Shown: positions 1 through 64,000 of the stretch, one piece after another
Position numbering within the stretch: the stretch's first letter is position 1
How the letters are laid out: every line of letters begins with the position of its first letter
Assembly (NCBI GenBank): GCA_051382295.1
Contig: JBBCAW010000003.1
Location: 63,351-127,350 of the forward strand
DNA: 64,000 bases
Source: Bdellovibrionota bacterium FG-1
GTDB taxonomy: Bacteria > Bdellovibrionota > UBA1018
Direction of reading: 5' to 3'
Notes under the pieces: generated by a model
Seen by the model: the letters and a program-made list of their open reading frames with translations, nothing else
The model's database searches: none
Told to the model about the DNA's origin: nothing
Made by a program: the position numbers and the translations under genes

Positions 1-172
1 AGGGGCTCCCGGTAAAAGGTATCGGGGTCGTCCTTCCCCCTTTGCAGCACTTCCTATGCTGCAAGTGCCCTTTTGGGCACTCGGGCTTCTCGAACAATCC
101 TGTTCTCGAAGGGACTCCGCGCGAAGAGCGCATCCTGCGCGCGCGGATCCCCTCACTTTTACCGGGAGCCCC
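1..172 (-). repeat. Structured dispersed element, copy 1 (expanded, with extra internal hairpins)
   Basis: Closing inverted repeat GGGGCTCCCGGTAAAAG...CTTTTACCGGGAGCCCC around the core GGGGTCGTCC...GACTCCGCGCG..GCGCATCCTGCGCGCGCGGATCCCCTCA, which is shared with 21.5, 43.8 and 61.5 kb. Confidence 0.9.
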
Positions 173-312
173 CATGTGGGTTCGGGACCAAGAAGTCTTG
201 AATTGATGCGTCAAGTTTCTAGCGCCTTGTTCGGTTGCTTATCTTAATTTGGGTGGGGGTGGGGCGCTGGAACAGCGTCGATTGGGTGGGGTATCTAAAA
301 TAAATAGCCACT

Positions 313-672
313 TCAGGTGAAGAGTCTTCTTGCTCCCGCGAGAGCTTCGTACAATTTATCAGACGGCATTGCTCCCAATGGTGTGAGAGTCTGAAACTCC
401 CTTTCCGGGAGCGCGAACAGTTGATGCGTCTCTAAGATGCTGTCGTGATGAAGCCATGGGCAATCTCGCTTGGCCAGCGGAATGGAGTGGCCAAGGACCA
501 AGGAAACAGGCTTGCCATTCTGATGGTTGCGACTTCGAATGATTGCGACCATGACAAATAGATCATTCGCCGCACCTTGGGGTGGGGCCGACAAGACTAC
601 GCAGCGATGCGTGTTTTGCGAATGGGGCGGAAGAATCGTTTTCGGAAAGTAGACGTCCCCTCTGGTCGGCAT
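313..672 (-). CDS. PemK/MazF-like type II toxin (divergent)
   Basis: N-terminal RGDVY, HRCVVLS (cf. RPxLV(L/I)S), later Q-L-F-A-L segment; 119 aa; directly downstream of a small RHH-like gene. Confidence 0.6.
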   Translation of the reverse strand: MPTRGDVYFPKTILPPHSQNTHRCVVLSAPPQGAANDLFVMVAIIRSRNHQNGKPVSLVLGHSIPLAKRDCPWLHHDSILETHQLFALPEREFQTLTPLGAMPSDKLYEALAGARRLFT

Positions 673-678
673 CTGTTC

Positions 679-945
679 TTAAGCTCCGGCGGCTTTCTTG
701 AAAGCGTTGAGTGATTGCTTGGCCAAAGCGTCATGAACGTCTTTGTCTAACGGCTCAGCCTGTTTCAATCTTTCACCATACAGGGCCATCGCTCCAGCGC
801 GGAGTAGGTCGGCGGCAACTGCGGCCTCAACGCCTCCGTACTTGGGATCATATTTGACCAACCAAGAAAACAGGTCGCGGACTTCTTCGGGAACCATGAC
901 GTTGACTCGCTTGCTGGTGTCTGTCTTTAGCTTCCTGGCTTGCAT
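679..945 (-). CDS. Putative ribbon-helix-helix antitoxin
   Basis: KRVNVMVPEEVRDLF beta-helix pattern; start placed at the ATG at 945 with GAGG upstream; 6 bp before the toxin. Confidence 0.55.
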   Translation of the reverse strand: MQARKLKTDTSKRVNVMVPEEVRDLFSWLVKYDPKYGGVEAAVAADLLRAGAMALYGERLKQAEPLDKDVHDALAKQSLNAFKKAAGA

Positions 946-1132
946 AGGTGCCTCATGTATTACTGTATCGACATGTGAGTCTATTATCAACACATATTTT
1001 AACACTAAAAATAACACACAAAACTGAACACCCGCCATCTTGAAATCGCAATTTGCGATATCAAGTTCGGGATGGGGTGGTCGTCGAGTCCCGCCACTGG
1101 CTTTTACTGAACAAGGGGTCGCTATGCTTTGC

Positions 1133-1874
1133 TCATCCTGATCTGGGGGCCTCTAAACAGAAAAAATCGACGGTGTAGCAGTGGGCCCCTTCTTCTGGTG
1201 AAGCTTTCACAACTGCACGAACTTCTTCAATGGCCCTGACAAGGATGGATTTTACTTTGGTTTCGTCCCCCTTGGAGATGGTGACTGCCGAAGAATAATG
1301 AAGATCCTCAGGTTTTTGAGCTTCCAACGAGGTAATGGCGCGAACCCTCCAGTTGGTATGGTGCTTTGAAATCATCGGAGAGTCCTTACCCAAATGGATG
1401 CTGACTGAGCCCACCTCGTATTGGCCCTGTTTTTCAAGGGCCAGCCCGACTGAGGTCAAAAAAAGAAGAACGTCGGATACGGTTTTTATCGAAAGCCCAA
1501 AGTACTGGGCTAGCGCCTTCTTGGTCTGAAGCTGTTTCATCGAAAGTACAACATGAATGGCAGGGTAGTACCATGCGCTATAATAGACACCTTGGTCTTG
1601 TATGCTGAGCGTTCTCTTGAAATCAGGGCGATTTTTTAGATTAAGGTGACTTTCTATGGATTGGTCAATCTGGTCTTCGGTCAGTTGTCTCAAAGTGGGC
1701 GTGCCCGCTCGCGCGAGCTGAATGAGTTGTAAGAAAAAAATCACCTCCTCCCGATGGTGCCCGATAAATCGTGAAATCCTCTCTCCCTGTTCCAGACTGA
1801 GATGCGCATTCCCCTTGAGGACCTGCGTGATGTAAGTCGTATTACAGCCTGCCTCGGTTGCAAATTTGAATTTT
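1133..1874 (-). pseudogene. 5'-truncated TIGR02147/DUF4423-family HTH protein
   Basis: The frame stays open upstream of the called GTG (GCNTTYITQVLKGNAHLSLEQ, HTH) up to an in-frame TAA with no start codon; family motifs YYSAWYYPAIH and HHTNWR..A...DLHYS. Confidence 0.75.
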
Positions 1875-2045
1875 TATCCTAACAGCCCGGCGCGCGAGTT
1901 CCGAGTCCACATAGGCTGCGGTGATCTTATCTCGAGCGCTGGGTTTGAGCGGCAGACGGGAGAAAGGAAGGCTGAGGACCCCTTTTTCAGTACCGATATC
2001 GAGGGTCTTTTTCCTTTGATTGATCGATACGACTTGAAGTTTCAT
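1842..2045 (-). pseudogene. 3'-truncated antitoxin partner of the DUF4160 toxin
   Basis: ATGA-coupled to the DUF4160 gene; after VDSELARRA the sequence switches into TIGR02147-gene DNA read in another frame. Confidence 0.55.
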
Positions 2046-2236
2046 AATTTGCCTTCCTTTACCAGTTCTTCGATCAGCTTCAAGATGCGCTTGTTAACAG
2101 CACCGCTCATCAGCACTCCATCTTGCAGATTCCATTTGGCGATTTCCTTGCCGTCTCGAAAGACGTGGACATGCCGGGGATCGTGATCTCCCTTATAGGT
2201 GATGAAAACGTAACCGCCGCGCCTGATCTTGCCCAT
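2042..2236 (-). CDS. DUF4160-family small toxin-like protein
   Basis: GYVF.TY.GDHDPRHVHV motif, 64 aa. Confidence 0.8.
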   Translation of the reverse strand: MGKIRRGGYVFITYKGDHDPRHVHVFRDGKEIAKWNLQDGVLMSGAVNKRILKLIEELVKEGKL

Positions 2237-2245
2237 GTTTCCTGT

Positions 2246-2278
2246 TAGATATTACCTTATAAGGTAATATCTAGTCAA
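2246..2278 (-). promoter_or_regulatory. 28-bp perfect palindromic operator overlapping the promoter of the DUF4160 operon
   Basis: TAGATATTACCTTA|TAAGGTAATATCTA (2246-2273) abutting a minus-strand TTGACT. Confidence 0.75.
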
Positions 2279-2331
2279 GCGTCAGAAGTCGCATAAGCGT
2301 TGGTCATAAAAGCCTATGGCTGTGGTGTTTT

Positions 2332-2868
2332 CTATTCCCCAGAAAAAAGGGTTTCGATGGTATTCATGGGGAGATAGAGGGAGCTGGGTTGATCGAGGCG
2401 CGAAATAAAACCGTATTTTTTGTAAAATGCCTCGGCTCTTTCATTCTTTGCGTCCACCAAAATGAGCGCGCAGCCAATCTCAGTTTTCGCAAGCTGGGTT
2501 ATCCGTTGCAACCCGTGCAATAGTAGTGTTTCTCCGAGACCTTTTCCTTGGGCCTTGATGTCTACGGCAAGTCTGGCAATGAGAGCTGCGGGAATAGGAT
2601 ACTTAGGAAATTTACGACTCAGTTTTTCCGGAATTGAATCGTGCCGAAGTTGCGCCATCGATAACGTATAGAAACCTGCCACCTGGGTGGCACTGCCAGG
2701 AAAAGTTGCTACGAAGGTGCGACTTACGTTCACCCTCGCATTTCGGTTTGCCGACTCTTTCAGAAACTTATTCAGGGGATCGACTCCACAGTTAAAGCTA
2801 TCGCGGTCATGGTGATGTCCCAAAAGGGAGATATTCCACTTAAGCACAGGAACCTGGTCCTCATTCAT
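2332..2868 (-). CDS. GNAT acetyltransferase toxin (TacT/AtaT type)
   Basis: HDRDSFNCG..PLN.FLK, PAALIARLAVD...QGKGLG, LVDAKN..A..FY; ATGA overlap with the antitoxin. Confidence 0.9.
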   Translation of the reverse strand: MNEDQVPVLKWNISLLGHHHDRDSFNCGVDPLNKFLKESANRNARVNVSRTFVATFPGSATQVAGFYTLSMAQLRHDSIPEKLSRKFPKYPIPAALIARLAVDIKAQGKGLGETLLLHGLQRITQLAKTEIGCALILVDAKNERAEAFYKKYGFISRLDQPSSLYLPMNTIETLFSGE

Positions 2869-3152
2869 CTGCTGTAATTTTTTTGAAACCGCGCAGCAGC
2901 GGCCTTTAAACGGGCGTTCGGTTTTGGCGGCTGATCGAGCGTTCCGATCATTGCGTTCCATGCTTGAACGGATACCTGAATTTGCTCTCGTTCAATGAGA
3001 ATGTTCTTTGCCATCTCATAGGCGTTTGAGGCCACGAAATCGCTCATGGTGATTCCGATGAGGTCGGCTGCACGCTGAATGGTCTTCTTGACCTCGGGGG
3101 TGGTTCTGAAGTCGATGCGTGTTTCAATTTTTTTTGCAGTTGTTCGGCTCAT
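2865..3152 (-). CDS. DUF1778 (TacA-like) antitoxin
   Basis: RIDFRTT..VK..IQRAA...G.TMSDFV ... LD.PPKPN.RL.AA. Confidence 0.9.
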   Translation of the reverse strand: MSRTTAKKIETRIDFRTTPEVKKTIQRAADLIGITMSDFVASNAYEMAKNILIEREQIQVSVQAWNAMIGTLDQPPKPNARLKAAAARFQKNYSR

Positions 3153-3249
3153 AGAACCCTTTCCTCTTAAGGCCTTCAATTGAGAATAGCATTTTGTACG
3201 GCAATCTGCCACACATTTAATTTTGCTCTGGATTCAGGTATTTACGCCC

Positions 3250-3933
3250 TCAAGCAGCCCTTCGAAAATGAGATGTCACAAATTCTTCAGTAATTTCATC
3301 TTCGATAGCACCCCAAGTGGGATGGGCTTGCAGAAAAACTTTGACCAACTGGGTGTCAAATTGACGGCCTGCAAAGGTCTTGAGTTCTTTATAGGCAATG
3401 TCCACATCGAGGCCCTTGCGATAGGGGCGGGTGGTGGTCATGGCATCGTAGGTATCGGCGATCAAAATGATTCGTGCCGTGAGGGGAATGCGCTCCCCTC
3501 GTATCCCGTTGGGATAACCCGCGCCGTCAATGCGCTCATGGTGGTGCCGGATTCCTGGGATTGTTGCTCGAAAAAAAGGAATGACCGACAAAGGATTGAC
3601 GATATCGGCGCTTTTGACTGGATGAGCCCGCATGATGGCTTCTTCTGCTTCCGTAAGCCGTCCTGGTTTAAAAAGAACCGAATCAGGAATGCCGAGCTTT
3701 CCTAAGTCGTGGAACATGCTGGAGTACTCGATAACTTTTTGCTCTCTCTCGGAGAGTCCCGCCGCCGCCGCAAGTCTTTGGGAGTTGCGGGCCACTCGTC
3801 GGCAGTGCCCATAAGTATAGGGATCGCGCTCTTTTAGGGCTTGAAGAAGCGATTGAGCGACCGCAATAGCCCAATCCGGGATTTCGATTTGGGCAGAAGG
3901 GGGCGACGCAAGAGTGAGCTTAGGCTTAGCCAT
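3250..3933 (-). CDS. Stand-alone HD-GYP cyclic dinucleotide phosphodiesterase
   Basis: DPYT.GH..RV, HDLGK, HHERIDGAGYP, AD.YDAMT..RPY. Confidence 0.92.
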   Translation of the reverse strand: MAKPKLTLASPPSAQIEIPDWAIAVAQSLLQALKERDPYTYGHCRRVARNSQRLAAAAGLSEREQKVIEYSSMFHDLGKLGIPDSVLFKPGRLTEAEEAIMRAHPVKSADIVNPLSVIPFFRATIPGIRHHHERIDGAGYPNGIRGERIPLTARIILIADTYDAMTTTRPYRKGLDVDIAYKELKTFAGRQFDTQLVKVFLQAHPTWGAIEDEITEEFVTSHFRRAA

Positions 3934-3942
3934 CTTTTGGTC

Positions 3943-3969
3943 TTTTCGGATGTTTTTATCCAGACTTGA
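3943..3969 (-). promoter_or_regulatory. Sigma28 (FliA)-type promoter of the HD-GYP gene
   Basis: TCAAG-N14-TCCGAAAA about 10 nt before the ATG. Confidence 0.55.
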
Positions 3970-4028
3970 GAAAACACTACGCTTGAGTCTTGGCTTGAGA
4001 AAATCATGAGGGTTGCCGATAGGAACTC

Positions 4029-5120
4029 ATGATCATGGATCGACGGCTCATCGCCGCGCTGACGCTGCTCTGTTTAGTGAGTTTGCCGGCTTGGGCCAGG
4101 CAGGATTCGCTTCCGGGTTCCCGCTATACTTCAGCTCGAGCGGCCGGTATGGCCGACGCCTTTTTACCTTTGGGCGATGATGGACCTTCCGCGCTTTTTT
4201 ATAATCCCGCAGCGGTTGGAAAAATTCGAGCTACGCAAGGCTCAATGAGTATCGGGTTTAATGCCAACGGCGGATTTGTGGATCATATGGGCACGAATTC
4301 GTATAAAAGTTATAGTTTGAGTTCTTCTTTTCCTACGCTTCAGGCCAACCCCAATGCCCCACAAGGGCTGGGTTTTTCGCTTCTTCCAAGTTTTTTTGGA
4401 AAAGGTTTTGCCATTGGTCTCTTGACCCAAACCGAGGTCTTTGCCTCGAGCGATGCGGCTGGAAACGTTCGATATCTGAGTTCCTTCCAGTTGATTCCCG
4501 CGGTGGCGTTTGGTGTGAGATTAGCGGGCGGTATCGTACGTATGGGATATAGCTTGCAGTGGGTTAATGAATCCGTCGGAGATATTTCTGCCCCTTCAGG
4601 CACAGATCCTCTCGGTTATAACCAGCTGCTTCCGCAGGGGTCTGGTTTATCCCATAATTTTGGTTTCGCGCTGACGTTGCCGATTGCCTATCTCCCTTCT
4701 GTCAATGCGGTAGCTCGCAACATTATGGGCACGACCTATTCGATGGCTTCCATTTTGCCCATGAGTCAAAATTCGCCCGGAGCCCCCGCGACTGAGGTGA
4801 TGACCCTAGATACCTCCTTCAGCATTCAACCCAAGGTTGATGCCGGCGTGAATATGAATTTAGTGGGCGAGTATCGCGATGCCACCAATACCTCACAAAT
4901 GGCTATTTTAGGCCATCTTGCACTGGGTGGTGAACTAATTTTCAGGGATTTTTTGTCGCTGCGAGGAGGGTATGGCAGCGGTTATCCGGCGGCGGGTTTC
5001 GGTTTTAAGGTCAAAAAGGGTCAATTGGCATTCAGCTGGTACAGCGTTGAGTTGGGGCAATCGTATCATGAGCTGCGTGATATTCGGTACATGTTGCAAT
5101 TTCAAGTGAGGGCATTCTGA
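4029..5120 (+). CDS. Outer-membrane beta-barrel protein (FadL/PorV/TraF-like)
   Basis: Signal peptide; SARAAGMADAF...D...ALFYNPA motif; C-terminal Phe. Confidence 0.65.
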   Translation: MIMDRRLIAALTLLCLVSLPAWARQDSLPGSRYTSARAAGMADAFLPLGDDGPSALFYNPAAVGKIRATQGSMSIGFNANGGFVDHMGTNSYKSYSLSSSFPTLQANPNAPQGLGFSLLPSFFGKGFAIGLLTQTEVFASSDAAGNVRYLSSFQLIPAVAFGVRLAGGIVRMGYSLQWVNESVGDISAPSGTDPLGYNQLLPQGSGLSHNFGFALTLPIAYLPSVNAVARNIMGTTYSMASILPMSQNSPGAPATEVMTLDTSFSIQPKVDAGVNMNLVGEYRDATNTSQMAILGHLALGGELIFRDFLSLRGGYGSGYPAAGFGFKVKKGQLAFSWYSVELGQSYHELRDIRYMLQFQVRAF

Positions 5121-5121
5121 A

Positions 5122-6324
5122 ATGGGAGCTGAGCAAAAGCCGTCGAAAAGTGCGGTACAAGATCTGGGTTTTCGCGTGTGTGTCCTATCACCGAGTGGTG
5201 CGCGCGCGAGTCAGTTGGCCGCTGAGTTGACTCAGGCGTTGGGTGGGTGCTTGGAGATTCCCATCGAAGCCCAAGCTGCGGGCTCTCGTGACTGGAAAAC
5301 CGGAACTCAAGGGTACGCACTGTTTATTGATTCTTCGTCTTTTCATGGACCGAGCGGTTTGGACTCTGCTCTTGGAGCGGTCAATCCTCAGTTGGATGGC
5401 GTCTATCTTATTGTGAATGAAGACGATCCCGTGCCGCCCTCTTGGGTGGATGGAAAAGTAGATGACGTTCTTGTTTACCCCTTTCGTTCTCTGGAAGTGC
5501 TTTCTAAACTTCGACATTACCAAACTCTGCTCGATTCGCGCGAGACGTTCGTGTTGGCGGACTCTTACGCGCGGCTGCTTGAGCGATTTGAGGGGGATCT
5601 AGAGTTAGCGCGAAAACTCCAGAAATCAAAGCTTCCGATTCGCTTTCCTCACGTGCGCGGCTTTGATGTCAATAGTCGTTATTTGGCTGGCGAGCGTCCT
5701 GGGGGCGATTATATCGACCTGGCTGAAGCTCGTGATGGACAACAGATCTCTTTGCTTTTGACCGACGCGTCGAGCTATCGACTTTCAAGCGCGGTATTGG
5801 AGGCCGTCACGAGTGTTCTTTCTGGTCTTACTATTCAGGAGTCTCGGTCTTGCGTGACGACTGCGCGGTTGTTTCGTGATGGCATTTTGGCTTCCCTCAG
5901 CGACAAGGATCAAGTTTCGATGTTCTATGGCTCCTTGGGGCGAAAAGATCTGTGCTTGCGGTATGTGAATTTAGGGGCTGGTCATGCTTTTTACGCACCG
6001 GCCGCAAAACCCTTTTATGAACTCGCGCACCATGGAAGCCCCATCGTGCGGGCGCAAAGTGTGCGAACTGAAAAAGAAGATGAAGTGATCCTTGAACCGC
6101 AAGGACGCTTAGCGCTGATATCAGATGGTTTTGTCGGAGCTTTGGGGGGGGCGCAGGCGGTATTAGGGGTTTTGAATCGTTTTCGCGGGGCTGAAGCCAA
6201 AGATTCCATAAATGAGTTGGTCTTTCGGGTCAAAGCGATCCTTTCGAATCCGGATGATCTTCCGGCACAGGATTGTACAGTCGCGGTCTTTGACGTGGAC
6301 GCAAAGCTACTCCGGCTCGCCTAG
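5122..6324 (+). CDS. SpoIIE/RsbU-like PP2C phosphatase with a degenerate receiver-like N-terminus
   Basis: DLELARKLQ, GGDY.D, YVN.G, SDG, DCT motifs. Confidence 0.75.
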   Translation: MGAEQKPSKSAVQDLGFRVCVLSPSGARASQLAAELTQALGGCLEIPIEAQAAGSRDWKTGTQGYALFIDSSSFHGPSGLDSALGAVNPQLDGVYLIVNEDDPVPPSWVDGKVDDVLVYPFRSLEVLSKLRHYQTLLDSRETFVLADSYARLLERFEGDLELARKLQKSKLPIRFPHVRGFDVNSRYLAGERPGGDYIDLAEARDGQQISLLLTDASSYRLSSAVLEAVTSVLSGLTIQESRSCVTTARLFRDGILASLSDKDQVSMFYGSLGRKDLCLRYVNLGAGHAFYAPAAKPFYELAHHGSPIVRAQSVRTEKEDEVILEPQGRLALISDGFVGALGGAQAVLGVLNRFRGAEAKDSINELVFRVKAILSNPDDLPAQDCTVAVFDVDAKLLRLA

Positions 6325-7154
6325 TCCGCTAGGCCGTTTTGGCGGGCCACAGATTCGATGAGTTCCTTGGCGTCTGGCGAACTTGGATTTTCATGAAGAG
6401 AATTAAAAATTTCTTCGCGCAATTTTGGGTCGGATTCGAGTCCAAAATAAGTTTCTAAAAGTTGTGCGGGATAGGAAGTCGTAAATACGGACTGCCCTGA
6501 AGCGTCTTGCGCGGGAGCACGATTGGCATTTTTACGAAGTTCGCCGCGGATTTCGCCCAAGATAATTTCCTTGGCGGGTTCCGTGTGCACGCCCTCCTTG
6601 TTGGCAAGGTGTGAAGTCAGATTGAGCAATTCATGGCGTTCATAGGACCAATCCGTAGGGATAGTGTTCAGTACATCTTGAATGGCCTGCAGACTCTCCG
6701 TTGGTTTCCTTTCCAAAAGTTCAAGTTGCTGGGCCGCAAAGGTCACATCGAGAGCGTCCTCGCGTGTTCCATGTTGATCTAAAATAAGGAGCTTTTTCAG
6801 GCTCTGTCCTTCGTTTGAGGATGGAAAGTAGGCATCGACTTGTCGTTCAAAGTCACCGAACCCGCGAGCCTCGGCGTGATCGGCCCACGTGGGGGTCGAA
6901 GGAAGCATGGGCGACGCAGGGGTGATTTTTGGGGCGGTGGCCGGTGTTTGAGCCAGTTGTTGAATCAGGGGAGCGCCCTCGGTTTCGAGATACCGGGCCA
7001 CCTCGCGAATCGTGGCTTGGTTCTGGGCTTCGACCCTGGGTGGGTCTCCAAAGCGCAGCCAAAAAAACACGATCAGGGTTCCGCCGAGTAGAAAACTCAG
7101 CAGCATAGCGGCGGGGCGGGGAGATGTCTGAGACTGAATCCGTGCAGATCGCAT
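6321..7154 (-). CDS. Hypothetical membrane-anchored protein
   Basis: Long ORF with one N-terminal hydrophobic segment; start uncertain. Confidence 0.6.
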   Translation of the reverse strand: MRSARIQSQTSPRPAAMLLSFLLGGTLIVFFWLRFGDPPRVEAQNQATIREVARYLETEGAPLIQQLAQTPATAPKITPASPMLPSTPTWADHAEARGFGDFERQVDAYFPSSNEGQSLKKLLILDQHGTREDALDVTFAAQQLELLERKPTESLQAIQDVLNTIPTDWSYERHELLNLTSHLANKEGVHTEPAKEIILGEIRGELRKNANRAPAQDASGQSVFTTSYPAQLLETYFGLESDPKLREEIFNSLHENPSSPDAKELIESVARQNGLAD

Positions 7155-7297
7155 GCGATGACTACATCGGAATAAGTTTGAATAAACTTGATGTAAATAT
7201 GTCCAATATGTATTAAAAATGCGTAAAAACAAGGAGTTATAAAAAGACTTTTATTGTCAGGTAATATCCCTTAGAATGAGCTCTCGGGGGAAAAATC

Positions 7298-8200
7298 ATG
7301 AGAAATTTAATCGTTGGTTTGAGTATTGGCTTGAGTCTTGGTTTGGCGGGGTGCCTCGGTAAACCTGACACGGTTCAGGCTCCGAATGCGGACACGGCAG
7401 CCGCTCAAGGTGCTTTGGCGATTTCGGCAGGGGAAGGTGGAGCCGCTGGTGCTCAGGGGGGTGGCGCTGGTGCCGCTGCGGGTGATGCGGTAGCCGTTGA
7501 GGGGAAGATCATCACTATTTCTGGATTTCATCCTCCTGGGGTCTCTGGAATCAATTTGGATTTAGTCGGCGCTAATCAAGCCTCAACGGTTTTGTTTAAC
7601 GCGTTGAGTTTGGCGAGCGCCCAAAAAAGGCTAGATCCCCAATTGGGTGATAAAACCGAAGTTCATTTGGTAGTGCTAAGAAGTTCAGCTAGCGCTGAAA
7701 TAACCCATGTTTTTAAGTTTTCGGATTTTAAATCACTGATGAATAGCCAATTACCATTGGGAGTGGCTTATGTTTCAGCGGAGGGTGAAGCAGTTCAGGT
7801 GGTAGGCCTCCCTGTGGGGTTACCTGTGATGCTAGGTGTACCCAATCTGAACGGTATTTCAGCATCGGTAACGAATAGTGGTGGGTTAGTGATTTTTGGT
7901 GGGATGAATCCACAAACTAAGGCTCCTCTGTCGGATTTGATGGTGTTTGATAAAAAAGGTGCAGCAATCAAACCTACTCCTATAGCGCTGAACATGGGAT
8001 CATCGGTCGTGGCGCTTTCGGTGATCCATTCGCAAAAACCGTGTCCCTTGATGGAGGGTTGGACGGTGGTACAAATAAAAGACAGAGTCGGGGGATTCAG
8101 TTACAAGGCTTATGATTTAAGCAGCCCAGTGGTGCCAACCAAAAATATTTCGGTGACTCTGTCTTTACTTAAGAGCGGAGGTATTTGTACCCATTTTTGA
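7298..8200 (+). CDS. Hypothetical lipoprotein (paralog A)
   Basis: Lipobox LAGC; Gly/Ala linker; LDPQLGDKT motif shared with the next gene. Confidence 0.75.
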   Translation: MRNLIVGLSIGLSLGLAGCLGKPDTVQAPNADTAAAQGALAISAGEGGAAGAQGGGAGAAAGDAVAVEGKIITISGFHPPGVSGINLDLVGANQASTVLFNALSLASAQKRLDPQLGDKTEVHLVVLRSSASAEITHVFKFSDFKSLMNSQLPLGVAYVSAEGEAVQVVGLPVGLPVMLGVPNLNGISASVTNSGGLVIFGGMNPQTKAPLSDLMVFDKKGAAIKPTPIALNMGSSVVALSVIHSQKPCPLMEGWTVVQIKDRVGGFSYKAYDLSSPVVPTKNISVTLSLLKSGGICTHF

Positions 8201-8242
8201 CTGCTTTAATAGGGTGAGTGTAACTTTTCCGGGGGGAAAATC

Positions 8243-9124
8243 ATGAAAAATCTAATCGTTGGTATGGGTATTGGCTTGAGTTTTGTTTTGGCGGGTTGTT
8301 CGGGCAAGTCTAGCACAGTCGAGGCTCCTCATGCGGATCCGGCGGCGGTGCAAGTTGAAATGAAGATCGGTGGGGGAGGTGAAGCGGGCAGCGCTTCTGA
8401 CGCCGCTGCCAGAAAAGTCACGGCGTTTCATGCATGGACTGTGCCTTCGATGAATGAAAAAATTCTCAACCCTCACCAGTCTTCTATCATTTTCTTTGAT
8501 CTTGCCGTTGTAAAATCAGTCAAGTTGGATCCGCAGTTAGGTGACAAGACGCCCATTGATTTGGTTGCCGTTGAGTCGCTGGACGGTTATCCCGCAGTCA
8601 CTCATAGTTTTACGTACGCGGATTTTAAGCCTCTTTTTTCGAGCATGATGCCGGTCGGCGCGGCCTTTCTCACTGCGAGTGGGGCCAAAAAATTAATGGC
8701 CATAGATCGGTATTCAGGACAATACGGGAATATGGTGACCAATGCTGTTTTGGCGGCCGTTACCAACGATGACGGTTTGGTGGTTTATGGAGCTTTTGAT
8801 TCGCACAAGAAGGATGTAAAGTTTTCATTACTGGTTTACGATAGTGATGGTAAAAAGGTGGGGCAAGACATAGCCTTTTCGGGAACTGGCGGAAGCGTGC
8901 AAGGTCTTGCGGTGATTCATATGGTTGGCCCATTGCCGCGGTATAATCTCAATGGCTGGGTGATTGTGCAACAGGCAGGATTACCGAATGCCAAGCCACA
9001 CGCACCATCTAATCCCGTCTTTCAAGCTATTAAACTCTATGGAGTTGGATTGCCGATGCTGCTTCCTTTGACGGCGACTCAAGTCGGCAATGGTACCCTT
9101 CCCACGGTTCCACAAGGCATTTAA
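8243..9124 (+). CDS. Hypothetical lipoprotein (paralog B)
   Basis: Lipobox LAGC; RBS and signal-peptide DNA nearly identical to the previous gene. Confidence 0.75.
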   Translation: MKNLIVGMGIGLSFVLAGCSGKSSTVEAPHADPAAVQVEMKIGGGGEAGSASDAAARKVTAFHAWTVPSMNEKILNPHQSSIIFFDLAVVKSVKLDPQLGDKTPIDLVAVESLDGYPAVTHSFTYADFKPLFSSMMPVGAAFLTASGAKKLMAIDRYSGQYGNMVTNAVLAAVTNDDGLVVYGAFDSHKKDVKFSLLVYDSDGKKVGQDIAFSGTGGSVQGLAVIHMVGPLPRYNLNGWVIVQQAGLPNAKPHAPSNPVFQAIKLYGVGLPMLLPLTATQVGNGTLPTVPQGI

Positions 9125-9126
9125 TC

Positions 9127-10278
9127 TCACCCCAGCCCTTGCTTCAGGTCCTCAATTAAATCCTGCACGTCTTCAATGCCGCAACTCACGCGAATGAGGT
9201 TGTCGTGAATGCCCAGTTCTCGGCGGGTTTCGGCAGGAATGCTTGCATGGGTCATAATCGCGGGATGTTCGATGAGGGATTCCACTCCGCCGAGGCTTTC
9301 GGCGAGAGTGAAGATCTTGACCCTTTCGAGAAAGGTCCGTGCCTCAGCAAGGCCGCCCTTCATAAAAAAAGTGATCATGCCGCCAAAGCCCGACATTTGT
9401 TTTTTGGCGAGCGCATGTTGCGGGTGGGATTCGAGTCCAGGGTAGACGACGCGCTCGATCTTCGGATGCTTTTCAAGATAATGCGCAATTTCCATCGCGT
9501 TTTTCGCGTGTCGATCCATCCGGACATGTAAGGTTTTGAGCCCGCGCATCACCAAAAAACAATCCTGCGGCCCTGGAACCGCACCGATCGCGTTCTGGAT
9601 GAACTTGAGTTGTTCGTAAAGATCTGGACGACTCGTGGCCAAAACTCCGCCCACCACATCACTATGCCCATTCATGTATTTCGTTACACTGTGAACCACA
9701 ATGTCCGCGCCGAGATTGAGCGGCTTTTGAAAATAGCTGCTCATGAAAGTATTATCGACCACCGAAACCGCCCCTTTGCGTTTGGCGAGCGCGGTGAGGG
9801 CTTGAATGTCGAGGACCTTGAGCATTGGATTTGTGGGGGTTTCCATCCAAAAAAGGCGCGTATTGGGGCGAAACGCCGCTTCCGTTTTAGCTAAGTCCGA
9901 GCAGTCGACAAAGCTGAACTGGATTCCCATTTTCGTGAATACTTTGTCGAAAATACGAAAAGTCCCACCGTAAACATCGTCACAACAAACAACGTGATCC
10001 CCGCTCTTCAGTAGATGCAAAATCGCATCCGAGGTGGCAAGACCCGACGAAAAAGCCAAAGCATGCTTCGCGTTTTCAAGGGCCGCGACACAGGCCTGAT
10101 AGGCCGTGCGGGTCGGATTGTCCGTGCGCGAGTACTCATAACCGCGGTGTTTTCCGGGAGATTCTTGCGCATAGGTGCTGGTTTGATAAATCGGGGTCAT
10201 CACCGCGCCCGTTTGAGGGTCGGGGTGTTGACCTGCGTGGATAGCGAGCGTGCCAAAACCGTGTTTTTGCTCAGTCAT
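9127..10278 (-). CDS. Cystathionine gamma-lyase/gamma-synthase (PLP)
   Basis: YEYSR..NPT, ETPTNP, DNTF, HSVTKY..GHSD, LAESLGGVESL. Confidence 0.95.
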   Translation of the reverse strand: MTEQKHGFGTLAIHAGQHPDPQTGAVMTPIYQTSTYAQESPGKHRGYEYSRTDNPTRTAYQACVAALENAKHALAFSSGLATSDAILHLLKSGDHVVCCDDVYGGTFRIFDKVFTKMGIQFSFVDCSDLAKTEAAFRPNTRLFWMETPTNPMLKVLDIQALTALAKRKGAVSVVDNTFMSSYFQKPLNLGADIVVHSVTKYMNGHSDVVGGVLATSRPDLYEQLKFIQNAIGAVPGPQDCFLVMRGLKTLHVRMDRHAKNAMEIAHYLEKHPKIERVVYPGLESHPQHALAKKQMSGFGGMITFFMKGGLAEARTFLERVKIFTLAESLGGVESLIEHPAIMTHASIPAETRRELGIHDNLIRVSCGIEDVQDLIEDLKQGLG

Positions 10279-10281
10279 GAG

Positions 10282-11697
10282 TTAGGTCCTATGTCCGAAG
10301 TAATTCAAGAGATCGATTTTGGTGATGATACCCAGGATTTTTCCGTGCTGATGGGGATCGTTGACCAGTGGCATCTTGCCTGAGGTCACCAACCTGGACA
10401 CTTTTTCGATCGGGTCGTCTGGGGTGACAAACTCCACCGATGAATCCACGAGAGATTCGATCGTTTCCGTGGGTTTGGTTCGTCCCTGGTAAAGGGCGTT
10501 CAGGATTGCACCCTCCGTGGCCACGCCTTTGATCCAACCCGCAGAATCGGCAACAGGGACTTGGCTGATTCCCTTGGAACTCATCAGTTCGATCACCGCA
10601 GAGACTTTGTCGGTTTGCTTGGCCATAATGACAGGCTTTGTCCCGTCGGGGTGCATGGCGCGAAGCAGGTCGCCTACCGTTCCCATGGATGGCTTGTCGA
10701 GGAAGCCGGCTTCTCGCATCCAGTCATCATTGAAGACTTTGGACATGTAACGATTGCCACTGTCCGGAAGGACGATGAGGATGTTTTTGCCTTTAATCTT
10801 GTCGCCTTGCTCTTTCGCCCACTTGAGGGCGCCCACCACGGCGGAGCCCGAAGAAATCCCGCAATACAGGCCTTCTTTTGTGAGTAACTCGCGCGTCATC
10901 AAAAAAGATTCTTTGTCTTCGACACGGGCGATGTCGTCTAAGACGGAAAAGTCGTAATTTTTGGGAATGAAGTCTTCGCCAATGCCTTCAATTTTATAGG
11001 TCTTAGGCAAGGACTGCATTTTTCCGGTTTTGAAGTAATCGAAAACAATTGAACCCACCGGGTCGATGGCGACGACCTGGACGGAGGGCTTTTTTTCTTT
11101 GAGGTATTTGCCTACGCCACAAACGGTACCGCCGGTTCCAATTCCAGCAATAAAGGCATCAATTTCGGGCATCTGCTCTAAAATTTCAGGGCCGGTCGTG
11201 CGGTAATGGCATTCGCGGTTCGACAGATTGTCGTATTGATTCATGTACATGGCATTGGGTGTTTCTCGCGCCAGACGGCGTGACACTTGATAATAACTGC
11301 GCGGATCATCGGCCTCAACCGCCGTAGGGGTAACCACCACCTTGGCTCCGAAGGCACGGAGGTTCTGAATTTTTTCGTTCGACATTTTATCGGGCAGCAC
11401 AAAAATACAGCGGTAACCCTTAATTGCCGCCGCAATAGCGAGACCGACTCCCGTGTTGCCGCTGGTCCCTTCGACAATCGTACCGCCTGGTTTAAGTGTG
11501 CCGTTTTTTTCAGCGTCATCAATCATCCACCAGCCGATTCGATCTTTGATCGAGCCTCCCGGATTCATGAATTCGAGTTTGGCGTAAAAATTAGCCTGGA
11601 GTCCTTGCGTCACTCGGTTGAGTTTGACGATAGGGGTGTTGCCAATCGCTTGAATGACATTTTCTTTGAGCAGAGAAGTAGTTTTTGCCGACATCAT
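10282..11697 (-). CDS. cbs: Cystathionine beta-synthase with C-terminal CBS domains
   Basis: KLEFMNPGGSIKDR, TSGNTG, GTGGT, C-terminal CBS pair; operon with the lyase. Confidence 0.9.
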   Translation of the reverse strand: MMSAKTTSLLKENVIQAIGNTPIVKLNRVTQGLQANFYAKLEFMNPGGSIKDRIGWWMIDDAEKNGTLKPGGTIVEGTSGNTGVGLAIAAAIKGYRCIFVLPDKMSNEKIQNLRAFGAKVVVTPTAVEADDPRSYYQVSRRLARETPNAMYMNQYDNLSNRECHYRTTGPEILEQMPEIDAFIAGIGTGGTVCGVGKYLKEKKPSVQVVAIDPVGSIVFDYFKTGKMQSLPKTYKIEGIGEDFIPKNYDFSVLDDIARVEDKESFLMTRELLTKEGLYCGISSGSAVVGALKWAKEQGDKIKGKNILIVLPDSGNRYMSKVFNDDWMREAGFLDKPSMGTVGDLLRAMHPDGTKPVIMAKQTDKVSAVIELMSSKGISQVPVADSAGWIKGVATEGAILNALYQGRTKPTETIESLVDSSVEFVTPDDPIEKVSRLVTSGKMPLVNDPHQHGKILGIITKIDLLNYFGHRT

Positions 11698-11747
11698 TTC
11701 TTAGTAACATCGAATTTCCGCAGGCTGAAACCGTTATTTTCGTTGGG

Positions 11748-12635
11748 CTACCATTTTACGCGCTGATCTTCTGACACGCCTGGTAAATTCTGGATCCGGA
11801 TTTCTGGGTTAGGAAGAGAGGGATGTCGAATAGTACCGCTGAAAATGCCGGTCAGCTGAGCAAAACGGCTACTGGCAACGATGAGATCACGGTCTTCGCG
11901 ATGGATGCTCTTGGGGGTAAAGGTGAGGTTCAGTGATCGATCCTGAGTTTTGATTTTCCAGGCTGCAGTCGGCGAATTTCGCGCAAAATGAAAACTGACC
12001 GGGCTAAGCGGATACAGCTGTCCTCCCAACCAAAGCGTGTTTTCACGACTCTCGCCGAGGTGATTTCCTTCGGCCAGATTGAAAGCAATAAATCCGTGCT
12101 CCGCGGTGTTACCGAGGGCAAAGCTCCAGCGCCAATCGGTTACTTTTGGAAGGTGGCCCGAAGTGAAGTCCATTCCTGCGAGCGCCGAGTGGAGGGGATA
12201 GGTTTGGCCGTGGCAAAGGATCGTGCCTTCAACTCGAAGCGGAGAGGTTTTTTGGGTCAAAGTAAGGGTGTTTGTCTCTGGTCTTGCCGCGACACAAACA
12301 GAACGCGTTTGCGGGTCTTCGAAAAGCTGGGCCTTGATTTTCAGGTCTGGGCTTTCAAGGAGATAGTCGAAATGATCGGAGGTTTCGGATCGACTGAGTT
12401 CGATGTTGAGGGAGTGGCGTCGAAACCAGGCGTGCGCACCTTGAGTGGGGCGTGAGTTGATTTGAACCATCCAACGTGAAACACCTAGACAAGAACCATC
12501 CGCGAGAACTTTGCCGGTTTTTAGGTTGGCGAGGTGGTAAAAAGCAGTACCCGCAAGGCCCGTATCGACAATGGCCGAGGAAAAAAACAGGTCGCCCGCC
12601 GAAATACAAAGGTATTGCCAACGTTTTTCAAACAT
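11748..12635 (-). CDS. DUF2804-family protein
   Basis: KRWQY, D...G......WRW, ENTLW, S.F.Q..G.FSG, G..EDQ...W terminus. Confidence 0.7.
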   Translation of the reverse strand: MFEKRWQYLCISAGDLFFSSAIVDTGLAGTAFYHLANLKTGKVLADGSCLGVSRWMVQINSRPTQGAHAWFRRHSLNIELSRSETSDHFDYLLESPDLKIKAQLFEDPQTRSVCVAARPETNTLTLTQKTSPLRVEGTILCHGQTYPLHSALAGMDFTSGHLPKVTDWRWSFALGNTAEHGFIAFNLAEGNHLGESRENTLWLGGQLYPLSPVSFHFARNSPTAAWKIKTQDRSLNLTFTPKSIHREDRDLIVASSRFAQLTGIFSGTIRHPSLPNPEIRIQNLPGVSEDQRVKW

Positions 12636-12647
12636 CGTGAATGCGCC

Positions 12648-13805
12648 TCAATGAGGCACAAATACCATAGTCTGATAACCCCGGCGATCGAGTTCATCCA
12701 AAAATTTTGGGAGCACAATGGTGGTTTGTTCTTGAATGTCATGGAACAAGATAATGCCTCCTTTTTCGCGGTTGAGCTCATGGAGCACGTTTTGGTAGAG
12801 TTCCACTGGATTGCGAAGTTTCCAATCGCTTGAGTCCATATTCCAAAGGAAATTCGTGATGTTTTGGGTCTTGAGGTAATCCACTAAGGCGTGGGATTTG
12901 CCACCGAATGGAAAGCGAAAAAAGGGAATAGAAACTCCGGAGGCGTCTTCGACCGCTTTTTTGCCCTTCTGGATGTTGGCCTCGGCATCCGGAAGCACCA
13001 TTTGGGCGAGGTTGGGATGATCCCAGCTATGCGATCCCACAATATGGCCTTCGGCGACTTCTTGGGCGGAGAGTTGCGGGAATTTTTTGGCCATTTGGCC
13101 TACTGAAAAAAAGGTCACACGAACGCCGTGGTCTTTGAGTGCCTGCAAAATCTTTGCAGTGCGGGTGGGATGAGGGCCGTCATCAATGGTGATCGCGACT
13201 TGCCCTTCTTTGAGATATCCTTCGCTGCGCAGACCGTAGAGCGTTTCGCCTTTGCTGGTGTCGACATGGATTTCGTCAGTCGGAGGGTGGGGCTTAAGGG
13301 CGAGATCTGGGGTGCCGTCAGGAAGTTGGGGACGGAGGCTGGTCATCTCTTGGAGTGCGAGATGGTTAGAAAGTTGGATCTTGCCCACCCGCCAAAAGGC
13401 CTGAATTTGGGCGGAGAGGGGCCGCGCGCAAGGCATGAGTTTGGCGTTTTCGGGCCGACTGAGTTCATCTTCGAAAAGGGCAACGTCCGAGTCTCCGAGG
13501 GAGGTGAGCGCCCGACAAAGGGCTTGCCAGGCGATCGGAGAGTTTTGATCGCGTACATTGGTAAAGACGTCTTCGGGGGTGTTGCCGCTGAGATGCCAAT
13601 CTTTATAATGTCTCGCTTTGGCATTCGTAGCGATGGACTGTAAAACGTCCGATCGGATCTGGGTATCATAGCCGGTGATGCCTTGTGGCTGATCGACCGC
13701 GTTTTTGGCGATGCCGGTTTGGGCACCGATACCCGCCACGGTGCCAAGAAGGAGAAGGGAGGTGACGATTTTAGAACCCTGAGATTGGTTTTTTGGCTTA
13801 CGCAT
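12648..13805 (-). CDS. Exported CE4 polysaccharide/peptidoglycan deacetylase
   Basis: TIDDGP, HSWDH, FRFPFG, WNMDSSDW, ILFHD; N-terminal signal. Confidence 0.9.
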   Translation of the reverse strand: MRKPKNQSQGSKIVTSLLLLGTVAGIGAQTGIAKNAVDQPQGITGYDTQIRSDVLQSIATNAKARHYKDWHLSGNTPEDVFTNVRDQNSPIAWQALCRALTSLGDSDVALFEDELSRPENAKLMPCARPLSAQIQAFWRVGKIQLSNHLALQEMTSLRPQLPDGTPDLALKPHPPTDEIHVDTSKGETLYGLRSEGYLKEGQVAITIDDGPHPTRTAKILQALKDHGVRVTFFSVGQMAKKFPQLSAQEVAEGHIVGSHSWDHPNLAQMVLPDAEANIQKGKKAVEDASGVSIPFFRFPFGGKSHALVDYLKTQNITNFLWNMDSSDWKLRNPVELYQNVLHELNREKGGIILFHDIQEQTTIVLPKFLDELDRRGYQTMVFVPH

Positions 13806-13980
13806 AGTGGGCGAATATTATATTACTAAACTTAAAGTGTCAAGTATTTGGAAAGGTTATATAAATCAGTCACTTAGTGTTTATCCACGGGCCGGGTGGG
13901 CAAATTGTCAAATGATCACTAGAAAGTTGAACAGAATCAAGCTATCAATGTTCGGTCCAAACAAAAAATAGGTACTTCCC

Positions 13981-14571
13981 ATGCTTTACATCTCTGAGCC
14001 GCAAAAGAAGTTGGGCATTGTTCTGTCTGTCATCGTCGCGGTGATAGCGATGGCTGGCCTTTCTACCTACTATCCAAGCGCATCGAACCAGGGCTATTCA
14101 CCCGAACAGCCGATGCCTTTCAGTCATAAAATTCACGCTGGAGTGAATAAAATTCCATGCTTGTATTGTCATTCTGGGGCTGAGAAATCCAAACACGCCT
14201 TAATCCCGTCGATGAATGTCTGTATGAATTGCCATACGGTTGTTAAGACTGACAGTCCATGGGTTCGGGAGATCCAAAAGCATTATAAGGACGGAACGCC
14301 CATTGAATGGGTACGTGTTCATGAGTTACCAGATTATGTTTATTTTCCGCACAAACGGCACGTTGCACGAGGCGTCGCTTGCGAGGTTTGTCACGGACCT
14401 GTTCAAGACATGGATCAGGTCTATCAAGCCTCTGCGTTAACCATGGGATGGTGTATGGAATGTCACCGCGGTCAAACGACGCCCAAGCAAGTTTTGCAGA
14501 ATATTTATCCTTTAATGATGGAACCGCAAGGACCGGTGGCGCCAGTCAATTGCAACACCTGTCACAATTAA
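13981..14571 (+). CDS. actA: Alternative complex III pentahaem cytochrome subunit
   Basis: N-terminal TM, P.QP..FSHK.HAG, five CxxCH motifs. Confidence 0.9.
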   Translation: MLYISEPQKKLGIVLSVIVAVIAMAGLSTYYPSASNQGYSPEQPMPFSHKIHAGVNKIPCLYCHSGAEKSKHALIPSMNVCMNCHTVVKTDSPWVREIQKHYKDGTPIEWVRVHELPDYVYFPHKRHVARGVACEVCHGPVQDMDQVYQASALTMGWCMECHRGQTTPKQVLQNIYPLMMEPQGPVAPVNCNTCHN

Positions 14572-14608
14572 TTCACAGCCAAAAGTCAAACGTACGGTGA
14601 GAGAACTC

Positions 14609-17600
14609 ATGGATCTATCTTTGCCTGATTCAAATCAAAAGAACCAAAATCTCGAAACGCAGGATTTTATTCCCCCGCGGCACTGGATCGGTCCCGAACA
14701 GCTCGATCCTAGTTATTGGGCGGATGCTAAAACGCAGGAAAAACGAGGACAGGAATTTTTTGAAAAGCCCGTTGAGCTGATTGAAACACTGGATCGTCTC
14801 GATCAGGGCGGTATTGCAAGGCGGGATTTTTTAACCGTCATGGGTGCCAGTATGGCTTTGGCATCGACGGCTTGCGCTCGTCGTCCTGTACATAAGATCA
14901 TTCCCTATGTCGTTAAGCCCGAGGAAATTACCCCGGGTGTGGCCAATCACTATGCGACCACTTGTCAAGAATGTTCAGTGGGCTGCGGCATAGTTGCCAA
15001 GAATCGCGAGGGTCGACCCATTAAGCTCGAAGGCAATACCGAGCACCCTGTGAATGAGGGCGCTCTTTGTGCCCGCGGTCAGGCCTCGCTTTTGAATCTT
15101 TACGATCCCGATCGCCTTCGTAATCCTCTTCGGCGCTCGAGGCTGGCTCCTCTTTCGAATCAAGAAATCTCTTGGGCGGATGCGGATAAAAACGTGGTGA
15201 GTAAGCTCAAGGCTGTCGTCGCAAGTGGCGGACGAGTGCGGATCCTTTCGGGGCCGATTCAGAGCGAGTCCACGCATCGGTTGATTCGTGATTTTCTGTC
15301 GGGTTTTCGCTCGGGCGAGTTAGTCGAGTGGGAGCCGCTAGCCCAGGACGATATCGTGGAGGCTCAAGAAATTTCTTACGGGACGACCGTTCTTCCTCAT
15401 TATCGTTTCGATCAAGCTCAATTGGTTGTTTCTTTTGGGGCTGATTTTTTGGGAACTTGGGGCTCTCCGGTTGAACACGCTCGTGCGTGGCGGAAGACGC
15501 GCAAGTTGGACGTCAAAGCGGGCGTTCATCAAAAATTTAGCAAGTTAGTGGTTTTTGAGCCGACCTTCACGATCACGGGCGGAGCCGCTGACCAGCGGAT
15601 TGCGATTCGGCCGGGTGATGAGCTGAAGCTCGCCCTCGCGCTTGCTCATGAACTCGTGATTGTACAGAAGCGTTCGGCATGGGCCGGAGACGCTGCGGTG
15701 ATGTCATTACTTTCTGGCTATCAGCCCGCTGTTGTGGCCCATGAAGTAGGAGTGGATGTTCATGTTCTTCAGGCATTGGCTGAGGACCTCTGGAAAAATC
15801 GCGCAAAAAGCCTAGTGGTGGGGGGCGGGATTGCTTCTCGAACCGCAGGCGTATTAGGTCTCCACGTAGCGGTTAACTTGTTGAACTCAGTTCTTGAAAA
15901 CGAAGGCGTCACGGTGGATGGGACGGCACGAAGCTCGACCTATCGTGCGAATTTTGCGGCGTTTAATAAGCTGATTCAGGAAATGAAAAGTGGAGCGGTC
16001 GATGTTTTGATCGTTTACCGCAGCAATCCTGCGTTTACTTTGCCTCGCGGCGCGATGGGATTGGGTGAAGCCTTCGCCCGAGTGCCGTTGGTGATTTCGA
16101 TTTCGGATCGTGAAGACGAGACGGCGATGTTATCGGATTGGGTCCTTCCAGATCATCATTATCTAGAAAACTGGGGTGATTCTCATCCGCGTAATGGGGT
16201 TTATAGTCTACAGCAGCCGGTGATTGCGCCCCTTTATTCAACCCGATCTTTTCAGGACTCGTTGATGGTCTGGGCTAAAGGAGCGGGACTAAAAGTCAGC
16301 GCACTATTCATGACTTCGACGGATTGGCATGGCTACCTCATGGGCAATTGGCGTGAAACCCTTTATCGTCAAAGTGGCAGCAAGGCGACGTTTGAGCGGT
16401 TTTGGGAAGGTTCGCTTCGTGTCGGCGTGTTGAATCTGTCTCACGGTAGCCATTCTAGTCCACGTAGCTTTAGAGGGAACTCGCTTGGGCAGCTTCCTCG
16501 CTACCAGGCACAAAATGCTCCGGAAGGGCAATTCTTTTTGTCCCTCTATCCTAAAGTTTCGATGAGTGACGGCCGGAGCGCAAATAATGCGTGGCTGCAA
16601 GAAATGCCAGATCCGGTGTCGGCCATTACCTGGGATAATTATCTGAACGTTTCTCCAGAGCTGGGCAAAAAAGTCGGTTTGAAAGAAGATGACGTCGTTG
16701 AGGTGAGTTCGGCGGATGTGAAAGTTCAGCTCCCGGTCCATATTCAGCCGGGGATGCATCCTTTCGTGGTGAGTGTCGCTATTGGTTATGGCCGTCGGGC
16801 GGCGGGCAAAGTGGGGAATGAAGCCGGCGTGGACGTGATTCCGTTTGCGCGTGTTGAAGGGAGTCGGTTGGCCTTTTCGGGGCATCATGTGAGTCTGCGT
16901 AAGACCGCGCGGATGTATCGATTAGCCTCGACGCAATGGCATACCGCCACCGAAAATCGGCCGATCATCAACGATATTACGCTTTCTGAGTTTATCAAAA
17001 ACCCGGGCGAATCCAATGAAACGGATCCCGAGTTGCGAATGAAGACAGTTCCAAGCATTTGGCCTTCCCATGAGTACAAGGGGCATCGCTGGGGTATGGC
17101 GATCGACCTGACCGCTTGCAACGGTTGTGGTGCTTGCGTGATTGGTTGCCAGGCTGAAAACAATATTCCGGTGGTGGGACGCGAGCAGGTGCGGAATAGC
17201 CGGCAAATGCACTGGATTCGCATCGATCGTTATTACTCGGGCCCGGCAGATAAGCCCGAGATTGTTTTTCAACCGATGCTTTGTCAGCAATGTGAAAACG
17301 CTCCCTGTGAAACGGTTTGCCCGGTTTTGGCGACGGTCCATGACGACGAAGGCCTAAATGTTCAGGTGTATAATCGTTGCGTGGGAACTCGTTATTGCCA
17401 AAATAATTGTCCTTATAAGGTTCGTCGTTTTAACTTCTTTGATCATTGGAAGTCTTACGAGGGCGCGATGAACATGGTTTGGAATCCCGACGTGACGGTG
17501 CGTTCCCGGGGAATCATGGAAAAATGTACTTTCTGTGTTCAGCGTATTCGCGACGGCAAGGATAAAGCTAAGGATGCCGGCGAGAAGGTTTCGGACGGGA

Positions 17601-17794
17601 TGGTTTTAACGGCTTGCCAGCAGACTTGTCCGGCTCAAGCCATCGTGTTTGGTGATTTGAATGATCCCACTAGCCGCGTATCTCAGTTACGGAAGGATCC
17701 GCGAGCTTACCGTGTTCTTGAGACCTTGAATACGAAGCCGATGGTTTCGTACATGACTAAGGTTCGCAATAAAGAAGGTGAACAGCATGGCTAG
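14609..17794 (+). CDS. actB: Alternative complex III molybdopterin-like/Fe-S subunit
   Basis: Tat-like RRDFL..MGAS, REGRPIK.EGN..HP, C-terminal Fe-S motifs (CNGCGAC, CQQC..APC, CVGTRYC, EKCTFC). Confidence 0.95.
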
Positions 17795-19181
17795 TACTGC
17801 AGCAGTCATGGGAAATACCCCCGAGATCCTGGTTACCGGTGGAAAAACAGCCGTCGACGTGAACGATGACGTCGCTCATCCGGTTGAACATTTTCCGACC
17901 GATCGTTGGTGGGCCTGTATGGGGGTGGCGCTCTTTGCCCTGAGCATTTGGGCTTTTTCGGTTGGGTCGTTTGTGCTCAATGGTCAAGGGCTTTTGGGAC
18001 TCCAGCAGCCCAATGGGTGGGGCACGGATATCACGAACTTCGTGTTCTGGGTGGGGATCGGTCATGCTGGTACGTTAATTTCAGCGATTCTGTTCTTATT
18101 TCGCCAAAAATGGCGTACGGCCATTAACCGGTCTGCTGAAGCCATGACGATTTTTGCGGTGATCACGGCCTTGTCTTTTCCTTTGCTTCATACGGGCCGC
18201 CCTTGGTACGCGGCTTTTTGGCTTTTACCTTTGCCCAATCAACGGCATCTTTGGGTGAATTTTCGATCCCCTCTGGTGTGGGACGTTTTTGCCGTTTCGA
18301 CCTATTTTACGGTATCGTCCGTTTTTTGGTTTGTAGGTTTGATCCCAGACGTAGCGGCGATTCGTGATCGGGCAAAGAGCCCAATCCGAAAACTGATTTA
18401 CACGATTCTTTCTTTGGGTTGGCGTGGGTCGAATAGGGGCTGGAGCCATTACGAAATGGCTTACATGATCCTCGCGGGTCTTTCGACGCCCCTCGTCCTT
18501 TCCGTGCATACCATTGTGTCCTTTGACTTTGCGGTCGCTCAGGTGCCGGGGTGGCATACGACCATTTTTCCGCCTTACTTTGTAGCGGGCGCAATTTTTT
18601 CGGGTTTTGCAATGGTGTTGACGCTCTTGGTGATTATGCGTGAAGTGTTTAACTTTAAGCATTACATCACGATGAATCACCTTGAAAAGATGTGTAAAAT
18701 CATCATGGCGACCGGCATGATGGTCGGTTATGCTTATGCCTGCGAGTTTTTCATCGCTTGGTATAGCGGGGGAGCCTACGAGCGGTTTGTGTTTGTGAAT
18801 CGGGCTTTTGGTCCTTACTGGTGGGCTTATTGGATCATGGTTTCTTGCAATGTGATTTTCCCCCAGATTTTTTGGGTTCGAAAATTCCGCCGAAGCATTC
18901 CGGTGATGTTCGTGATTTCGCTGCTGGTGAATATCGGGATGTGGTTTGAACGTTATGTGATTACGGTCACGTCGCTTCATCGAGACTTTTTGCCATCGAG
19001 TTGGCGTTATTACGCCCCGACTTGGTATGACTGGGGTTGGACGTTCGGAAGTTTTGGCTTGTTTTTCAGCTTTTTTCTGCTGTTTGTTCGCTTCCTTCCG
19101 GCGATTGCCATGGCGGAAGTGAAAAACGTTTTGCCTGAAGGCAATTCTGTTGGAAAGGAGCCTGCTCATGGCCACACCTAA
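17787..19181 (+). CDS. actC: Alternative complex III NrfD-like membrane subunit
   Basis: [44 protein letters not shown]. Confidence 0.95.
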
Positions 19182-19731
19182 GTCGACTCAACCCGAGCTC
19201 TCTGGCGTGATTGGTTTTTTTGATGATCCGCACGCTTTGATCGAGGCCACTCAAAAAGTCCGAGAAGCGCGGTATGAAAAGTTTGACGCTTTTACTCCTT
19301 ATCCGGTGCATGGTTTGGATTATGCCCAAGGGTTGAAGCGTTCGCCCTTGCCATTTGTGACGCTTGGAGCGGGACTCACGGGTTTTGGTTTAGCTTTTGT
19401 CTTGCAATACTGGACTTCGGCGGTGGATTGGCCCTTGATCGTGGGGGGCAAGCCGTTTCATTCGTGGCCTGCTTTTGTGCCGATTTATTTTGAGTTGACG
19501 GTGTTGTTTGCGGCACTTTCGACCGTCGCGGCGATGTTTATTTTTAACGGTTTGCCTAATTTGAAACGCCGCATTTTTGATGCGAGCTTGACCTGCGACC
19601 GCTTTGCACTCGTGATTGAGGCCGCATCTGGTGCGGAATTTAAAGCGTTTTCGGAGTCTGAGGCAACTGAATTTTTGAAGAAGGTGGGCGCCCAGGAAGT
19701 TCGTAGCGTTTACACCGAAGGATGGTTTTGA
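19168..19731 (+). CDS. actD: Alternative complex III subunit D (DUF3341)
   Basis: [26 protein letters not shown]. Confidence 0.92.
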
Positions 19732-20289
19732 ATGGCGAACCTAAAATACATGGCTTTCGTGGCTGTATGGTTGGGTTTGGCTCTAGGGCTGGCGGGCTGT
19801 AAGCATAGCCAACCGAACGTCATCTACATGCCGGATATGGTTTATTCGCCGGCGCTCAAGGCTCAGCAAGAAGGGGCGATGAGCATGCCCGTCAAAGGGA
19901 CGGTTTCTCGTGAGTTTCAGGCTTATGCTTATACGGACGTCGAGACTGCGGGACGAGAGTTGATTAATCCTTTGCCTCCGACTCCCTCAGTTTTGAGGCG
20001 TGGGCAGGCGATGTTCAACATTTATTGTATTGTTTGTCATGGTCCCCAAGGTGAGGGCGATGGGACGATCGTCCCAAAGTTTCCGCGCCCTCCTTCCTTG
20101 CAATCGGATAAAATTCGCGGTTATCCAGATGGAAGCATTTATCACGTGATGTCCATGGGCCAAAATCTGATGCCCAGCTATGCGTCCCAAGTTTCTTCGG
20201 GCGATCGATGGGCTATTATTTGGTATGTTCGTGCGTTACAGCGCGCTAAGCGCCCTACGGCGGATGACCTTAAAGCGGCTGGTCTATAA
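19732..20289 (+). CDS. actE: Alternative complex III monohaem lipoprotein
   Basis: Lipobox LAGC, YMPDM..S, CIVCH, DRWAI..YVR.LQ. Confidence 0.9.
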   Translation: MANLKYMAFVAVWLGLALGLAGCKHSQPNVIYMPDMVYSPALKAQQEGAMSMPVKGTVSREFQAYAYTDVETAGRELINPLPPTPSVLRRGQAMFNIYCIVCHGPQGEGDGTIVPKFPRPPSLQSDKIRGYPDGSIYHVMSMGQNLMPSYASQVSSGDRWAIIWYVRALQRAKRPTADDLKAAGL

Positions 20290-20316
20290 TGAAGAAGGGC
20301 TGAGGAAAGTATTCTT

Positions 20317-21507
20317 ATGGAACACACAAAAATTCGGGACCCGGGCGCTTTTCAGGTTTCAGCGGGCGCAAAAGTAGGTTTTCTCTTTTTGGCTGCCCTG
20401 GGAATCGGTACTTTCATATTTGGACTTTCAACCGATCCTAGTCGTGTTTGGGCGGCTTTTTTGCATAATCACTTTTATTTCATGTGTCTGGGCCTGGGCG
20501 GTTTGTTCTTTGCGGCCCTTCAGTGGATGACGGGGGCGATGTGGAGCGCGCCGGTTCGGCGGGTGAGCGAGGCCTTTACTGCTTATCTTCCGTTTGCCCT
20601 GGTCACGATGGGGATCCTTTATTTTGGGATCCATCATCTCTATCTGTGGAGTCATGCCGAGCATGTTAAAGGCGACCTTGTGCTCGAAGGAAAGGCGGGG
20701 TGGTTAAGTCCGGTCTTCTTTATTCTTCGGGATGTAGGGGCGGTCGCGCTTTGGTGGTTCTTTGCTCGTAAGATGGTGGGACATTCGATTGCTCAGGACA
20801 CCGATGGGGCGATTAAACACACCTTGGCCAATCGCAAATGGGCCCCTGTTTTTACGGCCCTTTTTGCGATTACGTTCACGATGGTTTCGTACGATTTGCT
20901 CATGTCGTTGGATCCTCATTGGTTCAGTACGATGTACGGGGTTTATTGCTTTGCTGGCCTGTTTTATTCGAATTTGGCTCTGACTTGTATTGTTTCGATT
21001 TATTTGGTCAAGCAGGGAAAACTCAAGGGCATCGTCAATGACAATCACTTGCATGACTTAGGTAAGTTCATGTTCGCGATCTCGACCTTTTGGGCCTATA
21101 TCGGATTTTCGCAGTTCATGCTGATTTGGTACGCCAATTTGCCCGAGGAAACCGAATACTTCATGCGTCGCATGGTCGATGGATGGTTTTATGTGTCGGT
21201 ATTTTTGCTGGTGGGCAAATTTGTGATGCCCTTTTTTCTATTGCTGTCTCGCGATTCCAAGCGCAGTTCAAAAACGCTGGTTTTTGTGGGTTGCTGGATG
21301 CTTTTTGCGCAATGGGTGGATGTGATGTGGTTGGTACAACCTGAGTTTTTTAAAGAGGGTCCCCGTTTTGGCCTGCTGGAGTTGGGGATGTTCCTGGGCT
21401 TTGCAGGAGTGTTTTTGTTCTTAGTGACTCGCTTCTTGGGGCGTCACTCGGTCGTTGCGATCGGGGATCCAAGATTGGAAGAGTCGGTTTTTCATCATCA
21501 CCAGTAA
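20317..21507 (+). CDS. actF: Alternative complex III membrane subunit F
   Basis: D.LMSLDPHWFSTMYG, HLHDLGK, SQFMLIWYANLPEET. Confidence 0.92.
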   Translation: MEHTKIRDPGAFQVSAGAKVGFLFLAALGIGTFIFGLSTDPSRVWAAFLHNHFYFMCLGLGGLFFAALQWMTGAMWSAPVRRVSEAFTAYLPFALVTMGILYFGIHHLYLWSHAEHVKGDLVLEGKAGWLSPVFFILRDVGAVALWWFFARKMVGHSIAQDTDGAIKHTLANRKWAPVFTALFAITFTMVSYDLLMSLDPHWFSTMYGVYCFAGLFYSNLALTCIVSIYLVKQGKLKGIVNDNHLHDLGKFMFAISTFWAYIGFSQFMLIWYANLPEETEYFMRRMVDGWFYVSVFLLVGKFVMPFFLLLSRDSKRSSKTLVFVGCWMLFAQWVDVMWLVQPEFFKEGPRFGLLELGMFLGFAGVFLFLVTRFLGRHSVVAIGDPRLEESVFHHHQ

Positions 21508-21508
21508 T

Positions 21509-21605
21509 CGAAATTAAAAAACTGTGCCGGGGTCGTCCATCCCTGGACTCCGCGCGAAAACGCGCTTCCTGCGCGCGCGGATCCCCTCACAGTTTTTTAA
21601 TTTCG
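21509..21605 (-). repeat. Structured dispersed element, copy 2
   Basis: Same core; unrelated 18-bp closing stem CGAAATTAAAAAACTGTG/CACAGTTTTTTAATTTCG; starts 1 nt after the actF stop. Confidence 0.9.
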
Positions 21606-21767
21606 CTCTCGTGGGGACAGGGGGGGCGGGGCGGTAGATTTGCCGCCGCAGCGGCGGTGGGTTTTGAAAATGGTCTACTAGACTGTGATTTCCGACTTAA
21701 ATAATCAAATAGCTCGTACCTGCATGAGTGATTTAGATTGATCTGGATCAGTCTATTTCGCTTGATG

Positions 21768-22004
21768 TTACGCCGCTTTTTTTAACCCTTCCAATCCTTC
21801 AACTATCAGTTTACGCATAATGGTCTGGTATGGAATACCCATTTTGAGGGCGATGGCCTTTAGTTCAGTAATGACGTCCTCTGGAAGATTAACGCTGGTC
21901 GGGTACTTCTTCGCAGTCTTGTGTTTGCTATAAGCCTTCTTGATAGTCTTGGCGTTGAAACTGACTTTAGAATAGCCTTTTTCATTCTTTACATAGTTCG
22001 GCAT
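21768..22004 (-). CDS. BrnA/CopG-like antitoxin
   Basis: K.PTSVNLPEDV..ELK..A...GIPYQT. Confidence 0.8.
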   Translation of the reverse strand: MPNYVKNEKGYSKVSFNAKTIKKAYSKHKTAKKYPTSVNLPEDVITELKAIALKMGIPYQTIMRKLIVEGLEGLKKAA

Positions 22005-22326
22005 AAAATCTCCGTTCCTTTTTGTTCATCTTGCGGATGTGGATGATCCGAATCCCCGCTCCGCGCATCGTAAAACACACGAACACCGGTTTGAGTCCAT
22101 CAGTGAGGCCAAGGACGCCGTATCGAGGTTCCGTAACTCTTGGTGTAAGTTGTTCGCCCAGGACCCGTATCGCTTCGATTTGTTCAAATACTGACTCGGC
22201 CTCCTCACGGGTAATTCCGTGCTTTTTGAGGTTCTTGGTACGATTCCCCAAGTCCCAATCGAAAGCAAAATCCGACTGATTGTCAAACCAATCGACCAGC
22301 CACTGAATGAAACGAAACGTCGCCAT
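21982..22326 (-). CDS. BrnT-family ribonuclease toxin
   Basis: FDWD.GN..KN..KHGI...EAE.VF, E.RY..LG, FT.R...IRII..R.M..KER. Confidence 0.9.
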   Translation of the reverse strand: MATFRFIQWLVDWFDNQSDFAFDWDLGNRTKNLKKHGITREEAESVFEQIEAIRVLGEQLTPRVTEPRYGVLGLTDGLKPVFVCFTMRGAGIRIIHIRKMNKKERRFYAELCKE

Positions 22327-22334
22327 AACTGGAT

Positions 22335-22366
22335 ACACTATATTACACTATGATTCACTATGTCAA
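22335..22366 (-). promoter_or_regulatory. Sigma70 promoter with three CACTAT direct repeats (putative operator) for the BrnT/A operon
   Basis: Minus strand TTGACATAGTGAATCATAGTGTAATATAGTGT. Confidence 0.6.
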
Positions 22367-22472
22367 CAGTGCGAAACGGCGGGCCAGGAGGCCGGTCATT
22401 CATCGATCTCGGCAGTGCTAGGTGAACTCGCAGCCGGAAATATCAAAAACCGCGCGCGGGTTTTGATATGAC

Positions 22473-22776
22473 TCAAAACCCAAAAACTCCGCCAACTGTG
22501 AGCGAAGTCGCGCTAAACTCGCCTTGTCCTTCGTCAAAGACTAAGTGGATCCAGGCTAAGTCGGCGGTTACCCCGATCGATCTCATGATTTGAAAGTGAA
22601 TGAAACGATAAGGTATCCGAAACCGGGGAGAACTTGAAGTATCCCGAAGCCGAATCTCCGTTCTTAAAAAGCCTCCGTACTGTCGGAAAGATCTGTGGGC
22701 CAACCATATGTTGAAATCCTAGGACCTCAGGACTGACAAACATTGTGGTGTAATAAATCCCAGCCTGGATGCTCAC
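22473..22776 (-). pseudogene. Frameshifted remnant of a small outer-membrane protein gene
   Basis: Two overlapping short frames; the last ends LTVGGVFGF (beta-signal-like); no signal peptide. Confidence 0.35.
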
Positions 22777-22863
22777 TCGCCAGTGGGTATTACGCTAACC
22801 CCGCGCGTGCCCTGGTTTTTTCCTGCGCTCTTCCTTTTTCATCACATGATTCGGGACCAGTTT

Positions 22864-23070
22864 TTAAAGTCTGAACCAATCCAAACTGATTGCCGCGACG
22901 ATTTCTTCCTTGGAGTCGCGGAGAATGGGCTCGGCTTTGGTCAGGGTTTCGAGCAGCATTTCGCGAATTCGCATAAAGTCAGGCTCTGAGAGGGCTAATG
23001 CGCCCGAGTAATGGAGATCGGATTTGGCGGGAAGATCGAGCGCAGCGATTGCCTTCATGCGCCAGTTGTT
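22864..23070 (-). pseudogene. C-terminal fragment of a TIGR02147/DUF4423 protein
   Basis: NWRMKAI......DLHYS....LSE.D...IRE.L....S.EE.....LDWF, homologous to the end of 1133-1874. Confidence 0.75.
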
Positions 23071-23185
23071 TGGTTATGCCTCACCATGGAAATAGTGGTT
23101 TATTTGGCATGAACTATATAACATATTGTTTTTAATTAATATTATTACGTATTTACATAGTAAAAATATGTAGTATCATAGAGAT

Positions 23186-23719
23186 ATGTTAAAGGATGTT
23201 TTCGAAAAAGCAAAACGAAAGGCAAAGCTTCTTCAAAAGCTTCGGCAGGATCCCCGTTATTTGAAGACCATTGGAAAGCTAAAGCGTGAAGGGCTGCTGG
23301 ATGTCCGCGACATCCCGAAATATCGAGGACAGGTTTTCTTAAAAGATGCAATCTGGGCGGCTCAGCTTGAGCCACGAATTTTTGAGCTGCTTCCGGCCAT
23401 TATTACGAGGCGGCCCAGCCTATTCGTGTTTTTTGACCTTCCTCCGGACCTTAAACAGGTGACCCAAGAACTTAAAGCTGGACACGCCCATTCTCCCTAT
23501 CAAGGGATTTCGCCCGAAAAATACCAGCACTGGCTGTCGTTTGTTGGACGAACGAACAGCCGGCCTAAAATCATGAAGTCATTTCGATTGAGCCAAGAAG
23601 ATCTCGCACTCTTACGCCGCCTCACCGACGAGACAGCACTCACCCAAACCGAAGTTTTACAAATCGCACTCAGGGATTTTGCAAAAGGTAAAATCACCGA
23701 TTCCAAGGAATCTTGGTAA
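23186..23719 (+). CDS. Hypothetical protein with a C-terminal RHH/CopG-like module
   Basis: 177-aa ORF ending KSFRLSQEDLALLRRL......TQTEVL..AL. Confidence 0.6.
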   Translation: MLKDVFEKAKRKAKLLQKLRQDPRYLKTIGKLKREGLLDVRDIPKYRGQVFLKDAIWAAQLEPRIFELLPAIITRRPSLFVFFDLPPDLKQVTQELKAGHAHSPYQGISPEKYQHWLSFVGRTNSRPKIMKSFRLSQEDLALLRRLTDETALTQTEVLQIALRDFAKGKITDSKESW

Positions 23720-23779
23720 AGTCACTTGGCGGGTCAGCGATTGATGCTGTGATGGGTGCGAGGTAATCAGTAATTTTGA

Positions 23780-23870
23780 CCAACACCGACGTCGACGCTC
23801 ATTCTTCGAGCCAATGGGATTTACTGCCGCGGGAAGGCAGTTGATGCAACTCTTCGCCGTGAATTAAAAA
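23780..23870. repeat. Single-unit relative of the 61.7-kb hairpin array
   Basis: CAACACCGACGTCG...TGGGATT(T)TACTGCCGC...GGCAGTTGA.GCAACTC.TCGCCGTG aligns with both flanks of 61685-61925. Confidence 0.8.
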
Positions 23871-24054
23871 ATCGAGAACACTCGCTTTCAACTGCAATGC
23901 CGCGGGACCTGGTGGTTTGACCTTTAAAATCATTGGACAATGACTGATCCCTGAGTCATCTATCCCCAGATTTTGTCTGTTGCCAAAATTTGTCAACACT
24001 TTAGTGACAATGTTATTGCGCAATGCGTTGTAATACCATATAAGTGCCCTCGTT

Positions 24055-24855
24055 ATGAGTCACCAGATGGCCGTTCAAAAATTACTGCAGGCGCGAATGC
24101 TTGAGGCGAAGGCTAAGAACCCTTCCTTCTCCCTTCGTGCCTTTGCGGGAAAGATTGGGATTAGTCCGGCGATGGTGTCTCGGGTGCTTTCTGGCGAAAG
24201 ACAAGCTTCGCGAAAACTGATTCAGAAAATCATGAACGCCCTGATGCTCGATCCCGAGGAGCGCGCGGCAGTTTTGGCCCGCTTTCCGGCCTCCAAAAAA
24301 CGGCGGGATCTTCGACAGGTGGATGCGGTTGACCCTAGCTACCTGCAACTGACGGCGGATCATTTTCGGATGATCTCGGAGTGGCACTACTTTGCGATTT
24401 TGTCGTTGTTCAAGACCAAGAATTTTAAGAGCGAACCAGCTTGGATTGCGGCTCGATTAGGACTGAATCTCAGTACGGTCACTCAATCTTTGGAGCGCCT
24501 GAAGCGATTGGAGCTGATTTGTGAAACGAAAGATGGGGGGCTTCAGCGAAACTCGTCGAGGTTTCAGACGACGGATGACGTGGTGGATCTCTCGATTCGT
24601 AAGGCCCATTTTGAAACGTTGGAGCTGGCGCGCAAGTCGCTCGAATCTGATCCAGTCGAAAGACGAGATTTTACGAGCCTGACGCTGGCTTTTCCCTCGG
24701 AGCGAATGGGAGAGGCCAAGGCGCTGATCCGAAAATTTCAAGACGAGTTTGACTCGACATTTGAGGCCAATAGCGGTCCGAAGGACGAAGTCTACCGACT
24801 CTGGACGAGTCTTTTTCCATTAACGAAAGAAAATCAAAAGAAGGAGAACATATGA
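24055..24855 (+). CDS. TIGR02147/DUF4423-family HTH protein (intact)
   Basis: KNPSFSLRAFA..IGISP...SRVLSG.R, F..ISEWHYFAILSL, IRK.H...LE.A, R.FTS.T, EVY.L...LFPLT. Confidence 0.9.
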   Translation: MSHQMAVQKLLQARMLEAKAKNPSFSLRAFAGKIGISPAMVSRVLSGERQASRKLIQKIMNALMLDPEERAAVLARFPASKKRRDLRQVDAVDPSYLQLTADHFRMISEWHYFAILSLFKTKNFKSEPAWIAARLGLNLSTVTQSLERLKRLELICETKDGGLQRNSSRFQTTDDVVDLSIRKAHFETLELARKSLESDPVERRDFTSLTLAFPSERMGEAKALIRKFQDEFDSTFEANSGPKDEVYRLWTSLFPLTKENQKKENI

Positions 24856-25892
24856 AAATAGGAATTAGAGGCTTGATGAAAGGCCTGGCGCTAGCGATCA
24901 CGACGGTGGCGGTAGCAACGGGCGTCACGGCGGGCGAGAGAATTGGAAACGGTGGAGTGGGTGTGGTTTGTCGCAATCCTCAAGGCCGTATTGTCGGAAC
25001 GCCAGAGATGCTGGATGTCTTTGAGGCCGGAAATCAGTATCATCTGAATTTTGATAAAAGTCCCGGAATTAGCGTGGATATGCGGGTTAATTTGGCGCAG
25101 CTTCAGATGACCTCGAATCAAAAGTTCTTGTCGGATTTTCAAACTGAACTTGCCAGGGTTCGTTCCAAAATTACCTTCTTGAACCGCGGGATCGGTCTGG
25201 AGCCCACGAACGATGCTTTTCCGGTGATCAATAAAAGGGGCTGCAAATTTGAGCAGGTCGCTAACTACTCTAATGATGGCAACATCTATGTGGACAAAGA
25301 AATCTTTGACCGTCTCGATGGAGTGAATCAGGCGGCGCTTTACGTTCACGAAACAGTGTACGCGATCGCCCGCCACGAGGTGGGCGAGACGAGTTCGATT
25401 CGCTCGCGGAGGCTCACGGGCCAAGTATTGGCAAACAATTCGGACTCGGGCGTGATTCGCGAGTTGATGGCGCAGTTGAGTACGCCGCCGGCGCCCGTGG
25501 CGCCACCGAAGCCGCAAAGACCTATTGATAAAATTGTAAATGGCGCAACCTATGTTGATATGGGTCAAGAATATTGCGCGTTACATATCGAAAAAAATGC
25601 AAATACCGAGTTGGTAATAACGTTCATAGGCGATCCAAGAGGTAATAGGCAATGCAGTGGGGCAGGCGAAACTTGGATTTATGTTTGTACTGAGAAGGGG
25701 GTTTGTAGATCGTTAGGAGGGATCTTACAGGGTATGCAGAGTTTTGTTGACGGATCCCATGATCTTACGGGATGGCGAAAGGTGATGGAATTTAAAATTA
25801 TTGACGATGGCTCACTCTTGCAAAGGTCTTTCTACATGAAAGATGAGCGTGAAATTGAAGTTACTTCATGGGAAAAGTATATTTATTATTGA
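24852..25892 (+). CDS. Secreted GNGG-motif protein with a Pro linker and variable C-terminal domain
   Basis: Signal peptide, GERIGNGG.GVVC, C..EQVA, HETVY; ATGA-coupled to the TIGR02147 gene. Confidence 0.75.
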   Translation: MKIGIRGLMKGLALAITTVAVATGVTAGERIGNGGVGVVCRNPQGRIVGTPEMLDVFEAGNQYHLNFDKSPGISVDMRVNLAQLQMTSNQKFLSDFQTELARVRSKITFLNRGIGLEPTNDAFPVINKRGCKFEQVANYSNDGNIYVDKEIFDRLDGVNQAALYVHETVYAIARHEVGETSSIRSRRLTGQVLANNSDSGVIRELMAQLSTPPAPVAPPKPQRPIDKIVNGATYVDMGQEYCALHIEKNANTELVITFIGDPRGNRQCSGAGETWIYVCTEKGVCRSLGGILQGMQSFVDGSHDLTGWRKVMEFKIIDDGSLLQRSFYMKDEREIEVTSWEKYIYY

Positions 25893-25976
25893 TTTGTTTT
25901 TTGCCTTCCCGTGCCCAGCAGTCGCTGTGATTTGACAGCAACTTCAATGCGCAAATGACTATAAAGGAGTGAATTT

Positions 25977-26981
25977 ATGAAATACTTTTTCGTTGGAATG
26001 GCTTTAGTGGTTGGAAGTGTCTCCGTCGGTGTGACTGCTCCCGTCCGTGCGGACGACGGCCCCACGGTAGCCGAAGTGACTCGTAGTCCGTCTTTTGATT
26101 TGCTGGTCCAGGAATTTAAAAACGTAACCATCTCCGAAGTACAAGTGCGCGATCATGATCGGTATGGAAATCCGGCGACGGGCGTGACGAGTGCCAGCAT
26201 TGAGTTTAATATGTTGGTCATTCCTCGTGGTTGTAATACGAGCTACTACCGTGACGAAATCTTGGCTCGAATTCAGGGTCACGAATCCTTCCGGGATGTG
26301 AATCCAATCATGAAGGTTGATTTTGGGTTGATCGATGAAATCGGTGTCCTCTCCACTTGTGTGGGGTTGCCGCCACGGCCCGCACATCTTAAACTAGACT
26401 TGCTCAATGGGATCGATGCTACCTTTGGGCAGGATCGGGTATTTACCTTTCAATTCGACGGACCCGCAAACGCGCTCACGCATCATTTAGAACAGTGGAT
26501 TGTACGGGTGAATGTGAACCAAGCTACTGGAAAAATAGAGGTAGCCCCGATTGTTCGCAAAAACGACGAGCCTGTGATTCCGGCTGCATATATTCAAAAC
26601 GTTCAGTGCGACACTCTTGATCGGCGTCTTTTTGTTGGAGTGCCCTCTGACAAAGACCGACTTAACCTCGTGATCACCAAGGTCGCGGGTGACGTTGCGG
26701 ACGGCAAAAACTACTCCGTGGCCATTGAAGGCACGAGTAAATCCATTTTTGGCCCTGATTCAGGCCCGCAACAGCTTAAACTCATTGCTAATCCTCATCC
26801 ACCGAAAATGAGGGAACCCACCTTGCTTTCCCTGATTGATCCTTCAAGGAGTCCTATCCTCGAAGCGCAGCTCGATACGCGTAACTTGGGGTGGAAGGTC
26901 AATCGCCCTTTTTCATTGGAATTTAAGTCGGGAGAAAAGGTGTTTTTGGCCTCTTGCACCGTGACGGATATGGCGCAGTAG
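25977..26981 (+). CDS. Secreted hypothetical protein
   Basis: AAGGAG RBS; signal peptide ending VRA. Confidence 0.7.
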   Translation: MKYFFVGMALVVGSVSVGVTAPVRADDGPTVAEVTRSPSFDLLVQEFKNVTISEVQVRDHDRYGNPATGVTSASIEFNMLVIPRGCNTSYYRDEILARIQGHESFRDVNPIMKVDFGLIDEIGVLSTCVGLPPRPAHLKLDLLNGIDATFGQDRVFTFQFDGPANALTHHLEQWIVRVNVNQATGKIEVAPIVRKNDEPVIPAAYIQNVQCDTLDRRLFVGVPSDKDRLNLVITKVAGDVADGKNYSVAIEGTSKSIFGPDSGPQQLKLIANPHPPKMREPTLLSLIDPSRSPILEAQLDTRNLGWKVNRPFSLEFKSGEKVFLASCTVTDMAQ

Positions 26982-27029
26982 GCGTATTGGCCCTGGACCC
27001 GGGGCAAAAAACCCACTGAAAAAAAAGGG

Positions 27030-27386
27030 CTAAAGCCCGAGAATAATCCGCACGCGGCTCTCGGTGTCCGCCATCGTTTGTCGTGAAACGACGCCAATGC
27101 GCTTAATAAATCGATCGTTCGACATGGAACGCAGATCCTCGCACTTGATAAAGCTATCGTTTTTCAGGCCGCCTTCGGGGGGCTTCACGCCGACATGGGT
27201 CGGCCATCCGCGATGGGTGGACGTGATCGGTATTCCGATAACCAGATCAAGCGGTCCGTGGTTGAACGGATCAACAGAGAGAACCAGGCATGGCCTTACG
27301 CCCGCTTGCTCGCGGCCCTTGGTAGGATTGAAATCGACCAGCCAAATTTCACCGCGCGAAGGCGCTTGAACTTGAGGGGGGGTCAT
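27030..27386 (-). CDS. mazF: MazF/PemK endoribonuclease toxin
   Basis: RGEIWLVDFNPT.GREQAG.RP.LVLS...FN, PITS, EGGL...S. Confidence 0.92.
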   Translation of the reverse strand: MTPPQVQAPSRGEIWLVDFNPTKGREQAGVRPCLVLSVDPFNHGPLDLVIGIPITSTHRGWPTHVGVKPPEGGLKNDSFIKCEDLRSMSNDRFIKRIGVVSRQTMADTESRVRIILGL

Positions 27387-27631
27387 TTCTTGTCGTCCGA
27401 TTCATCAGAAAGGGCGCCTTCCCAAAGCTTTCGCTCGGCAAGTTCTTCTTCCCAAGCCTTCGGATTCGACTTCACAGCTAAAACCTGGCTGTTCAGCTCC
27501 TCGAAGAACTTCGCTCGCCGGTAATTTTCGACCGCTTCGTCTAGGACGAGCTGCATCGGCTTGCCGGTCTTTTCGGAAAGCTGCTTGAGCGTGTCGTGTG
27601 TCGGTTGACTGATTTTTGCGGTAACGGCCAT
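27383..27631 (-). CDS. RHH antitoxin
   Basis: T.KIS..TH..LK.L...TG..MQ.VLDEAVE.YRR; ATGA overlap with the toxin. Confidence 0.85.
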   Translation of the reverse strand: MAVTAKISQPTHDTLKQLSEKTGKPMQLVLDEAVENYRRAKFFEELNSQVLAVKSNPKAWEEELAERKLWEGALSDESDDKK

Positions 27632-27730
27632 AAATCACCTCAATTCAAGTGTATCAATTGGTATACTAGTTTGTCCACCTAAAACTATATTTCATGGTAT
27701 ACTTGAAGCCATTGAGTTTTTTCTACATCA

Positions 27731-27814
27731 GTTATCTCCGTAGTATATGCGGCGATTAAACTCGCGTTTGCGGAGAATCGGCGCCATAATCTCCGTATGT
27801 TTTGCGGAGATTAT
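27731..27814. promoter_or_regulatory. Repeated ATCTCCG..(T)GCGGAGA(T) inverted repeats upstream of the fic gene
   Basis: TTATCTCCGTA-GTATA-TGCGGCGATT, TGCGGAGAAT, ATAATCTCCGTA-TGTTT-TGCGGAGATTAT. Confidence 0.55.
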
Positions 27815-27819
27815 GGCCG

Positions 27820-28920
27820 GTGAAATACATCCATGAACTCAAAAACTGGCCCGATTTTCAATGGGATCAGGAGCGTTTAGCGCCGCTCCTCGCTGCTGTC
27901 CGCCTTCGGCAAGGTCGACTGATTGGCCGGATGGAGGGGCTCGGGTTTAAGCTTCGGGCGGAGGCGGTTCTTCAGACTCTGACCGAAGATGTGCTGAAGT
28001 CGAGTGAAATTGAGGGCGAGAATCTCGATCGTCTTCAAGTACGGTCTTCGCTGGCGCGACGACTTGGGTTGGACGTAGGAGCGACCGCGAAGGCCGACCG
28101 AAACGTCGAAGGCGTCGTCGAGATGATGTTAGATGCCACCCAAAACCACGCAGCGCCACTGGGGGTGGATCGACTTTTTGGTTGGCACTGCGCGCTTTTT
28201 CCGACGGGTCGAAGCGGAATGTCTAAAATTCGCGTGGGTGACTGGCGAGATGACAGTGCTGGGCCGATGCAGGTGGTGTCCGGTCCGCTTGGGAGGGAAA
28301 AGATTCATTTTCAGGCGCCTGAGGCGACTCGTTTAACAGTGGAGATGCGCGCTTTTATCGCGTGGCTGGATAGTAAAAAGTCCATAGACCCGGTTCTGAA
28401 GGCCGGGGTAGCCCATCTTTGGTTTGTGACTCTTCATCCTTGTGATGATGGAAATGGCCGCATTGCGCGCGCGATTACGGATTTGGCGCTGGCGCGTTCG
28501 GAGGATAGTCCGCAGCGTTTTTACAGTATGTCGGCGCAAATTTGTTTAGAACGAAAAGCCTATTACGATATTTTGGAAACGACCCAGAGAGGTTCTTTGG
28601 ATATTACGGCTTGGCTGGAATGGTTTTTGGGTTGTTTGGAACGCGCGTTTCACGGCGCCGAAGGGATCCTTGAGGCGGTGCTGCGGAAGGCGCGTTTCTG
28701 GGAGGCACATCGAGAGATTTCTTTAAATGATCGGCAGCGAAAAATAGTGAATCGCCTCTTGGATGGGTTTTTTGGAAAGCTGACCTCTTCCAAGTGGGCA
28801 GTTTTGTGTAAGTGTTCGCAAGATACCGCGTCTCGTGACATCAGTGAACTTCTGGATCGCGGGGTTTTGATTAAAAACCCCGGCAGCGGGCGCAGTACGA
28901 GTTATTCGTTGGTGGCTTGA
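27820..28920 (+). CDS. Fic-family protein with N-terminal DUF4172 and C-terminal HTH
   Basis: YIHE...WP.F.WD, SSEIEGE, HPCDDGNGRIAR, S.DTA.RDI, GRSTSY. Confidence 0.92.
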   Translation: MKYIHELKNWPDFQWDQERLAPLLAAVRLRQGRLIGRMEGLGFKLRAEAVLQTLTEDVLKSSEIEGENLDRLQVRSSLARRLGLDVGATAKADRNVEGVVEMMLDATQNHAAPLGVDRLFGWHCALFPTGRSGMSKIRVGDWRDDSAGPMQVVSGPLGREKIHFQAPEATRLTVEMRAFIAWLDSKKSIDPVLKAGVAHLWFVTLHPCDDGNGRIARAITDLALARSEDSPQRFYSMSAQICLERKAYYDILETTQRGSLDITAWLEWFLGCLERAFHGAEGILEAVLRKARFWEAHREISLNDRQRKIVNRLLDGFFGKLTSSKWAVLCKCSQDTASRDISELLDRGVLIKNPGSGRSTSYSLVA

Positions 28921-28931
28921 TTTCTCAGAAG

Positions 28932-31049
28932 CTACCGCCCTCGGAGTTTGTCGAGTTGGGGAATCGGTGGACCCTCATCGAATTCGGGTGCGAGGCGTCT
29001 CAATAACTTTTCTGCATCCGCGAGGGGTCTTGCGATTCGATCGTCCAAAGACTCGATGATTTGGCGAAGCTCTGCCGCTTTAATGCGCAGCGATTCAGGT
29101 ATTCCGGAAGATGGCCTGAGCTCGTACTCGATGCGTCTCATGGCTTTATAGGCCTGGGCGCGCCAACTCATGAGTCCCTCACGAAATCTCTTGGTGTCGG
29201 CTTTGTTTTTCTCGAATACTGAGCGGCTCAAACTTTGATTCCAGGTTTCGACCTCGCCGGTAGCTGCCAATAACTCATCGATGCATCTACTCATATAATC
29301 CTGAGAACGTTTGTCTTGAATTGCAAGGTTCACGGCGCGTTTTAGCTCAGAAGCGCGGAGATTAATGCGGATGATGGGACTCCGTTCGTTTCGTTCAATC
29401 GTATCCACATATTGGCGGATATGTAAAAACTCGTGTTGAGCAAGGTCCATGTCGAGGCCGTCGGGCAGGTAGACCTTTGCGATGTAATGCCCTGAGCCTG
29501 GTGGTTCTTGTTGAGGTTCGTTGGCATTGGATGCGAGGGCTAATCCTCCGCGGCCGGTGTTTGCATGGTCTTCGGCCACGACACGGGCGGCTTCTTCGCC
29601 GTTGATCACTTCAACCGAGATACGGATACCTTTGTCCTTGAGTCGCTTTGAGGCATCCTCGGCGTAGCGTTTTGTGCCTTCTAGCATTTTGAGGTAGGTG
29701 GGCTGCGCTTTTGGATCATTCCAAGGGGTCGACCACTGGAGTCGTTCGGGCTTGATCGCTTTCGGCTTAGAAGGTCTTGCGATAGAGGGGGACAATAGCC
29801 GCTCCTCCTCTTGTTTAAGCCGCTCAATAAACTCGGGACCAAGTCGAGCTACCGCATTGGCGCCGATGGGGCCACCATGGAGCATGGCTTTTACGGCTTG
29901 GATGATTTCGAGGTTCGTAATGAAATTTTCTCGATTGGGCAAAAATCTAAATAAGCGCCAAATGGCATTAGCATTGCCTTGAGTCAGTCTCATGAGAGTC
30001 TCTAAAGCGTCATCCGTAATTCTCGCTCCGGTACCTAATGTTTTGGTTTCAAAAACATCACGTACAAATTGTGGAGTGAGTGGTTTCATTTCAAACCAAT
30101 CTATTTCTCTTTCTTTTGGAGATAGCCTTTTAAACGTCTCTTTTACCGTTTTTTTCATTTTAGATACGGGAAGAAGATCCTCACCTGGGAAATTAAAATC
30201 GTTCAGGGCGAACGATTTTTTTACTATATATACCGGTGAAATCAAGATAATGCGCAGTTCGTTTTGTTTAAGTAACTCACGAAGGAGGTCTCTCGTAGCT
30301 TTGTGTTCATGAAAATAGACTTCATCAATGATCAATACCGGAGTTTTTGTCGGATTAGCCTCTTTGGTGATTTTTACAAAACGAGCAATGATTTGTTGAT
30401 AATCGAGATCATTCGGAATTGTATCATGAGGGAGCCAGAGCTTATCTAGAAGCGCGAAACGAAATTCCTCATTGAGGTCTTTAGGATCCAGCGAGTAGCG
30501 TTCTTGGCCCTCTTTTGTAGTGCCTTTAAAATGACTGCTCATGTCTTGAATTTGTTTCATTGAGATAAAATAGGGAGCGATCGAGGGATCTTCCTCTTTT
30601 AATTCGGCGATGGCTTCAAATACCATCGTGGTTTTGCCTACTCCTCCGGCGTCGACGATAGCGGTAATTCCGGGGCGATTCGCTACTTTTTGAATATGTT
30701 TTTTGAATAGTCTTAAATTAGTGGGGTCGAAGAATGCATTGTTACGAGTGGATAGACCCCAAATGATCATGGGCACATCGAAACGCCAGTACCAGCCCAT
30801 ATTTGGTTTTGTCCGAATAGGTGTCACCCCCTTTTGAGGGTCAACTTTTACGTCTTCGGCGACAATCGCAACAATAGGGCGCGTCGCTTGAAAGTCCTCC
30901 TTGAGGGGGGTGCTCATGGACTCCGCTACTCCAATCATGAGTGCTCTCAGAATTTGATCCAAGCACCGCAGTGGTTTTGGCGCGTCGGCCGCAAAGGCAG
31001 CTGGCGTCGCGAGGAGGAGTAGAAATAGTAAAAGGAGAACGCGGGTCAT
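28932..31049 (-). CDS. Secreted protein with a P-loop (AAA-like) ATPase domain and C-terminal HExxH motif
   Basis: Signal peptide ending AFA, AGGVGKTT (Walker A), VLIIDE (Walker B), HEFLH. Confidence 0.7.
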   Translation of the reverse strand: MTRVLLLLFLLLLATPAAFAADAPKPLRCLDQILRALMIGVAESMSTPLKEDFQATRPIVAIVAEDVKVDPQKGVTPIRTKPNMGWYWRFDVPMIIWGLSTRNNAFFDPTNLRLFKKHIQKVANRPGITAIVDAGGVGKTTMVFEAIAELKEEDPSIAPYFISMKQIQDMSSHFKGTTKEGQERYSLDPKDLNEEFRFALLDKLWLPHDTIPNDLDYQQIIARFVKITKEANPTKTPVLIIDEVYFHEHKATRDLLRELLKQNELRIILISPVYIVKKSFALNDFNFPGEDLLPVSKMKKTVKETFKRLSPKEREIDWFEMKPLTPQFVRDVFETKTLGTGARITDDALETLMRLTQGNANAIWRLFRFLPNRENFITNLEIIQAVKAMLHGGPIGANAVARLGPEFIERLKQEEERLLSPSIARPSKPKAIKPERLQWSTPWNDPKAQPTYLKMLEGTKRYAEDASKRLKDKGIRISVEVINGEEAARVVAEDHANTGRGGLALASNANEPQQEPPGSGHYIAKVYLPDGLDMDLAQHEFLHIRQYVDTIERNERSPIIRINLRASELKRAVNLAIQDKRSQDYMSRCIDELLAATGEVETWNQSLSRSVFEKNKADTKRFREGLMSWRAQAYKAMRRIEYELRPSSGIPESLRIKAAELRQIIESLDDRIARPLADAEKLLRRLAPEFDEGPPIPQLDKLRGR

Positions 31050-31193
31050 CTCCCTGTAGAATCGGTCGTTTGGCAGGGATTCTTAATGAGTTTGTTTTTT
31101 GACGGTCCTCAGACTCTCGTTGGAATGGGATTGCTTGCCGCGTTGATCCGGCGTACAAATAAGCGCGAGTTTAACCCCGTTGGATAAAAAATT

Positions 31194-32045
31194 ATGGAAC
31201 TTCACGCTAAGAACCCTCAATACCCACTTTTGGCGCTAACGGCTCTAGCGGTGCTTACAGTCACCGTTGCCCAGGCTGGTTCAAACCTGAAAGATCCTTG
31301 GGTCTCGACGCCTGAGCTTGTGTCGCATGGCAAGGCGCTTTTTCAGGCTCAATGCGCAGCCTGCCACGGTCCGGAAGGCAAGGGGAACGGCCCTGCTGCG
31401 GCGGTTTTAAACCCGCCGCCTCGTAATTTTTCGGTGACGACCGGATGGAAGAATGGTCGCAAGGTCAGTATGATTTTTAAGACTCTCAAAGAGGGGCTTC
31501 CGGGTTCGGCCATGGCGTCCTTTGGAACTTTGCCCGCTGATGACCGTTGGGCTTTGACTCACTATGTGATTTCACTTAACCCGACTGCACCCGAGCAAGA
31601 TGCCCCGGAGGATTTCAAAAAGGCCGGAGTGGATACCAGTGGCAACGGCGTTGAAGCCATCGAAAAGTCAATTTCGGTGGATCTTGCGATCGAACGAATT
31701 TCAACCCCTGAAACCGAGAGTGGGGCTCATCTCTATCAGCCGTTGAGTGTGGAAATGGATGAACAAATGGGCGGCGGGGCGCGAGTTTACTCGAGCCGCT
31801 GTGTTCAGTGTCATGGTCTGAAGGGTGAGGGTGGAATCAAAGTGAAAAATCTGGGCGTCATTCCCGTGGCATTTGTGACGACTCATCCTTTTTCCTCGGA
31901 TAAAACAATGGTCACGCAAGAAGCTTTTGATCACGTCGTCATTCAGGGGTTTTCGGGTGACCTCATGCCGGGTAATGGGCAGTTGAGCGGGGGTGAACTT
32001 CATGAGCTCTATTTATTTGTGAAGAGCCTGCCGAACGGTCGTTAA
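31194..32045 (+). CDS. Exported dihaem c-type cytochrome
   Basis: Signal peptide, CAACH and CVQCH, G.GP.A..L.P.PRNF. Confidence 0.9.
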   Translation: MELHAKNPQYPLLALTALAVLTVTVAQAGSNLKDPWVSTPELVSHGKALFQAQCAACHGPEGKGNGPAAAVLNPPPRNFSVTTGWKNGRKVSMIFKTLKEGLPGSAMASFGTLPADDRWALTHYVISLNPTAPEQDAPEDFKKAGVDTSGNGVEAIEKSISVDLAIERISTPETESGAHLYQPLSVEMDEQMGGGARVYSSRCVQCHGLKGEGGIKVKNLGVIPVAFVTTHPFSSDKTMVTQEAFDHVVIQGFSGDLMPGNGQLSGGELHELYLFVKSLPNGR

Positions 32046-33875
32046 CTCCGGCATACCGATGAGCCGAGTGGTGAGGGGCAGCACGGCCCCCTGGGTTTGG
32101 CTTCGAGCAACTCCGACGTAAAGAGCGGCATTCATGAGGCTTAAATGCACGGCGGCACTTGGAAAGTTGCCGGTCGTTTCGTGAGTTTCAAGATTAATTT
32201 GCTCTCCAAAAAGACCTAATGGCGTGGAGTAGGTGCATAGTTCGGCGAGTCGGTCGCTGGCTTCTTCGACTCTTCCCGAGAGAGCGAGACAGGAGATGAA
32301 TAAGAAACTTGTCACGAGCTGGGCGCTATCCGTTTCAGATTGCCCGTCAGCATTGCGAAAATGTTGAAGGATGACGCCATCGGAGAGGTTTTGTTGAAGC
32401 GTGTTGAGCGTGTTTTGGACGCGGATGTCATCAAAGGGCAAAAAGCCGATCAACGGAATCTGAAGGACGGAAGCGTCTAGGTCACGTTTACCGAAGGCCG
32501 AAGTAAACGTCAGAAGTTGGGAATCATATGCTTGTTGGCAAATGGTTTGGCGCAGAATTTGGCGTTCAGTGTTCCATCGTGCTGGCGCCTCTTGTTGGAG
32601 TTGGGCGGCCAGCGAGATTCCTCGGTCCAGTGCGGCCCAGCACATGATCTTTGAGGCCGCATAGTGTTCAGCTTTAGCGCGGGCTTCCCATGGACCGTGG
32701 TCTGGTCGGCGCCAGGCTTGGCAGACGTAGTCAAGGACCTCTGAGAGTTTTGGCCATAAGCCGGGTGGTAGTTCCCCAAAGAGGCGAAAATACTCACTAG
32801 CGGTGATCAAAATATGGCCATAGATATCGAGTTGAAATTGGCGTGCTGAATGATTGCCAATCCGGACCGGACGAGAACCCTGATACCCTGAAAGAAACGG
32901 TAATTCTTTTTCAGGGAGATCTTTTCCGCCGTCTAATGAGTAGACGGGCTGAAGTCCTTCCGCGCCATCACGGGTGATAATGTCGCTCAACCAAAGAAAA
33001 AATTCGTTGGCTTCGTCCCGGTATCCTAGATGCGCCAGAGCTTGAATTGCTACCGCGCCGTCCCGAATCCACGCGTATCGGTAGTCCCAGTTTCGGCTTG
33101 TTCCAGCCGTTCCGGGAATGGAAGTCGTGACTGCCTCGGCAATGGCGCCCGAATGCGCGCTGCTCAGAAGTTTGAAAACTAAAGCCGAGCGAGTCACCGC
33201 ATCGTGCCACGGGCCAGCAAAGAGACATCCTGATGGCGGGCAGCGATGGGCCCATCCTCGCCAATAGTCCGCAGTAATGGTGGGGGAGGGGGCTTGAGGT
33301 AGGTTGGCGCGCCTGCCCCAGGCCCAGGTAAAATGGGCTTTTTGGCCGGCTTCGAGGGAAAACTGCGAGGTGACGCTGGTGCCGCTCAACGGGATTGTGA
33401 GCGACACGTCGGCTCGAAGTCCTGCAAGTTCATCAGGGTAGGTGCCCCGAAAAAGGATGCCCCCGCGGTGCTGTTCCGCGCGGGCCGCATGGGCCCCGTA
33501 ACCGAATCGAGGAGCGCAAGTGAGTGTCCAGTCGACCTTACCATTGAGGATTTCGACCCTTCTGAAAATAATAGGGTCTTGTCGAAGATGGGGATCCATG
33601 GGCATCCAGTCCGTGAGCACCCCTCGTCCAGAGGGTGTTTCAAAAACCGTTTCGAGTACATGCGTCCGCTGGAGGTACCGTTGCTCTGATCTAAAGTCAC
33701 CCGTTGGAGCGATTTGAAAACGCCCCCCTTGGTTATCGTCTAGAATTGCTCCGAAATGGCTGGGTGAATCCAAATAGGGAAAACAGCACCACTCGACAGA
33801 GCCCAGACGATTGATGAGCGCCGCGCTGGATTGGTTACCAATGAGGCCGTAGTCGCTGAGTGGCAATGAACTCAT
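32013..33875 (-). CDS. Glycoside hydrolase family 15 (trehalase/glucoamylase-like)
   Basis: DYGLIGN..SAAL, RNWDYRYAWIRD, PVRIGN....QFQLD.YG, WE, LGLF.E, GNFP. Confidence 0.9.
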   Translation of the reverse strand: MSSLPLSDYGLIGNQSSAALINRLGSVEWCCFPYLDSPSHFGAILDDNQGGRFQIAPTGDFRSEQRYLQRTHVLETVFETPSGRGVLTDWMPMDPHLRQDPIIFRRVEILNGKVDWTLTCAPRFGYGAHAARAEQHRGGILFRGTYPDELAGLRADVSLTIPLSGTSVTSQFSLEAGQKAHFTWAWGRRANLPQAPSPTITADYWRGWAHRCPPSGCLFAGPWHDAVTRSALVFKLLSSAHSGAIAEAVTTSIPGTAGTSRNWDYRYAWIRDGAVAIQALAHLGYRDEANEFFLWLSDIITRDGAEGLQPVYSLDGGKDLPEKELPFLSGYQGSRPVRIGNHSARQFQLDIYGHILITASEYFRLFGELPPGLWPKLSEVLDYVCQAWRRPDHGPWEARAKAEHYAASKIMCWAALDRGISLAAQLQQEAPARWNTERQILRQTICQQAYDSQLLTFTSAFGKRDLDASVLQIPLIGFLPFDDIRVQNTLNTLQQNLSDGVILQHFRNADGQSETDSAQLVTSFLFISCLALSGRVEEASDRLAELCTYSTPLGLFGEQINLETHETTGNFPSAAVHLSLMNAALYVGVARSQTQGAVLPLTTRLIGMPELTTVRQALHK

Positions 33876-34402
33876 GCGACTCGTCGGATCTCAGGCGTGG
33901 AGGGTTCTTGGGCTGGGGTACGATGACCGATTCCATATTGGTATACGAGTCTGCCACCCAAAAATCCGGAGATCCCAAGAATCATGAGTGAAACAAAGGA
34001 GAGAATGATTTGGCCTGAAGTGACGATGTCCGGCATCCCCCCGTTCAGCGCATATCTTGCGTAAAGGTTGACCGCGTAGAGTGCGGTTACGACCAGGTTG
34101 AGTATCAGATGGGTCGTGGCGACCCGCTTAGGAAGACTGCCGGCCGGGATGCTCATATAATCCGCTAAACCGGTAGGTACGGCTAAAAGGAGGGAGACGA
34201 GGCCAGCCAAGACAAAGTCGAAGGAAACGGCCGCAAAAGCTCCGGTCATATCGAAGGCGAAAAAAATGTCGCAAACCAGACTGGAAAGCCAAAAACCGAT
34301 GGGAAGGTGGATCATGAGCGGATGCAGGGGGTGCTGGATGGATTTGCCCTGTAGCAACCGGAGAAGAGCACCCTTCGAGGATTGAGATTGGGGATTTGGC
34401 AT
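33872..34402 (-). CDS. DUF2231 membrane protein
   Basis: HPLHP...H.PIG, TGL.D, H...N, G.LGG.LVY..G. Confidence 0.85.
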   Translation of the reverse strand: MPNPQSQSSKGALLRLLQGKSIQHPLHPLMIHLPIGFWLSSLVCDIFFAFDMTGAFAAVSFDFVLAGLVSLLLAVPTGLADYMSIPAGSLPKRVATTHLILNLVVTALYAVNLYARYALNGGMPDIVTSGQIILSFVSLMILGISGFLGGRLVYQYGIGHRTPAQEPSTPEIRRVA

Positions 34403-34435
34403 GTTTGTCTCCTGATTAGATGGCTCAATCAAATA

Positions 34436-34451
34436 AGCAAGGTTAGGGCCA
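34436..34451 (-). promoter_or_regulatory. Sigma54 -24/-12 promoter of the DUF2231-GH15 operon
   Basis: TGGCCC-TAACC-TTGCT (GG-N10-GC). Confidence 0.55.
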
Positions 34452-34453
34452 AA

Positions 34454-35169
34454 TCAGGGCGACGTTTTTTTATGACGGAGGGCGACTCCTATTGCGACGA
34501 GGGCGCCCATCAGTGCGCCGAAGAGGACATCCGTAGGAAAATGGCGTCCAGCGAGAACGCGATAAAGCCCCGTTGAAAAGGTTAACGCAAAGCTCCCGAT
34601 GCCGGCGATGCCAACGAGCGCAAGGGGCGCTTGTCGCGCCGCGAGTGTCAGGGTGAGGTAAACAGTTGCTGTTGCCGAAAAACTGGTGTGCCCTGAATAA
34701 AACGAAGTGTAGTTTGAAAAATCTTTAGCACGAAGAGGATCTGTATAAACAAAAGGACGTGGTCGTTGTGTGAGGAGATGGGCGGTTTCAGTAAAAAGAC
34801 CGTTCCAAGCCGTGGTTTGAGCAAAAATCACGAAATCTGTGCCGATGGCAAAGAGGGCGGTCATGGGGCTGATGCGTCCGAGCAATAAGAGCGCGCCTTC
34901 CCAGAGTGGCGGGACACTGAGCGCCAAAATTCCTGACAATCCCTGTGTTGAAAATGAGAGTCGATCCGCGTCCATCACTTCGAGACCTACGGCTAGGCGA
35001 TCCATTGAGAGTAGGCTGGAGGGGGTGCATTGTTCGGGTTGACTTGCGCAATGAGGTTGAATCACTAAACCGCGCGAATAGATTGCGCCGATCCAAAAGA
35101 GAAACGGCAAAACCGTACCCAAAAAATCCGAGCGCTTGAGTTTGGGCGGGTTTTTAGTGCTGAGCAACA
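34454..35169 (-). CDS. PAP2-family membrane phosphatase
   Basis: R.RP, SFYSGH, RV.AGRHF.TDV..G; start uncertain. Confidence 0.85.
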
Positions 35170-35244
35170 TTGGAATCGGCCTTTTTTTTTCAATCATATC
35201 ATGGCACTCATGAAGGGTTAGAAAAATCATGAAAGGAATAATTT

Positions 35245-35772
35245 ATGTCGACTTTACGTGTTGGAACTTTGGCTCCCGAGTTTAGGGCTGATGCTTATGT
35301 TTCAGGTCAGAACGATGCAACGACGGTTAGTCTTAAGGATTTTCAGGGTAAGTGGGTTTGTTTGTTTTTCTATCCGCGTGATTTTACTTTTGTTTGTCCT
35401 ACTGAAATCCGTTCTTTCGCTCAGCACGAAAATGAGTTCAAAGAGCATGGCTGCCAGGTGGTTTCGTGCAGCACCGACAGTTATTACACGCATAAGGCAT
35501 GGTTTGAGCGCGACCTCAAAGATGTAAAATATCCGATTTTGGCTGACACCAATCATCAAATTTCGCGCGATTATGGTGTTCTTATTGAAGAAACCGGGGC
35601 TGCGCTTCGCGGTACATTTTTGATTGATCCCAAAGGCGTGCTTCAATGGATGAGTGTCAACGCATTAGGTACGGGGCGTTCTATTGAAGAAGTGATCCGG
35701 ACTTTGGCGGCGATGAAAACCGGTAGTCTTTGTCCCGCAGACTGGAGACCTGGCCAGGCCACGTTGAAGTAA
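35245..35772 (+). CDS. ahpC: 2-Cys peroxiredoxin (AhpC/TSA)
   Basis: FYP.DFTFVCPTE, GR...E, LCPA.W. Confidence 0.9.
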   Translation: MSTLRVGTLAPEFRADAYVSGQNDATTVSLKDFQGKWVCLFFYPRDFTFVCPTEIRSFAQHENEFKEHGCQVVSCSTDSYYTHKAWFERDLKDVKYPILADTNHQISRDYGVLIEETGAALRGTFLIDPKGVLQWMSVNALGTGRSIEEVIRTLAAMKTGSLCPADWRPGQATLK

Positions 35773-35871
35773 GTGGCACAGGGGTTCAATCATTTTTTCA
35801 TGTCTCGATCGACTATGGAATGTTCCATGCAAATTACCCATGCGCAGAACCTAGTAATTTAGGAGACAAAC

Positions 35872-36354
35872 ATGAAAAAGTTTCTCGCGATTCTCGCTAT
35901 GAGCGCTTTTGTGGCAAGTGGTGCGTTCGCACAATATGACAATACTTATACGTCAGCTGGTCAAAAAGCTGGCCAAGCAGGAACCAAGGCCGGGCAGAAA
36001 GCCGGTCAAGCAGGACAAAAGGCCGGGCAGAAAGCCGGCCAAGCAGGACAAAAGGCCGGGCAGAAGGCCGGCCAAGCAGGACAAAAGGCCGGGCAGAAGG
36101 CTGGCCAAGCAGGACAAAAGGCCGGGCAGAAGGCTGGCCAAGCAGGACAAAAGGCCGGGCAGAAGGCTGGCCAAGCAGGACAAAAGGCCGGGCAGAAGGC
36201 TGGCCAAGCAGGACAAAAGGCTGGTCAGAAGGCTGGTCAAGCAGGACAAAAGGCTGGTCAGAAGGCTGGTCAAGCAGGACAAAAGGCTGGTCAGAAAGCT
36301 GGCCAAGCTGCAGGACAAAAGGCTGGCCAAAAAGCAGGACAGAAGAGCGTTTGA
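35872..36354 (+). CDS. Secreted low-complexity (GQKAGQAGQKA)n repeat protein
   Basis: AGGAG RBS; signal peptide ending AFA; about 11-12 tandem 33-bp units with mostly third-position variation. Confidence 0.85.
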   Translation: MKKFLAILAMSAFVASGAFAQYDNTYTSAGQKAGQAGTKAGQKAGQAGQKAGQKAGQAGQKAGQKAGQAGQKAGQKAGQAGQKAGQKAGQAGQKAGQKAGQAGQKAGQKAGQAGQKAGQKAGQAGQKAGQKAGQAGQKAGQKAGQAAGQKAGQKAGQKSV

Positions 36355-36377
36355 GCTAGTTTCCGTACGGAGTTCTA

Positions 36378-36431
36378 AAAAATCAACGACCTGGGGGCGG
36401 TTATTTCATTCGTCTCCAGGTCGTTTCTTTT
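36378..36431. terminator. Probable bidirectional terminator between the repeat gene and gshA
   Basis: AACGACCTGG...CCAGGTCGTT stem with A-rich and T-rich flanks. Confidence 0.55.
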
Positions 36432-37729
36432 AATTCTCTTCCTGCCGCTAGCGCCGAAATCCTTGCAATTGCGCCATAAATCAACTCTAACAAGGGTTCT
36501 TCTTGTGACGGATGTTCTGGGCCGCTCGCAGGGTCATCTTCTTCAAATTCACGTAAATCAGACATGCACAGTTTGCGAAACACCATGCCTTGCGAATTGA
36601 GATTGTCCTCGATTCCTCTATCAGTATTCGTCCGCAGGAAACCGCCGATCAATTCGCCACCCGAAAGATAGATGACTGGCTCTGCCGCTAGACGGTCGAC
36701 TAGGGTTGCCGTTGGAATTCCTTCTTGTATGGCTACGCTCACAATTTCGGATCGATTTTTTCCAACACTCATTTTATTTTTTGTGCGCCGGTTCATATGA
36801 CGGATTTCATCGCCGGAGTGAACGACCATGATTCCCATGCCGTAGGTGCCTGAGTTGTTTTTCACAAAAACAAACGGCTTTTGCGTAATGCTATGAACGT
36901 CGTAGGATTTTTGCGTGCGGAGGAGAATCCGGTCGACGGCCTGGGCTACTTGTTCGACGCCATCGTCATCATTGAATCGAACGGGGCTGACTTCTTCGGT
37001 ATCAACCTGAATTAGCCAAGGGTCGATTCCGACAATCGCCGCAAACTCACCCACCAGCTCATTATAATGTCGAAAATGATCGGTTTTTTTGCGCGAATGC
37101 CAACCGAGCGTGTGGCTCGGGAGAATGGGCTGGGTGACGGCGTCTAAGTCTTTTGGATAGCCGCTTGAAAAATCATTATTCAACAAAATCATTTCGGGCG
37201 TGAAATCTCCCGCCGATAGAATTCCGTCATGAATCGATATTGGCCACGCTTCAAGGTGTTTTTGCGTTTCAGAAACCAGCTGAATAGAGCCCAAGGGGGA
37301 CAGCGAGTGGGAGGACGGAAGCGGTCCATACCAGCCTAGACGCACGTCAAAACCTGCGTTTTTGACAAGCTCGGAAAGAGAGTGAAGATTTTCCAGATAA
37401 AACAGATTGGAGGTGTGTGACTCAGGCAAAATCAAAATTCTCTGTGGAATCGCTCGATTCATGCGACCAAAGATTGCTTCGACCTGGGCCTTGAAAATAG
37501 GCGGGGCGGTGCGCTGGTCTTCAGGGCAAATATTATTGAACCCGGCGGGATACAAGTTGCTGTCGACTGGAACAATCTTATGCCCTGAGTCTCGCAGATC
37601 AATCGAGCAGTAAATGGGAGGGGGGGCGTGGCGTATTTGCTCCATGTGCCATTCCCAAATTTTTCGCCGATTTTTGCGAATTCCTTCGGCGAGTTGCTTT
37701 TTCGTGCGGGATAGGGAGGGGGGTATCAT
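36401..37729 (-). CDS. gshA: Glutamate--cysteine ligase (Acidithiobacillus-type, ATP-grasp)
   Basis: P.Y.S.DLRDSG.K..PVD.NLYPAGFNN, LNND.S.G, K...GTYGMGIM, QEG, AEPV.Y, NLN. Confidence 0.9.
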   Translation of the reverse strand: MIPPSLSRTKKQLAEGIRKNRRKIWEWHMEQIRHAPPPIYCSIDLRDSGHKIVPVDSNLYPAGFNNICPEDQRTAPPIFKAQVEAIFGRMNRAIPQRILILPESHTSNLFYLENLHSLSELVKNAGFDVRLGWYGPLPSSHSLSPLGSIQLVSETQKHLEAWPISIHDGILSAGDFTPEMILLNNDFSSGYPKDLDAVTQPILPSHTLGWHSRKKTDHFRHYNELVGEFAAIVGIDPWLIQVDTEEVSPVRFNDDDGVEQVAQAVDRILLRTQKSYDVHSITQKPFVFVKNNSGTYGMGIMVVHSGDEIRHMNRRTKNKMSVGKNRSEIVSVAIQEGIPTATLVDRLAAEPVIYLSGGELIGGFLRTNTDRGIEDNLNSQGMVFRKLCMSDLREFEEDDPASGPEHPSQEEPLLELIYGAIARISALAAGRELKETTWRRMK

Positions 37730-37738
37730 GAGTGTTTC

Positions 37739-38800
37739 TCACCGCGAGGTTTTGAGTTTTTCCATCTCAGCTAAGGTTTGATGAATAAGATCAGAGGTTT
37801 CTTTGGAGAGAGGGGCGGACCAGGCTTTCAAAAGCTCGATGGCTTGTTGAAGGTTTTGAAGGCCCTCATTTCTTAACACAAGGGAGAGCTCCCGCAAATA
37901 GGCGTGAGTCTGATCGGGGGTTCTGGGTTTAGGATGTAAAGCAGGCGGGCCGGGTGGTTTGCTGCAGGCTTTTAAATAGCTTTTGAATCCCGTAAGCAGC
38001 CGGTCTTTGGATTCCTGAGCCGAGGCTAAATCAGCCGTGAGCAACGTTTGGTGAAAAAACAAGAGTGACTCTAAAATGCATTCTCCGCGACGGCCGAGTT
38101 GATCCCGGGCTTGCGCTTCCTCAAGAAAGTTGGCAGAGGGAAATTTCGCACAAGATCGTAGCTTGAGTGCCTGGCGGACGCCCAAGAGTTCACCCTTGAG
38201 AGAGGGCGGGGCTTTGTCGGCGACAACAGCCTGCACAGAAGCGATGGCCGCCGAGGATTGAGGATCGCGATCGAGCTGAATGAGTGCTTTTGCTTTCAAA
38301 ACCAAGGTTTCAACGTGAAATAGGGGGGCTTTTTCAGATTTCTGAGGCGTCTGAGCAGAGAGGATGTGCAAGTTTTCGTCGCTCGTCAGGAGAGCTTCGG
38401 ATGGCTGGTGGAGGGCAAGATAGGCTCGCATTAACTCGATGCGAGCGGCGATTCCGTCCTCCGTTTTTGGGTGGGTGAGGACATAGTCTTTGAGTAACCG
38501 TTTCGCTTTTTCTGGTTTTTTCAATTCTAAATAGGAATGAGAGAGTAGGAACTGTGCCTCAGTGGAGTTGGGGTGTCCTGGATAGCGGGCTAAAAGTCGC
38601 TCCAGCAAATAGGCGGCCCGACTAAAATTGCGAGCTTCAAAACTGGCATGGCCGTCTTTCCAGAGAATCTCGGACTCCCCGCGGGACGTGGGCCCCACGC
38701 TGGTGGGGGAAATCCCCGTTTCGGAGGTTGGCGTAGCGGCGTTCCCCTGCGTGGCCACCACTAGCACCAGTAGTCCAAACACAAAATAATAGTTATTCAT
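37739..38800 (-). CDS. Exported TPR (BamD/YbgF-like) protein
   Basis: Signal peptide; TPR-like helices ..LL.RYP.....EA.F.L..SY. Confidence 0.7.
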   Translation of the reverse strand: MNNYYFVFGLLVLVVATQGNAATPTSETGISPTSVGPTSRGESEILWKDGHASFEARNFSRAAYLLERLLARYPGHPNSTEAQFLLSHSYLELKKPEKAKRLLKDYVLTHPKTEDGIAARIELMRAYLALHQPSEALLTSDENLHILSAQTPQKSEKAPLFHVETLVLKAKALIQLDRDPQSSAAIASVQAVVADKAPPSLKGELLGVRQALKLRSCAKFPSANFLEEAQARDQLGRRGECILESLLFFHQTLLTADLASAQESKDRLLTGFKSYLKACSKPPGPPALHPKPRTPDQTHAYLRELSLVLRNEGLQNLQQAIELLKAWSAPLSKETSDLIHQTLAEMEKLKTSR

Positions 38801-39908
38801 CAAACTTTGAATCCAGTGCCATGGCCACATGGAAAAGATCCTCCACAGAGTGAACATCCCGGGCAAGTTCAGGCAGTTTAGCGCAAAGGGGGATGGGTCT
38901 CTGAGCGAGTGCCTCGATCACGCGATGTTCGCGCTCCTGAATCGCGCGAATGACTTCAAGGGCTGGCTCTGTGGAGGCGGATGAGTCAGACGGTTGCGGC
39001 GGGCCCAAATAGCTCAAGGTGCGATTGACCGCTACTCCATCAAAGTGAAACCCATGGTCATGGATATTTGAAATAAAATGGAGAGCTTCCGGCACTGTAT
39101 CGGGGGCTGGCACAGTGACCATCAGAAACCCCACTTGATCGGATTCTAAGAGCGCCGTGATTCTTTTGAGATTGGCTGTAAAAGCGACACGAACCTCAAA
39201 AAGGGCAGCCGCAAAGTCAAAAAGATGGGTTATGAAGCCAGCGCCAGTGAGTTTTTCGAGGATGCTCAGGGCCTTTTTCATGCCGCCAGCGATGATTTGG
39301 TTGGCGGGCAAAACGAGCCAGCGGACCAGGCCGGCTTCGAAAAACTGGGCTAAAAGCTTGGGCGCTTCTAAAAAGGCCAACGTATTGCGGCTGGGGGGCG
39401 TATCCAAAATAATGCAATCGAAGTTGTTTTGCTGGGAGAGTGAGTAAAGTCGCTCCAGTGCCATGTATTCGTTGGTTCCAGAAAACTCTTTTGCAAAAAT
39501 CTGAAAAATTGGATTTTTCATCACGCGTTCGGCCACCGTAGGGTCGGGTGAAAGCTCGTGAACAAAAGATTCAAACGTCTGCCGGGTATCCGGCACAATT
39601 GCCGCCAGCGAACCGGTAAAGGTTTGTGGTACTTTTTGCCCTTGGGCCTTGGCTTTTTCCCATGCCGCTCGCAACTGGGGCGTGAGATCCATCGGGTGGT
39701 CCCCGAGTGTTTTGATTCCGAGAGAAGTCGCCAGTCGTTTGGCGGGGTCGATCGTGATGACCACTGCCTTTTTACCTAATAAGGCGGCTCGCAAGGCCAT
39801 CGCAGCACTGAGCGTTGTTTTCCCCACTCCTCCGGTGCCACAGGTGATGACGATATGGCGCCTGTTGAGGATTTCGTCGATACTGGCCGAGGGGGAGGCG
39901 TTTTTCAT
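38793..39908 (-). CDS. ArsA/Get3-family ATPase (second of pair)
   Basis: GTGGVGKTT, TIDPAKRLA.SLG, G..EY.ALE.L, LDTPP. Confidence 0.9.
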   Translation of the reverse strand: MKNASPSASIDEILNRRHIVITCGTGGVGKTTLSAAMALRAALLGKKAVVITIDPAKRLATSLGIKTLGDHPMDLTPQLRAAWEKAKAQGQKVPQTFTGSLAAIVPDTRQTFESFVHELSPDPTVAERVMKNPIFQIFAKEFSGTNEYMALERLYSLSQQNNFDCIILDTPPSRNTLAFLEAPKLLAQFFEAGLVRWLVLPANQIIAGGMKKALSILEKLTGAGFITHLFDFAAALFEVRVAFTANLKRITALLESDQVGFLMVTVPAPDTVPEALHFISNIHDHGFHFDGVAVNRTLSYLGPPQPSDSSASTEPALEVIRAIQEREHRVIEALAQRPIPLCAKLPELARDVHSVEDLFHVAMALDSKFDE

Positions 39909-40804
39909 GCGATCCTCTTTTCGCCCATTTGGCGAACGAGCGAATGAATGACCTCGTCTTCATTTTTGAAATCAATAGCGGGTGGAACCCAGCTGAGCTG
40001 GTCGTAAACGATATTTTGTTCGTCCCAGATTCTCAGGTTATGGGTTTCTAGAATGTTGCGTTTGAAGGCATAGTCCAACGCTGAGCTGGCGAGTGGGTTT
40101 TCCCAGGCGTGGGGAAGCGTCAGTGCCTGTTCCCGATTTTGTGATGGGTCGGGCGACATTTGAGGGAATTTACGGTTTACCAAAAACCCGGGTTTATTTT
40201 CCGGAAAAAGAGAATGGAGGTGCTCGCCTAGCTCGAGGGATTCGACGAGTGGCATTTCTTCAGGAAGCGCCACAATGAGGTGCCCGGTGATTTTGGGGTC
40301 TTTAAAAGTCGCCAGCATTTCTTCAGCGTCCCGTTGAATAGGGCCCCCCCCAAACAGCCGCGCAAAATTACTCGTGCTTTGAAACATGGCTATGCCATAC
40401 CCCGTGGAGGGCATGTCCACGACAACGTGATCATAATGGGTTCTTTCATACCAAATCTTGCCTAAGAGCACGAGCTCATGAATTCCAGGTGCGGCCTGGG
40501 CTAGGTAGCGCATGAGCTTATTTCGTAGAAAAATCCGCGTCAGCGTCGGCATGCCGATTTTGAGCGCGGCATATTCTTCGAAGGCGGCAGTGGGATCACA
40601 GTTCAGGAACCAAAGATTGGGCGAAAGGGGATGAATTCCGCCGTAGGGGCGAGTCGGATCCTCAATGGTAACCCAAAGAGTACGTTGACCCTGGTTGGCG
40701 TGACAGCGAGCAATGGCCTGGGAAACGACGGTTTTTCCTACGCCCCCCTTTCCTCCAACGAAGAGTAAATTTCGGCTTATGACCTGAGAGACGGCAGGAT
40801 TCAC
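39905..40804 (-). CDS. ArsA/Get3-family ATPase (first of pair)
   Basis: GKGGVGKT, APG..EL..LGK, D.P.TG, LPEEMP..E. Confidence 0.88.
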   Translation of the reverse strand: MNPAVSQVISRNLLFVGGKGGVGKTVVSQAIARCHANQGQRTLWVTIEDPTRPYGGIHPLSPNLWFLNCDPTAAFEEYAALKIGMPTLTRIFLRNKLMRYLAQAAPGIHELVLLGKIWYERTHYDHVVVDMPSTGYGIAMFQSTSNFARLFGGGPIQRDAEEMLATFKDPKITGHLIVALPEEMPLVESLELGEHLHSLFPENKPGFLVNRKFPQMSPDPSQNREQALTLPHAWENPLASSALDYAFKRNILETHNLRIWDEQNIVYDQLSWVPPAIDFKNEDEVIHSLVRQMGEKRIA

Positions 40805-41754
40805 CAGCGGCGTCCTTCCATCGGTGCAGCATGAATCCACTCGACCGTGAGGGGGCTGTCCTGAAGGCGCGCAAGATCATCGGCTGAGAGCGGAGTGTCC
40901 TGATCGAGAACGAGTTTTTTGAGGGTGGTGATCTTAGAAAACTCTGTGAGAGAATCGGCCGAGGGAAAATGCTCGCGGCTGTTCCAAGTGACCGGAAGGC
41001 CTGCGAGGCGCGTCCATTCCGCAGGAGAAGGGTCAAAATCTATATCTACTTGAATTTCATCGAGTTTTTTAATGTGACGGAGATAGTCGAGGGTGTCCTC
41101 TGGTGGCATCATTCCTTGTACTCGAAGTTTTTTGGAGTGGGGAGTTTGATTGAGTAAATCCATATGGACATACGAAGGCCAGTAATCCGTGACAAAAAGC
41201 AAAGGGATCGAAGCAGGAATAGCCATAAGCGACGGTTTGTCTAAATAGCGAGGAAAGCTGCCGGTAGCCAGGGTGAGAGAGACTTTGGCTCTGAGCTTGC
41301 CCAGTAAAGCCGCCTGCTCCGGCCCTGGGAGCGCCTGAACTACAAAAGTAGCGCGGGTCAATCCGGCTTGATTCAGTCGTTTTATTTCGTCCCAGGTTGG
41401 AAGTCCTGCCAAGTATCCGACGAGTCCTACGCCCTGAGCACTGAGCTTCTTCCAGACGGGCAGAGAGTCTTCTCCTGGGAAGCGATTGATTTCGATTTCA
41501 ATCCGATCCGCGCCCTGAAGCGAGCGAATGGGTTCCAGGTCGGAGGACGAGGGATCTTCGATCCGAAAAAGATAGCTGCGTTTTCCTGGAAACGAGGACC
41601 ACAGCGAGATTTGAGTCGCCGTGGGGGCGTCGGTGATCAGAAAGGTTTCATGCGGTGTTTTGGCTTGGACTTGGGATCCGGGGTTAAATGCGCAAAGCCA
41701 GAACAGACCCATAGCCAAAGCCAAGACTTTTATGGAGATATTTTTGAGGCTCAT
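40801..41754 (-). CDS. Exported hypothetical protein (possibly solenoid/LRR-like)
   Basis: Signal peptide; recurring L..L..L.. segments; overlaps the next start (GTGA). Confidence 0.65.
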   Translation of the reverse strand: MSLKNISIKVLALAMGLFWLCAFNPGSQVQAKTPHETFLITDAPTATQISLWSSFPGKRSYLFRIEDPSSSDLEPIRSLQGADRIEIEINRFPGEDSLPVWKKLSAQGVGLVGYLAGLPTWDEIKRLNQAGLTRATFVVQALPGPEQAALLGKLRAKVSLTLATGSFPRYLDKPSLMAIPASIPLLFVTDYWPSYVHMDLLNQTPHSKKLRVQGMMPPEDTLDYLRHIKKLDEIQVDIDFDPSPAEWTRLAGLPVTWNSREHFPSADSLTEFSKITTLKKLVLDQDTPLSADDLARLQDSPLTVEWIHAAPMEGRRW

Positions 41755-41867
41755 GCGCAGAAGAAGACCACAATGCCGTCTGGCTTTCAATGACATCCCT
41801 CTTTAGCCCTTGCATTTGGACGCCGTGTTCTTAAAAATGGGAGAAATTTCACAAGAGGGATAATGCA

Positions 41868-42485
41868 ATGAGTCTTAGTCGCGGATCTCTGATGGGTTTG
41901 GGTGCCGTTTCGGTTCTTTTAACGATTGTGGCTTCGGGATGTGGGGGGCCCAAGGCTTTTACTAAGGGCGAGTACGACGACCCCACCCGGGTGGAGTTGT
42001 TAGACGATAAATTCAATGAAGCTGACATGCAGCAAATGGCCGACACGGTCATCAAAGCGATGGTGGCTTGCCAATATGTGGCGAATGCTCCCAAGCCACC
42101 CGTGGTGATTGTGCAAAAGGTTCAAAATCGGACTGAGGAACATATTGATACGGTATCCATGACCGACAAGATTCGGACTTCGCTGATCAAGAGTGGAAAA
42201 GTGCGTTTTGTGAACAAAGAGGAACGCGGCACGCTGGACGAGGAGTATGAATACAACGCGGGTGGGGCGGTTGCAGGACCTTCGCAGAAGAAAAAAGGTA
42301 GCCAAATTGGCGCGGATTACATTTTGAGCGGCGCCATTGCCACCAATGTGCAGGAAGTCGGCAATGATAAATTTATTTATTACAAATTGACGATGAATCT
42401 CACCAGCATGGAAACCTCGACGATCGATTGTACCGAAGAGCGCGAGGTTCGTAAAAAATACCGTAAACGTTCGATCGGCCTCTGA
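41868..42485 (+). CDS. lpoB: Penicillin-binding protein activator LpoB-like lipoprotein
   Basis: Lipobox ASGC, NRTEEHIDT..TDKI..SL..SGK.RFV, GADY.L.G. Confidence 0.8.
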   Translation: MSLSRGSLMGLGAVSVLLTIVASGCGGPKAFTKGEYDDPTRVELLDDKFNEADMQQMADTVIKAMVACQYVANAPKPPVVIVQKVQNRTEEHIDTVSMTDKIRTSLIKSGKVRFVNKEERGTLDEEYEYNAGGAVAGPSQKKKGSQIGADYILSGAIATNVQEVGNDKFIYYKLTMNLTSMETSTIDCTEEREVRKKYRKRSIGL

Positions 42486-43763
42486 TTGAGATCAGCCGCG
42501 AGGCGTAGGGCTTTTCTTGTTTTGATCGCTGTGAGCGTTTTGATCACGCTAGGCGGTTGTGTGTCCGCGCGGATGTCGGATAAGGAGTCGACGCAGTTTT
42601 TTCGCCATGAGCAGTACGACCAAGCGGCTCAACATCTCAAAAAGGGGCTGGCTGACCAGGGCGAGAACAGTCGGGACGAACTCCTTTACCTCATGGATAT
42701 TGGCCTCAGTCTGCACGCGGCCGGACAATATGAGGAAAGTAATAAGGTCTTTTTGAAGGCCGATCGAATAGCGGAAATTAAGGATTATACCAGTCTTGCT
42801 ACGGAGGCCACCACGCTGCTGACGAGCGAGAACATCAAAGATTACAAGGGTGAGGATTTTGAGAAGGTTTTAATCAACACCTATCTCAGTATGAACTACG
42901 CCTTGATGGGCGATTGGGAAAACGCCTTGGTTGAAGCCCGTCGCGTGAATCACAAGCTATATATGATGGTCACGCAAGGTGAGCGTAAGTATAAGCAAAA
43001 CGCCTTTGCCCGCTATTTGTCAGCGGTGATTTATGAGGCGGAAGCCAACTGGAACGACGCTTATATTGATTACAAGGAGACTCGAAAACTGGAGCCAGGG
43101 TTTCCGGGCCTGGGGCGGGATCTCTGGCGTTGCGCTAAAATGATCGGCATGGAAGATGAAATGGAAAGGTGGGATCACGAATTCAATCTTTCTGAGGAAG
43201 ACCACAAGCAAGCCAGGTTGCGGGTTCCGAAGGCTGGAAAGGCCGAGATTATTGTCCTTTATGAAAATGGGATTTCCCCCGAAAAAAGGCCACATCCCAA
43301 TTTTTATTCGATTCCTAAGTTTTTTCCCCGCTACAATCCTGTGCGTGCGGCCAGGGTTTCGGTGGACTCGTTGGTGCCGGGACATCACTATGAAGCGGAT
43401 ACCGTGGTCCTTCATGACATTGAGGCGACGGCGATCGAAAATCTGGATGAAAAATATGGCGGCATTATCGCCAAGAAAATCGCGGGAGTAGTGGCCAAGG
43501 AAGTCGTGGCCGATCAAATTGGGAGACGCACCAACGCCATTGTGGGGGCGGTGGCTAAGATTTTTTTCTATGTGAGCGACCAGGCTGACGTACGGTCATG
43601 GAACTTGCTCCCTCGGGATCTTCAACTGACCCGTATTTTGGTGGATCCCGGGACCTATGTGGTGCGTGTTCACCCTATCGGTGCGGCGGGGGGGCTAAAA
43701 GAAAAAACAGTTCAGGTCGGAGCCGGTAAAAAAGTTTTTGTGAATTTTCGCTATATCCCCTGA
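42486..43763 (+). CDS. COG3014-like TPR lipoprotein
   Basis: Lipobox LGGC, Y.GED.E....N.Y...NY, ALVE.RR, AD.RSW..LP. Confidence 0.8.
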   Translation: MRSAARRRAFLVLIAVSVLITLGGCVSARMSDKESTQFFRHEQYDQAAQHLKKGLADQGENSRDELLYLMDIGLSLHAAGQYEESNKVFLKADRIAEIKDYTSLATEATTLLTSENIKDYKGEDFEKVLINTYLSMNYALMGDWENALVEARRVNHKLYMMVTQGERKYKQNAFARYLSAVIYEAEANWNDAYIDYKETRKLEPGFPGLGRDLWRCAKMIGMEDEMERWDHEFNLSEEDHKQARLRVPKAGKAEIIVLYENGISPEKRPHPNFYSIPKFFPRYNPVRAARVSVDSLVPGHHYEADTVVLHDIEATAIENLDEKYGGIIAKKIAGVVAKEVVADQIGRRTNAIVGAVAKIFFYVSDQADVRSWNLLPRDLQLTRILVDPGTYVVRVHPIGAAGGLKEKTVQVGAGKKVFVNFRYIP

Positions 43764-43765
43764 GT

Positions 43766-43865
43766 AGGGGCTCCCAGTAAAAGGGTCGGGGTCGTCCATC
43801 CCTAGACTCCGCGCGAAAAGCGCATCCTGCGCGCGCGGATCCCCTCGCTTTTACTGGGAGCCCCT
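43766..43865 (-). repeat. Structured dispersed element, copy 3
   Basis: Closing stem AGGGGCTCCCAGTAAAAG/CTTTTACTGGGAGCCCCT (G-C to A-T compensatory change versus copy 1); GTAG at its 5' foot. Confidence 0.9.
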
Positions 43866-43998
43866 GTGTGGGAGCTGGAACCAAAACTTGCCTCGCAAGC
43901 CCGCCCCGGCCATAAAAAGCGCACGAAGCGGCCCATCCCTTTAAATCGAAGGTGACGCACTATTGCCGCAAGGGCTCCTTCGCCGCAGGCGGGCACAA

Positions 43999-44097
43999 GG
44001 AATTCTGCGGCGAGGTGAGGGGCGTCCGCGTCGCATGGATGCGACAAGAGCGGCCGAGGCCTGGATGGCCGTCCCCGACAGCCTCGCCGAGAATTCC
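43999..44097 (+). repeat. Structured dispersed element, copy 4 (diverged, inverted orientation)
   Basis: GTGAGGGG.GTCCGC-GTCGCATGGATGCGAC-..GCGG..GGCCTGGATGGCC.TCCCCGAC aligns with the reverse complement of the core; it has its own closing stem GGAATTCT.CGGCGAGG/CCTCGCCGAGAATTCC. Confidence 0.75.
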
Positions 44098-44146
44098 TAC
44101 GCTGTTCTCTAGACATCGAAGGCGAGAGGACGTAATATTCCGCACC

Positions 44147-45211
44147 ATGCTGAACCGGTTTTTTGTTTCCATGGTCATGATCACGGGCGTTTGTCTGGTT
44201 TCGCTTTCGGCTTGCACAAAAAAGTCATCCTCGGGTGACTGGGCCGCGAAAGTGGTTAATCTTGCGATTTGGTCGAACTATGTTTCGCCCGAATTGATCA
44301 AAGATTTTGAGAAGAAAACGGGAATCAAAGTTCAGGTGGCCAATTACTCTTCGAACGAAGAGCTGCTTGCCAAACTCCAGGCCGGAGCCTCTGGTTACGA
44401 TGTGGCGGTTCCGTCGGACTACATGATTTTTGCGATGATCAAGTTGGGCTTGATTCGCGAATTGGATCGCACGCAATTGTCGAATTTCAAGGCGCTCGAC
44501 GCTAAATTTTTAAATAAGTCCTTTGATCCGGGCAATAAGTTTTCGGTGCCGTATGATTGGGGCACGACAGGGATTGCGGTCAATCGCACTCTTTATAAGG
44601 GCGAAATCAAGGGTTGGAAAAATCTTTTTACCAATCCAGATCTCGCGGGCAAGTTTTCACTCTTAGATGACGTACGCGAGACGATTGGCGCGGCGATGAA
44701 ACAGCTCGGGTTTAGTTTGAACTCTCGAAATCCCGATGAGCTGCAAAAAGCCAAGGAACTCCTGCTTAAAAACCGAGGTCGGGTTAAATCGTTCACTTCT
44801 GAGCCCATGATGCCGCTCACGAATGGCGAAACGGCGGTGGCGCATGCCTATCTGAGTGATGCCCTTCAGGCGCGCCGGGCGACGGGGGGTAAGATCGAAT
44901 ACATTATCCCTGAAGAGGGCTGCACGCTTTGGATTGATAATCTGGTCATTCCGACTGGGGCTCAGCATTTAGCCGAGGCGCATGCCTTTATCGATTTTTT
45001 GCTCGAAGCTAAGAGTAATGTCAGTACGGTCATGTCGGTTTTAGTGGCACCGGCTAACAAAGAAGCTTTTGCTTTGTTGTCCAAGGATTTGCAGACCAAC
45101 CCGGTACTTTTCCCTTCAGAGAAAGCGTTGGCGAAGTGTGAGATGATTCAAGATTTGGGCGATACCCTGACGCTTTGGGATCGGGCCTGGACCGAGGTTA
45201 AGGCGCAGTAG
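44147..45211 (+). CDS. potD: Spermidine/putrescine ABC substrate-binding lipoprotein
   Basis: Lipobox LSAC, W..Y.....I..FEK.TGIKV, SNEEL.AKL, YDV.VPSDY, PY.WGTTGI, P.EG...W.DN. Confidence 0.9.
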   Translation: MLNRFFVSMVMITGVCLVSLSACTKKSSSGDWAAKVVNLAIWSNYVSPELIKDFEKKTGIKVQVANYSSNEELLAKLQAGASGYDVAVPSDYMIFAMIKLGLIRELDRTQLSNFKALDAKFLNKSFDPGNKFSVPYDWGTTGIAVNRTLYKGEIKGWKNLFTNPDLAGKFSLLDDVRETIGAAMKQLGFSLNSRNPDELQKAKELLLKNRGRVKSFTSEPMMPLTNGETAVAHAYLSDALQARRATGGKIEYIIPEEGCTLWIDNLVIPTGAQHLAEAHAFIDFLLEAKSNVSTVMSVLVAPANKEAFALLSKDLQTNPVLFPSEKALAKCEMIQDLGDTLTLWDRAWTEVKAQ

Positions 45212-45378
45212 GGTTGAATTTTGTCAGAACCGGTTTTGAGCCTTTTCAGGGTCTTTGGCACCGCGCTGGGAGGGGGGCTTTAGGACGTATTCTGGGGCGT
45301 ATTAATCCAGAATCCGAGCACTCTTACCGAAATCCGAACGGCTAACGGCCCAGAATCCTCGTAATATCGAGGTAAGGT

Positions 45379-45394
45379 CGGCACTAGATTTGCT
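45379..45394 (+). promoter_or_regulatory. Sigma54 -24/-12 promoter of small-peptide locus 1
   Basis: CGGCAC-TAGAT-TTGCT (GG-N10-GC); the same spacing is conserved at locus 2. Confidence 0.7.
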
Positions 45395-45470
45395 TTTGTG
45401 GTCCCTGCCAAACCGCGCAGAGTGGACGGAAACACCTCCTTTCCTTCGTGAAAAAGAAAGGAGGCATCCT

Positions 45471-45611
45471 ATGAAAAGTAATAGAAAGCTCTATTATGCT
45501 CATCGGATCCGACTTGAAAAACTCAAATTTAAATCTTGGTGTCTTTATGTCCTCGCCAAGCTCTTGGTTTTTCTAGTCAAAACGGTAGCCGACTACCTAG
45601 GACAAATCTGA
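45471..45611 (+). CDS. 46-aa cationic/hydrophobic peptide, candidate type I toxin (locus 1)
   Basis: GAAAGGAGG SD paired with upstream CCTCCTTTC; MKSNRKLYYAHRIRLEKLKFKSWCLYVLAKLLVFLVKTVADYLGQI; paralog at 63632-63763. Confidence 0.75.
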   Translation: MKSNRKLYYAHRIRLEKLKFKSWCLYVLAKLLVFLVKTVADYLGQI

Positions 45612-45756
45612 GGTGCCCCGGGTGCAGCATTTAACCGGAGATCTCAGGATGAGAATTCTGTGCGGTTTGGTTTTGAAAACCCACCGCCGTTGCGATAGTG
45701 GATCCGGCGCAATAAGCGCAAGGGTTTGGTCGGGGTTTGAGCTTCCGAAAGCTGAT

Positions 45757-46512
45757 TCAGCCCTTTCTTCTCAATTTCACACTATTGATCTTGATCCCGT
45801 CCTTAATAAATAGCCCCTCAAACAGCGTGATTTCCGGGATTTTAAGCGTGCGGGGCGCGGGATGGGCGGCATGAAGGTCGCGCGTGTGTTCGAACGGTTC
45901 CCATAACTCCGAGACCTCGGAGATGGCTTGCTCCATCCATTCAAAATAGCCCAGGTGGTCCGTCTTGATGTGGAAAACCCCGCCAGGGCGTACGATTTTG
46001 GCAACTTGGCGCAGGCGCTCCGCAGTGAACCAACGGTTTTTGAGTTGAGATTTTTTTTGCCAAGGATCGGGAAAGTAAAGGGCGAGAAAGTCGATTTCGT
46101 CGGGACCAAACATGTATTGAATGCGGTCCGCGTGGGCTCGTAAAAAAATAAGATTACCCAGCCCGCGTTTGAGGCCTTTTTCGGCCGCTCGAAAAATGGG
46201 TTTAAATTTCCAGTCGATTCCCAAGAAGGCCGTATCGGGGTTCTGGGTCGCCCATTCGACCACCACGTGGCCCGCGTTACAGCCAATTTCGACATGGAGG
46301 GGGCGGCGGGGGGCTGCTGAGCCGATGGGAGCGGCATCCGCAAATTGCGCGCGCCAGCGGCCCTGAAATTCCTCTGTTTCGTTATCCGAAAAGACTTTGC
46401 CGCGTAAGGAGATGACTTTGGCGGAATAGGGATTTCGGGAGACGCCATAGTGAAAATCAGGATGTTCGAGCGGAACGCGGTTGGCGTTATTATTTTCGGC
46501 TGGTGTTTTCAT
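45757..46512 (-). CDS. trmB: tRNA (guanine-N7)-methyltransferase
   Basis: VEIGC..G, FLGID, YFPDPW.KK, G.F..KTD...YF, T.FE. Confidence 0.9.
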   Translation of the reverse strand: MKTPAENNNANRVPLEHPDFHYGVSRNPYSAKVISLRGKVFSDNETEEFQGRWRAQFADAAPIGSAAPRRPLHVEIGCNAGHVVVEWATQNPDTAFLGIDWKFKPIFRAAEKGLKRGLGNLIFLRAHADRIQYMFGPDEIDFLALYFPDPWQKKSQLKNRWFTAERLRQVAKIVRPGGVFHIKTDHLGYFEWMEQAISEVSELWEPFEHTRDLHAAHPAPRTLKIPEITLFEGLFIKDGIKINSVKLRRKG

Positions 46513-46537
46513 CTCGACGCGTTGAGTAACCGGTCGG

Positions 46538-46588
46538 AAAAAAAAAGACAAGCGGGAATCCCATTCATAGGATCTCCCGCCTGCTTTT
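46538..46588 (-). terminator. Rho-independent terminator of the flagellin gene
   Basis: Minus strand GCAGGCGGGAGATCC-TATGAAT-GGGATTCCCGCTTGTC followed by a T run. Confidence 0.8.
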
Positions 46589-46631
46589 GCGTATCACGGT
46601 CTTACCGACTCATGAATTTGATCTTTTATTT

Positions 46632-47465
46632 TTAGCCGAGCAGTTTGAGGGCAAGTTGAGGGTTTGCGTTCGCTTGACTCAAGACCGAAATATTGGCTTG
46701 GGTCAAGATGTTCTGCTTCGTCAGCTCCGAGGTTTCCTCGGCCATATCTGTGTCACGGATACGGCTATTGGCGCCTTCTAAGTTTTCGCGATAGATGCTC
46801 ATATTGTTGATTGCCGACGAAAGTCGGTTTTGAAGGGCGCCGAGCCCTGATCGGTTTTCACTCAACTTGACAATCGCTTGGTCCAGCATATTGAGGTTTT
46901 GCTGGGCGGTCTCTTTAGTGAGGGTTGAGACACCCTCGAGGTTCATTGCCCCGAGCGTCGTGTTGCGAGCGGGGGAGTCATAGATAAATCGATCCAGTGT
47001 TGGATTGTTATTGATCCCGATCTGAATATCTAGAGGCTCCGCAGTGCCATTCAACAGTTTGGTACCGTTGAATTCGGTCGAATTTGAAATTCGATTGATT
47101 TCTTCTTTGAGACTTTGAACTTCTTTATTGATAAACCCGCGTTCTGTGTCGCTGATCGTATCAGAGGCGCCTTGGATCGACAGCTCGCGCATACGAATTA
47201 AGACGTTGCCGATCTCGTTCATCCCACCTTCTGCTGTTTGCACGAGTGAGATGCCATCGTTGGCGTTACGGGTGGCCTGTTTCATCGAGCGGATGTTGGC
47301 CTTTAACTTTTCGCTGATGGCCAAGCCGGCGGCGTCGTCGCCTGCGCGGTTGATGCGACTACCCGAGGCTAATCTTTCGAGAGCCTTGTTTTGGGCATCA
47401 TGGTTGGCATTTAAGAATCGTTGTCCGGCTAAAGACTGGATATTTGTAGCGATACGCAGAGCCAT
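46632..47465 (-). CDS. fliC: Flagellin (short, 277 aa)
   Basis: RI.TN, LERL.SG.RINRA.DDAAGLAISE, R..LGA.QNRL, SRIRD.D.A.E, L.QAN..PQ..L.LL. Confidence 0.97.
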   Translation of the reverse strand: MALRIATNIQSLAGQRFLNANHDAQNKALERLASGSRINRAGDDAAGLAISEKLKANIRSMKQATRNANDGISLVQTAEGGMNEIGNVLIRMRELSIQGASDTISDTERGFINKEVQSLKEEINRISNSTEFNGTKLLNGTAEPLDIQIGINNNPTLDRFIYDSPARNTTLGAMNLEGVSTLTKETAQQNLNMLDQAIVKLSENRSGLGALQNRLSSAINNMSIYRENLEGANSRIRDTDMAEETSELTKQNILTQANISVLSQANANPQLALKLLG

Positions 47466-47550
47466 AATTCAATCTCCTTATTTTGTCTTCATGACCTCCT
47501 CCGTGAAACTGTTTTGCGGTCTTGCAATCCCTGCCTGACCTACAACACTC

Positions 47551-47577
47551 CTATCGGTGCAGATTTTTCCTACTTAA
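47551..47577 (-). promoter_or_regulatory. Sigma28 promoter of flagellin
   Basis: TTAAG-N14-ACCGATAG. Confidence 0.75.
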
Positions 47578-47792
47578 GGAAAAAAGCTAAAAATATCGGG
47601 TACTTATACATGACTGAAATGGTTTGGTAAAAAACAGACTAATTTCGTTTATTAAAATAAAACAATAATTTCAATCACATGACGTTTTTGATGAAGCTGG
47701 TTTCAGTTAAGAAAAAAGTAGAAATACAAGTAAACCGACGTCCAGTTTTTTTATTTTTTACGGTTTAGGCAGAATGTGCCGATGCGTTTATT

Positions 47793-48296
47793 GTGAGTCT
47801 TAAATGGAATACTCAACTTTGCTCCAGGGGACGTCTTCATTACCTCACCCTGATGGGAGGACTGGTCCTTACCCTCTCCGGGTTTGGAAGCTGCTCCGCA
47901 TCCATTCATGAGATCTGTTCAAGCCGGCTTCCGCAGTTTGAGGTTCAGTTGGGCGCGGCGGTGGCGTCCTTACAGCCCTGGACGGGGTTGCCTAATCGCG
48001 AACTCGCTTCAGAAATGCCTCCAGAAATAGTTTCAACCAATACCATGGCCCAGCAGGACCGTGACGATTGGCAGCGATGGGCTGAAAAACAGCTTATTGA
48101 AAGTCAGCGCTATATTGATTCAGCCATGAGGGAGCTTGGCGACGGCCCTATCCGTCAGATTCTGTCGGACATTGCTAATGATTTGGTCGCTTTTCATGGG
48201 TATTCAGGCCAGGGGCGTGCCGATAAGATGAAAACGACCTTAGAGCGGATTCGAGAGCGCTCCGAGCAGGCACGTGGTCTTGCTTGCGCCCCTTGA
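47793..48296 (+). CDS. Hypothetical exported helical protein
   Basis: Hydrophobic N-terminus, helical acidic/basic body; fills the intergenic gap. Confidence 0.55.
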   Translation: MSLKWNTQLCSRGRLHYLTLMGGLVLTLSGFGSCSASIHEICSSRLPQFEVQLGAAVASLQPWTGLPNRELASEMPPEIVSTNTMAQQDRDDWQRWAEKQLIESQRYIDSAMRELGDGPIRQILSDIANDLVAFHGYSGQGRADKMKTTLERIRERSEQARGLACAP

Positions 48297-48330
48297 TCTG
48301 ATTGCCTTTCAGTCGTAGCATGCCTTCATC

Positions 48331-51006
48331 ATGCGTGAAAAAACCGTTTGTCGTCGTTGTGTCGAACTCCAGAGCTTTTATTCGATGGGGGGCCGCCGTC
48401 CTTTTGTCGTGAGTGGAGCGATGCCCCATTATGCGCCTGACCTGCCCTTCAAGCTGGAGCATTTGCGGCTTGAGGTCCAAGTGGACCCAGTGGCCAAGAC
48501 GCTGGAGGGGACCGCTACTCAGCGAGTCCGCGTGGTAGCTCCGGGGCATGAGTGGCTGAAACTCGACCAAGTCGGACTTCAAGTGAGCGCAGTCCAGGTG
48601 GCCGGCAAAAAGGCGGATTTTTACCTGCAGGGCAATTCGCTGCGGATTCATCTGGGGCCAGAGGGGGGAGCCAAGGTGGGTGAAGTGCTCGAGGTGAGCG
48701 TTCAATATCATCTCCATGATTCACGGCGTGGCCTCTATTTTACGGGTCCAGACGCGGATTACCCCGGAAAACCGCACCAAGTTTGGTCGCAAGGGCAGGA
48801 TGAGGATAGTCGGTATTGGTTTCCTTCTTTTGATTATCCGAATCAGAAGGCGACTTCCGAGGTCATCGCTCGGGTTCCGCAGGGGTACACGGCGGTTTCG
48901 AATGGCGCCTTGTTGAGTAAAAAAGAAGACGGTGCATGGACCGAGTTTCATTACAAACTCAACACTCCGCATGTGAGCTACTTGGTCTGCTTGACTGTTG
49001 CGCAGTTTTCTGGGTGGTCAGACGTGGGGCCCGCTGGCCTGCCGGTTCAATATTTCGTGCGCCCGGGGCGCGAAGAGGACGGGAAACGTGCCTTTGGTAA
49101 TACGCCCGCGATGATTGAGGTCTTTGCTCAAAAAACTAATTTCCCTTTCCCTTACGAAAAATACAGCCAAGTGGCCGTACAGGATTTTATTTTTGGGGGA
49201 ATGGAAAACACCTCAGCCACCACTCAAACCGAAAACACTTTGCATGATGCGCGAGCGCATTTGGATTTCTCGAGTGATCCGCTGGTTTCGCATGAATTAG
49301 CGCATCAATGGTTTGGTGATCTCCTGACCTGCCGAGATTGGTCGCATGGCTGGTTGAACGAAGGATTCGCGACGTTTATGGAGCGCATTTGGATCGAGGC
49401 CAAACCAGGCGAGGGAGGGGGCTGGGACGAGGCTAAGTATTACTCCTATATGGACCTCAAAGAGTACTTGGACGAGGATAGCGGTCGTTATCGCCGGCCT
49501 ATGGTTTGCAATACTTACGTCGAGCCGATCGATCTTTTTGATGCTCATCTTTATCAAAAGGGTGGCCTCGTTTTAAATCTGGTTCGCTCTCTTTTGGGGG
49601 ATGAACTTTTTTGGCAATCGATCCGACTTTATGTCACTCGCCATCAGAGACAAAGCGTCGAAACTCTCGATTTGATTCGAGCGATCGAAGATACGACGGG
49701 TCGAAACCTTCGACGAGTTTTTGATGAATGGGTTTTTGGCGCGGGACATCCTGAGTTTGAACTCTCTTACTCCTGGCATGAAGATAAGAAAACGGCGGAG
49801 GTGGTGATCGAACAGAAGCAGACTTCTGGCGCGCCCACATTGTCGCAGGAGGGCTGGACAGTGCATCTTTTCCATCTGCCCGTGGTGGTTGAGTTGACGC
49901 TGGATGGCGGTAAAAAAGTGACCCATCGGGTGGAGCTGGGAGAGGCGCGTGAGCGGCTCTTTATTTCGGTTGAATCTAAACCGGTGATGGTACGTTTTGA
50001 TCCCGATCATTGGATTCCGAAGACGATCAAGTTTCCTCGTCCCAAAGAAATGCTGATTTATCAGCTTAAAAATGATTCGGATTGTATGGGACGAATTCAG
50101 GCGGCCCGGGAGTTGATCGCCCACGCGGATCGAGAGGTAGTTCAGGCTCTGGGTGAATCCTTGGTGAAGGATTCTTTTTGGGGAGTTCAGGCCGAAGTCG
50201 CGCAAGCGTTGTCGGAAATCCGCATGGACCTTGCGCGCGAAGCCCTCATTGAAGCTTTAGGTGGTTTGGCGCAGGGCAACCCCAAAGCGCGGCGTGCCGT
50301 CGTGCGAGCGCTGGGCACCTTTAAAGACGACAGGACTGCGGCCGCGCTCAAGCCTTTTGCCCAAAGCGATGCCAGCTATTTTGTCGAAGCGGATGCGATC
50401 TATGCCTGGGCATCGGCCCGACTTCGCCCCGTGCCGGTGCCACGGACCACGGATTTGGATGAGGTTGAAGATTTTTTGCTGAAACAACTCGAAAAATCCA
50501 GCTATCGCGAAGTGGTGCGTGTTTATTCGGTTAAGGCTCTTTCGGAGTTGCCGGGAGTCGGGCGTGGAGAAAGACCTCGCGCGCTTTCGGCTCTGATTGA
50601 TTGGAGCCGACGCGGCCGCGAGGAGGACGCGCGAGTGGCGGCGGTGGCGGCCTTGGGCTTAGTGGCCAAGGGTGCCGGGGAGCCGGTGCGCGCGCAAGTA
50701 TTTGAGGTTTTGGATCATCTGGCCGATGAGCCGAGTTTTCGATTGCGGAGCGCTTTGGTTCCGGCACTTCGAACGGCGGGAGGTGCGGCTGCCAGCGCGA
50801 TCCTGTCGAGGATTCATCAATCCGAAACGGATGGGCGCATTAGGCGGAATGCCCAGACGGCCATGGACGTATTGCATTCGGCAGGTTCCACGCCAGAACA
50901 GGTGGGGCAGCTCAAGACGTCATTAGAAAAACTCGAGGAAGAATATCGCAAGCTGCGGTCGCTCGTTGAAGAGGTTAAAAAACCGACGATAGGTTCAAGC
51001 GGCTAA
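48331..51006 (+). CDS. pepN: M1 aminopeptidase with C-terminal HEAT repeats and coiled coil
   Basis: GGMEN, HELAHQW-x-LNEGFA, Y.KG; HEAT-like tail. Confidence 0.92.
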   Translation: MREKTVCRRCVELQSFYSMGGRRPFVVSGAMPHYAPDLPFKLEHLRLEVQVDPVAKTLEGTATQRVRVVAPGHEWLKLDQVGLQVSAVQVAGKKADFYLQGNSLRIHLGPEGGAKVGEVLEVSVQYHLHDSRRGLYFTGPDADYPGKPHQVWSQGQDEDSRYWFPSFDYPNQKATSEVIARVPQGYTAVSNGALLSKKEDGAWTEFHYKLNTPHVSYLVCLTVAQFSGWSDVGPAGLPVQYFVRPGREEDGKRAFGNTPAMIEVFAQKTNFPFPYEKYSQVAVQDFIFGGMENTSATTQTENTLHDARAHLDFSSDPLVSHELAHQWFGDLLTCRDWSHGWLNEGFATFMERIWIEAKPGEGGGWDEAKYYSYMDLKEYLDEDSGRYRRPMVCNTYVEPIDLFDAHLYQKGGLVLNLVRSLLGDELFWQSIRLYVTRHQRQSVETLDLIRAIEDTTGRNLRRVFDEWVFGAGHPEFELSYSWHEDKKTAEVVIEQKQTSGAPTLSQEGWTVHLFHLPVVVELTLDGGKKVTHRVELGEARERLFISVESKPVMVRFDPDHWIPKTIKFPRPKEMLIYQLKNDSDCMGRIQAARELIAHADREVVQALGESLVKDSFWGVQAEVAQALSEIRMDLAREALIEALGGLAQGNPKARRAVVRALGTFKDDRTAAALKPFAQSDASYFVEADAIYAWASARLRPVPVPRTTDLDEVEDFLLKQLEKSSYREVVRVYSVKALSELPGVGRGERPRALSALIDWSRRGREEDARVAAVAALGLVAKGAGEPVRAQVFEVLDHLADEPSFRLRSALVPALRTAGGAAASAILSRIHQSETDGRIRRNAQTAMDVLHSAGSTPEQVGQLKTSLEKLEEEYRKLRSLVEEVKKPTIGSSG

Positions 51007-52773
51007 GGCTAATTCGAAAAGTTCAGGAGTCTGGTCATCGCCAGCCGTCACGCGTTCTCGCGAATAATGTGAAGGAATCCGATCCGCCGCTGCGGCCGTG
51101 ATCAAGAGATCCGTGCCGAACTGATCAGCAAAAGATTGGATTCGCTCGGCGTATTCTACGGCTTCGCCCACGGCAGAGTATTCAGAGCGATTCGGGCTGC
51201 CGATTTGTCCCGCGACAACGGGCCCATAATGGAGGCCCATGGAGAGCGTTGCTTTTGGCCAGCCTGCGCCTTCGAGGGTTTTATTGAGCCGTGTGGCGGC
51301 CTTTCTAATTTTTAGGCATGCGGTCATGATTTGTTCGGGGTCGGTCGCTTGAGGTTCTGGCAGCCCCCAAAAGGCGAGCACCGTATTGCCGCTCATCCGG
51401 TCAATAACCCCACCTTGACCCTCAATCGCATCAGCCGTGGCACGGTTGAATTCGTTGAGCTCCCGTAAAAGCTTTTCCGCATGAGCGACGGGCACGATCT
51501 TTTCGATTCCTTGTAAGTGGGCGGCCAGGAAAAAAGTATTCAGGCGCTCACCCTGGATTGGGATTTCTCCGGCTTCGAGCCGGGCCCGCAGTGCAGGATC
51601 TTTAAATTTGGCAAAAGCACTGGAGGGGTTATTTTCTCGACCCTCGAGGTCCATATCGGGTTCTGGCTCCGGTTCTTTGGGGCGGCTGCGTTGGAGCCCC
51701 TGATCGGTATAGATGGCTTCCAGAAGATCGGCCATTTGGCGGATTTCGTATTCGGTATCATTACTGAGTGGACGGACAAGTCGTTCAGCCCCTTTTTGGA
51801 CACGAATGTCGTCCAATTGTTCGCGAAGGTCTTTAATGGGCGCGCCGACATAACGCCAACAACTCCAATGAGTCCAGGCCCAGGCAAGCGAGATCAAGAC
51901 GAAAGTGAAGAGGATGATTTTTTTTGAGTAGGATCGAAGGGCTGGCCCGATTTGTTCCTGCGAATTTTGGGTAAACACCCATAGCGCCGTGGGGCCCATC
52001 AAAATACGTTGGTAACTAGCCATGAACACGGGGCCCCCAGGCGTCTCGGAGTACTCGACATAGCCACGCGAATGGCCGCTGGTCAGCGCTACGTTCAGTA
52101 GTGGAAGTTTCGAAAGGTCTTCGTCTTGAGAAAAATGTCCGGTTTGGCTCATGGCCACGAGTCGACCCGATGGCCCGACTAAAAAGCTGAGAAACTGGTG
52201 AATTTCTGAAAAGATCGCTAGAATTTTTTGGGGACGCGCTTCGACGACTACGGCGAATTCGAAGCCGTTGGGGCCTTTTTCGCCGTAAGGAACCCCCAGG
52301 CGCATGAACGGCGCCTGATCCTTGGCAACGCCAAAACTCAAACTCGTGCCACCCTGGGCGATTCTATTCAGATCGACTGGCTGGCGAATATCGAGGTTGT
52401 CAAAGGCTTGGGTGGTGAGATGGCCGGGGTCTCTGTCGGGGCGGGTCCATCGAAACAACACGGCCCCTTTGGAGATATGAATGACGCTGAGTCCGAGCAA
52501 CTCTTCATGCCCAGTGAAAAACTTCTGAGAGGACGCTCCAGCCGGATCTTGCACACCGAAAGGCGCAAAAAACAGCGCTCTTTCAGCTAGATCTTTGAGG
52601 TCATCCTGTACGCGAGCGGCCACGAGGGCGTTGGTTTGTTGGACGGATTGCTTGAGTTCATCGCTGAGGCCCCGGGCCAACAGCGCGCGTCCGACTCCGC
52701 CGGCCGCGGCGCCAATCACTAGAACTGAGAGTGCGACAAAAAGATTGAGCTTGCGCCCGAAAGGCATGCGCAT
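50995..52773 (-). CDS. Membrane Cache-like sensor with a degenerate class III nucleotide cyclase domain
   Basis: Two TMs; AFWG.P, MGLHYG.VVAG.IGS..R.EY...G; catalytic Asp/Asn substituted. Confidence 0.8.
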   Translation of the reverse strand: MRMPFGRKLNLFVALSVLVIGAAAGGVGRALLARGLSDELKQSVQQTNALVAARVQDDLKDLAERALFFAPFGVQDPAGASSQKFFTGHEELLGLSVIHISKGAVLFRWTRPDRDPGHLTTQAFDNLDIRQPVDLNRIAQGGTSLSFGVAKDQAPFMRLGVPYGEKGPNGFEFAVVVEARPQKILAIFSEIHQFLSFLVGPSGRLVAMSQTGHFSQDEDLSKLPLLNVALTSGHSRGYVEYSETPGGPVFMASYQRILMGPTALWVFTQNSQEQIGPALRSYSKKIILFTFVLISLAWAWTHWSCWRYVGAPIKDLREQLDDIRVQKGAERLVRPLSNDTEYEIRQMADLLEAIYTDQGLQRSRPKEPEPEPDMDLEGRENNPSSAFAKFKDPALRARLEAGEIPIQGERLNTFFLAAHLQGIEKIVPVAHAEKLLRELNEFNRATADAIEGQGGVIDRMSGNTVLAFWGLPEPQATDPEQIMTACLKIRKAATRLNKTLEGAGWPKATLSMGLHYGPVVAGQIGSPNRSEYSAVGEAVEYAERIQSFADQFGTDLLITAAAADRIPSHYSRERVTAGDDQTPELFELALAA

Positions 52774-52783
52774 ATGTAGCCTA

Positions 52784-52812
52784 TGGATCGGTTAAAAATT
52801 CAAAAAACTTCA
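52784..52812 (-). promoter_or_regulatory. Sigma28-type promoter
   Basis: TGAAG-N15-ACCGATCC shortly before the ATG. Confidence 0.4.
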
Positions 52813-53355
52813 GTTTTTATTGATGGTGAGATCGCGAGTTACGGTTTCGCCACCGTGATATGAAAACTCAACGTGGATGAAATTGTGGCCCGAATTCAGG
52901 GGGATGTAGTCGGTCGAAAATTTTCCATCCTTGGCGTTGGTAAAAACCGTCGCATTGAATGTGTTGGACTTATTGACCACGGAGGCTCGGATCAATTTAC
53001 TCGGATCCGTGTTGGACCCCTTGCCGCAAAGGCTGCCAGCCAGTTTCATTTTCGGTGCAACAACGTCTTCATCCACTCGGTCGGCATCATGGGTTGGGGG
53101 GGCGTCGCACCGTAGCTCAATATTGGCCAAGGAGGGCAAGAGTGAGGCCGGTGCCCGACCGGATTCGGAGGTGGGGCTGGCGGCCATAGGAGAGAGAACG
53201 GCAGGGTTGAACCCTTGTTCATAAAAAAGCTGATACAGAGAGTTAAAGAATATCAGCGAAATGACTGAGAAAATCACGACTTCCACGGGATTGGTGCGAA
53301 AGCGCCTAATCGAAGGGGGCGTGATTGAGCTAAGAGGGGGTCGCTGATTTCCCAT
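52810..53355 (-). CDS. Membrane-anchored hypothetical protein with an Ig-like C-terminus
   Basis: One TM, RAPAS linker, FSTDYIPL..G.N.I.VEF. Confidence 0.7.
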   Translation of the reverse strand: MGNQRPPLSSITPPSIRRFRTNPVEVVIFSVISLIFFNSLYQLFYEQGFNPAVLSPMAASPTSESGRAPASLLPSLANIELRCDAPPTHDADRVDEDVVAPKMKLAGSLCGKGSNTDPSKLIRASVVNKSNTFNATVFTNAKDGKFSTDYIPLNSGHNFIHVEFSYHGGETVTRDLTINKN

Positions 53356-53364
53356 ACAATTGAT

Positions 53365-53392
53365 TTATCGGACGATGGGCTCAGGATCTTGA
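53365..53392 (-). promoter_or_regulatory. Sigma28-type promoter
   Basis: TCAAG-N15-TCCGATAA about 10 nt before the ATG. Confidence 0.6.
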
Positions 53393-53428
53393 CTAAAAAA
53401 AATGCCGAGTGTGCTAGGGTGGGCGGCA

Positions 53429-55543
53429 ATGGACATTCTTGGCCAATCCGCCCTGTTGGTGGGCGTGACGAGTTTTGCCCTGGGGCTCTCAACCCTTTCG
53501 CGGAACGTTAAAAATAAGCTTTATATTGGATTTTCAGCGCTTACGACCCTGATCTCAGGGTGGGGTTTGTGCTTTTTTCTCGAAAAAATATGGTCGGGCG
53601 GAACTTTTTACCGGTGGCACCTGTTTTTTGGTGTTTGGCTGGTTCCGGCCGCTTTGGCCTTTATTCGTCTCATGACCCGCATTGAGGATCGGTTGAGTCG
53701 GCGGCTCCTTGAGATTTCGATTCTTTTGTCGTTGATGTTGACGGCGGCGCTTGGTCTTCATCTGGAGCGAGAGTCCTGGGTTCTCTCCTTCATGTATCTT
53801 TTTCCAGTCTTGGTGGTTTTGCAACTCGTGCAATTGATGTGGATTGATCGACGGTTGAGGCGAGGCCTAAAAAGACTGCCCAAACTGCCGACCGTGGGGT
53901 TTGGCCGCCGTAATTTGATCTACCTCGGGGGCTTAAGTGCCTTAGCGTTTTCGGTCATGGATCATGTGCCTTGGCTGGGAACGGTAGTGCCTTCGATAGG
54001 GAATCTGCTGCTCGTCGTTTATGTGTTTTTTATGAGTCAGGCGATTTCTCAACAGCGTCTTCTCAATTTTGGGGCTTTACTTTCGCGTGTCTTGGTTTTG
54101 GTGGCGGTCGCGTTGACTTTGACGGGCGTTTATTCGTTGCTCGTGGCGTGGATTCAAAACAGTCCTGAGCTGTTTTTCTTGAACTCCTTTATTGCTTCGT
54201 TTTTGATTCTCACTTTGCTCGATCCGCTTCGCTCGCTCGTGCGCTATTTCACTCAACGGTTACTCACGCAAAAGCACCAGCGGCTAGAACAAACTTTGAG
54301 AGAGGCGCAGCGTAAGCTTGTGGGCGTTGTTGATCCTGTCACTCTTTTTCAAGGGGTTTTACTTTTTGTTCAACAAACCATTCAACCGGAGTGGGCCGCG
54401 GTTTTTATTTTAAGAAGTGATGGCACGAAGTACCGCCGTGTGAGGCTGGTGGGTAATGAGGCCGGGGGGGCGGACGGCCGCGCTAAAGCCTTACGCGAGA
54501 TTCTCGCCGATCATCCGATGTTGCATCATTGTGCGGACCTTTATCGCAAAGGGGAACTTCCGGTGCTTTTGGATCAGGTGCTCGAAAATGAAATCGACCG
54601 GTCCGCTAGCCGGGTTCAGCGTGAACAACTGGCGGGTCTGATTCAAGGCCTCAAAGCCTTGGGCGGCAATCTGTTGATTCCTTTTTTTGATTCCGGCCAA
54701 ATTTTGGGTTTCGTCGCTTTGAGCGCGCTTTCTCCGCCTGAACCCTGGGGTAGTAACTGGGGTTTGTTGCCGATTATCTATCCCTATTTTGAACAAGTCG
54801 GCCAAGCTATGCGGAGTCTTGAAGTGTATGTTCGCTCGCGCGAAAAGGAGCGGTTGGCGACCTTGGGCGAAATGGCGGCTGGACTCGCGCACGAGATTCG
54901 CAACCCACTGGGAGCCATCAAGGGCGCCGCCCAGTTTTTGGACCCGGGCGTGGATCGGCCGGAAAGTCATTTTTTAAAAATTATTATTGAGGAGGTCGAT
55001 CGGCTGAACCGCGTGGTGACGCAGTTTTTGGAGTATTCTAAACCTCCCAAACTGGAACTCCAGTCGGTTGATGTGTCGAGCATGGCCGCTAGGACAGTCG
55101 AAATGATGAGGACCGGGTTGCAGGACGTTGGGGCTCCTTCGCTGGTCTTTGCGACTGCGCCCACTCGTTATGGACGGCAAACGCAAGTGCTGGGGGCGCC
55201 TGAGCAGCTTCAACAAGTATTGATTAACTTGATCCAAAACTCGGTCAAGGCGGTGGAGCAAAAGCCTTCGGGAACCGAGAAAGTGATCCGGGTGTCAGTT
55301 GATCGCGAGGGGCAGGGAAAAAACGCGGAGGTGACTTTATCTGTGGAAGATAATGGAGTGGGGATCAAAAAAGAAAACCTCGAAAAGCTGTTTATTCCCT
55401 TTTTTACGACCTCCCCCAGTGGCACGGGGTTGGGGCTTTCGATTTCGCAGAAGATTATAGAGGCTCATCGAGGTAGGATTGAAGTGGCTACTGAAGAAGG
55501 GCGATTTACGAGGTTTTCGTTGGTGTTACCAGCGTTGGAGTAA
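53429..55543 (+). CDS. Multi-TM NtrB-type sensor histidine kinase
   Basis: LGEMAAGLAHEIRNPL, QVLINL..N, DNG.GI, F.PFFTT, GTGLGL. Confidence 0.95.
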   Translation: MDILGQSALLVGVTSFALGLSTLSRNVKNKLYIGFSALTTLISGWGLCFFLEKIWSGGTFYRWHLFFGVWLVPAALAFIRLMTRIEDRLSRRLLEISILLSLMLTAALGLHLERESWVLSFMYLFPVLVVLQLVQLMWIDRRLRRGLKRLPKLPTVGFGRRNLIYLGGLSALAFSVMDHVPWLGTVVPSIGNLLLVVYVFFMSQAISQQRLLNFGALLSRVLVLVAVALTLTGVYSLLVAWIQNSPELFFLNSFIASFLILTLLDPLRSLVRYFTQRLLTQKHQRLEQTLREAQRKLVGVVDPVTLFQGVLLFVQQTIQPEWAAVFILRSDGTKYRRVRLVGNEAGGADGRAKALREILADHPMLHHCADLYRKGELPVLLDQVLENEIDRSASRVQREQLAGLIQGLKALGGNLLIPFFDSGQILGFVALSALSPPEPWGSNWGLLPIIYPYFEQVGQAMRSLEVYVRSREKERLATLGEMAAGLAHEIRNPLGAIKGAAQFLDPGVDRPESHFLKIIIEEVDRLNRVVTQFLEYSKPPKLELQSVDVSSMAARTVEMMRTGLQDVGAPSLVFATAPTRYGRQTQVLGAPEQLQQVLINLIQNSVKAVEQKPSGTEKVIRVSVDREGQGKNAEVTLSVEDNGVGIKKENLEKLFIPFFTTSPSGTGLGLSISQKIIEAHRGRIEVATEEGRFTRFSLVLPALE

Positions 55544-55549
55544 AAGTTG

Positions 55550-56947
55550 ATGCAAAAATCCGTCGGGCGCGTTTTAGTGGTGGATGACGAAAAAAATATT
55601 ACTTTTGTGATTCGCGCAATGCTTGAAAAAAATGGCTACGAGGCCATAGTCTTTAACGATAGTTCCAAGGCTTTGCGTGCGATTGACGTAGCGATGGAAG
55701 CCGAAGATTTGGATCTCGTGATCACTGATCTCTATATGCCAGGGCAAAATGGCATGGAAATTTTGGAACATTGTAAAAAGAACTATCCCCAGTTGCCGGT
55801 GGTGGTGATCACGGCCTTTGGAACGGTAGAGGCGGCGGTTTCGGCTCTCAAGCGGGGCGCTTTCGATTTTGTGACCAAGCCTTTTGATCAAACCGATTTG
55901 CTGGCGGTCGTTCAAAAAGCGGTGGCCACTCATCGGCAAAGTCAAAAAGAACCACCGCCGGTTCACGGGGGTTTTTCAATTGTAGGAGCGAGCCCGCAAA
56001 TTCAAGAGGTTTTTAAGGTCATCAATAAGATCGCGGGTTCTCCTTCGACGGTGCTTATTTTTGGCGAAAGCGGCACGGGCAAGGAGCTCGTGGCCTATGA
56101 AATTCACCGGCACTCGCAAAGAGTGAATAAGCCGTTTATCAAGGTCAACTGCGCCGCGATTCCCTCGACGCTGATTGAAAGCGAGCTTTTTGGTTACGAA
56201 AAGGGCGCTTTTACCGGAGCGGTGGCGTCCAAACCCGGGCGGTTTGAGCTCGCCAACGAGGGGACGCTATTTTTGGACGAAGTGGGGGAGATGCCGCTTG
56301 AAATGCAAGTCAAGCTTTTGAGGGTCCTGCAGGAGCAAGAATTTGAGCGAGTGGGGGGGATTACGACTACCCAAGTGGATGTGCGGATCATCACTGCCAC
56401 TAATCGTAATCTCGAGGAAGAAGTGAAGGCGGGGCGGTTTCGAGAGGATCTTTTTTATCGCTTGAATGTCGTTCCTATTTCTTTGCCGCCTTTGCGGGAT
56501 CGTCGGGAGGATATCGATCGCTTGGTTCAGTTTTTTCTGGGTCAGTTTAATGAGAAACTTGGCAGAAATGTGACGGGAATGACGCCCGAAACGTTGTTAG
56601 CTTTGCGTTCGTTTTCGTGGCCTGGGAATATTCGTCAACTCGAAAACGTGCTCGAGCGGATGATTTTGATGAGCGATGATCCGATGTTGAGAGTTTGTGA
56701 TCTTCCGATTGAGATTGCCGAGGCCGCGGGGATTCGAGCGGATGCTGATGTGGTTCAGACCGGTGAAGGCGGGAGTTTTAAAGAAATCGTGAGAAAGCAA
56801 ACGCAGTCGGTCGAACGGGAGCTGATTGAAAAAGCCCTTGAGGAAACGACGGGAAATGTCACGCGCGCGGCGGAGAAACTCGGCCTTTCACGGAAGGGCC
56901 TGCAGCTCAAGATCAAGGAGCTCGGGCTGAAGCGTCCGATTGAGTAG
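55550..56947 (+). CDS. Sigma54-dependent NtrC/AtoC-family response regulator
   Basis: REC (VVDDE, TD..MP), GESGTGKE, GAFTGA, LFLDE, WPGN.R.L.N, Fis-type HTH. Confidence 0.96.
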   Translation: MQKSVGRVLVVDDEKNITFVIRAMLEKNGYEAIVFNDSSKALRAIDVAMEAEDLDLVITDLYMPGQNGMEILEHCKKNYPQLPVVVITAFGTVEAAVSALKRGAFDFVTKPFDQTDLLAVVQKAVATHRQSQKEPPPVHGGFSIVGASPQIQEVFKVINKIAGSPSTVLIFGESGTGKELVAYEIHRHSQRVNKPFIKVNCAAIPSTLIESELFGYEKGAFTGAVASKPGRFELANEGTLFLDEVGEMPLEMQVKLLRVLQEQEFERVGGITTTQVDVRIITATNRNLEEEVKAGRFREDLFYRLNVVPISLPPLRDRREDIDRLVQFFLGQFNEKLGRNVTGMTPETLLALRSFSWPGNIRQLENVLERMILMSDDPMLRVCDLPIEIAEAAGIRADADVVQTGEGGSFKEIVRKQTQSVERELIEKALEETTGNVTRAAEKLGLSRKGLQLKIKELGLKRPIE

Positions 56948-57701
56948 CGCGAAGGTGAATCCAGAGCCAAATGCCAAATGCTGCAACGGCTAGGCTGACA
57001 TAGTGGGCAAAAGTGAGTCCTAGGTAACGGGTATCTGAGCCTGCTTTGTCCGTGGCCCGAAATAAATCGAGTATGAAGCGCACGGGTGCGTAGAGTAGGG
57101 CCATGGCGACGGTTTGGTAGCCGGCCTTGAGTTTTTTGTGATGAATCCAAAGGGTGGTCGGTAAAAGTACGACCAGGGTGAAAATAAATTCGTAAAAACC
57201 CAAATTGTGGCGTCCGACGCCATCCTGTTCGAAAGCGAGCGCAAAGTTGGTAATCGATCCCGGATGGTCAAATGCAATGGTGCAGCCCAATCTGCCAAAA
57301 ACCCAGCCCAGCACGAGGCCTTGAAGCAAGAGATCGGTATAGATCAAAATACCTTTCTTGAGAGTCGTGCGATAATACCAAAAAAGACCAAGAATGGCCC
57401 CGATAAACCCACCATAGGAGCTAATTCCATCCCAAAATTTTAGCAATTCGAGGGGGCCGTCCTGCATGAGGCGGTCGGTCTGGTAAAAGAACATTTCAAA
57501 AAGATGGGCCCCGATAAAACCAGGCACGACTGCCCAATGAATCATGCCATCGACATGGTCGCGCGGGATTTTGAGTTCCTTGGCTCGTCGATGGACTAAG
57601 GCCGCCCCTGAGATGACGCCCGTGGCGACGAGTAAGCCGAAGGGATGCAGGCTAACGTTGCCGAAAAGATGGAGACTAGGAATCGGGGAGTACGTGATCA
57701 T
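56913..57701 (-). CDS. lgt: Prolipoprotein diacylglyceryl transferase (Lgt-like)
   Basis: G.SSYGGF.G, GRLGC....HPG, RH...YE, Y...RF..D.FR. Confidence 0.8.
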   Translation of the reverse strand: MITYSPIPSLHLFGNVSLHPFGLLVATGVISGAALVHRRAKELKIPRDHVDGMIHWAVVPGFIGAHLFEMFFYQTDRLMQDGPLELLKFWDGISSYGGFIGAILGLFWYYRTTLKKGILIYTDLLLQGLVLGWVFGRLGCTIAFDHPGSITNFALAFEQDGVGRHNLGFYEFIFTLVVLLPTTLWIHHKKLKAGYQTVAMALLYAPVRFILDLFRATDKAGSDTRYLGLTFAHYVSLAVAAFGIWLWIHLRATQSDASARAP

Positions 57702-57729
57702 AGAGTGAGTTCCTCTGAGGTGATTTTTT

Positions 57730-58905
57730 CTAAGGTTGTAGCACCCAACGAATGAGCGCGCGCGAAGCCCAAGAGGTATTGCTGAGCGCCTGGCAGGTGG
57801 TGAGAGTCAGTACTTCGCGCGATAGGACAAGATCGGGACGGAGGGCCATCTCCATGTACGGGGGAGTACCCTGTTTTTTAGGGAGGTCAATAGAACGATC
57901 TTTGAGGCTCGGTCCAAAAAAATCCACCATCGCTTTTCCCATTTTAGGAGCGATTTGCACAGAAGCGCGCGCTGTTCGTAACGCCAAAAACTCGGGGTTT
58001 CGTAGAAGTTCTTCCTTGCGGGGATCGTCGTTCAAAAGGGCCGCGGTATCTGGGAGTTCCAGGCAATCGGCATAAATCGAGCGCTCTGTGGCGGGCGTCG
58101 CGATTCTGGACAGCGTGTATTCTTCATAAGCCCAATGATAATTGGTCATGGCGTGTGAAGTTTCGCTCACCAGCGAGTCAAACCCCTCTTGGGGTGGCCA
58201 ATGAAGAATCGCATACCAAGGCACCATGTGGAGGCTGGGGATTTGGGTGGCATGGAATGGCTGCGAAAGATCCTGCAGGTAGTGCAGGGCCCAGCCCAAA
58301 ATGCGGAAGCCCCATGCGGCTTGTGTTCCTCCGGCTTGAATCCATTGTCGGGCTTTGAGAGCAAACAGAGCCACTCGTTCGGGGGCGAGGCCGACGGCGT
58401 GAGTTGGAATCTGAAAAGTGTAAAGAGGATGCCAGAACTGCCAACCTCCAAAATACATGTGGCGAAAGCCTTGGCTGGTTGTTCCAGTCGTGCCGCCCAT
58501 CCATTTTTGAAAACCCCGGGGGTCATAGGATTCTGAAGGACCCGGAATTTCTTGGTCCATTCCCTGGTCAGGGTCGTCGACGGCCCCACCGGCCAAAATC
58601 TCACGGCCCGTCACGGTTTTTTGGGTCGTACAAGCGTCCAAAGCGGTGGGTTGAACGCCATTTTTAGGTTTTGGATTCAGTTTGAACTCGGTTGCAAGCC
58701 GGGCAAATTGAGCCTGGTCATCGCTCAAGCAGGGGGCGACGAGGGGGCGATTGAGCCCGTCATCAACCCCTGTGGCCCCTCCTTGGGTCATCCCTTGGAG
58801 GATCCCCGCCATGAGAGTCTGGTGCTTTTCCCACGCCTGAGAGGCTGGGGCCAGCGTGATGCAAAGCAAGCCTAGAAAGAATAGGGGATAAAACAGGCGC
58901 ATCAT
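57730..58905 (-). CDS. Secreted zinc phospholipase C / S1-P1 nuclease-fold protein
   Basis: Signal peptide then W-x-x-H at the mature N-terminus, D.PD, LG.ALHYLQD..QPFH, H..YE. Confidence 0.7.
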   Translation of the reverse strand: MMRLFYPLFFLGLLCITLAPASQAWEKHQTLMAGILQGMTQGGATGVDDGLNRPLVAPCLSDDQAQFARLATEFKLNPKPKNGVQPTALDACTTQKTVTGREILAGGAVDDPDQGMDQEIPGPSESYDPRGFQKWMGGTTGTTSQGFRHMYFGGWQFWHPLYTFQIPTHAVGLAPERVALFALKARQWIQAGGTQAAWGFRILGWALHYLQDLSQPFHATQIPSLHMVPWYAILHWPPQEGFDSLVSETSHAMTNYHWAYEEYTLSRIATPATERSIYADCLELPDTAALLNDDPRKEELLRNPEFLALRTARASVQIAPKMGKAMVDFFGPSLKDRSIDLPKKQGTPPYMEMALRPDLVLSREVLTLTTCQALSNTSWASRALIRWVLQP

Positions 58906-58906
58906 T

Positions 58907-60235
58907 TTAGGGGAACAGTCCACGCAACGACATCGCGCGATTGAGACGATCCACGCTTGAGATCAGTGCGGCCGTTTTCATGCCGCATTTGTAACGAGCT
59001 TGAACATCGATTACTTTTTTGAATGCGGCGGCCATCACTTCGGCCAGCTTGTCGTTCACCTCATTTTCACTCCAGAAGAAATTCTGGATCCCCTGCACCC
59101 ATTCGAAGTAGGAAACCACGACGCCGCCGGTATTGCAAAGTACGTCCGGAATGATGAAGGTGCCTCGCTCCTCGAGGTCTTTCATGGCTTCGGCGGTGAT
59201 TGGGCCGTTGGCGCCTTCAGCGATGATTTTGGCTTTTACTTTGCTGACATTGGCCTTGGTGATCACGCCATCAATCGCCGCAGGGATGAGAACATCGACC
59301 GGAAGCGCTAAAAGCTCTTCGTTGGTGACGGGGTCTGCGCCAGGGAAACCCGCAACTTTTCGGTGAGTGGTGAAGTACTTCATCACCTCCGGAATGTTAA
59401 GGCCGTGTTTGTTGTAGATCCCACCCGAGACATCACTCACAGCGACGACCTTGCAGCCGAGTTGATAAATTTCAAGCGCCGCAACATTACCGACTTTTCC
59501 GAAACCGTGGACCGCGATGGTGGTGCTGGAGTCGATTTTTGGGCCGGGTTTTCCGATATGAGCCAAATGCTTGGAGGCGTGCTGAATGGTGTAAACCACT
59601 CCGCGGCCGGTCGATTCGGCACGTCCGAGGGAACCGCCAATTTCAATGGGCTTTCCGGTGACGACACCCGGAATTGCGAATCCGCGTTCTTGCGAAAAGG
59701 TGTCCATCATCCAAGCCATGTGTTGACCATCGGTTCCGACGTCAGGAGCGGGGATGTCTCGATCTGGGCCAATAATCATATTGATTTCACTGGTGTAGCG
59801 ACGAGTGAGGGCCTGAGCTTCTTGTCTAGATAACTGGGTTGGATCGACCCGAATTCCGCCCTTGGCGCCCCCCAGGGGGAGCCCGACGAGCGAGCATTTC
59901 ATGGTCATTAACATGGCAAGCCCGGCAACCTCGGAGAGGTTCACATCTTGATGAAAACGAACCCCACCCTTACCCGGCCCCAGGGTCATGTTGTGCTGAA
60001 CGCGATACCCCTCGAAAACCTGAACAGTCCCGTCATCCAAACGAATCGGAACGCTCACAATCAATGCTCGTTTAGGCACTTTGAGGCGCTCAGCGATGTT
60101 TGGGTCCAGATGCATGGCCTGGGTGGCTTCCTGTAGTTCTGTCACCGCATTACGGTAAAGGTCACTTGAATCCCAGAGGTGCGAACTCAGGTTTGCTCTT
60201 GCAACTGTGTTGGGTAGGGCTGTATCGGTTGACAT
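58907..60235 (-). CDS. gdhA: Glutamate dehydrogenase
   Basis: GYRVQH...GP.KGG.RF, GGAKGG, DIPAPD, VTGKP...GGS.GR, EGANGP, GGV.VSYFEW. Confidence 0.96.
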   Translation of the reverse strand: MSTDTALPNTVARANLSSHLWDSSDLYRNAVTELQEATQAMHLDPNIAERLKVPKRALIVSVPIRLDDGTVQVFEGYRVQHNMTLGPGKGGVRFHQDVNLSEVAGLAMLMTMKCSLVGLPLGGAKGGIRVDPTQLSRQEAQALTRRYTSEINMIIGPDRDIPAPDVGTDGQHMAWMMDTFSQERGFAIPGVVTGKPIEIGGSLGRAESTGRGVVYTIQHASKHLAHIGKPGPKIDSSTTIAVHGFGKVGNVAALEIYQLGCKVVAVSDVSGGIYNKHGLNIPEVMKYFTTHRKVAGFPGADPVTNEELLALPVDVLIPAAIDGVITKANVSKVKAKIIAEGANGPITAEAMKDLEERGTFIIPDVLCNTGGVVVSYFEWVQGIQNFFWSENEVNDKLAEVMAAAFKKVIDVQARYKCGMKTAALISSVDRLNRAMSLRGLFP

Positions 60236-60325
60236 GAAGTATTCCCCTTATGCGGCGATTTACTAGCGAGAGTACTCAGGTTTTTTGAGTGAATCAAGTG
60301 TTCTGCGTGTGGTAGTGTTGAAGTC

Positions 60326-61525
60326 ATGAAAACTGGGGTCATATCAAAAAGAATTCGTGTCGCAGTGCTGTACGGGGGTAGGTCCGGAGAACATGAGGTT
60401 TCGCTAAGATCAGCGGCCTCGGTGATTCGAAATTTAAACTCTGCGCGTTATGAGGTCATCCCAGTGGCGATCGACAAGCAGGGGCGCTGGCATTTGAATG
60501 ATTTGAGCCGGATCAATGCCTCAGTGGATGTTCTTACGGTTTTCAAGGATGCGCCGACGGTCGTACTTCCTCCGAATCCGGGTCCAAGTTCGCAGGCGGG
60601 TACCGCGTTGGTTCATCTTGGATCTCCGGGCCCGGGAAAATCGGGAGGGGACCTGTCGCAGGGAATTGACGTCGTTTTTCCCGCCATGCACGGCACCTTT
60701 TGCGAAGATGGTACGCTTCAAGGTCTCCTTGAGCTGGCTGATGTGGCGTATGTGGGCTGCGGGGTGCTGGCCTCGGCAGTCGGAATGGACAAAGAGGTGG
60801 CTAAGCGTTTGGTGGCGGCGGCCGGGATTCCGGTGGTGCCCTGGGTTGCGGTTCGGCCGGAACAGTGGAAGCGTCATCAGAATGACTTTGAGACCCGAGT
60901 GGCGGCGGAGTTGGGGTATCCGTGCTTTGTGAAACCTGCCAACGCGGGATCCAGCGTGGGAGTACACAAAGTGAAAGCGGCGGCAGATTTGGCGGCGGCG
61001 GTTCAAGATGCTTTTCGTTATGACACCAAAATTTTGATTGAACGTGGAATTGCCGCACGAGAAATTGAACTTTCGGCGCTCGAAAATCCGGTTTCAGGCG
61101 AGCCCGCTCTGGTGAGTGTTGCGGGCGAGGTGACGCCTTCGCACGAATTTTATTCTTACGAAGCCAAATACCTCGACGAAAACGGGGCTGCGCTGATGAT
61201 TCCGGCGCGGCTTTCGGAAGACCAGATGCAAGTGGCCCAAAAAATCGCGCGTGATGTGTTTCAGTGTTTGGAGTGCGAGGGGATGGCGCGGGTGGATTTG
61301 TTTTTGGATAAACAATCGGGCGGATTTTACTTTAACGAGATCAATACGCTGCCCGGGTTTACGTCGATTAGTATGTATCCCAAGATGTGGGAAGCTTCGG
61401 GGATCCCGTATCAGGAGCTGCTTTCGCGGTTGATTGATTTGGCGATTTCCCGGCATGAACGGAAAAAGGGACTTGTGCGCGATTTCGAAATTCTCGATGA
61501 AGGGTGTCGGGGTCGTTCTTCCTGA
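60326..61525 (+). CDS. ddl: D-alanine--D-alanine ligase
   Basis: GGRSGEHEVS, HG...EDG..QG, MDK, VKP...GSS.G, FYSYEAKY, NEINT.PGFT..SMYP. Confidence 0.96.
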   Translation: MKTGVISKRIRVAVLYGGRSGEHEVSLRSAASVIRNLNSARYEVIPVAIDKQGRWHLNDLSRINASVDVLTVFKDAPTVVLPPNPGPSSQAGTALVHLGSPGPGKSGGDLSQGIDVVFPAMHGTFCEDGTLQGLLELADVAYVGCGVLASAVGMDKEVAKRLVAAAGIPVVPWVAVRPEQWKRHQNDFETRVAAELGYPCFVKPANAGSSVGVHKVKAAADLAAAVQDAFRYDTKILIERGIAAREIELSALENPVSGEPALVSVAGEVTPSHEFYSYEAKYLDENGAALMIPARLSEDQMQVAQKIARDVFQCLECEGMARVDLFLDKQSGGFYFNEINTLPGFTSISMYPKMWEASGIPYQELLSRLIDLAISRHERKKGLVRDFEILDEGCRGRSS

Positions 61526-61584
61526 ACTCCGCGCGAAAACGCGCCTCCTGCGCGCGCGGATCCCCTCACCTTATCGAGAATTTC
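61487..61584 (-). repeat. Structured dispersed element, copy 5 (overlaps the 3' end of ddl)
   Basis: Same core; closing stem GAAATTCTCGAT..AGG(G)TG/CACCTTATCGAGAATTTC. Confidence 0.88.
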
Positions 61585-61685
61585 TCATGTGGGAACCGGG
61601 GGGACGTGGGAGCCGGCGACTCTTGATTGGCCATTGGCAAACAGGTTGATGATTTTGTAACGATAAACGATAGATGGCGCCAGAC

Positions 61686-61925
61686 AACACCGACGTCGGT
61701 GTTCATTTTCTGAGTTAGTGGGATTTACTGCCGCTGGACGGCAGCTCAGGCCGTTGACCCTCACTCCAACTTCGTTTACTGCCGCCAGGCGGCAGTAGAA
61801 GTCGTTGCCCCCCTACTGAACCCCATCTACTGCCGCTGGACGGCAGCTCAGGCCGCTGACCCTCACCCCAACGCCGTTTACTGCCGCCAGGCGGCAGTTG
61901 AGGCAACTCATCGCCGTGGATCAAC
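61686..61925. repeat. Four CTGCCG-N5-CGGCAG hairpins at an exact 51-bp period, preceded by an 18-bp palindrome
   Basis: ACTGCCG at 61727, 61778, 61829 and 61880; AACACCGACGTCGGTGTT at 61686-61703. Confidence 0.9.
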
Positions 61926-62083
61926 TGAAATGCCGGGAACCTTTTCATTCTGTCGAAACCTCAACACCTGTCAAAAGCCTACCCAGTTTTTCTCATCCCT
62001 TTGCCGTCAAAAGGATAGACACCAAAACAGATAAATACACGTTATTTAATCAAAATTATCCCCACATCCCCCTGGGGCCATTC

Positions 62084-62099
62084 TGGCACTCCTTTTGCT
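62084..62099 (+). promoter_or_regulatory. Sigma54 -24/-12 promoter
   Basis: TGGCAC-TCCTT-TTGCT, a consensus match, 46 nt upstream of the GTG. Confidence 0.75.
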
Positions 62100-62145
62100 T
62101 TTACCTTCTGCATAACCAGTTCATTACGAACGAGAGAGAGAAGGA

Positions 62146-63453
62146 GTGAGTTTTATTATTACAGTCAAGAAGTGTAATAAATCGATAGTCCTGGGCTGTT
62201 TGGGTTTGGCCTCATTATTCGTTTTGAGTGCCCAAAGTTTTGCGGACGGCGGAACTAACGCCTCCCCTCCGATGAACTCGTCGGGATTTAAAGGCGATAC
62301 CGTGGATTTACATCTGACACCAGGTGACCTTGATATTAAGGATCATCAAGTGAATGCTCAGGTGGGAGCCTTTCAGAACAGCGGCGGAGGCAAGGGCTTG
62401 AGCCTTTAACTCGATCTGAGTAAAGATTACTTTATCGATGGAGCGAGTTCGGTGGCCTATGATCACGAATATCATTCTGGCGCGGCTGGGATGAGCTTGA
62501 ACCCCGGGATTCATGGCCGAGTGGAAACCGAGATCAAGGATGGAAGTGCGGCCTTGGGCCGAGTGAATGTCGAGATCAGTGGTATTACCTTGTTTCGAGC
62601 TCATAAGCTTTCATCATCCATCGGAGTGGATAAGAGAGAAACCCAAGACAGAATGGAAAAGGGTGTGGTTCGGTTTGTTCGTTGGGATAATTGTGGAAAG
62701 GAATCTGAGCGACTGAAGGGAATATTTGGGGGATATGAGAGATTAAATGATCTTTATCCAGCTCAGCAGCGACTTTTAGCGCGTGAGGTTGAAAAATTTA
62801 ACCAGACTAAATGCCGAGAGGGGATCCCAGAACTTGAAGGTAATCTTTCTTGGACGGAGTTGCTGGCTAAAATGGCAAAACCAGAGGTTTTGGAAAAGCT
62901 TCGTGGTCGTAATATTCCGGTGTTCGAGATTCAAACCCAAAGAAAACCCAGTACCACGGGAGAAGTTCGTATCGCTGAAATGACTGGCGTCTATGATTCC
63001 AACCCTAAAGTGGATGATCAAAGAATCGGTGCGCGCGTTAAGGGACTGCAGCTCGCCTGGGAAACTTCCTTCAAGATGGGAAAATACGTCCAGTTTGATT
63101 TCTGTGGCGGCGGTTACGCCGGCATGGTGTTTGGGCCAACCAAGGTGGGTGAATCCAAGACTGTGGCTTCCGGAGATTTTGGAGGGCATGCTTGCGGCGG
63201 ACTCACGATAGGCAAGGTCGGACGAATTGGCTACGAGCAAGGGCTGGGTGCAAGCGTCAGTGCCGATACGGATCGGGCGTTCTCTGAACAATCTGCCTTG
63301 TTAACCAATAGCGAAGCCGTATCAATCCGAAACATCGCGCGCGAGAAGAACCCTGTTTACCTCTACGGAAAACGTGAAAACGACAGTAGCTTTAATGTCG
63401 ATCACGAAAAATCTGTAACGGTATGGACTGCTGGTGTCGGCGGGAGCTTCTAA
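62146..63453 (+). pseudogene. Secreted/outer-membrane protein interrupted by one in-frame TAA (62407-62409)
   Basis: ORFs 62146-62409 and 62452-63453 share a frame; AAGGAG RBS, signal peptide ending SFA, C-terminus AGVGGSF. Confidence 0.7.
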
Positions 63454-63481
63454 GAAGTCCTGACTTTATATCGTGAAAATA

Positions 63482-63532
63482 TTCAGGCCCAGGGCATCGG
63501 ACAAATCTGAGTCTGGGCCTGAAGTGTTTTTA
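63482..63532 (+). terminator. Probable intrinsic terminator
   Basis: TTCAGGCCCAG...CTGGGCCTGAA followed by GTGTTTTT. Confidence 0.55.
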
Positions 63533-63631
63533 TGCGCCCACGAGTAGGGGCGGCCATCGCGGGGGAAACCAAACCGAGCAGCCCTCTCATCATGAGAACT
63601 CCGGTTTATGCTGCACCCAGAGTCACCTCAC

Positions 63632-63763
63632 TTATCTTAGGGAATCGACCAGGTTTGCTAGAAAAAACAAAAACTTAGCCAAGATAAAGAGGAGCCAAGT
63701 TTTCTGTTTAAGTTTTTCTAGCTGGATCCGAGAAGCATAACAGTCGTTTCTGTTATTCTTCAT
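63632..63763 (-). CDS. 43-aa cationic/hydrophobic peptide, candidate type I toxin (locus 2; absent from the ORF track)
   Basis: AAGGAGGTG SD paired with CACCTCCTT; MKNNRNDCYASRIQLEKLKQKTWLLFILAKFLFFLANLVDSLR, homologous to 45471-45611. Confidence 0.75.
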   Translation of the reverse strand: MKNNRNDCYASRIQLEKLKQKTWLLFILAKFLFFLANLVDSLR

Positions 63764-63838
63764 AAGGATCACCTCCTTTCTCTATATAAGGAAGGAGGTG
63801 GTTCCATCCACGCTGCTCAGTTTGGCAGAATCCCTATC

Positions 63839-63854
63839 AGCAAAACTGATGCCT
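63839..63854 (-). promoter_or_regulatory. Sigma54 -24/-12 promoter of small-peptide locus 2
   Basis: AGGCAT-CAGTT-TTGCT (GG-N10-GC). Confidence 0.7.
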
Positions 63855-63932
63855 ACTTTATCCGTGGTTTATTAGGCCTGGCGCCCATTTCCCAGTCCGA
63901 GTGGACGGGATTCGGACTTGAAAGGGGGCCTC

Positions 63933-64000
63933 ATGATGAAAAAAACATTTCTGTTTCAAGGCTGGAAACCGCTTCTTGCTTTTTTGCCGCTCATTTGGCC
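63933..64000 (+). CDS. 5' end of a probable exported protein (runs off the window)
   Basis: AAGGGGG RBS; MMKKTFLFQGWKPLLAFLPLIW. Confidence 0.45.
   Translation, partial: MMKKTFLFQGWKPLLAFLPLIW

Follow-up and report, generated by a model that had tools for sequence, protein, structure and literature searches.

The purpose of chromosomal type I toxin–antitoxin (TA) loci is hard to settle, partly since few of them have been tied to a defined programme. TisB, a membrane helix that is amphipathic and carries charges on one face, is a toxin tied to a DNA-metabolism regulon, its gene being LexA-controlled and divergent from the antitoxin gene istR-1. Type I loci in general are described by an mRNA of 150–400 nt, a protein of 20–60 aa, an antisense RNA of 60–200 nt, a Shine–Dalgarno (SD) sequence sequestered by an anti-SD, and long-distance 5'–3' pairing or end structures (PMC8594479). 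In hok/sok and ldr/rdl, a silent full-length mRNA with paired ends is combined with an antisense RNA overlapping its 5' part and with a membrane peptide (PMC8594479); in E. coli, the competence activator Sxy upregulates hokD (PMC11951105). The aapA/IsoA loci of Helicobacter pylori have the antitoxin promoter inside the ORF, an antisense RNA over the leader, anti-SD hairpins, 5'–3' long-distance pairing, several chromosomal copies and a small hydrophobic peptide (PMC6733600).

The locus presented here lies in a window of 64,000 nt, the whole stretch of Bdellovibrionota DNA that was analyzed. The initial annotation, which saw two copies, had read it as a sigma54-driven, end-paired mRNA for a small membrane peptide and as a candidate type I toxin-like system, perhaps developmentally triggered. 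The type I toxin-like reading was supported by our analysis, which added the prediction of an antisense RNA transcribed from a separate promoter within the ORF and failed to reproduce, by folding, the activation by 3' trimming known from aapA and hok. The suggested developmental trigger was narrowed to an enhancer common to DNA-uptake/recombination genes and to FliA on the antisense side. We consider it probable that the loci represent a new multicopy type I TA-like family of one uncultured Bdellovibrionota order, wired to sigma54 and FliA, whose peptide damages membranes and which works like aapA/IsoA; this judgement covers the explanation as a whole.

In the modelled sizes of mRNA and peptide, in the SD sequestration and in the 5'–3' pairing, the family appears to agree with the type I features. 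It resembles aapA/IsoA in every trait listed above, the antisense RNA being predicted here, and departs from it in control: aapA/IsoA has −10 boxes and aapA3 is expressed constitutively (PMC6733600), whereas the family has promoter motifs of sigma54 with an enhancer on one side and of sigma28 on the other. In aapA3, the SD is held by a long-range pairing and the mRNA becomes active upon 3' truncation (PMC6733600), whereas in the family the SD is held locally and was still paired in silico after cuts of 20–120 nt. The peptides are longer than AapA (41–53 aa), with a basic N-terminal half, and are set apart from it by description. Unlike the hok/sok and ldr/rdl products they have no Pfam match, and their hydrophobic segment is C-terminal; the leader ORF of hok/sok has no regular counterpart, since an ATG was seen only in some of the leaders inspected. 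The amphipathic membrane helix and the tie to a DNA-metabolism regulon recall tisB/istR-1, but here the antisense RNA overlaps the ORF, and lexA has neither the palindrome described below nor a sigma54 box. The toxTA locus of Haemophilus influenzae is likewise a TA locus of a competence regulon, with frequent deletions of the toxin gene; unlike the family, it is a single-copy type II system with a protein antitoxin, proposed mRNA cleavage and CRP-Sxy control (PMC6957337). Because the profile tests gave no assignment and the truncation step was not reproduced in silico, the family was not filed under any known system. Searches of mainly the open literature yielded no type I system under sigma54 or FliA control and none from Bdellovibrionota; T1TAdb and the candidate tables of Fozo 2010 might alter this picture. 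The family carries its putative triggers in its sequence, sigma54 with an uptake-gene enhancer for the toxin and FliA for the antitoxin, and its 25 intact copies in one genome are a striking expansion.

Architecture and distribution of the loci

Locus 1 is read on the plus strand. The sigma54 −24/−12 promoter of the peptide mRNA, CGGCAC-N5-TTGCT, is found at 45379–45394, just as it had been annotated, and the sigma54 geometry would put the +1 near 45405. Two palindrome-like sites precede it: a candidate sigma54-activator enhancer with a weak match at 45305–45319, 74 nt upstream of the −24 box, and a site matching GTCCGA-W3-TCGGAC in 11/15 positions at 45325–45339, 54 nt upstream of the box. 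Folding and covariation place the 5' strand of an end-to-end helix, CCAAACCGCGCAGAGT, at 45408–45423 and its 3' strand at 45655–45670, so that the claimed pairing over 16 bp, two of them G-U, could be seen again; in nascent or 3'-trimmed RNA, folding also allows the 5' strand a small 5' hairpin. The SD (45456–45464) pairs in the fold with the anti-SD (45435–45443). The ORF of the candidate toxin (45471–45611) translates, as expected, into 46 aa: a basic N-terminal half and then an amphipathic hydrophobic segment carrying a central Lys. A purine tract that resembles an SD lies at the stop codon (45609–45615); it is complementary to the anti-SD and is a possible competing partner of it, and the 3' hairpin domain (45620–45654) contains the near-invariant GGGTRCAGC at 45620–45628.

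On the minus strand, the ORF of locus 1 contains a FliA/sigma28-type promoter at 45500–45526 (−35 TTGAGTTT at 45519–45526, 11 nt, −10 TCCGATGA at 45500–45507), a motif match to the consensus of PMC3627812. From its position and the wobble asymmetry described below, an antisense (antitoxin) RNA of ~90 nt is predicted at 45405–45493; with both ends thus placed, it would span the first codons, the SD hairpin and the mRNA 5' end.

The paralog at 63569–63854, locus 2, is read on the minus strand and has all the elements attributed to it. A palindrome site (63903–63917, 11/15) stands 63 nt upstream of the −24 box, and the sigma54 promoter (63839–63854) is followed by the 5' strand of the end helix found by folding (63812–63825), the SD hairpin (63772–63799; anti-SD 63790–63799, SD 63772–63780) and an ORF of 43 aa (63632–63763). 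The 3' region (63569–63618) comprises the 3' motif (63610–63618), the hairpin domain and the 3' strand of the end helix (63569–63582). The antisense FliA-type promoter, TTAAGTTT-N11-TCCGAGAA, is on the plus strand at 63708–63734 and scores 13/16.

An iterated peptide profile found 27 matches at E < 0.01 in the host genome (4.44 Mb, 51% G+C), the next match having E = 1.9, and a search with a DNA profile distinguished 25 full-length copies from one internally deleted copy and three remnants. Among 401 Bdellovibrionota genomes, the peptide profile matched 21, the host included, all of them of one order, when the best 17 or fewer candidates per genome were scored; one match, in a long ORF, is probably false, so that about 20 genomes have members. 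Copy number runs from 0 to 25 among related genera. The working set consisted of 73 distinct copies, 26 from the host and 47 from other genomes, after five matches without a start codon were dropped, and the RNA analyses were performed on 59 complete copies, 14 having been excluded for a missing promoter or 3' motif. As the copies are kin, all such counts overstate their independence.

The family proteins form 58 clusters at 50% identity. Its 41 database proteins are nameless or "hypothetical". Named records that carry copies are titled Bdellovibrionota, Oligoflexia, Bdellovibrionia, Bacteriovoracaceae, Bdellovibrio sp., Deltaproteobacteria and one Lysobacteraceae, the last record (L081) being either a mislabelled bin or a transfer. 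The intact peptides (57 copies) have 41–53 residues, an N-terminal half with a net charge of +3 or more in 57/57 and a 19-residue hydropathy of at least 1.6 in 50/57, the remaining seven being weak in this respect; AlphaFold2 predicted a single helix (pLDDT 83). These values bear out the basic N-terminus followed by a hydrophobic helix of the initial annotation. The reading frame is preserved through length changes, with the other five frames open in just 0–5 of 57 copies, and subfamilies within one genome differ at over half of their residues. No leader peptide is evident in the alignment. Searches of Pfam, NCBIfam and PHROGs with 25 members at E ≤ 1 gave scattered weak matches of one or two members and no type I toxin model, and a PDB search gave no match, so the peptide still stands outside known families. 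The best ESM Atlas match (0.84) is nameless, and a TisB cluster, with a non-significant 0.75, is a lead only. The peptide is a candidate cationic amphipathic membrane toxin.

Genes flanking the copies are unrelated from site to site, and no integrase or phage families were detected at E ≤ 1e-5 among 115 flanking ORFs of the host and other genomes. Viral contigs (64 pattern matches, none confirmed) and the plasmids searched contained no family copy, and carriage by phages or plasmids was ruled out on these grounds. Type II toxin-like genes (HipA, PIN, Fic) were noticed near a few copies. DUF4423 genes stand beside three copy clusters (L099, L100 and L104), and HipA, PIN and nucleotidyltransferase genes beside others; some family sites may be small variable islands. 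One copy (L028, C56:22936) directly follows dprA-topA and another (C13:110152) is ~2.3 kb from recA, which among 25 copies is probably chance. Independent internal deletions have fused the initial ORF half with the 3' end (L086, L090–L094, L006 and L036, the last at C9:1594–1834). These copies retain both promoters and the end helix and are possible orphan antitoxin genes, assembly errors being an alternative.

Folding and covariation of the sense mRNA

Both rpoN and fliA are present in the host genome. Sigma54 control of the mRNA, claimed from locus 1, gained weight from the family: the box GG and GC occurred in 26/26 copies of the host and, by best-match search, in 34/46 others. The modelled transcripts have 215–319 nt (59 copies, predicted ends). 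Folding z-scores were −5.2 for locus 1 and −7.3 for locus 2, with none of 200 shuffles equally stable. Relatives kept both the ORF and the pairings: 57/59 complete copies have an end helix with 10 bp or more, the transcript ends having been chosen to favour that helix, which biases the z-scores of these folds, and the sequestration of the SD by an upstream anti-SD, reported for locus 1, recurred in 57/59.

Among the 25 paralogs, 8 of the 13 pairs of the end helix showed changes on both sides, and 96.6% of cells were paired. The covariation values of the two-helix structure were reached in 0 of 500 shuffles, a figure that is not a probability, the paralogs being related. The helix is presumably functional as RNA of the sense strand, because its pairs accept G-U but not A-C (51 vs 3 as read on the sense strand). 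The fold of the 3' domain also favours the sense strand in 48/59 copies, and that of the distal ORF in 44/59. The loop motif GGGTRCAGC is exact in 47 of the 59 complete copies, in which no pairing partner was found for it, and it is possibly a protein or nuclease site. A ribozyme or a c-di-GMP riboswitch, considered for the 3' motif and the leader because of a resemblance, was rejected on the lack of an Rfam match. The Rfam 15 covariance models gave nothing at the gathering score within the window and nine sub-threshold matches in 10 loci, the best with 37.6 bits vs 97; the sub-threshold matches, mir-31_2 and BTnc231 among them, were dismissed as hairpin look-alikes.

In the folding model the SD remained ~94% paired after 3' trimming by 20–120 nt, and opening it cost ~15–17 kcal/mol for all RNA forms tested. 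Compared with ORF windows, the purine tract at the stop paired best with the anti-SD in 52/55 copies, but it lowered the opening cost only from 17.0 to 14.8 kcal/mol. Activation by 3' trimming, by 5' trimming or by the post-stop tract was thus discarded, since in each case the SD stays costly to open. Because removal of the 3' end leaves the SD paired in the model, the activation step of aapA and hok is not transferable as it stands.

The FliA-type promoter inside the ORF

On the opposite strand, codons 10–19 spell a FliA/sigma28 promoter in all 73 copies: 71 have a box scoring at least 11/16 at an 11-nt spacer, and the other two score 12 and 13 at a 12-nt spacer. The consensus used for scoring is the one which we take to be that of sigma28. 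Two additional metagenome copies have a box of 13/16. A score of 12 or more occurs in the genome at 5.8e-5 per position, and the family accounts for 9 of the 66 genome sites scoring at least 13. The mean score was 12.37 vs 9.17 ± 0.14 under synonymous recoding, with a maximum of 9.74 in 2000 draws. The codon of Arg12 is CGN in 72/72 and that of Leu18 is CTN in 69/69, while other Arg codons of these ORFs are AGR in 98/221 and other Leu codons TTR in 159/516. As recoding scores far lower and these two codons are fixed, the amino acids do not explain the box.

The −35 bases are mostly unpaired in the mRNA fold. The conservation of the −10 comes partly from mRNA pairing, and changing the T before Arg12 destabilised 45/58 folds. 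In the SD hairpin, G-U wobbles of the antisense type outnumber those of the sense type (110 vs 23), and the hairpin fold is stabler on the antisense strand in 51/59 copies; part of this asymmetry could stem from selection that weakens the sense hairpin. Because the box exceeds what the amino acids need and the leader wobbles favour the antisense fold, an antitoxin RNA of ~90 nt is predicted, with 68–99 nt across the copies when measured up to the mRNA start. A terminator-like end of this RNA was absent in 33/59 copies, and the remainder had no common end. Ten damaged copies, in which the hydrophobic half is partly or wholly lost, retain the sigma28 box, a pattern which is biased and therefore weak evidence because the searches required the N-terminal half.

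In B. bacteriovorus, the FliA consensus TTAAG-N16-CCGATA was found at 92 of 140 attack-phase promoters, small RNAs included (PMC3627812), and FliA promoters are attack-phase promoters (PMC12622784). Most family copies have N15 instead, as has the flagellin gene of the window, and three copies fit N16 better. The passages of PMC3627812 on this regulon mention neither "toxin" nor "RpoN". FliA is known as an attack-phase regulator in B. bacteriovorus, but it is not known as such in the order of the host. The flagellin gene at 46632–47465 has a FliA-type box, TTAAGTAG-N11-ACCGATAG, on the minus strand at ~47550–47576, 85 nt upstream. The host has six flagellin genes, with plausible FliA boxes at three.

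The upstream palindrome, DNA-uptake genes and the proposed mechanism

The palindrome GTCCGA-W3-TCGGAC stands 43, 54, 63 or 74 nt before the −24 box and is often doubled 20 nt apart; in the host copies a position-specific peak is seen at offsets 54 and 74. A score of at least 11/15 was reached by 23/26 host copies, 12/32 copies of other genomes and 121/1500 random windows, counts that are circular within the family because the consensus was hand-drawn from its copies. As an independent test, a model trained solely on family copies was scored on 324 non-family sites, where it ranked ssb 1st, comM/yifB 2nd, a gene for an XPB-like helicase 5th and dprA 9th. In the host genome, palindromes of 12–14/15 are in phase at dprA (C56:19269), comM (C33:21195), ssb (C13:117720) and radC, the last with 14/15 and a weak sigma54 box, whereas comEC (C33, ~23400), comF (C8, ~36570) and recA have sigma54-like boxes and a weak or absent palindrome. 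We take dprA, comM, ssb, radC, comEC and comF to be typical competence-regulon genes, as in other bacteria. A sigma54 box together with a palindrome of at least 12 was met in 1 of 2000 random windows. A LexA/SOS site was considered for the palindrome and rejected: it is absent at lexA, and the pair at recA is ~350 nt upstream, inside the preceding gene, without a phased box.

In the bacterial family of the host, a sigma54 box precedes dprA in 18/22 genomes vs 2/22 in-gene controls and comM in 12/19 vs 2/19, counted among the best 30 loci from 60 (dprA) and 61 (comM) matching genomes. The phased palindrome with box was found at 3/30 dprA and 5/30 comM loci, one of them in the host. Putative sigma54 control of dprA/comM-type genes across this family is thus well supported, while an activator common to these genes and the toxin-like loci would be supported mainly in the host. 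It is probable that Bdellovibrionota of this family possess a sigma54-dependent competence regulon. Searches of mainly the open literature for competence in connection with sigma54 or Bdellovibrionota gave no such system, and the enhancer offers a handle on the control of DNA uptake in these bacteria. The host has 25 listed sigma54 activators. Its ComEC homolog, a 740-codon frame at C33:23359–25578, was missed by the Pfam Competence model and found by homology to the proteins of relatives; ComEC has diverged in this family and is easy to miss (9/36 detected).

Altogether, the following mechanism is proposed. A sigma54 activator would bind the tandem palindrome and fire the promoter, whose motifs are visible and whose activity is predicted. 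Because ssb, comM, dprA, radC and the repair helicase gene share the layout of palindrome plus box, the mRNA is probably co-made with DNA-uptake/recombination genes. The mRNA of ~270 nt would be kept silent, as folding and covariation suggest, by the local anti-SD that locks the SD, by the frequent pairing of the start codon and by its joined ends. From inside the ORF, FliA would transcribe the ~90-nt antisense RNA, predicted to form two hairpins over the leader and the start codon, which would block translation and probably trigger decay. After a drop in FliA activity or loss of the locus, the surviving mRNA might be trimmed or refolded, possibly with the help of the purine tract at the stop, and then translated; this is the weakest step. 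The cationic amphipathic helix would finally enter the inner membrane and arrest or kill the cell. A membrane toxin would then likely arise solely in cells with the DNA-uptake programme on and the flagellar programme off. That the toxin array computes this state (uptake on, attack phase off), and so resists curing by transformation or lyses a subpopulation that releases DNA, is a tentative and rather doubtful extension. If it were true, the modules would borrow the sigma54 competence enhancer of the host, stable toxin mRNA would be loaded just at the time when the locus is at risk of deletion by incoming DNA, an addiction against transformation curing, and a previously undescribed sigma54-dependent competence regulon would exist in Bdellovibrionota.

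The same RNA wiring might serve a peptide that is a non-lethal effector of the DNA-uptake state, such as a membrane modulator or a growth brake, with the sigma54/sigma28 pair setting its timing and the copy number raising its dose. The enhancer layout common to ssb, comM and dprA, the neighbours free of integrase and phage families and the absence from the viral contigs and plasmids searched would suit such a role, but the patchy range, the different neighbours at each site and the repeated loss of the hydrophobic half do not, and triple translational silencing is a need of toxic products (PMC8594479); we find it unlikely. A lytic peptide directed outward against siblings or prey, freeing DNA for uptake in a fratricide-like manner with the antisense RNA just as a timer, is less likely still. 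Its strongly cationic amphipathic helix, the co-regulation with DNA-uptake genes and the divergent subfamilies in one genome would fit, although the neighbours include no conserved transporter or immunity gene, the alignment lacks a leader peptide and antisense control could not protect a producer from exported peptide.

Two further alternatives concern the RNAs themselves. The sigma28 match might be a by-product of the R-x3-EKLK sequence and the mRNA stems in a small gene silenced in cis, without any antisense RNA. In its favour, the −10 region pairs in part with the start-codon region, these ORFs show codon bias throughout, also beyond the promoter (e.g., Phe TTT in 49/50), and no antisense terminator was found. 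The synonymous null, however, lies well under the observed score, and three copies with altered amino acids keep the box or even raise its score with a 12-nt spacer. Moreover, AGG at Arg12 is never used though the fold would be as stable or stabler in 40/50, the Arg12 C is unpaired in 32/59 folds and the wobble asymmetry does not depend on the promoter, so that this reading appears highly improbable. We give almost no credence to a miniature inverted-repeat mobile element, with the end helix as terminal inverted repeats and an incidental ORF. The many dispersed copies with complementary ends and a palindrome near three transposase-like ORFs would be expected of one, but conservation extends past the repeat arms to promoter and enhancer, the tolerance of G-U without A-C on one strand is an RNA signature, and the frame is kept despite the length changes. 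The type I TA-like reading with membrane-damaging peptide is therefore preferred.

The palindrome was also observed, with 14/15, at 99 nt before three near-identical ORFs named transposase-like by eye (C18:7431, C141:21792 and C106:14926), either as an element end or through co-regulation. Strong sigma54 boxes with a palindrome precede unannotated DNA or a contig end at C85:57, C85:1720, C14:7517 and C8:94143, and these sites may belong to other regulon members or small RNAs.

Follow-up and report, generated by a model that had tools for sequence, protein, structure and literature searches.

[quoted passage not shown] In Hok/Sok, Ldr/Rdl, Fst/RNAII and TisB/IstR, such a peptide is encoded by a message whose ribosome site is sequestered, and the antitoxin RNAs are placed in different ways, with Sok and Rdl lying 5' of the open reading frame (ORF), RNAII at the 3' side and IstR outside the mRNA (sections of PMC8594479). 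The described system closest in layout to the one reported here is AapA/IsoA from Helicobacter pylori, which likewise occupies several chromosomal loci and encodes a small cationic peptide with one membrane helix (parts of PMC5416894 and PMC8309996). Additionally, the CD1980.2 family of C. difficile resembles the present one in comprising small membrane-associated proteins that are redundant, encoded in several copies and subject to a common control from upstream, and differs in that this control is exerted by c-di-GMP riboswitches, with no antisense promoter named in the text available from that source (PMC13724677). What type I toxins encoded on chromosomes do physiologically has long been an open question, which for TisB was cracked through knowing the promoter (PMC11264685).

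Here we describe a cassette that is present twice in the window (the whole analysed stretch of 64,000 nucleotides, from contig JBBCAW010000003.1 of Bdellovibrionota bacterium FG-1, an uncultured relative of predatory bacteria). This cassette is real, selected, multi-copy and, within the literature and databases searched, undescribed. Its peptide corresponds to the above definition of a membrane toxin, with the charge here mostly N-terminal. It also has in common with TisB a conditional promoter (LexA-controlled in TisB), and it differs from the four systems named above in the predicted position of its antisense RNA. Judging from the sequence evidence, we consider that the cassette probably represents a type I toxin-antitoxin family not described before, in which the toxin message would depend on sigma54 and the antitoxin on sigma28.

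Results

The cassette and its copies

The initial annotation described, on the minus strand near the end of the window, a small-peptide locus that was taken as the second copy of another one (locus 1). The interval given for it coincides exactly with the stretch from the sigma54 box (63854-63839) through the 3' strand of a closing helix, P1 (63582-63568), and the ORF with the reported peptide sequence is indeed found there (63763-63635, 43 aa); a candidate antisense sigma28-type promoter and a candidate upstream enhancer palindrome are additional to that description. The elements of this copy are the following:

63903..63917, minus strand: palindromic upstream site at a distance of 63 nt from the sigma54 box, where a sigma54 activator might bind (candidate enhancer)
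63839..63854, minus strand: sigma54 promoter motif, -24 GG / -12 GC
about 63828, minus strand: probable start of the sense transcript, placed from the sigma54 box
63812..63826, minus strand: 5' strand of P1, a closing helix of long range (folding and covariation)
63798..63811, minus strand: 4-bp hairpin with ANGGAN loop, overlapping the anti-SD strand
63770..63800, minus strand: anti-SD/SD hairpin, with the ribosome site locked in the predicted fold
63632..63763, minus strand: peptide ORF and stop codon (43 aa, coding part 63763-63635), with a basic N-terminal half and a hydrophobic helix from residue 24
63708..63733, plus strand: candidate antisense sigma28 (FliA)-type promoter inside codons 11-19 of the ORF, -35 TTAAG, 15-nt spacer, -10 CCGAGA
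63740..63830, plus strand: predicted antisense RNA, its start placed from the promoter spacing
63584..63630, minus strand: conserved 3' domain, a hairpin with the near-invariant GGUACAGC/GGUGCAGC loop, then CUC-ANGAN-GAG
63568..63582, minus strand: 3' strand of P1, pairing with 63826-63812

Locus 1 has the corresponding elements on the opposite strand:

45305..45339, plus strand: two palindromic upstream sites, at -74 and -54
45379..45671, plus strand: whole cassette, with the sigma54 box at 45379-45394
45407-45421 and 45657-45671, plus strand: P1 strands
45471-45608, plus strand: ORF (46 aa), 18.3 kb from the window-end copy
45501..45526, minus strand: weaker antisense sigma28-type site (score 5.4, background not exceeded)

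The gap-free alignment proposed for the two peptides holds up to the FL motif, and a one-codon gap is needed near the C-terminus. Both compensatory changes reported between the two loci (C-G to A-U and A-U to C-G) are real, and two more, one-sided, changes (C-G to U-G and G-U to G-C) keep the pairing as well. The window-end locus is a copy of locus 1, 18.3 kb away, but it is not simply the second one: searched with an iterated DNA profile, the genome (4.44 Mb) gave 29 matches at E<=1e-4, of which 25 are full-length and 4 partial, which bears out the suggestion of a dispersed multi-copy family. In all 25 full copies the ORF is open (43-53 aa), with a strong SD in front.

Range among genomes

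A 30-row protein profile found matches in 24 of the 116 genomes of the same order (Bdellovibrionota labels), corresponding to 19 of 70 genera and with 1 to 27 matches in each genome. In a sample of the phylum, 20 of 401 genomes matched, all within this order, and none of the 307 sampled genomes outside the order did so; divergent relatives can be missed here, because only 17 candidates were scored per genome. A covariance model of the 3' domain matched 8 of 151 genomes, in agreement with the protein profile, and gave one weak match among 125 genomes outside the order, with no cassette there; in the genomes searched, the cassette was found only within its order. Those relatives that are named carry the labels Bdellovibrionia, Bacteriovoracaceae, Bdellovibrio sp. 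or Deltaproteobacteria. In a large protein library, 80 clusters (50% identity), mostly of 41-50 aa, match the family, and ten of these were checked (two are named "hypothetical protein" and eight are unnamed). The loci analysed are a part of all matches and comprise 91 of full length; a further 48 partial rows, in which a contig ended, the SD hairpin matched itself on the reverse strand or the copy was disrupted, were excluded. The locus counts given below are not independent, since the copies are related.

A selected, putative membrane peptide

The peptide is under purifying selection. Stops and frameshifts scattered at random, together with a lack of covariation, had been named in the initial annotation as the mark of a neutral repeat; instead, the ORF spans 38-53 aa in 89 of the 91 full-length loci (the remaining two have one internal deletion and one early stop), and the closing helix covaries. 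The dN/dS ratio is 0.43 (bootstrap 0.36-0.51; 31 disjoint pairs from 88 distinct ORFs), and 0.38 (0.31-0.47) from residue 20 onward, outside the promoter overlap, whereas the other five reading frames contain stops in 80-88 of the 88 sequences. The median peptide has 45 aa and a net charge of +7. In 79 of 89 cases the best 19-residue Kyte-Doolittle window reaches at least 1.6, the hydrophobic stretch beginning near residue 24, and an AlphaFold model consists of a single helix over residues 4-42 (pLDDT 83).

Database searches gave no named relative. Neither window peptide matches Pfam; NCBIfam returned two single-member matches and PHROGs six matches at E 0.04-0.09, all at chance level; and there were no matches in PADLOC, or among PDB chains at E<=10 with the 30-row alignment. 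In the ESM Atlas the nearest clusters (0.85-0.87) are unnamed and serve as leads only, and the TisB and DinQ clusters come no higher than 0.78 and 0.76, values expected by chance. None of 73 peptide candidates from viral contigs was confirmed, none of seven pattern matches on viral contigs is a family member (best E 0.03), and tblastn against phages and plasmids had no matches.

A folded message

The inferred ends give a transcript of about 260 nt, and this size, together with the predicted sequestration of the ribosome site, fits what is expected of a type I message (150-400 nt). The window-end copy and locus 1 fold with z-scores of -7.9 and -6.15, respectively, when each is compared with 200 dinucleotide shuffles. 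Across the genome's 25 copies the pairing of P1 amounts to 96%, with two-sided changes at 8 of its 13 pairs. In a tree-aware covariation test (our own implementation, with 88 sequences and 12 null simulations), the five top pairs all belong to P1 (E 0, 0, 0.08, 0.33 and 0.42), which upholds the conserved pairing claimed earlier for this helix, and are followed by a pair of the early-ORF hairpin (E 0.5) and one of the GGA hairpin (E 2, not significant). Hok and Fst mRNAs are closed by a 5'-3' helix in the same way.

The covariation thus shows the 5'/3' helix, and the locking of the SD and of the start codon is a prediction from the folds. Over 89 loci, the SD has a median unpaired probability of 0.02, in a local fold of about -17 kcal/mol, and the AUG is mostly paired (median unpaired 0.12). 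In silico the SD stays locked after trimming 20 or 40 nt, or all of the post-stop region, from the 3' end, and also after removing 25 nt from the 5' end. An ANGGAN hexamer, which in a hairpin loop we take to be a CsrA-type motif, occurs in 80 of 89 leaders, with at least 3 of the 4 stem pairs in 62; in full-length folds this hairpin is mostly paired away (median unpaired 0.34).

The 3' loop GG(U/C)(A/G)CAGC is found in 73 of 89 loci. Within the 3' domain the loop has a median unpaired probability of 0.72 and the flanking stem of 0.99, and an attempt at column covariation revealed that the register of the helix shifts among copies. A search for pairing or pseudoknot partners of the invariant loop gave none paired above 0.82, and the one at this value is the occupied P1 strand. 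Rfam had no match at gathering score over the whole window, and three chance matches in E-value mode over five loci; resemblances to a ribozyme, a tRNA, the SAM-I and the fluoride riboswitch were rejected on motif mismatch and on this result.

A sigma54 promoter with a phased palindrome

Just before P1, GG..GC at sigma54 spacing is present in 75 of 89 loci, matching the -24/-12 consensus tGGcacg/tTGCt (given in an excerpt of PMC4641369), and AG..GC in 10 more. According to the same excerpt, most sigma54 activator sites lie within 100 nt (PMC4641369). Further upstream, 69 of the 88 loci with flanking sequence carry the palindrome GTCCGAA-W-TTCGGAC (15 bp), compared with 14.8 in shuffles, a control that is lenient because the matrix was learned on the same loci that it scored. 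Most of the sites (84 of 110) cluster around four distances from the sigma54 box, in bins at about -74, -64, -54 and -44, spaced by one helical turn, a phasing that would fit a protein obliged to face the polymerase. At the other sigma54-like sites of the genome the palindrome is not enriched (12 of 282 such sites have it, as do 152 of 2816 positions taken at random), and the cassette family therefore seems close to a private regulon; a flagellar link of the enhancer was rejected on the same grounds. An SOS-type reading of the palindrome is unsupported, the non-family sites adjoining mixed genes (as judged by N-terminal sequence only).

The genome contains rpoN and 25 sigma54 activators. When these 25 were compared for signs of autoregulation, the best palindrome score (15.5, 287 nt before the start) belonged to a 523-aa activator at G000 C12:221900-223800, a weak lead to the cognate activator. 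The window itself encodes, between its two loci, a histidine kinase and a sigma54-dependent response regulator (53402-56947, plus strand), which the comparison did not mark as the cognate activator. In 29 of 89 loci the palindrome also scores within the 100 nt downstream.

A probable antisense sigma28-type promoter inside the ORF

In nearly all copies, the strand opposite to codons 11-19 carries TTAAG-N15-CCGATA or close variants. The genome has T[TAC]AAG-N15/16-CCGAT upstream of four of its six flagellin genes, including a promoter in the window at 47577-47552; the leader of the window's flagellin gene (46632-47577, minus strand) holds several GGA motifs. In B. bacteriovorus, TTAAG-N16-CCGATA was reported in 92 of 140 attack-phase promoters and attributed to FliA (sigma28), in a regulon that shares this motif and in which FliA drives many non-flagellar genes (both from portions of PMC3627812). 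The APsRNAs of that organism differ from the RNA predicted here in being intergenic, and not antisense to a peptide gene, in the same portions (PMC3627812).

A sigma28 matrix trained outside the family chose the homologous antisense site in 24 of the 25 copies of the genome. The antisense sites lie above the 95th percentile of random windows in 16 of 25 copies (they are weak in 9), and the sense strand in none of 25. The peptide does not explain the motif, because the promoter score exceeds that of synonymous recodings in 88 of 88 sequences and codon usage is constrained at three positions. Codon 11 ends in T in 85 of 88 despite coding for seven amino acids, and its third base changed once on the tree, compared with five times for the next lowest third position (start codon aside). 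Arg12 is encoded by CGG (75), CGT (9) or CGA (1) and never by AGA/AGG, which make up 147 of the 293 Arg codons elsewhere in the family ORFs; CGG and CGT correspond to the C or A tolerated in the genome's own -10 boxes. Leu18 is CTN, avoiding TTA/TTG, in 77 of 79 cases, against 42 of 82 at Leu32. The spacing between the -35 and -10 boxes is unchanged in 86 of 88, and in three copies with Arg12 replaced by Gly the -10 box is kept one base over, with a 16-nt spacer.

The bases of the -10 box also pair with GAUCC-N-AUG near the start codon in the predicted folds, and part of the antisense motif is explained by mRNA pairing. With the predicted-paired bases held fixed, the score still exceeds the recodings in 75 of 88 sequences, but reaches p<=0.05 individually in only 5, among them the window-end copy (p 0.01; locus 1, p 0.73). 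Constraint persists at the first base of Arg12 and in the centre of the -35 box, both of which are unpaired to about one half or more, and this speaks for a promoter; against it, the third base of codon 18 is A or G in 35 of 88 copies, so that the third -35 base is mismatched. We regard it as likely, from these constraints, that the motif is a promoter.

The antisense RNA would cover the first codons, the start codon, the SD hairpin and the leader, and is predicted to fold into three hairpins; no conserved U-tract terminator was seen in the folds inspected. Over the overlap region the 25 copies fall in nine groups by shared 25-nt stretches, and the longest stretch common to both window loci is 10 nt; from this, nine cross-talk groups would be expected, and no cross-rescue between these two loci. 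The genome encodes FliA, whose presence is not discriminating, as fliA is found in 110 of the 116 genomes of the order. Applied genome-wide (G000), the sigma28 matrix gives high-scoring sites in the intergenic regions ahead of many genes without flagellar-looking N-termini, which suggests that FliA may be a global regulator here, as in B. bacteriovorus.

Spread, disrupted copies and neighbourhood

A 93% identical paralogue (L011:2874-3225) is homologous to window positions 63568-63917, the palindrome and the end of P1 being the exact limits of the homology, and its flanks are unrelated. Among 24 close pairs, homology begins within 7 nt of the sigma54 box in 8, in one of these at masked bases. 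In genome G069, a group II intron-like element (GUGCG start, reverse transcriptase frame of 455 aa with YADD) lies at the same point of the peptide ORF in at least three copies (L123:700-2627, L082:688-773 and L125:676-770), being whole in L123 and represented only by its 3' end in the other two. One copy is split by an insertion that contains a transposase-like frame of 379 aa and has a short flank in duplicate (L096:1215-2447), and in another genome two copies are interrupted by a second element (L095:770-950 and L126:759-829). Independent internal deletions removed much of the hydrophobic helix in L003:1595-1835 (G000 C9), L075, L076, L077 and L079, with the promoter, leader and RNA 3' end kept; L092 has an early stop, and L003:1414-1555, L003:3830-3887 and L154 are 3'-only remnants.

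Some copies (L010, L013 and L014) adjoin type II toxin-like genes (PBECR2, HipA_C, a DUF6036 nucleotidyltransferase and PIN), and most other neighbours are unrelated enzymes or unknowns. In the window, an 11-bp inverted repeat with a long loop (63483-63523) separates the 3' end of the cassette from a gene of 333 aa without Pfam match (62452-63453), and it may end both transcripts. A scan of 63400-64000 found no sigma70 promoter and no terminator, the repeat having been missed probably because of its loop size.

Discussion

We propose that the cassette probably makes a self-toxic membrane peptide from a locked message, silenced by an RNA of the opposite strand, and that the two strands apparently answer to different life-cycle switches. 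In this mechanism, a single dedicated activator bound to the phased palindromes would fire the sigma54 promoters of many copies together. The transcript of about 260 nt would fold at once, the SD pairing locally and the start codon with the early ORF, and its two ends would close in P1 as a protecting helix, giving a silent and probably stable stock of messages. FliA would transcribe the antisense RNA from within the ORF over the start codon, SD and leader, and this RNA would block the message or mark it for decay. When FliA activity drops, some of the message could be translated into the cationic single-helix peptide, which would enter the inner membrane and arrest growth or alter the envelope. 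A protein acting on the GGA hairpin or on the invariant 3' loop might perhaps unlock the SD.

The most evident alternative, which we hold to be rather unlikely and nevertheless the main rival, is that the peptides are redundant, non-toxic small membrane proteins with a developmental role as signal or regulator, the lock and the antisense RNA serving to sharpen sigma54/sigma28 timing. The copies do look like a host regulon, having in common one promoter type and one enhancer that is unenriched elsewhere, and they have no matches on phages, plasmids or viral contigs; there is also a precedent in the seven redundant small membrane proteins that drive sporulation in C. difficile (as stated in part of PMC13724677). 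However, type I toxins are marked by a locking of translation in several layers, the family has a patchy distribution (1 to 27 matches in each of 24 of 116 genomes), its neighbours are unrelated and include type II toxin-like genes, and deletions or insertions have deprived several copies of the hydrophobic helix.

The toxin-antitoxin reading has an extended form, which we consider unlikely as it stands, in which the same parts would work as a life-cycle timer. One sigma54 activator would stock about 25 locked messages, which the FliA-dependent antisense RNAs would keep silent throughout the swimming (attack) phase, and the shut-off of FliA on meeting prey would release a burst of peptide, by which the cell would be arrested or remodelled or the prey damaged; the invariant 3' loop or the GGA hairpin would then be a key operated by a protein.

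It is quite improbable that the RNA is the main product, for example as a sigma54-induced RNA that binds a protein or ligand (such as a CsrA sponge), with the peptide secondary and the antisense motif a by-product of mRNA pairing. The conservation of ANGGAN and of the 3' loop, for which no conserved pairing partner was found, would suit such an RNA; csrA is present in the genome (where it adjoins a flagellin-domain gene on C7), and sigma54-driven non-coding RNAs exist in Desulfovibrio (in the text seen of PMC4641369). Yet selection on the ORF extends beyond the promoter overlap, a single GGA is well kept, many 3' loops have no GGA, and when the full-length RNA is folded the GGA hairpin mostly gives way to other pairings. 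Sponges of the CsrB/RsmZ type have many GGA motifs in hairpin loops and no coding function; the cassette has one conserved GGA hairpin, a variable second one and a selected ORF, and was not assigned to this type. Finally, a selfish or neutral dispersed repeat, with fold and ORF as relics of spreading, is very improbable and already largely refuted: many copies do lie at unrelated sites and in tandem arrays, and 4 of the 24 close pairs of paralogues have a homology that starts no more than 2 nt from the palindrome, but the dN/dS is below 1, the ORFs are intact in 89 of 91 loci, P1 covaries, the promoter geometry is kept over 19 genera, and the unit has no transposase and, in the one pair inspected, no target duplication.

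Under the toxin-antitoxin reading, which we prefer, the chief novelty would be the sigma54/sigma28 wiring, making the timing of expression directly testable: since both strands bear readable and different sigma signatures, the timing of the peptide can be predicted directly. FliA is the attack-phase master regulator in Bdellovibrio, and the cassette may therefore tie membrane-active peptides to the phase switch of the predator. Besides this, it adds a peptide family and a conserved RNA motif, both of them new.

Regarding known systems, the titles and abstracts of the open-access literature gave neither a type I system whose toxin promoter is of the sigma54 type or whose antitoxin promoter is of the sigma28 type, nor any type I system from Bdellovibrionota. 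There is no Rfam antitoxin match for the cassette, and profile and library searches of PDB, Pfam, NCBIfam and Rfam gave no homology to AapA/IsoA; the tables of predicted novel toxin ORFs in Fozo 2010 and T1TAdb could contain distant relatives. The likeness to AapA/IsoA lies in the arrangement. In both, the full-length mRNA is folded and untranslatable, here by prediction (parts of PMC5416894 and PMC8309996); the promoter of isoA1 lies within the aapA1 coding sequence, according to a section of PMC5416894, as the predicted antisense promoter does within our ORF; and the antisense RNA lies fully inside the mRNA and overlaps the ORF (a section of PMC8594479), again as predicted here. The differences are equally clear. 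The cassette peptides have 38-53 aa against 30 for AapA, and the promoters are of the sigma54 (with enhancer) and sigma28 types, whereas TAAAAT/TATAAT boxes are used in Helicobacter. In AapA1 it is 3' processing that unmasks the SD, whereas the lock of the cassette is local and survives 3' trimming in silico, and the cassette has about 25 copies and an extra conserved 3' domain. By analogy, then, a cassette for which no homology to a named family was found would work like a membrane-toxin type I system and appears to be laid out like AapA/IsoA.
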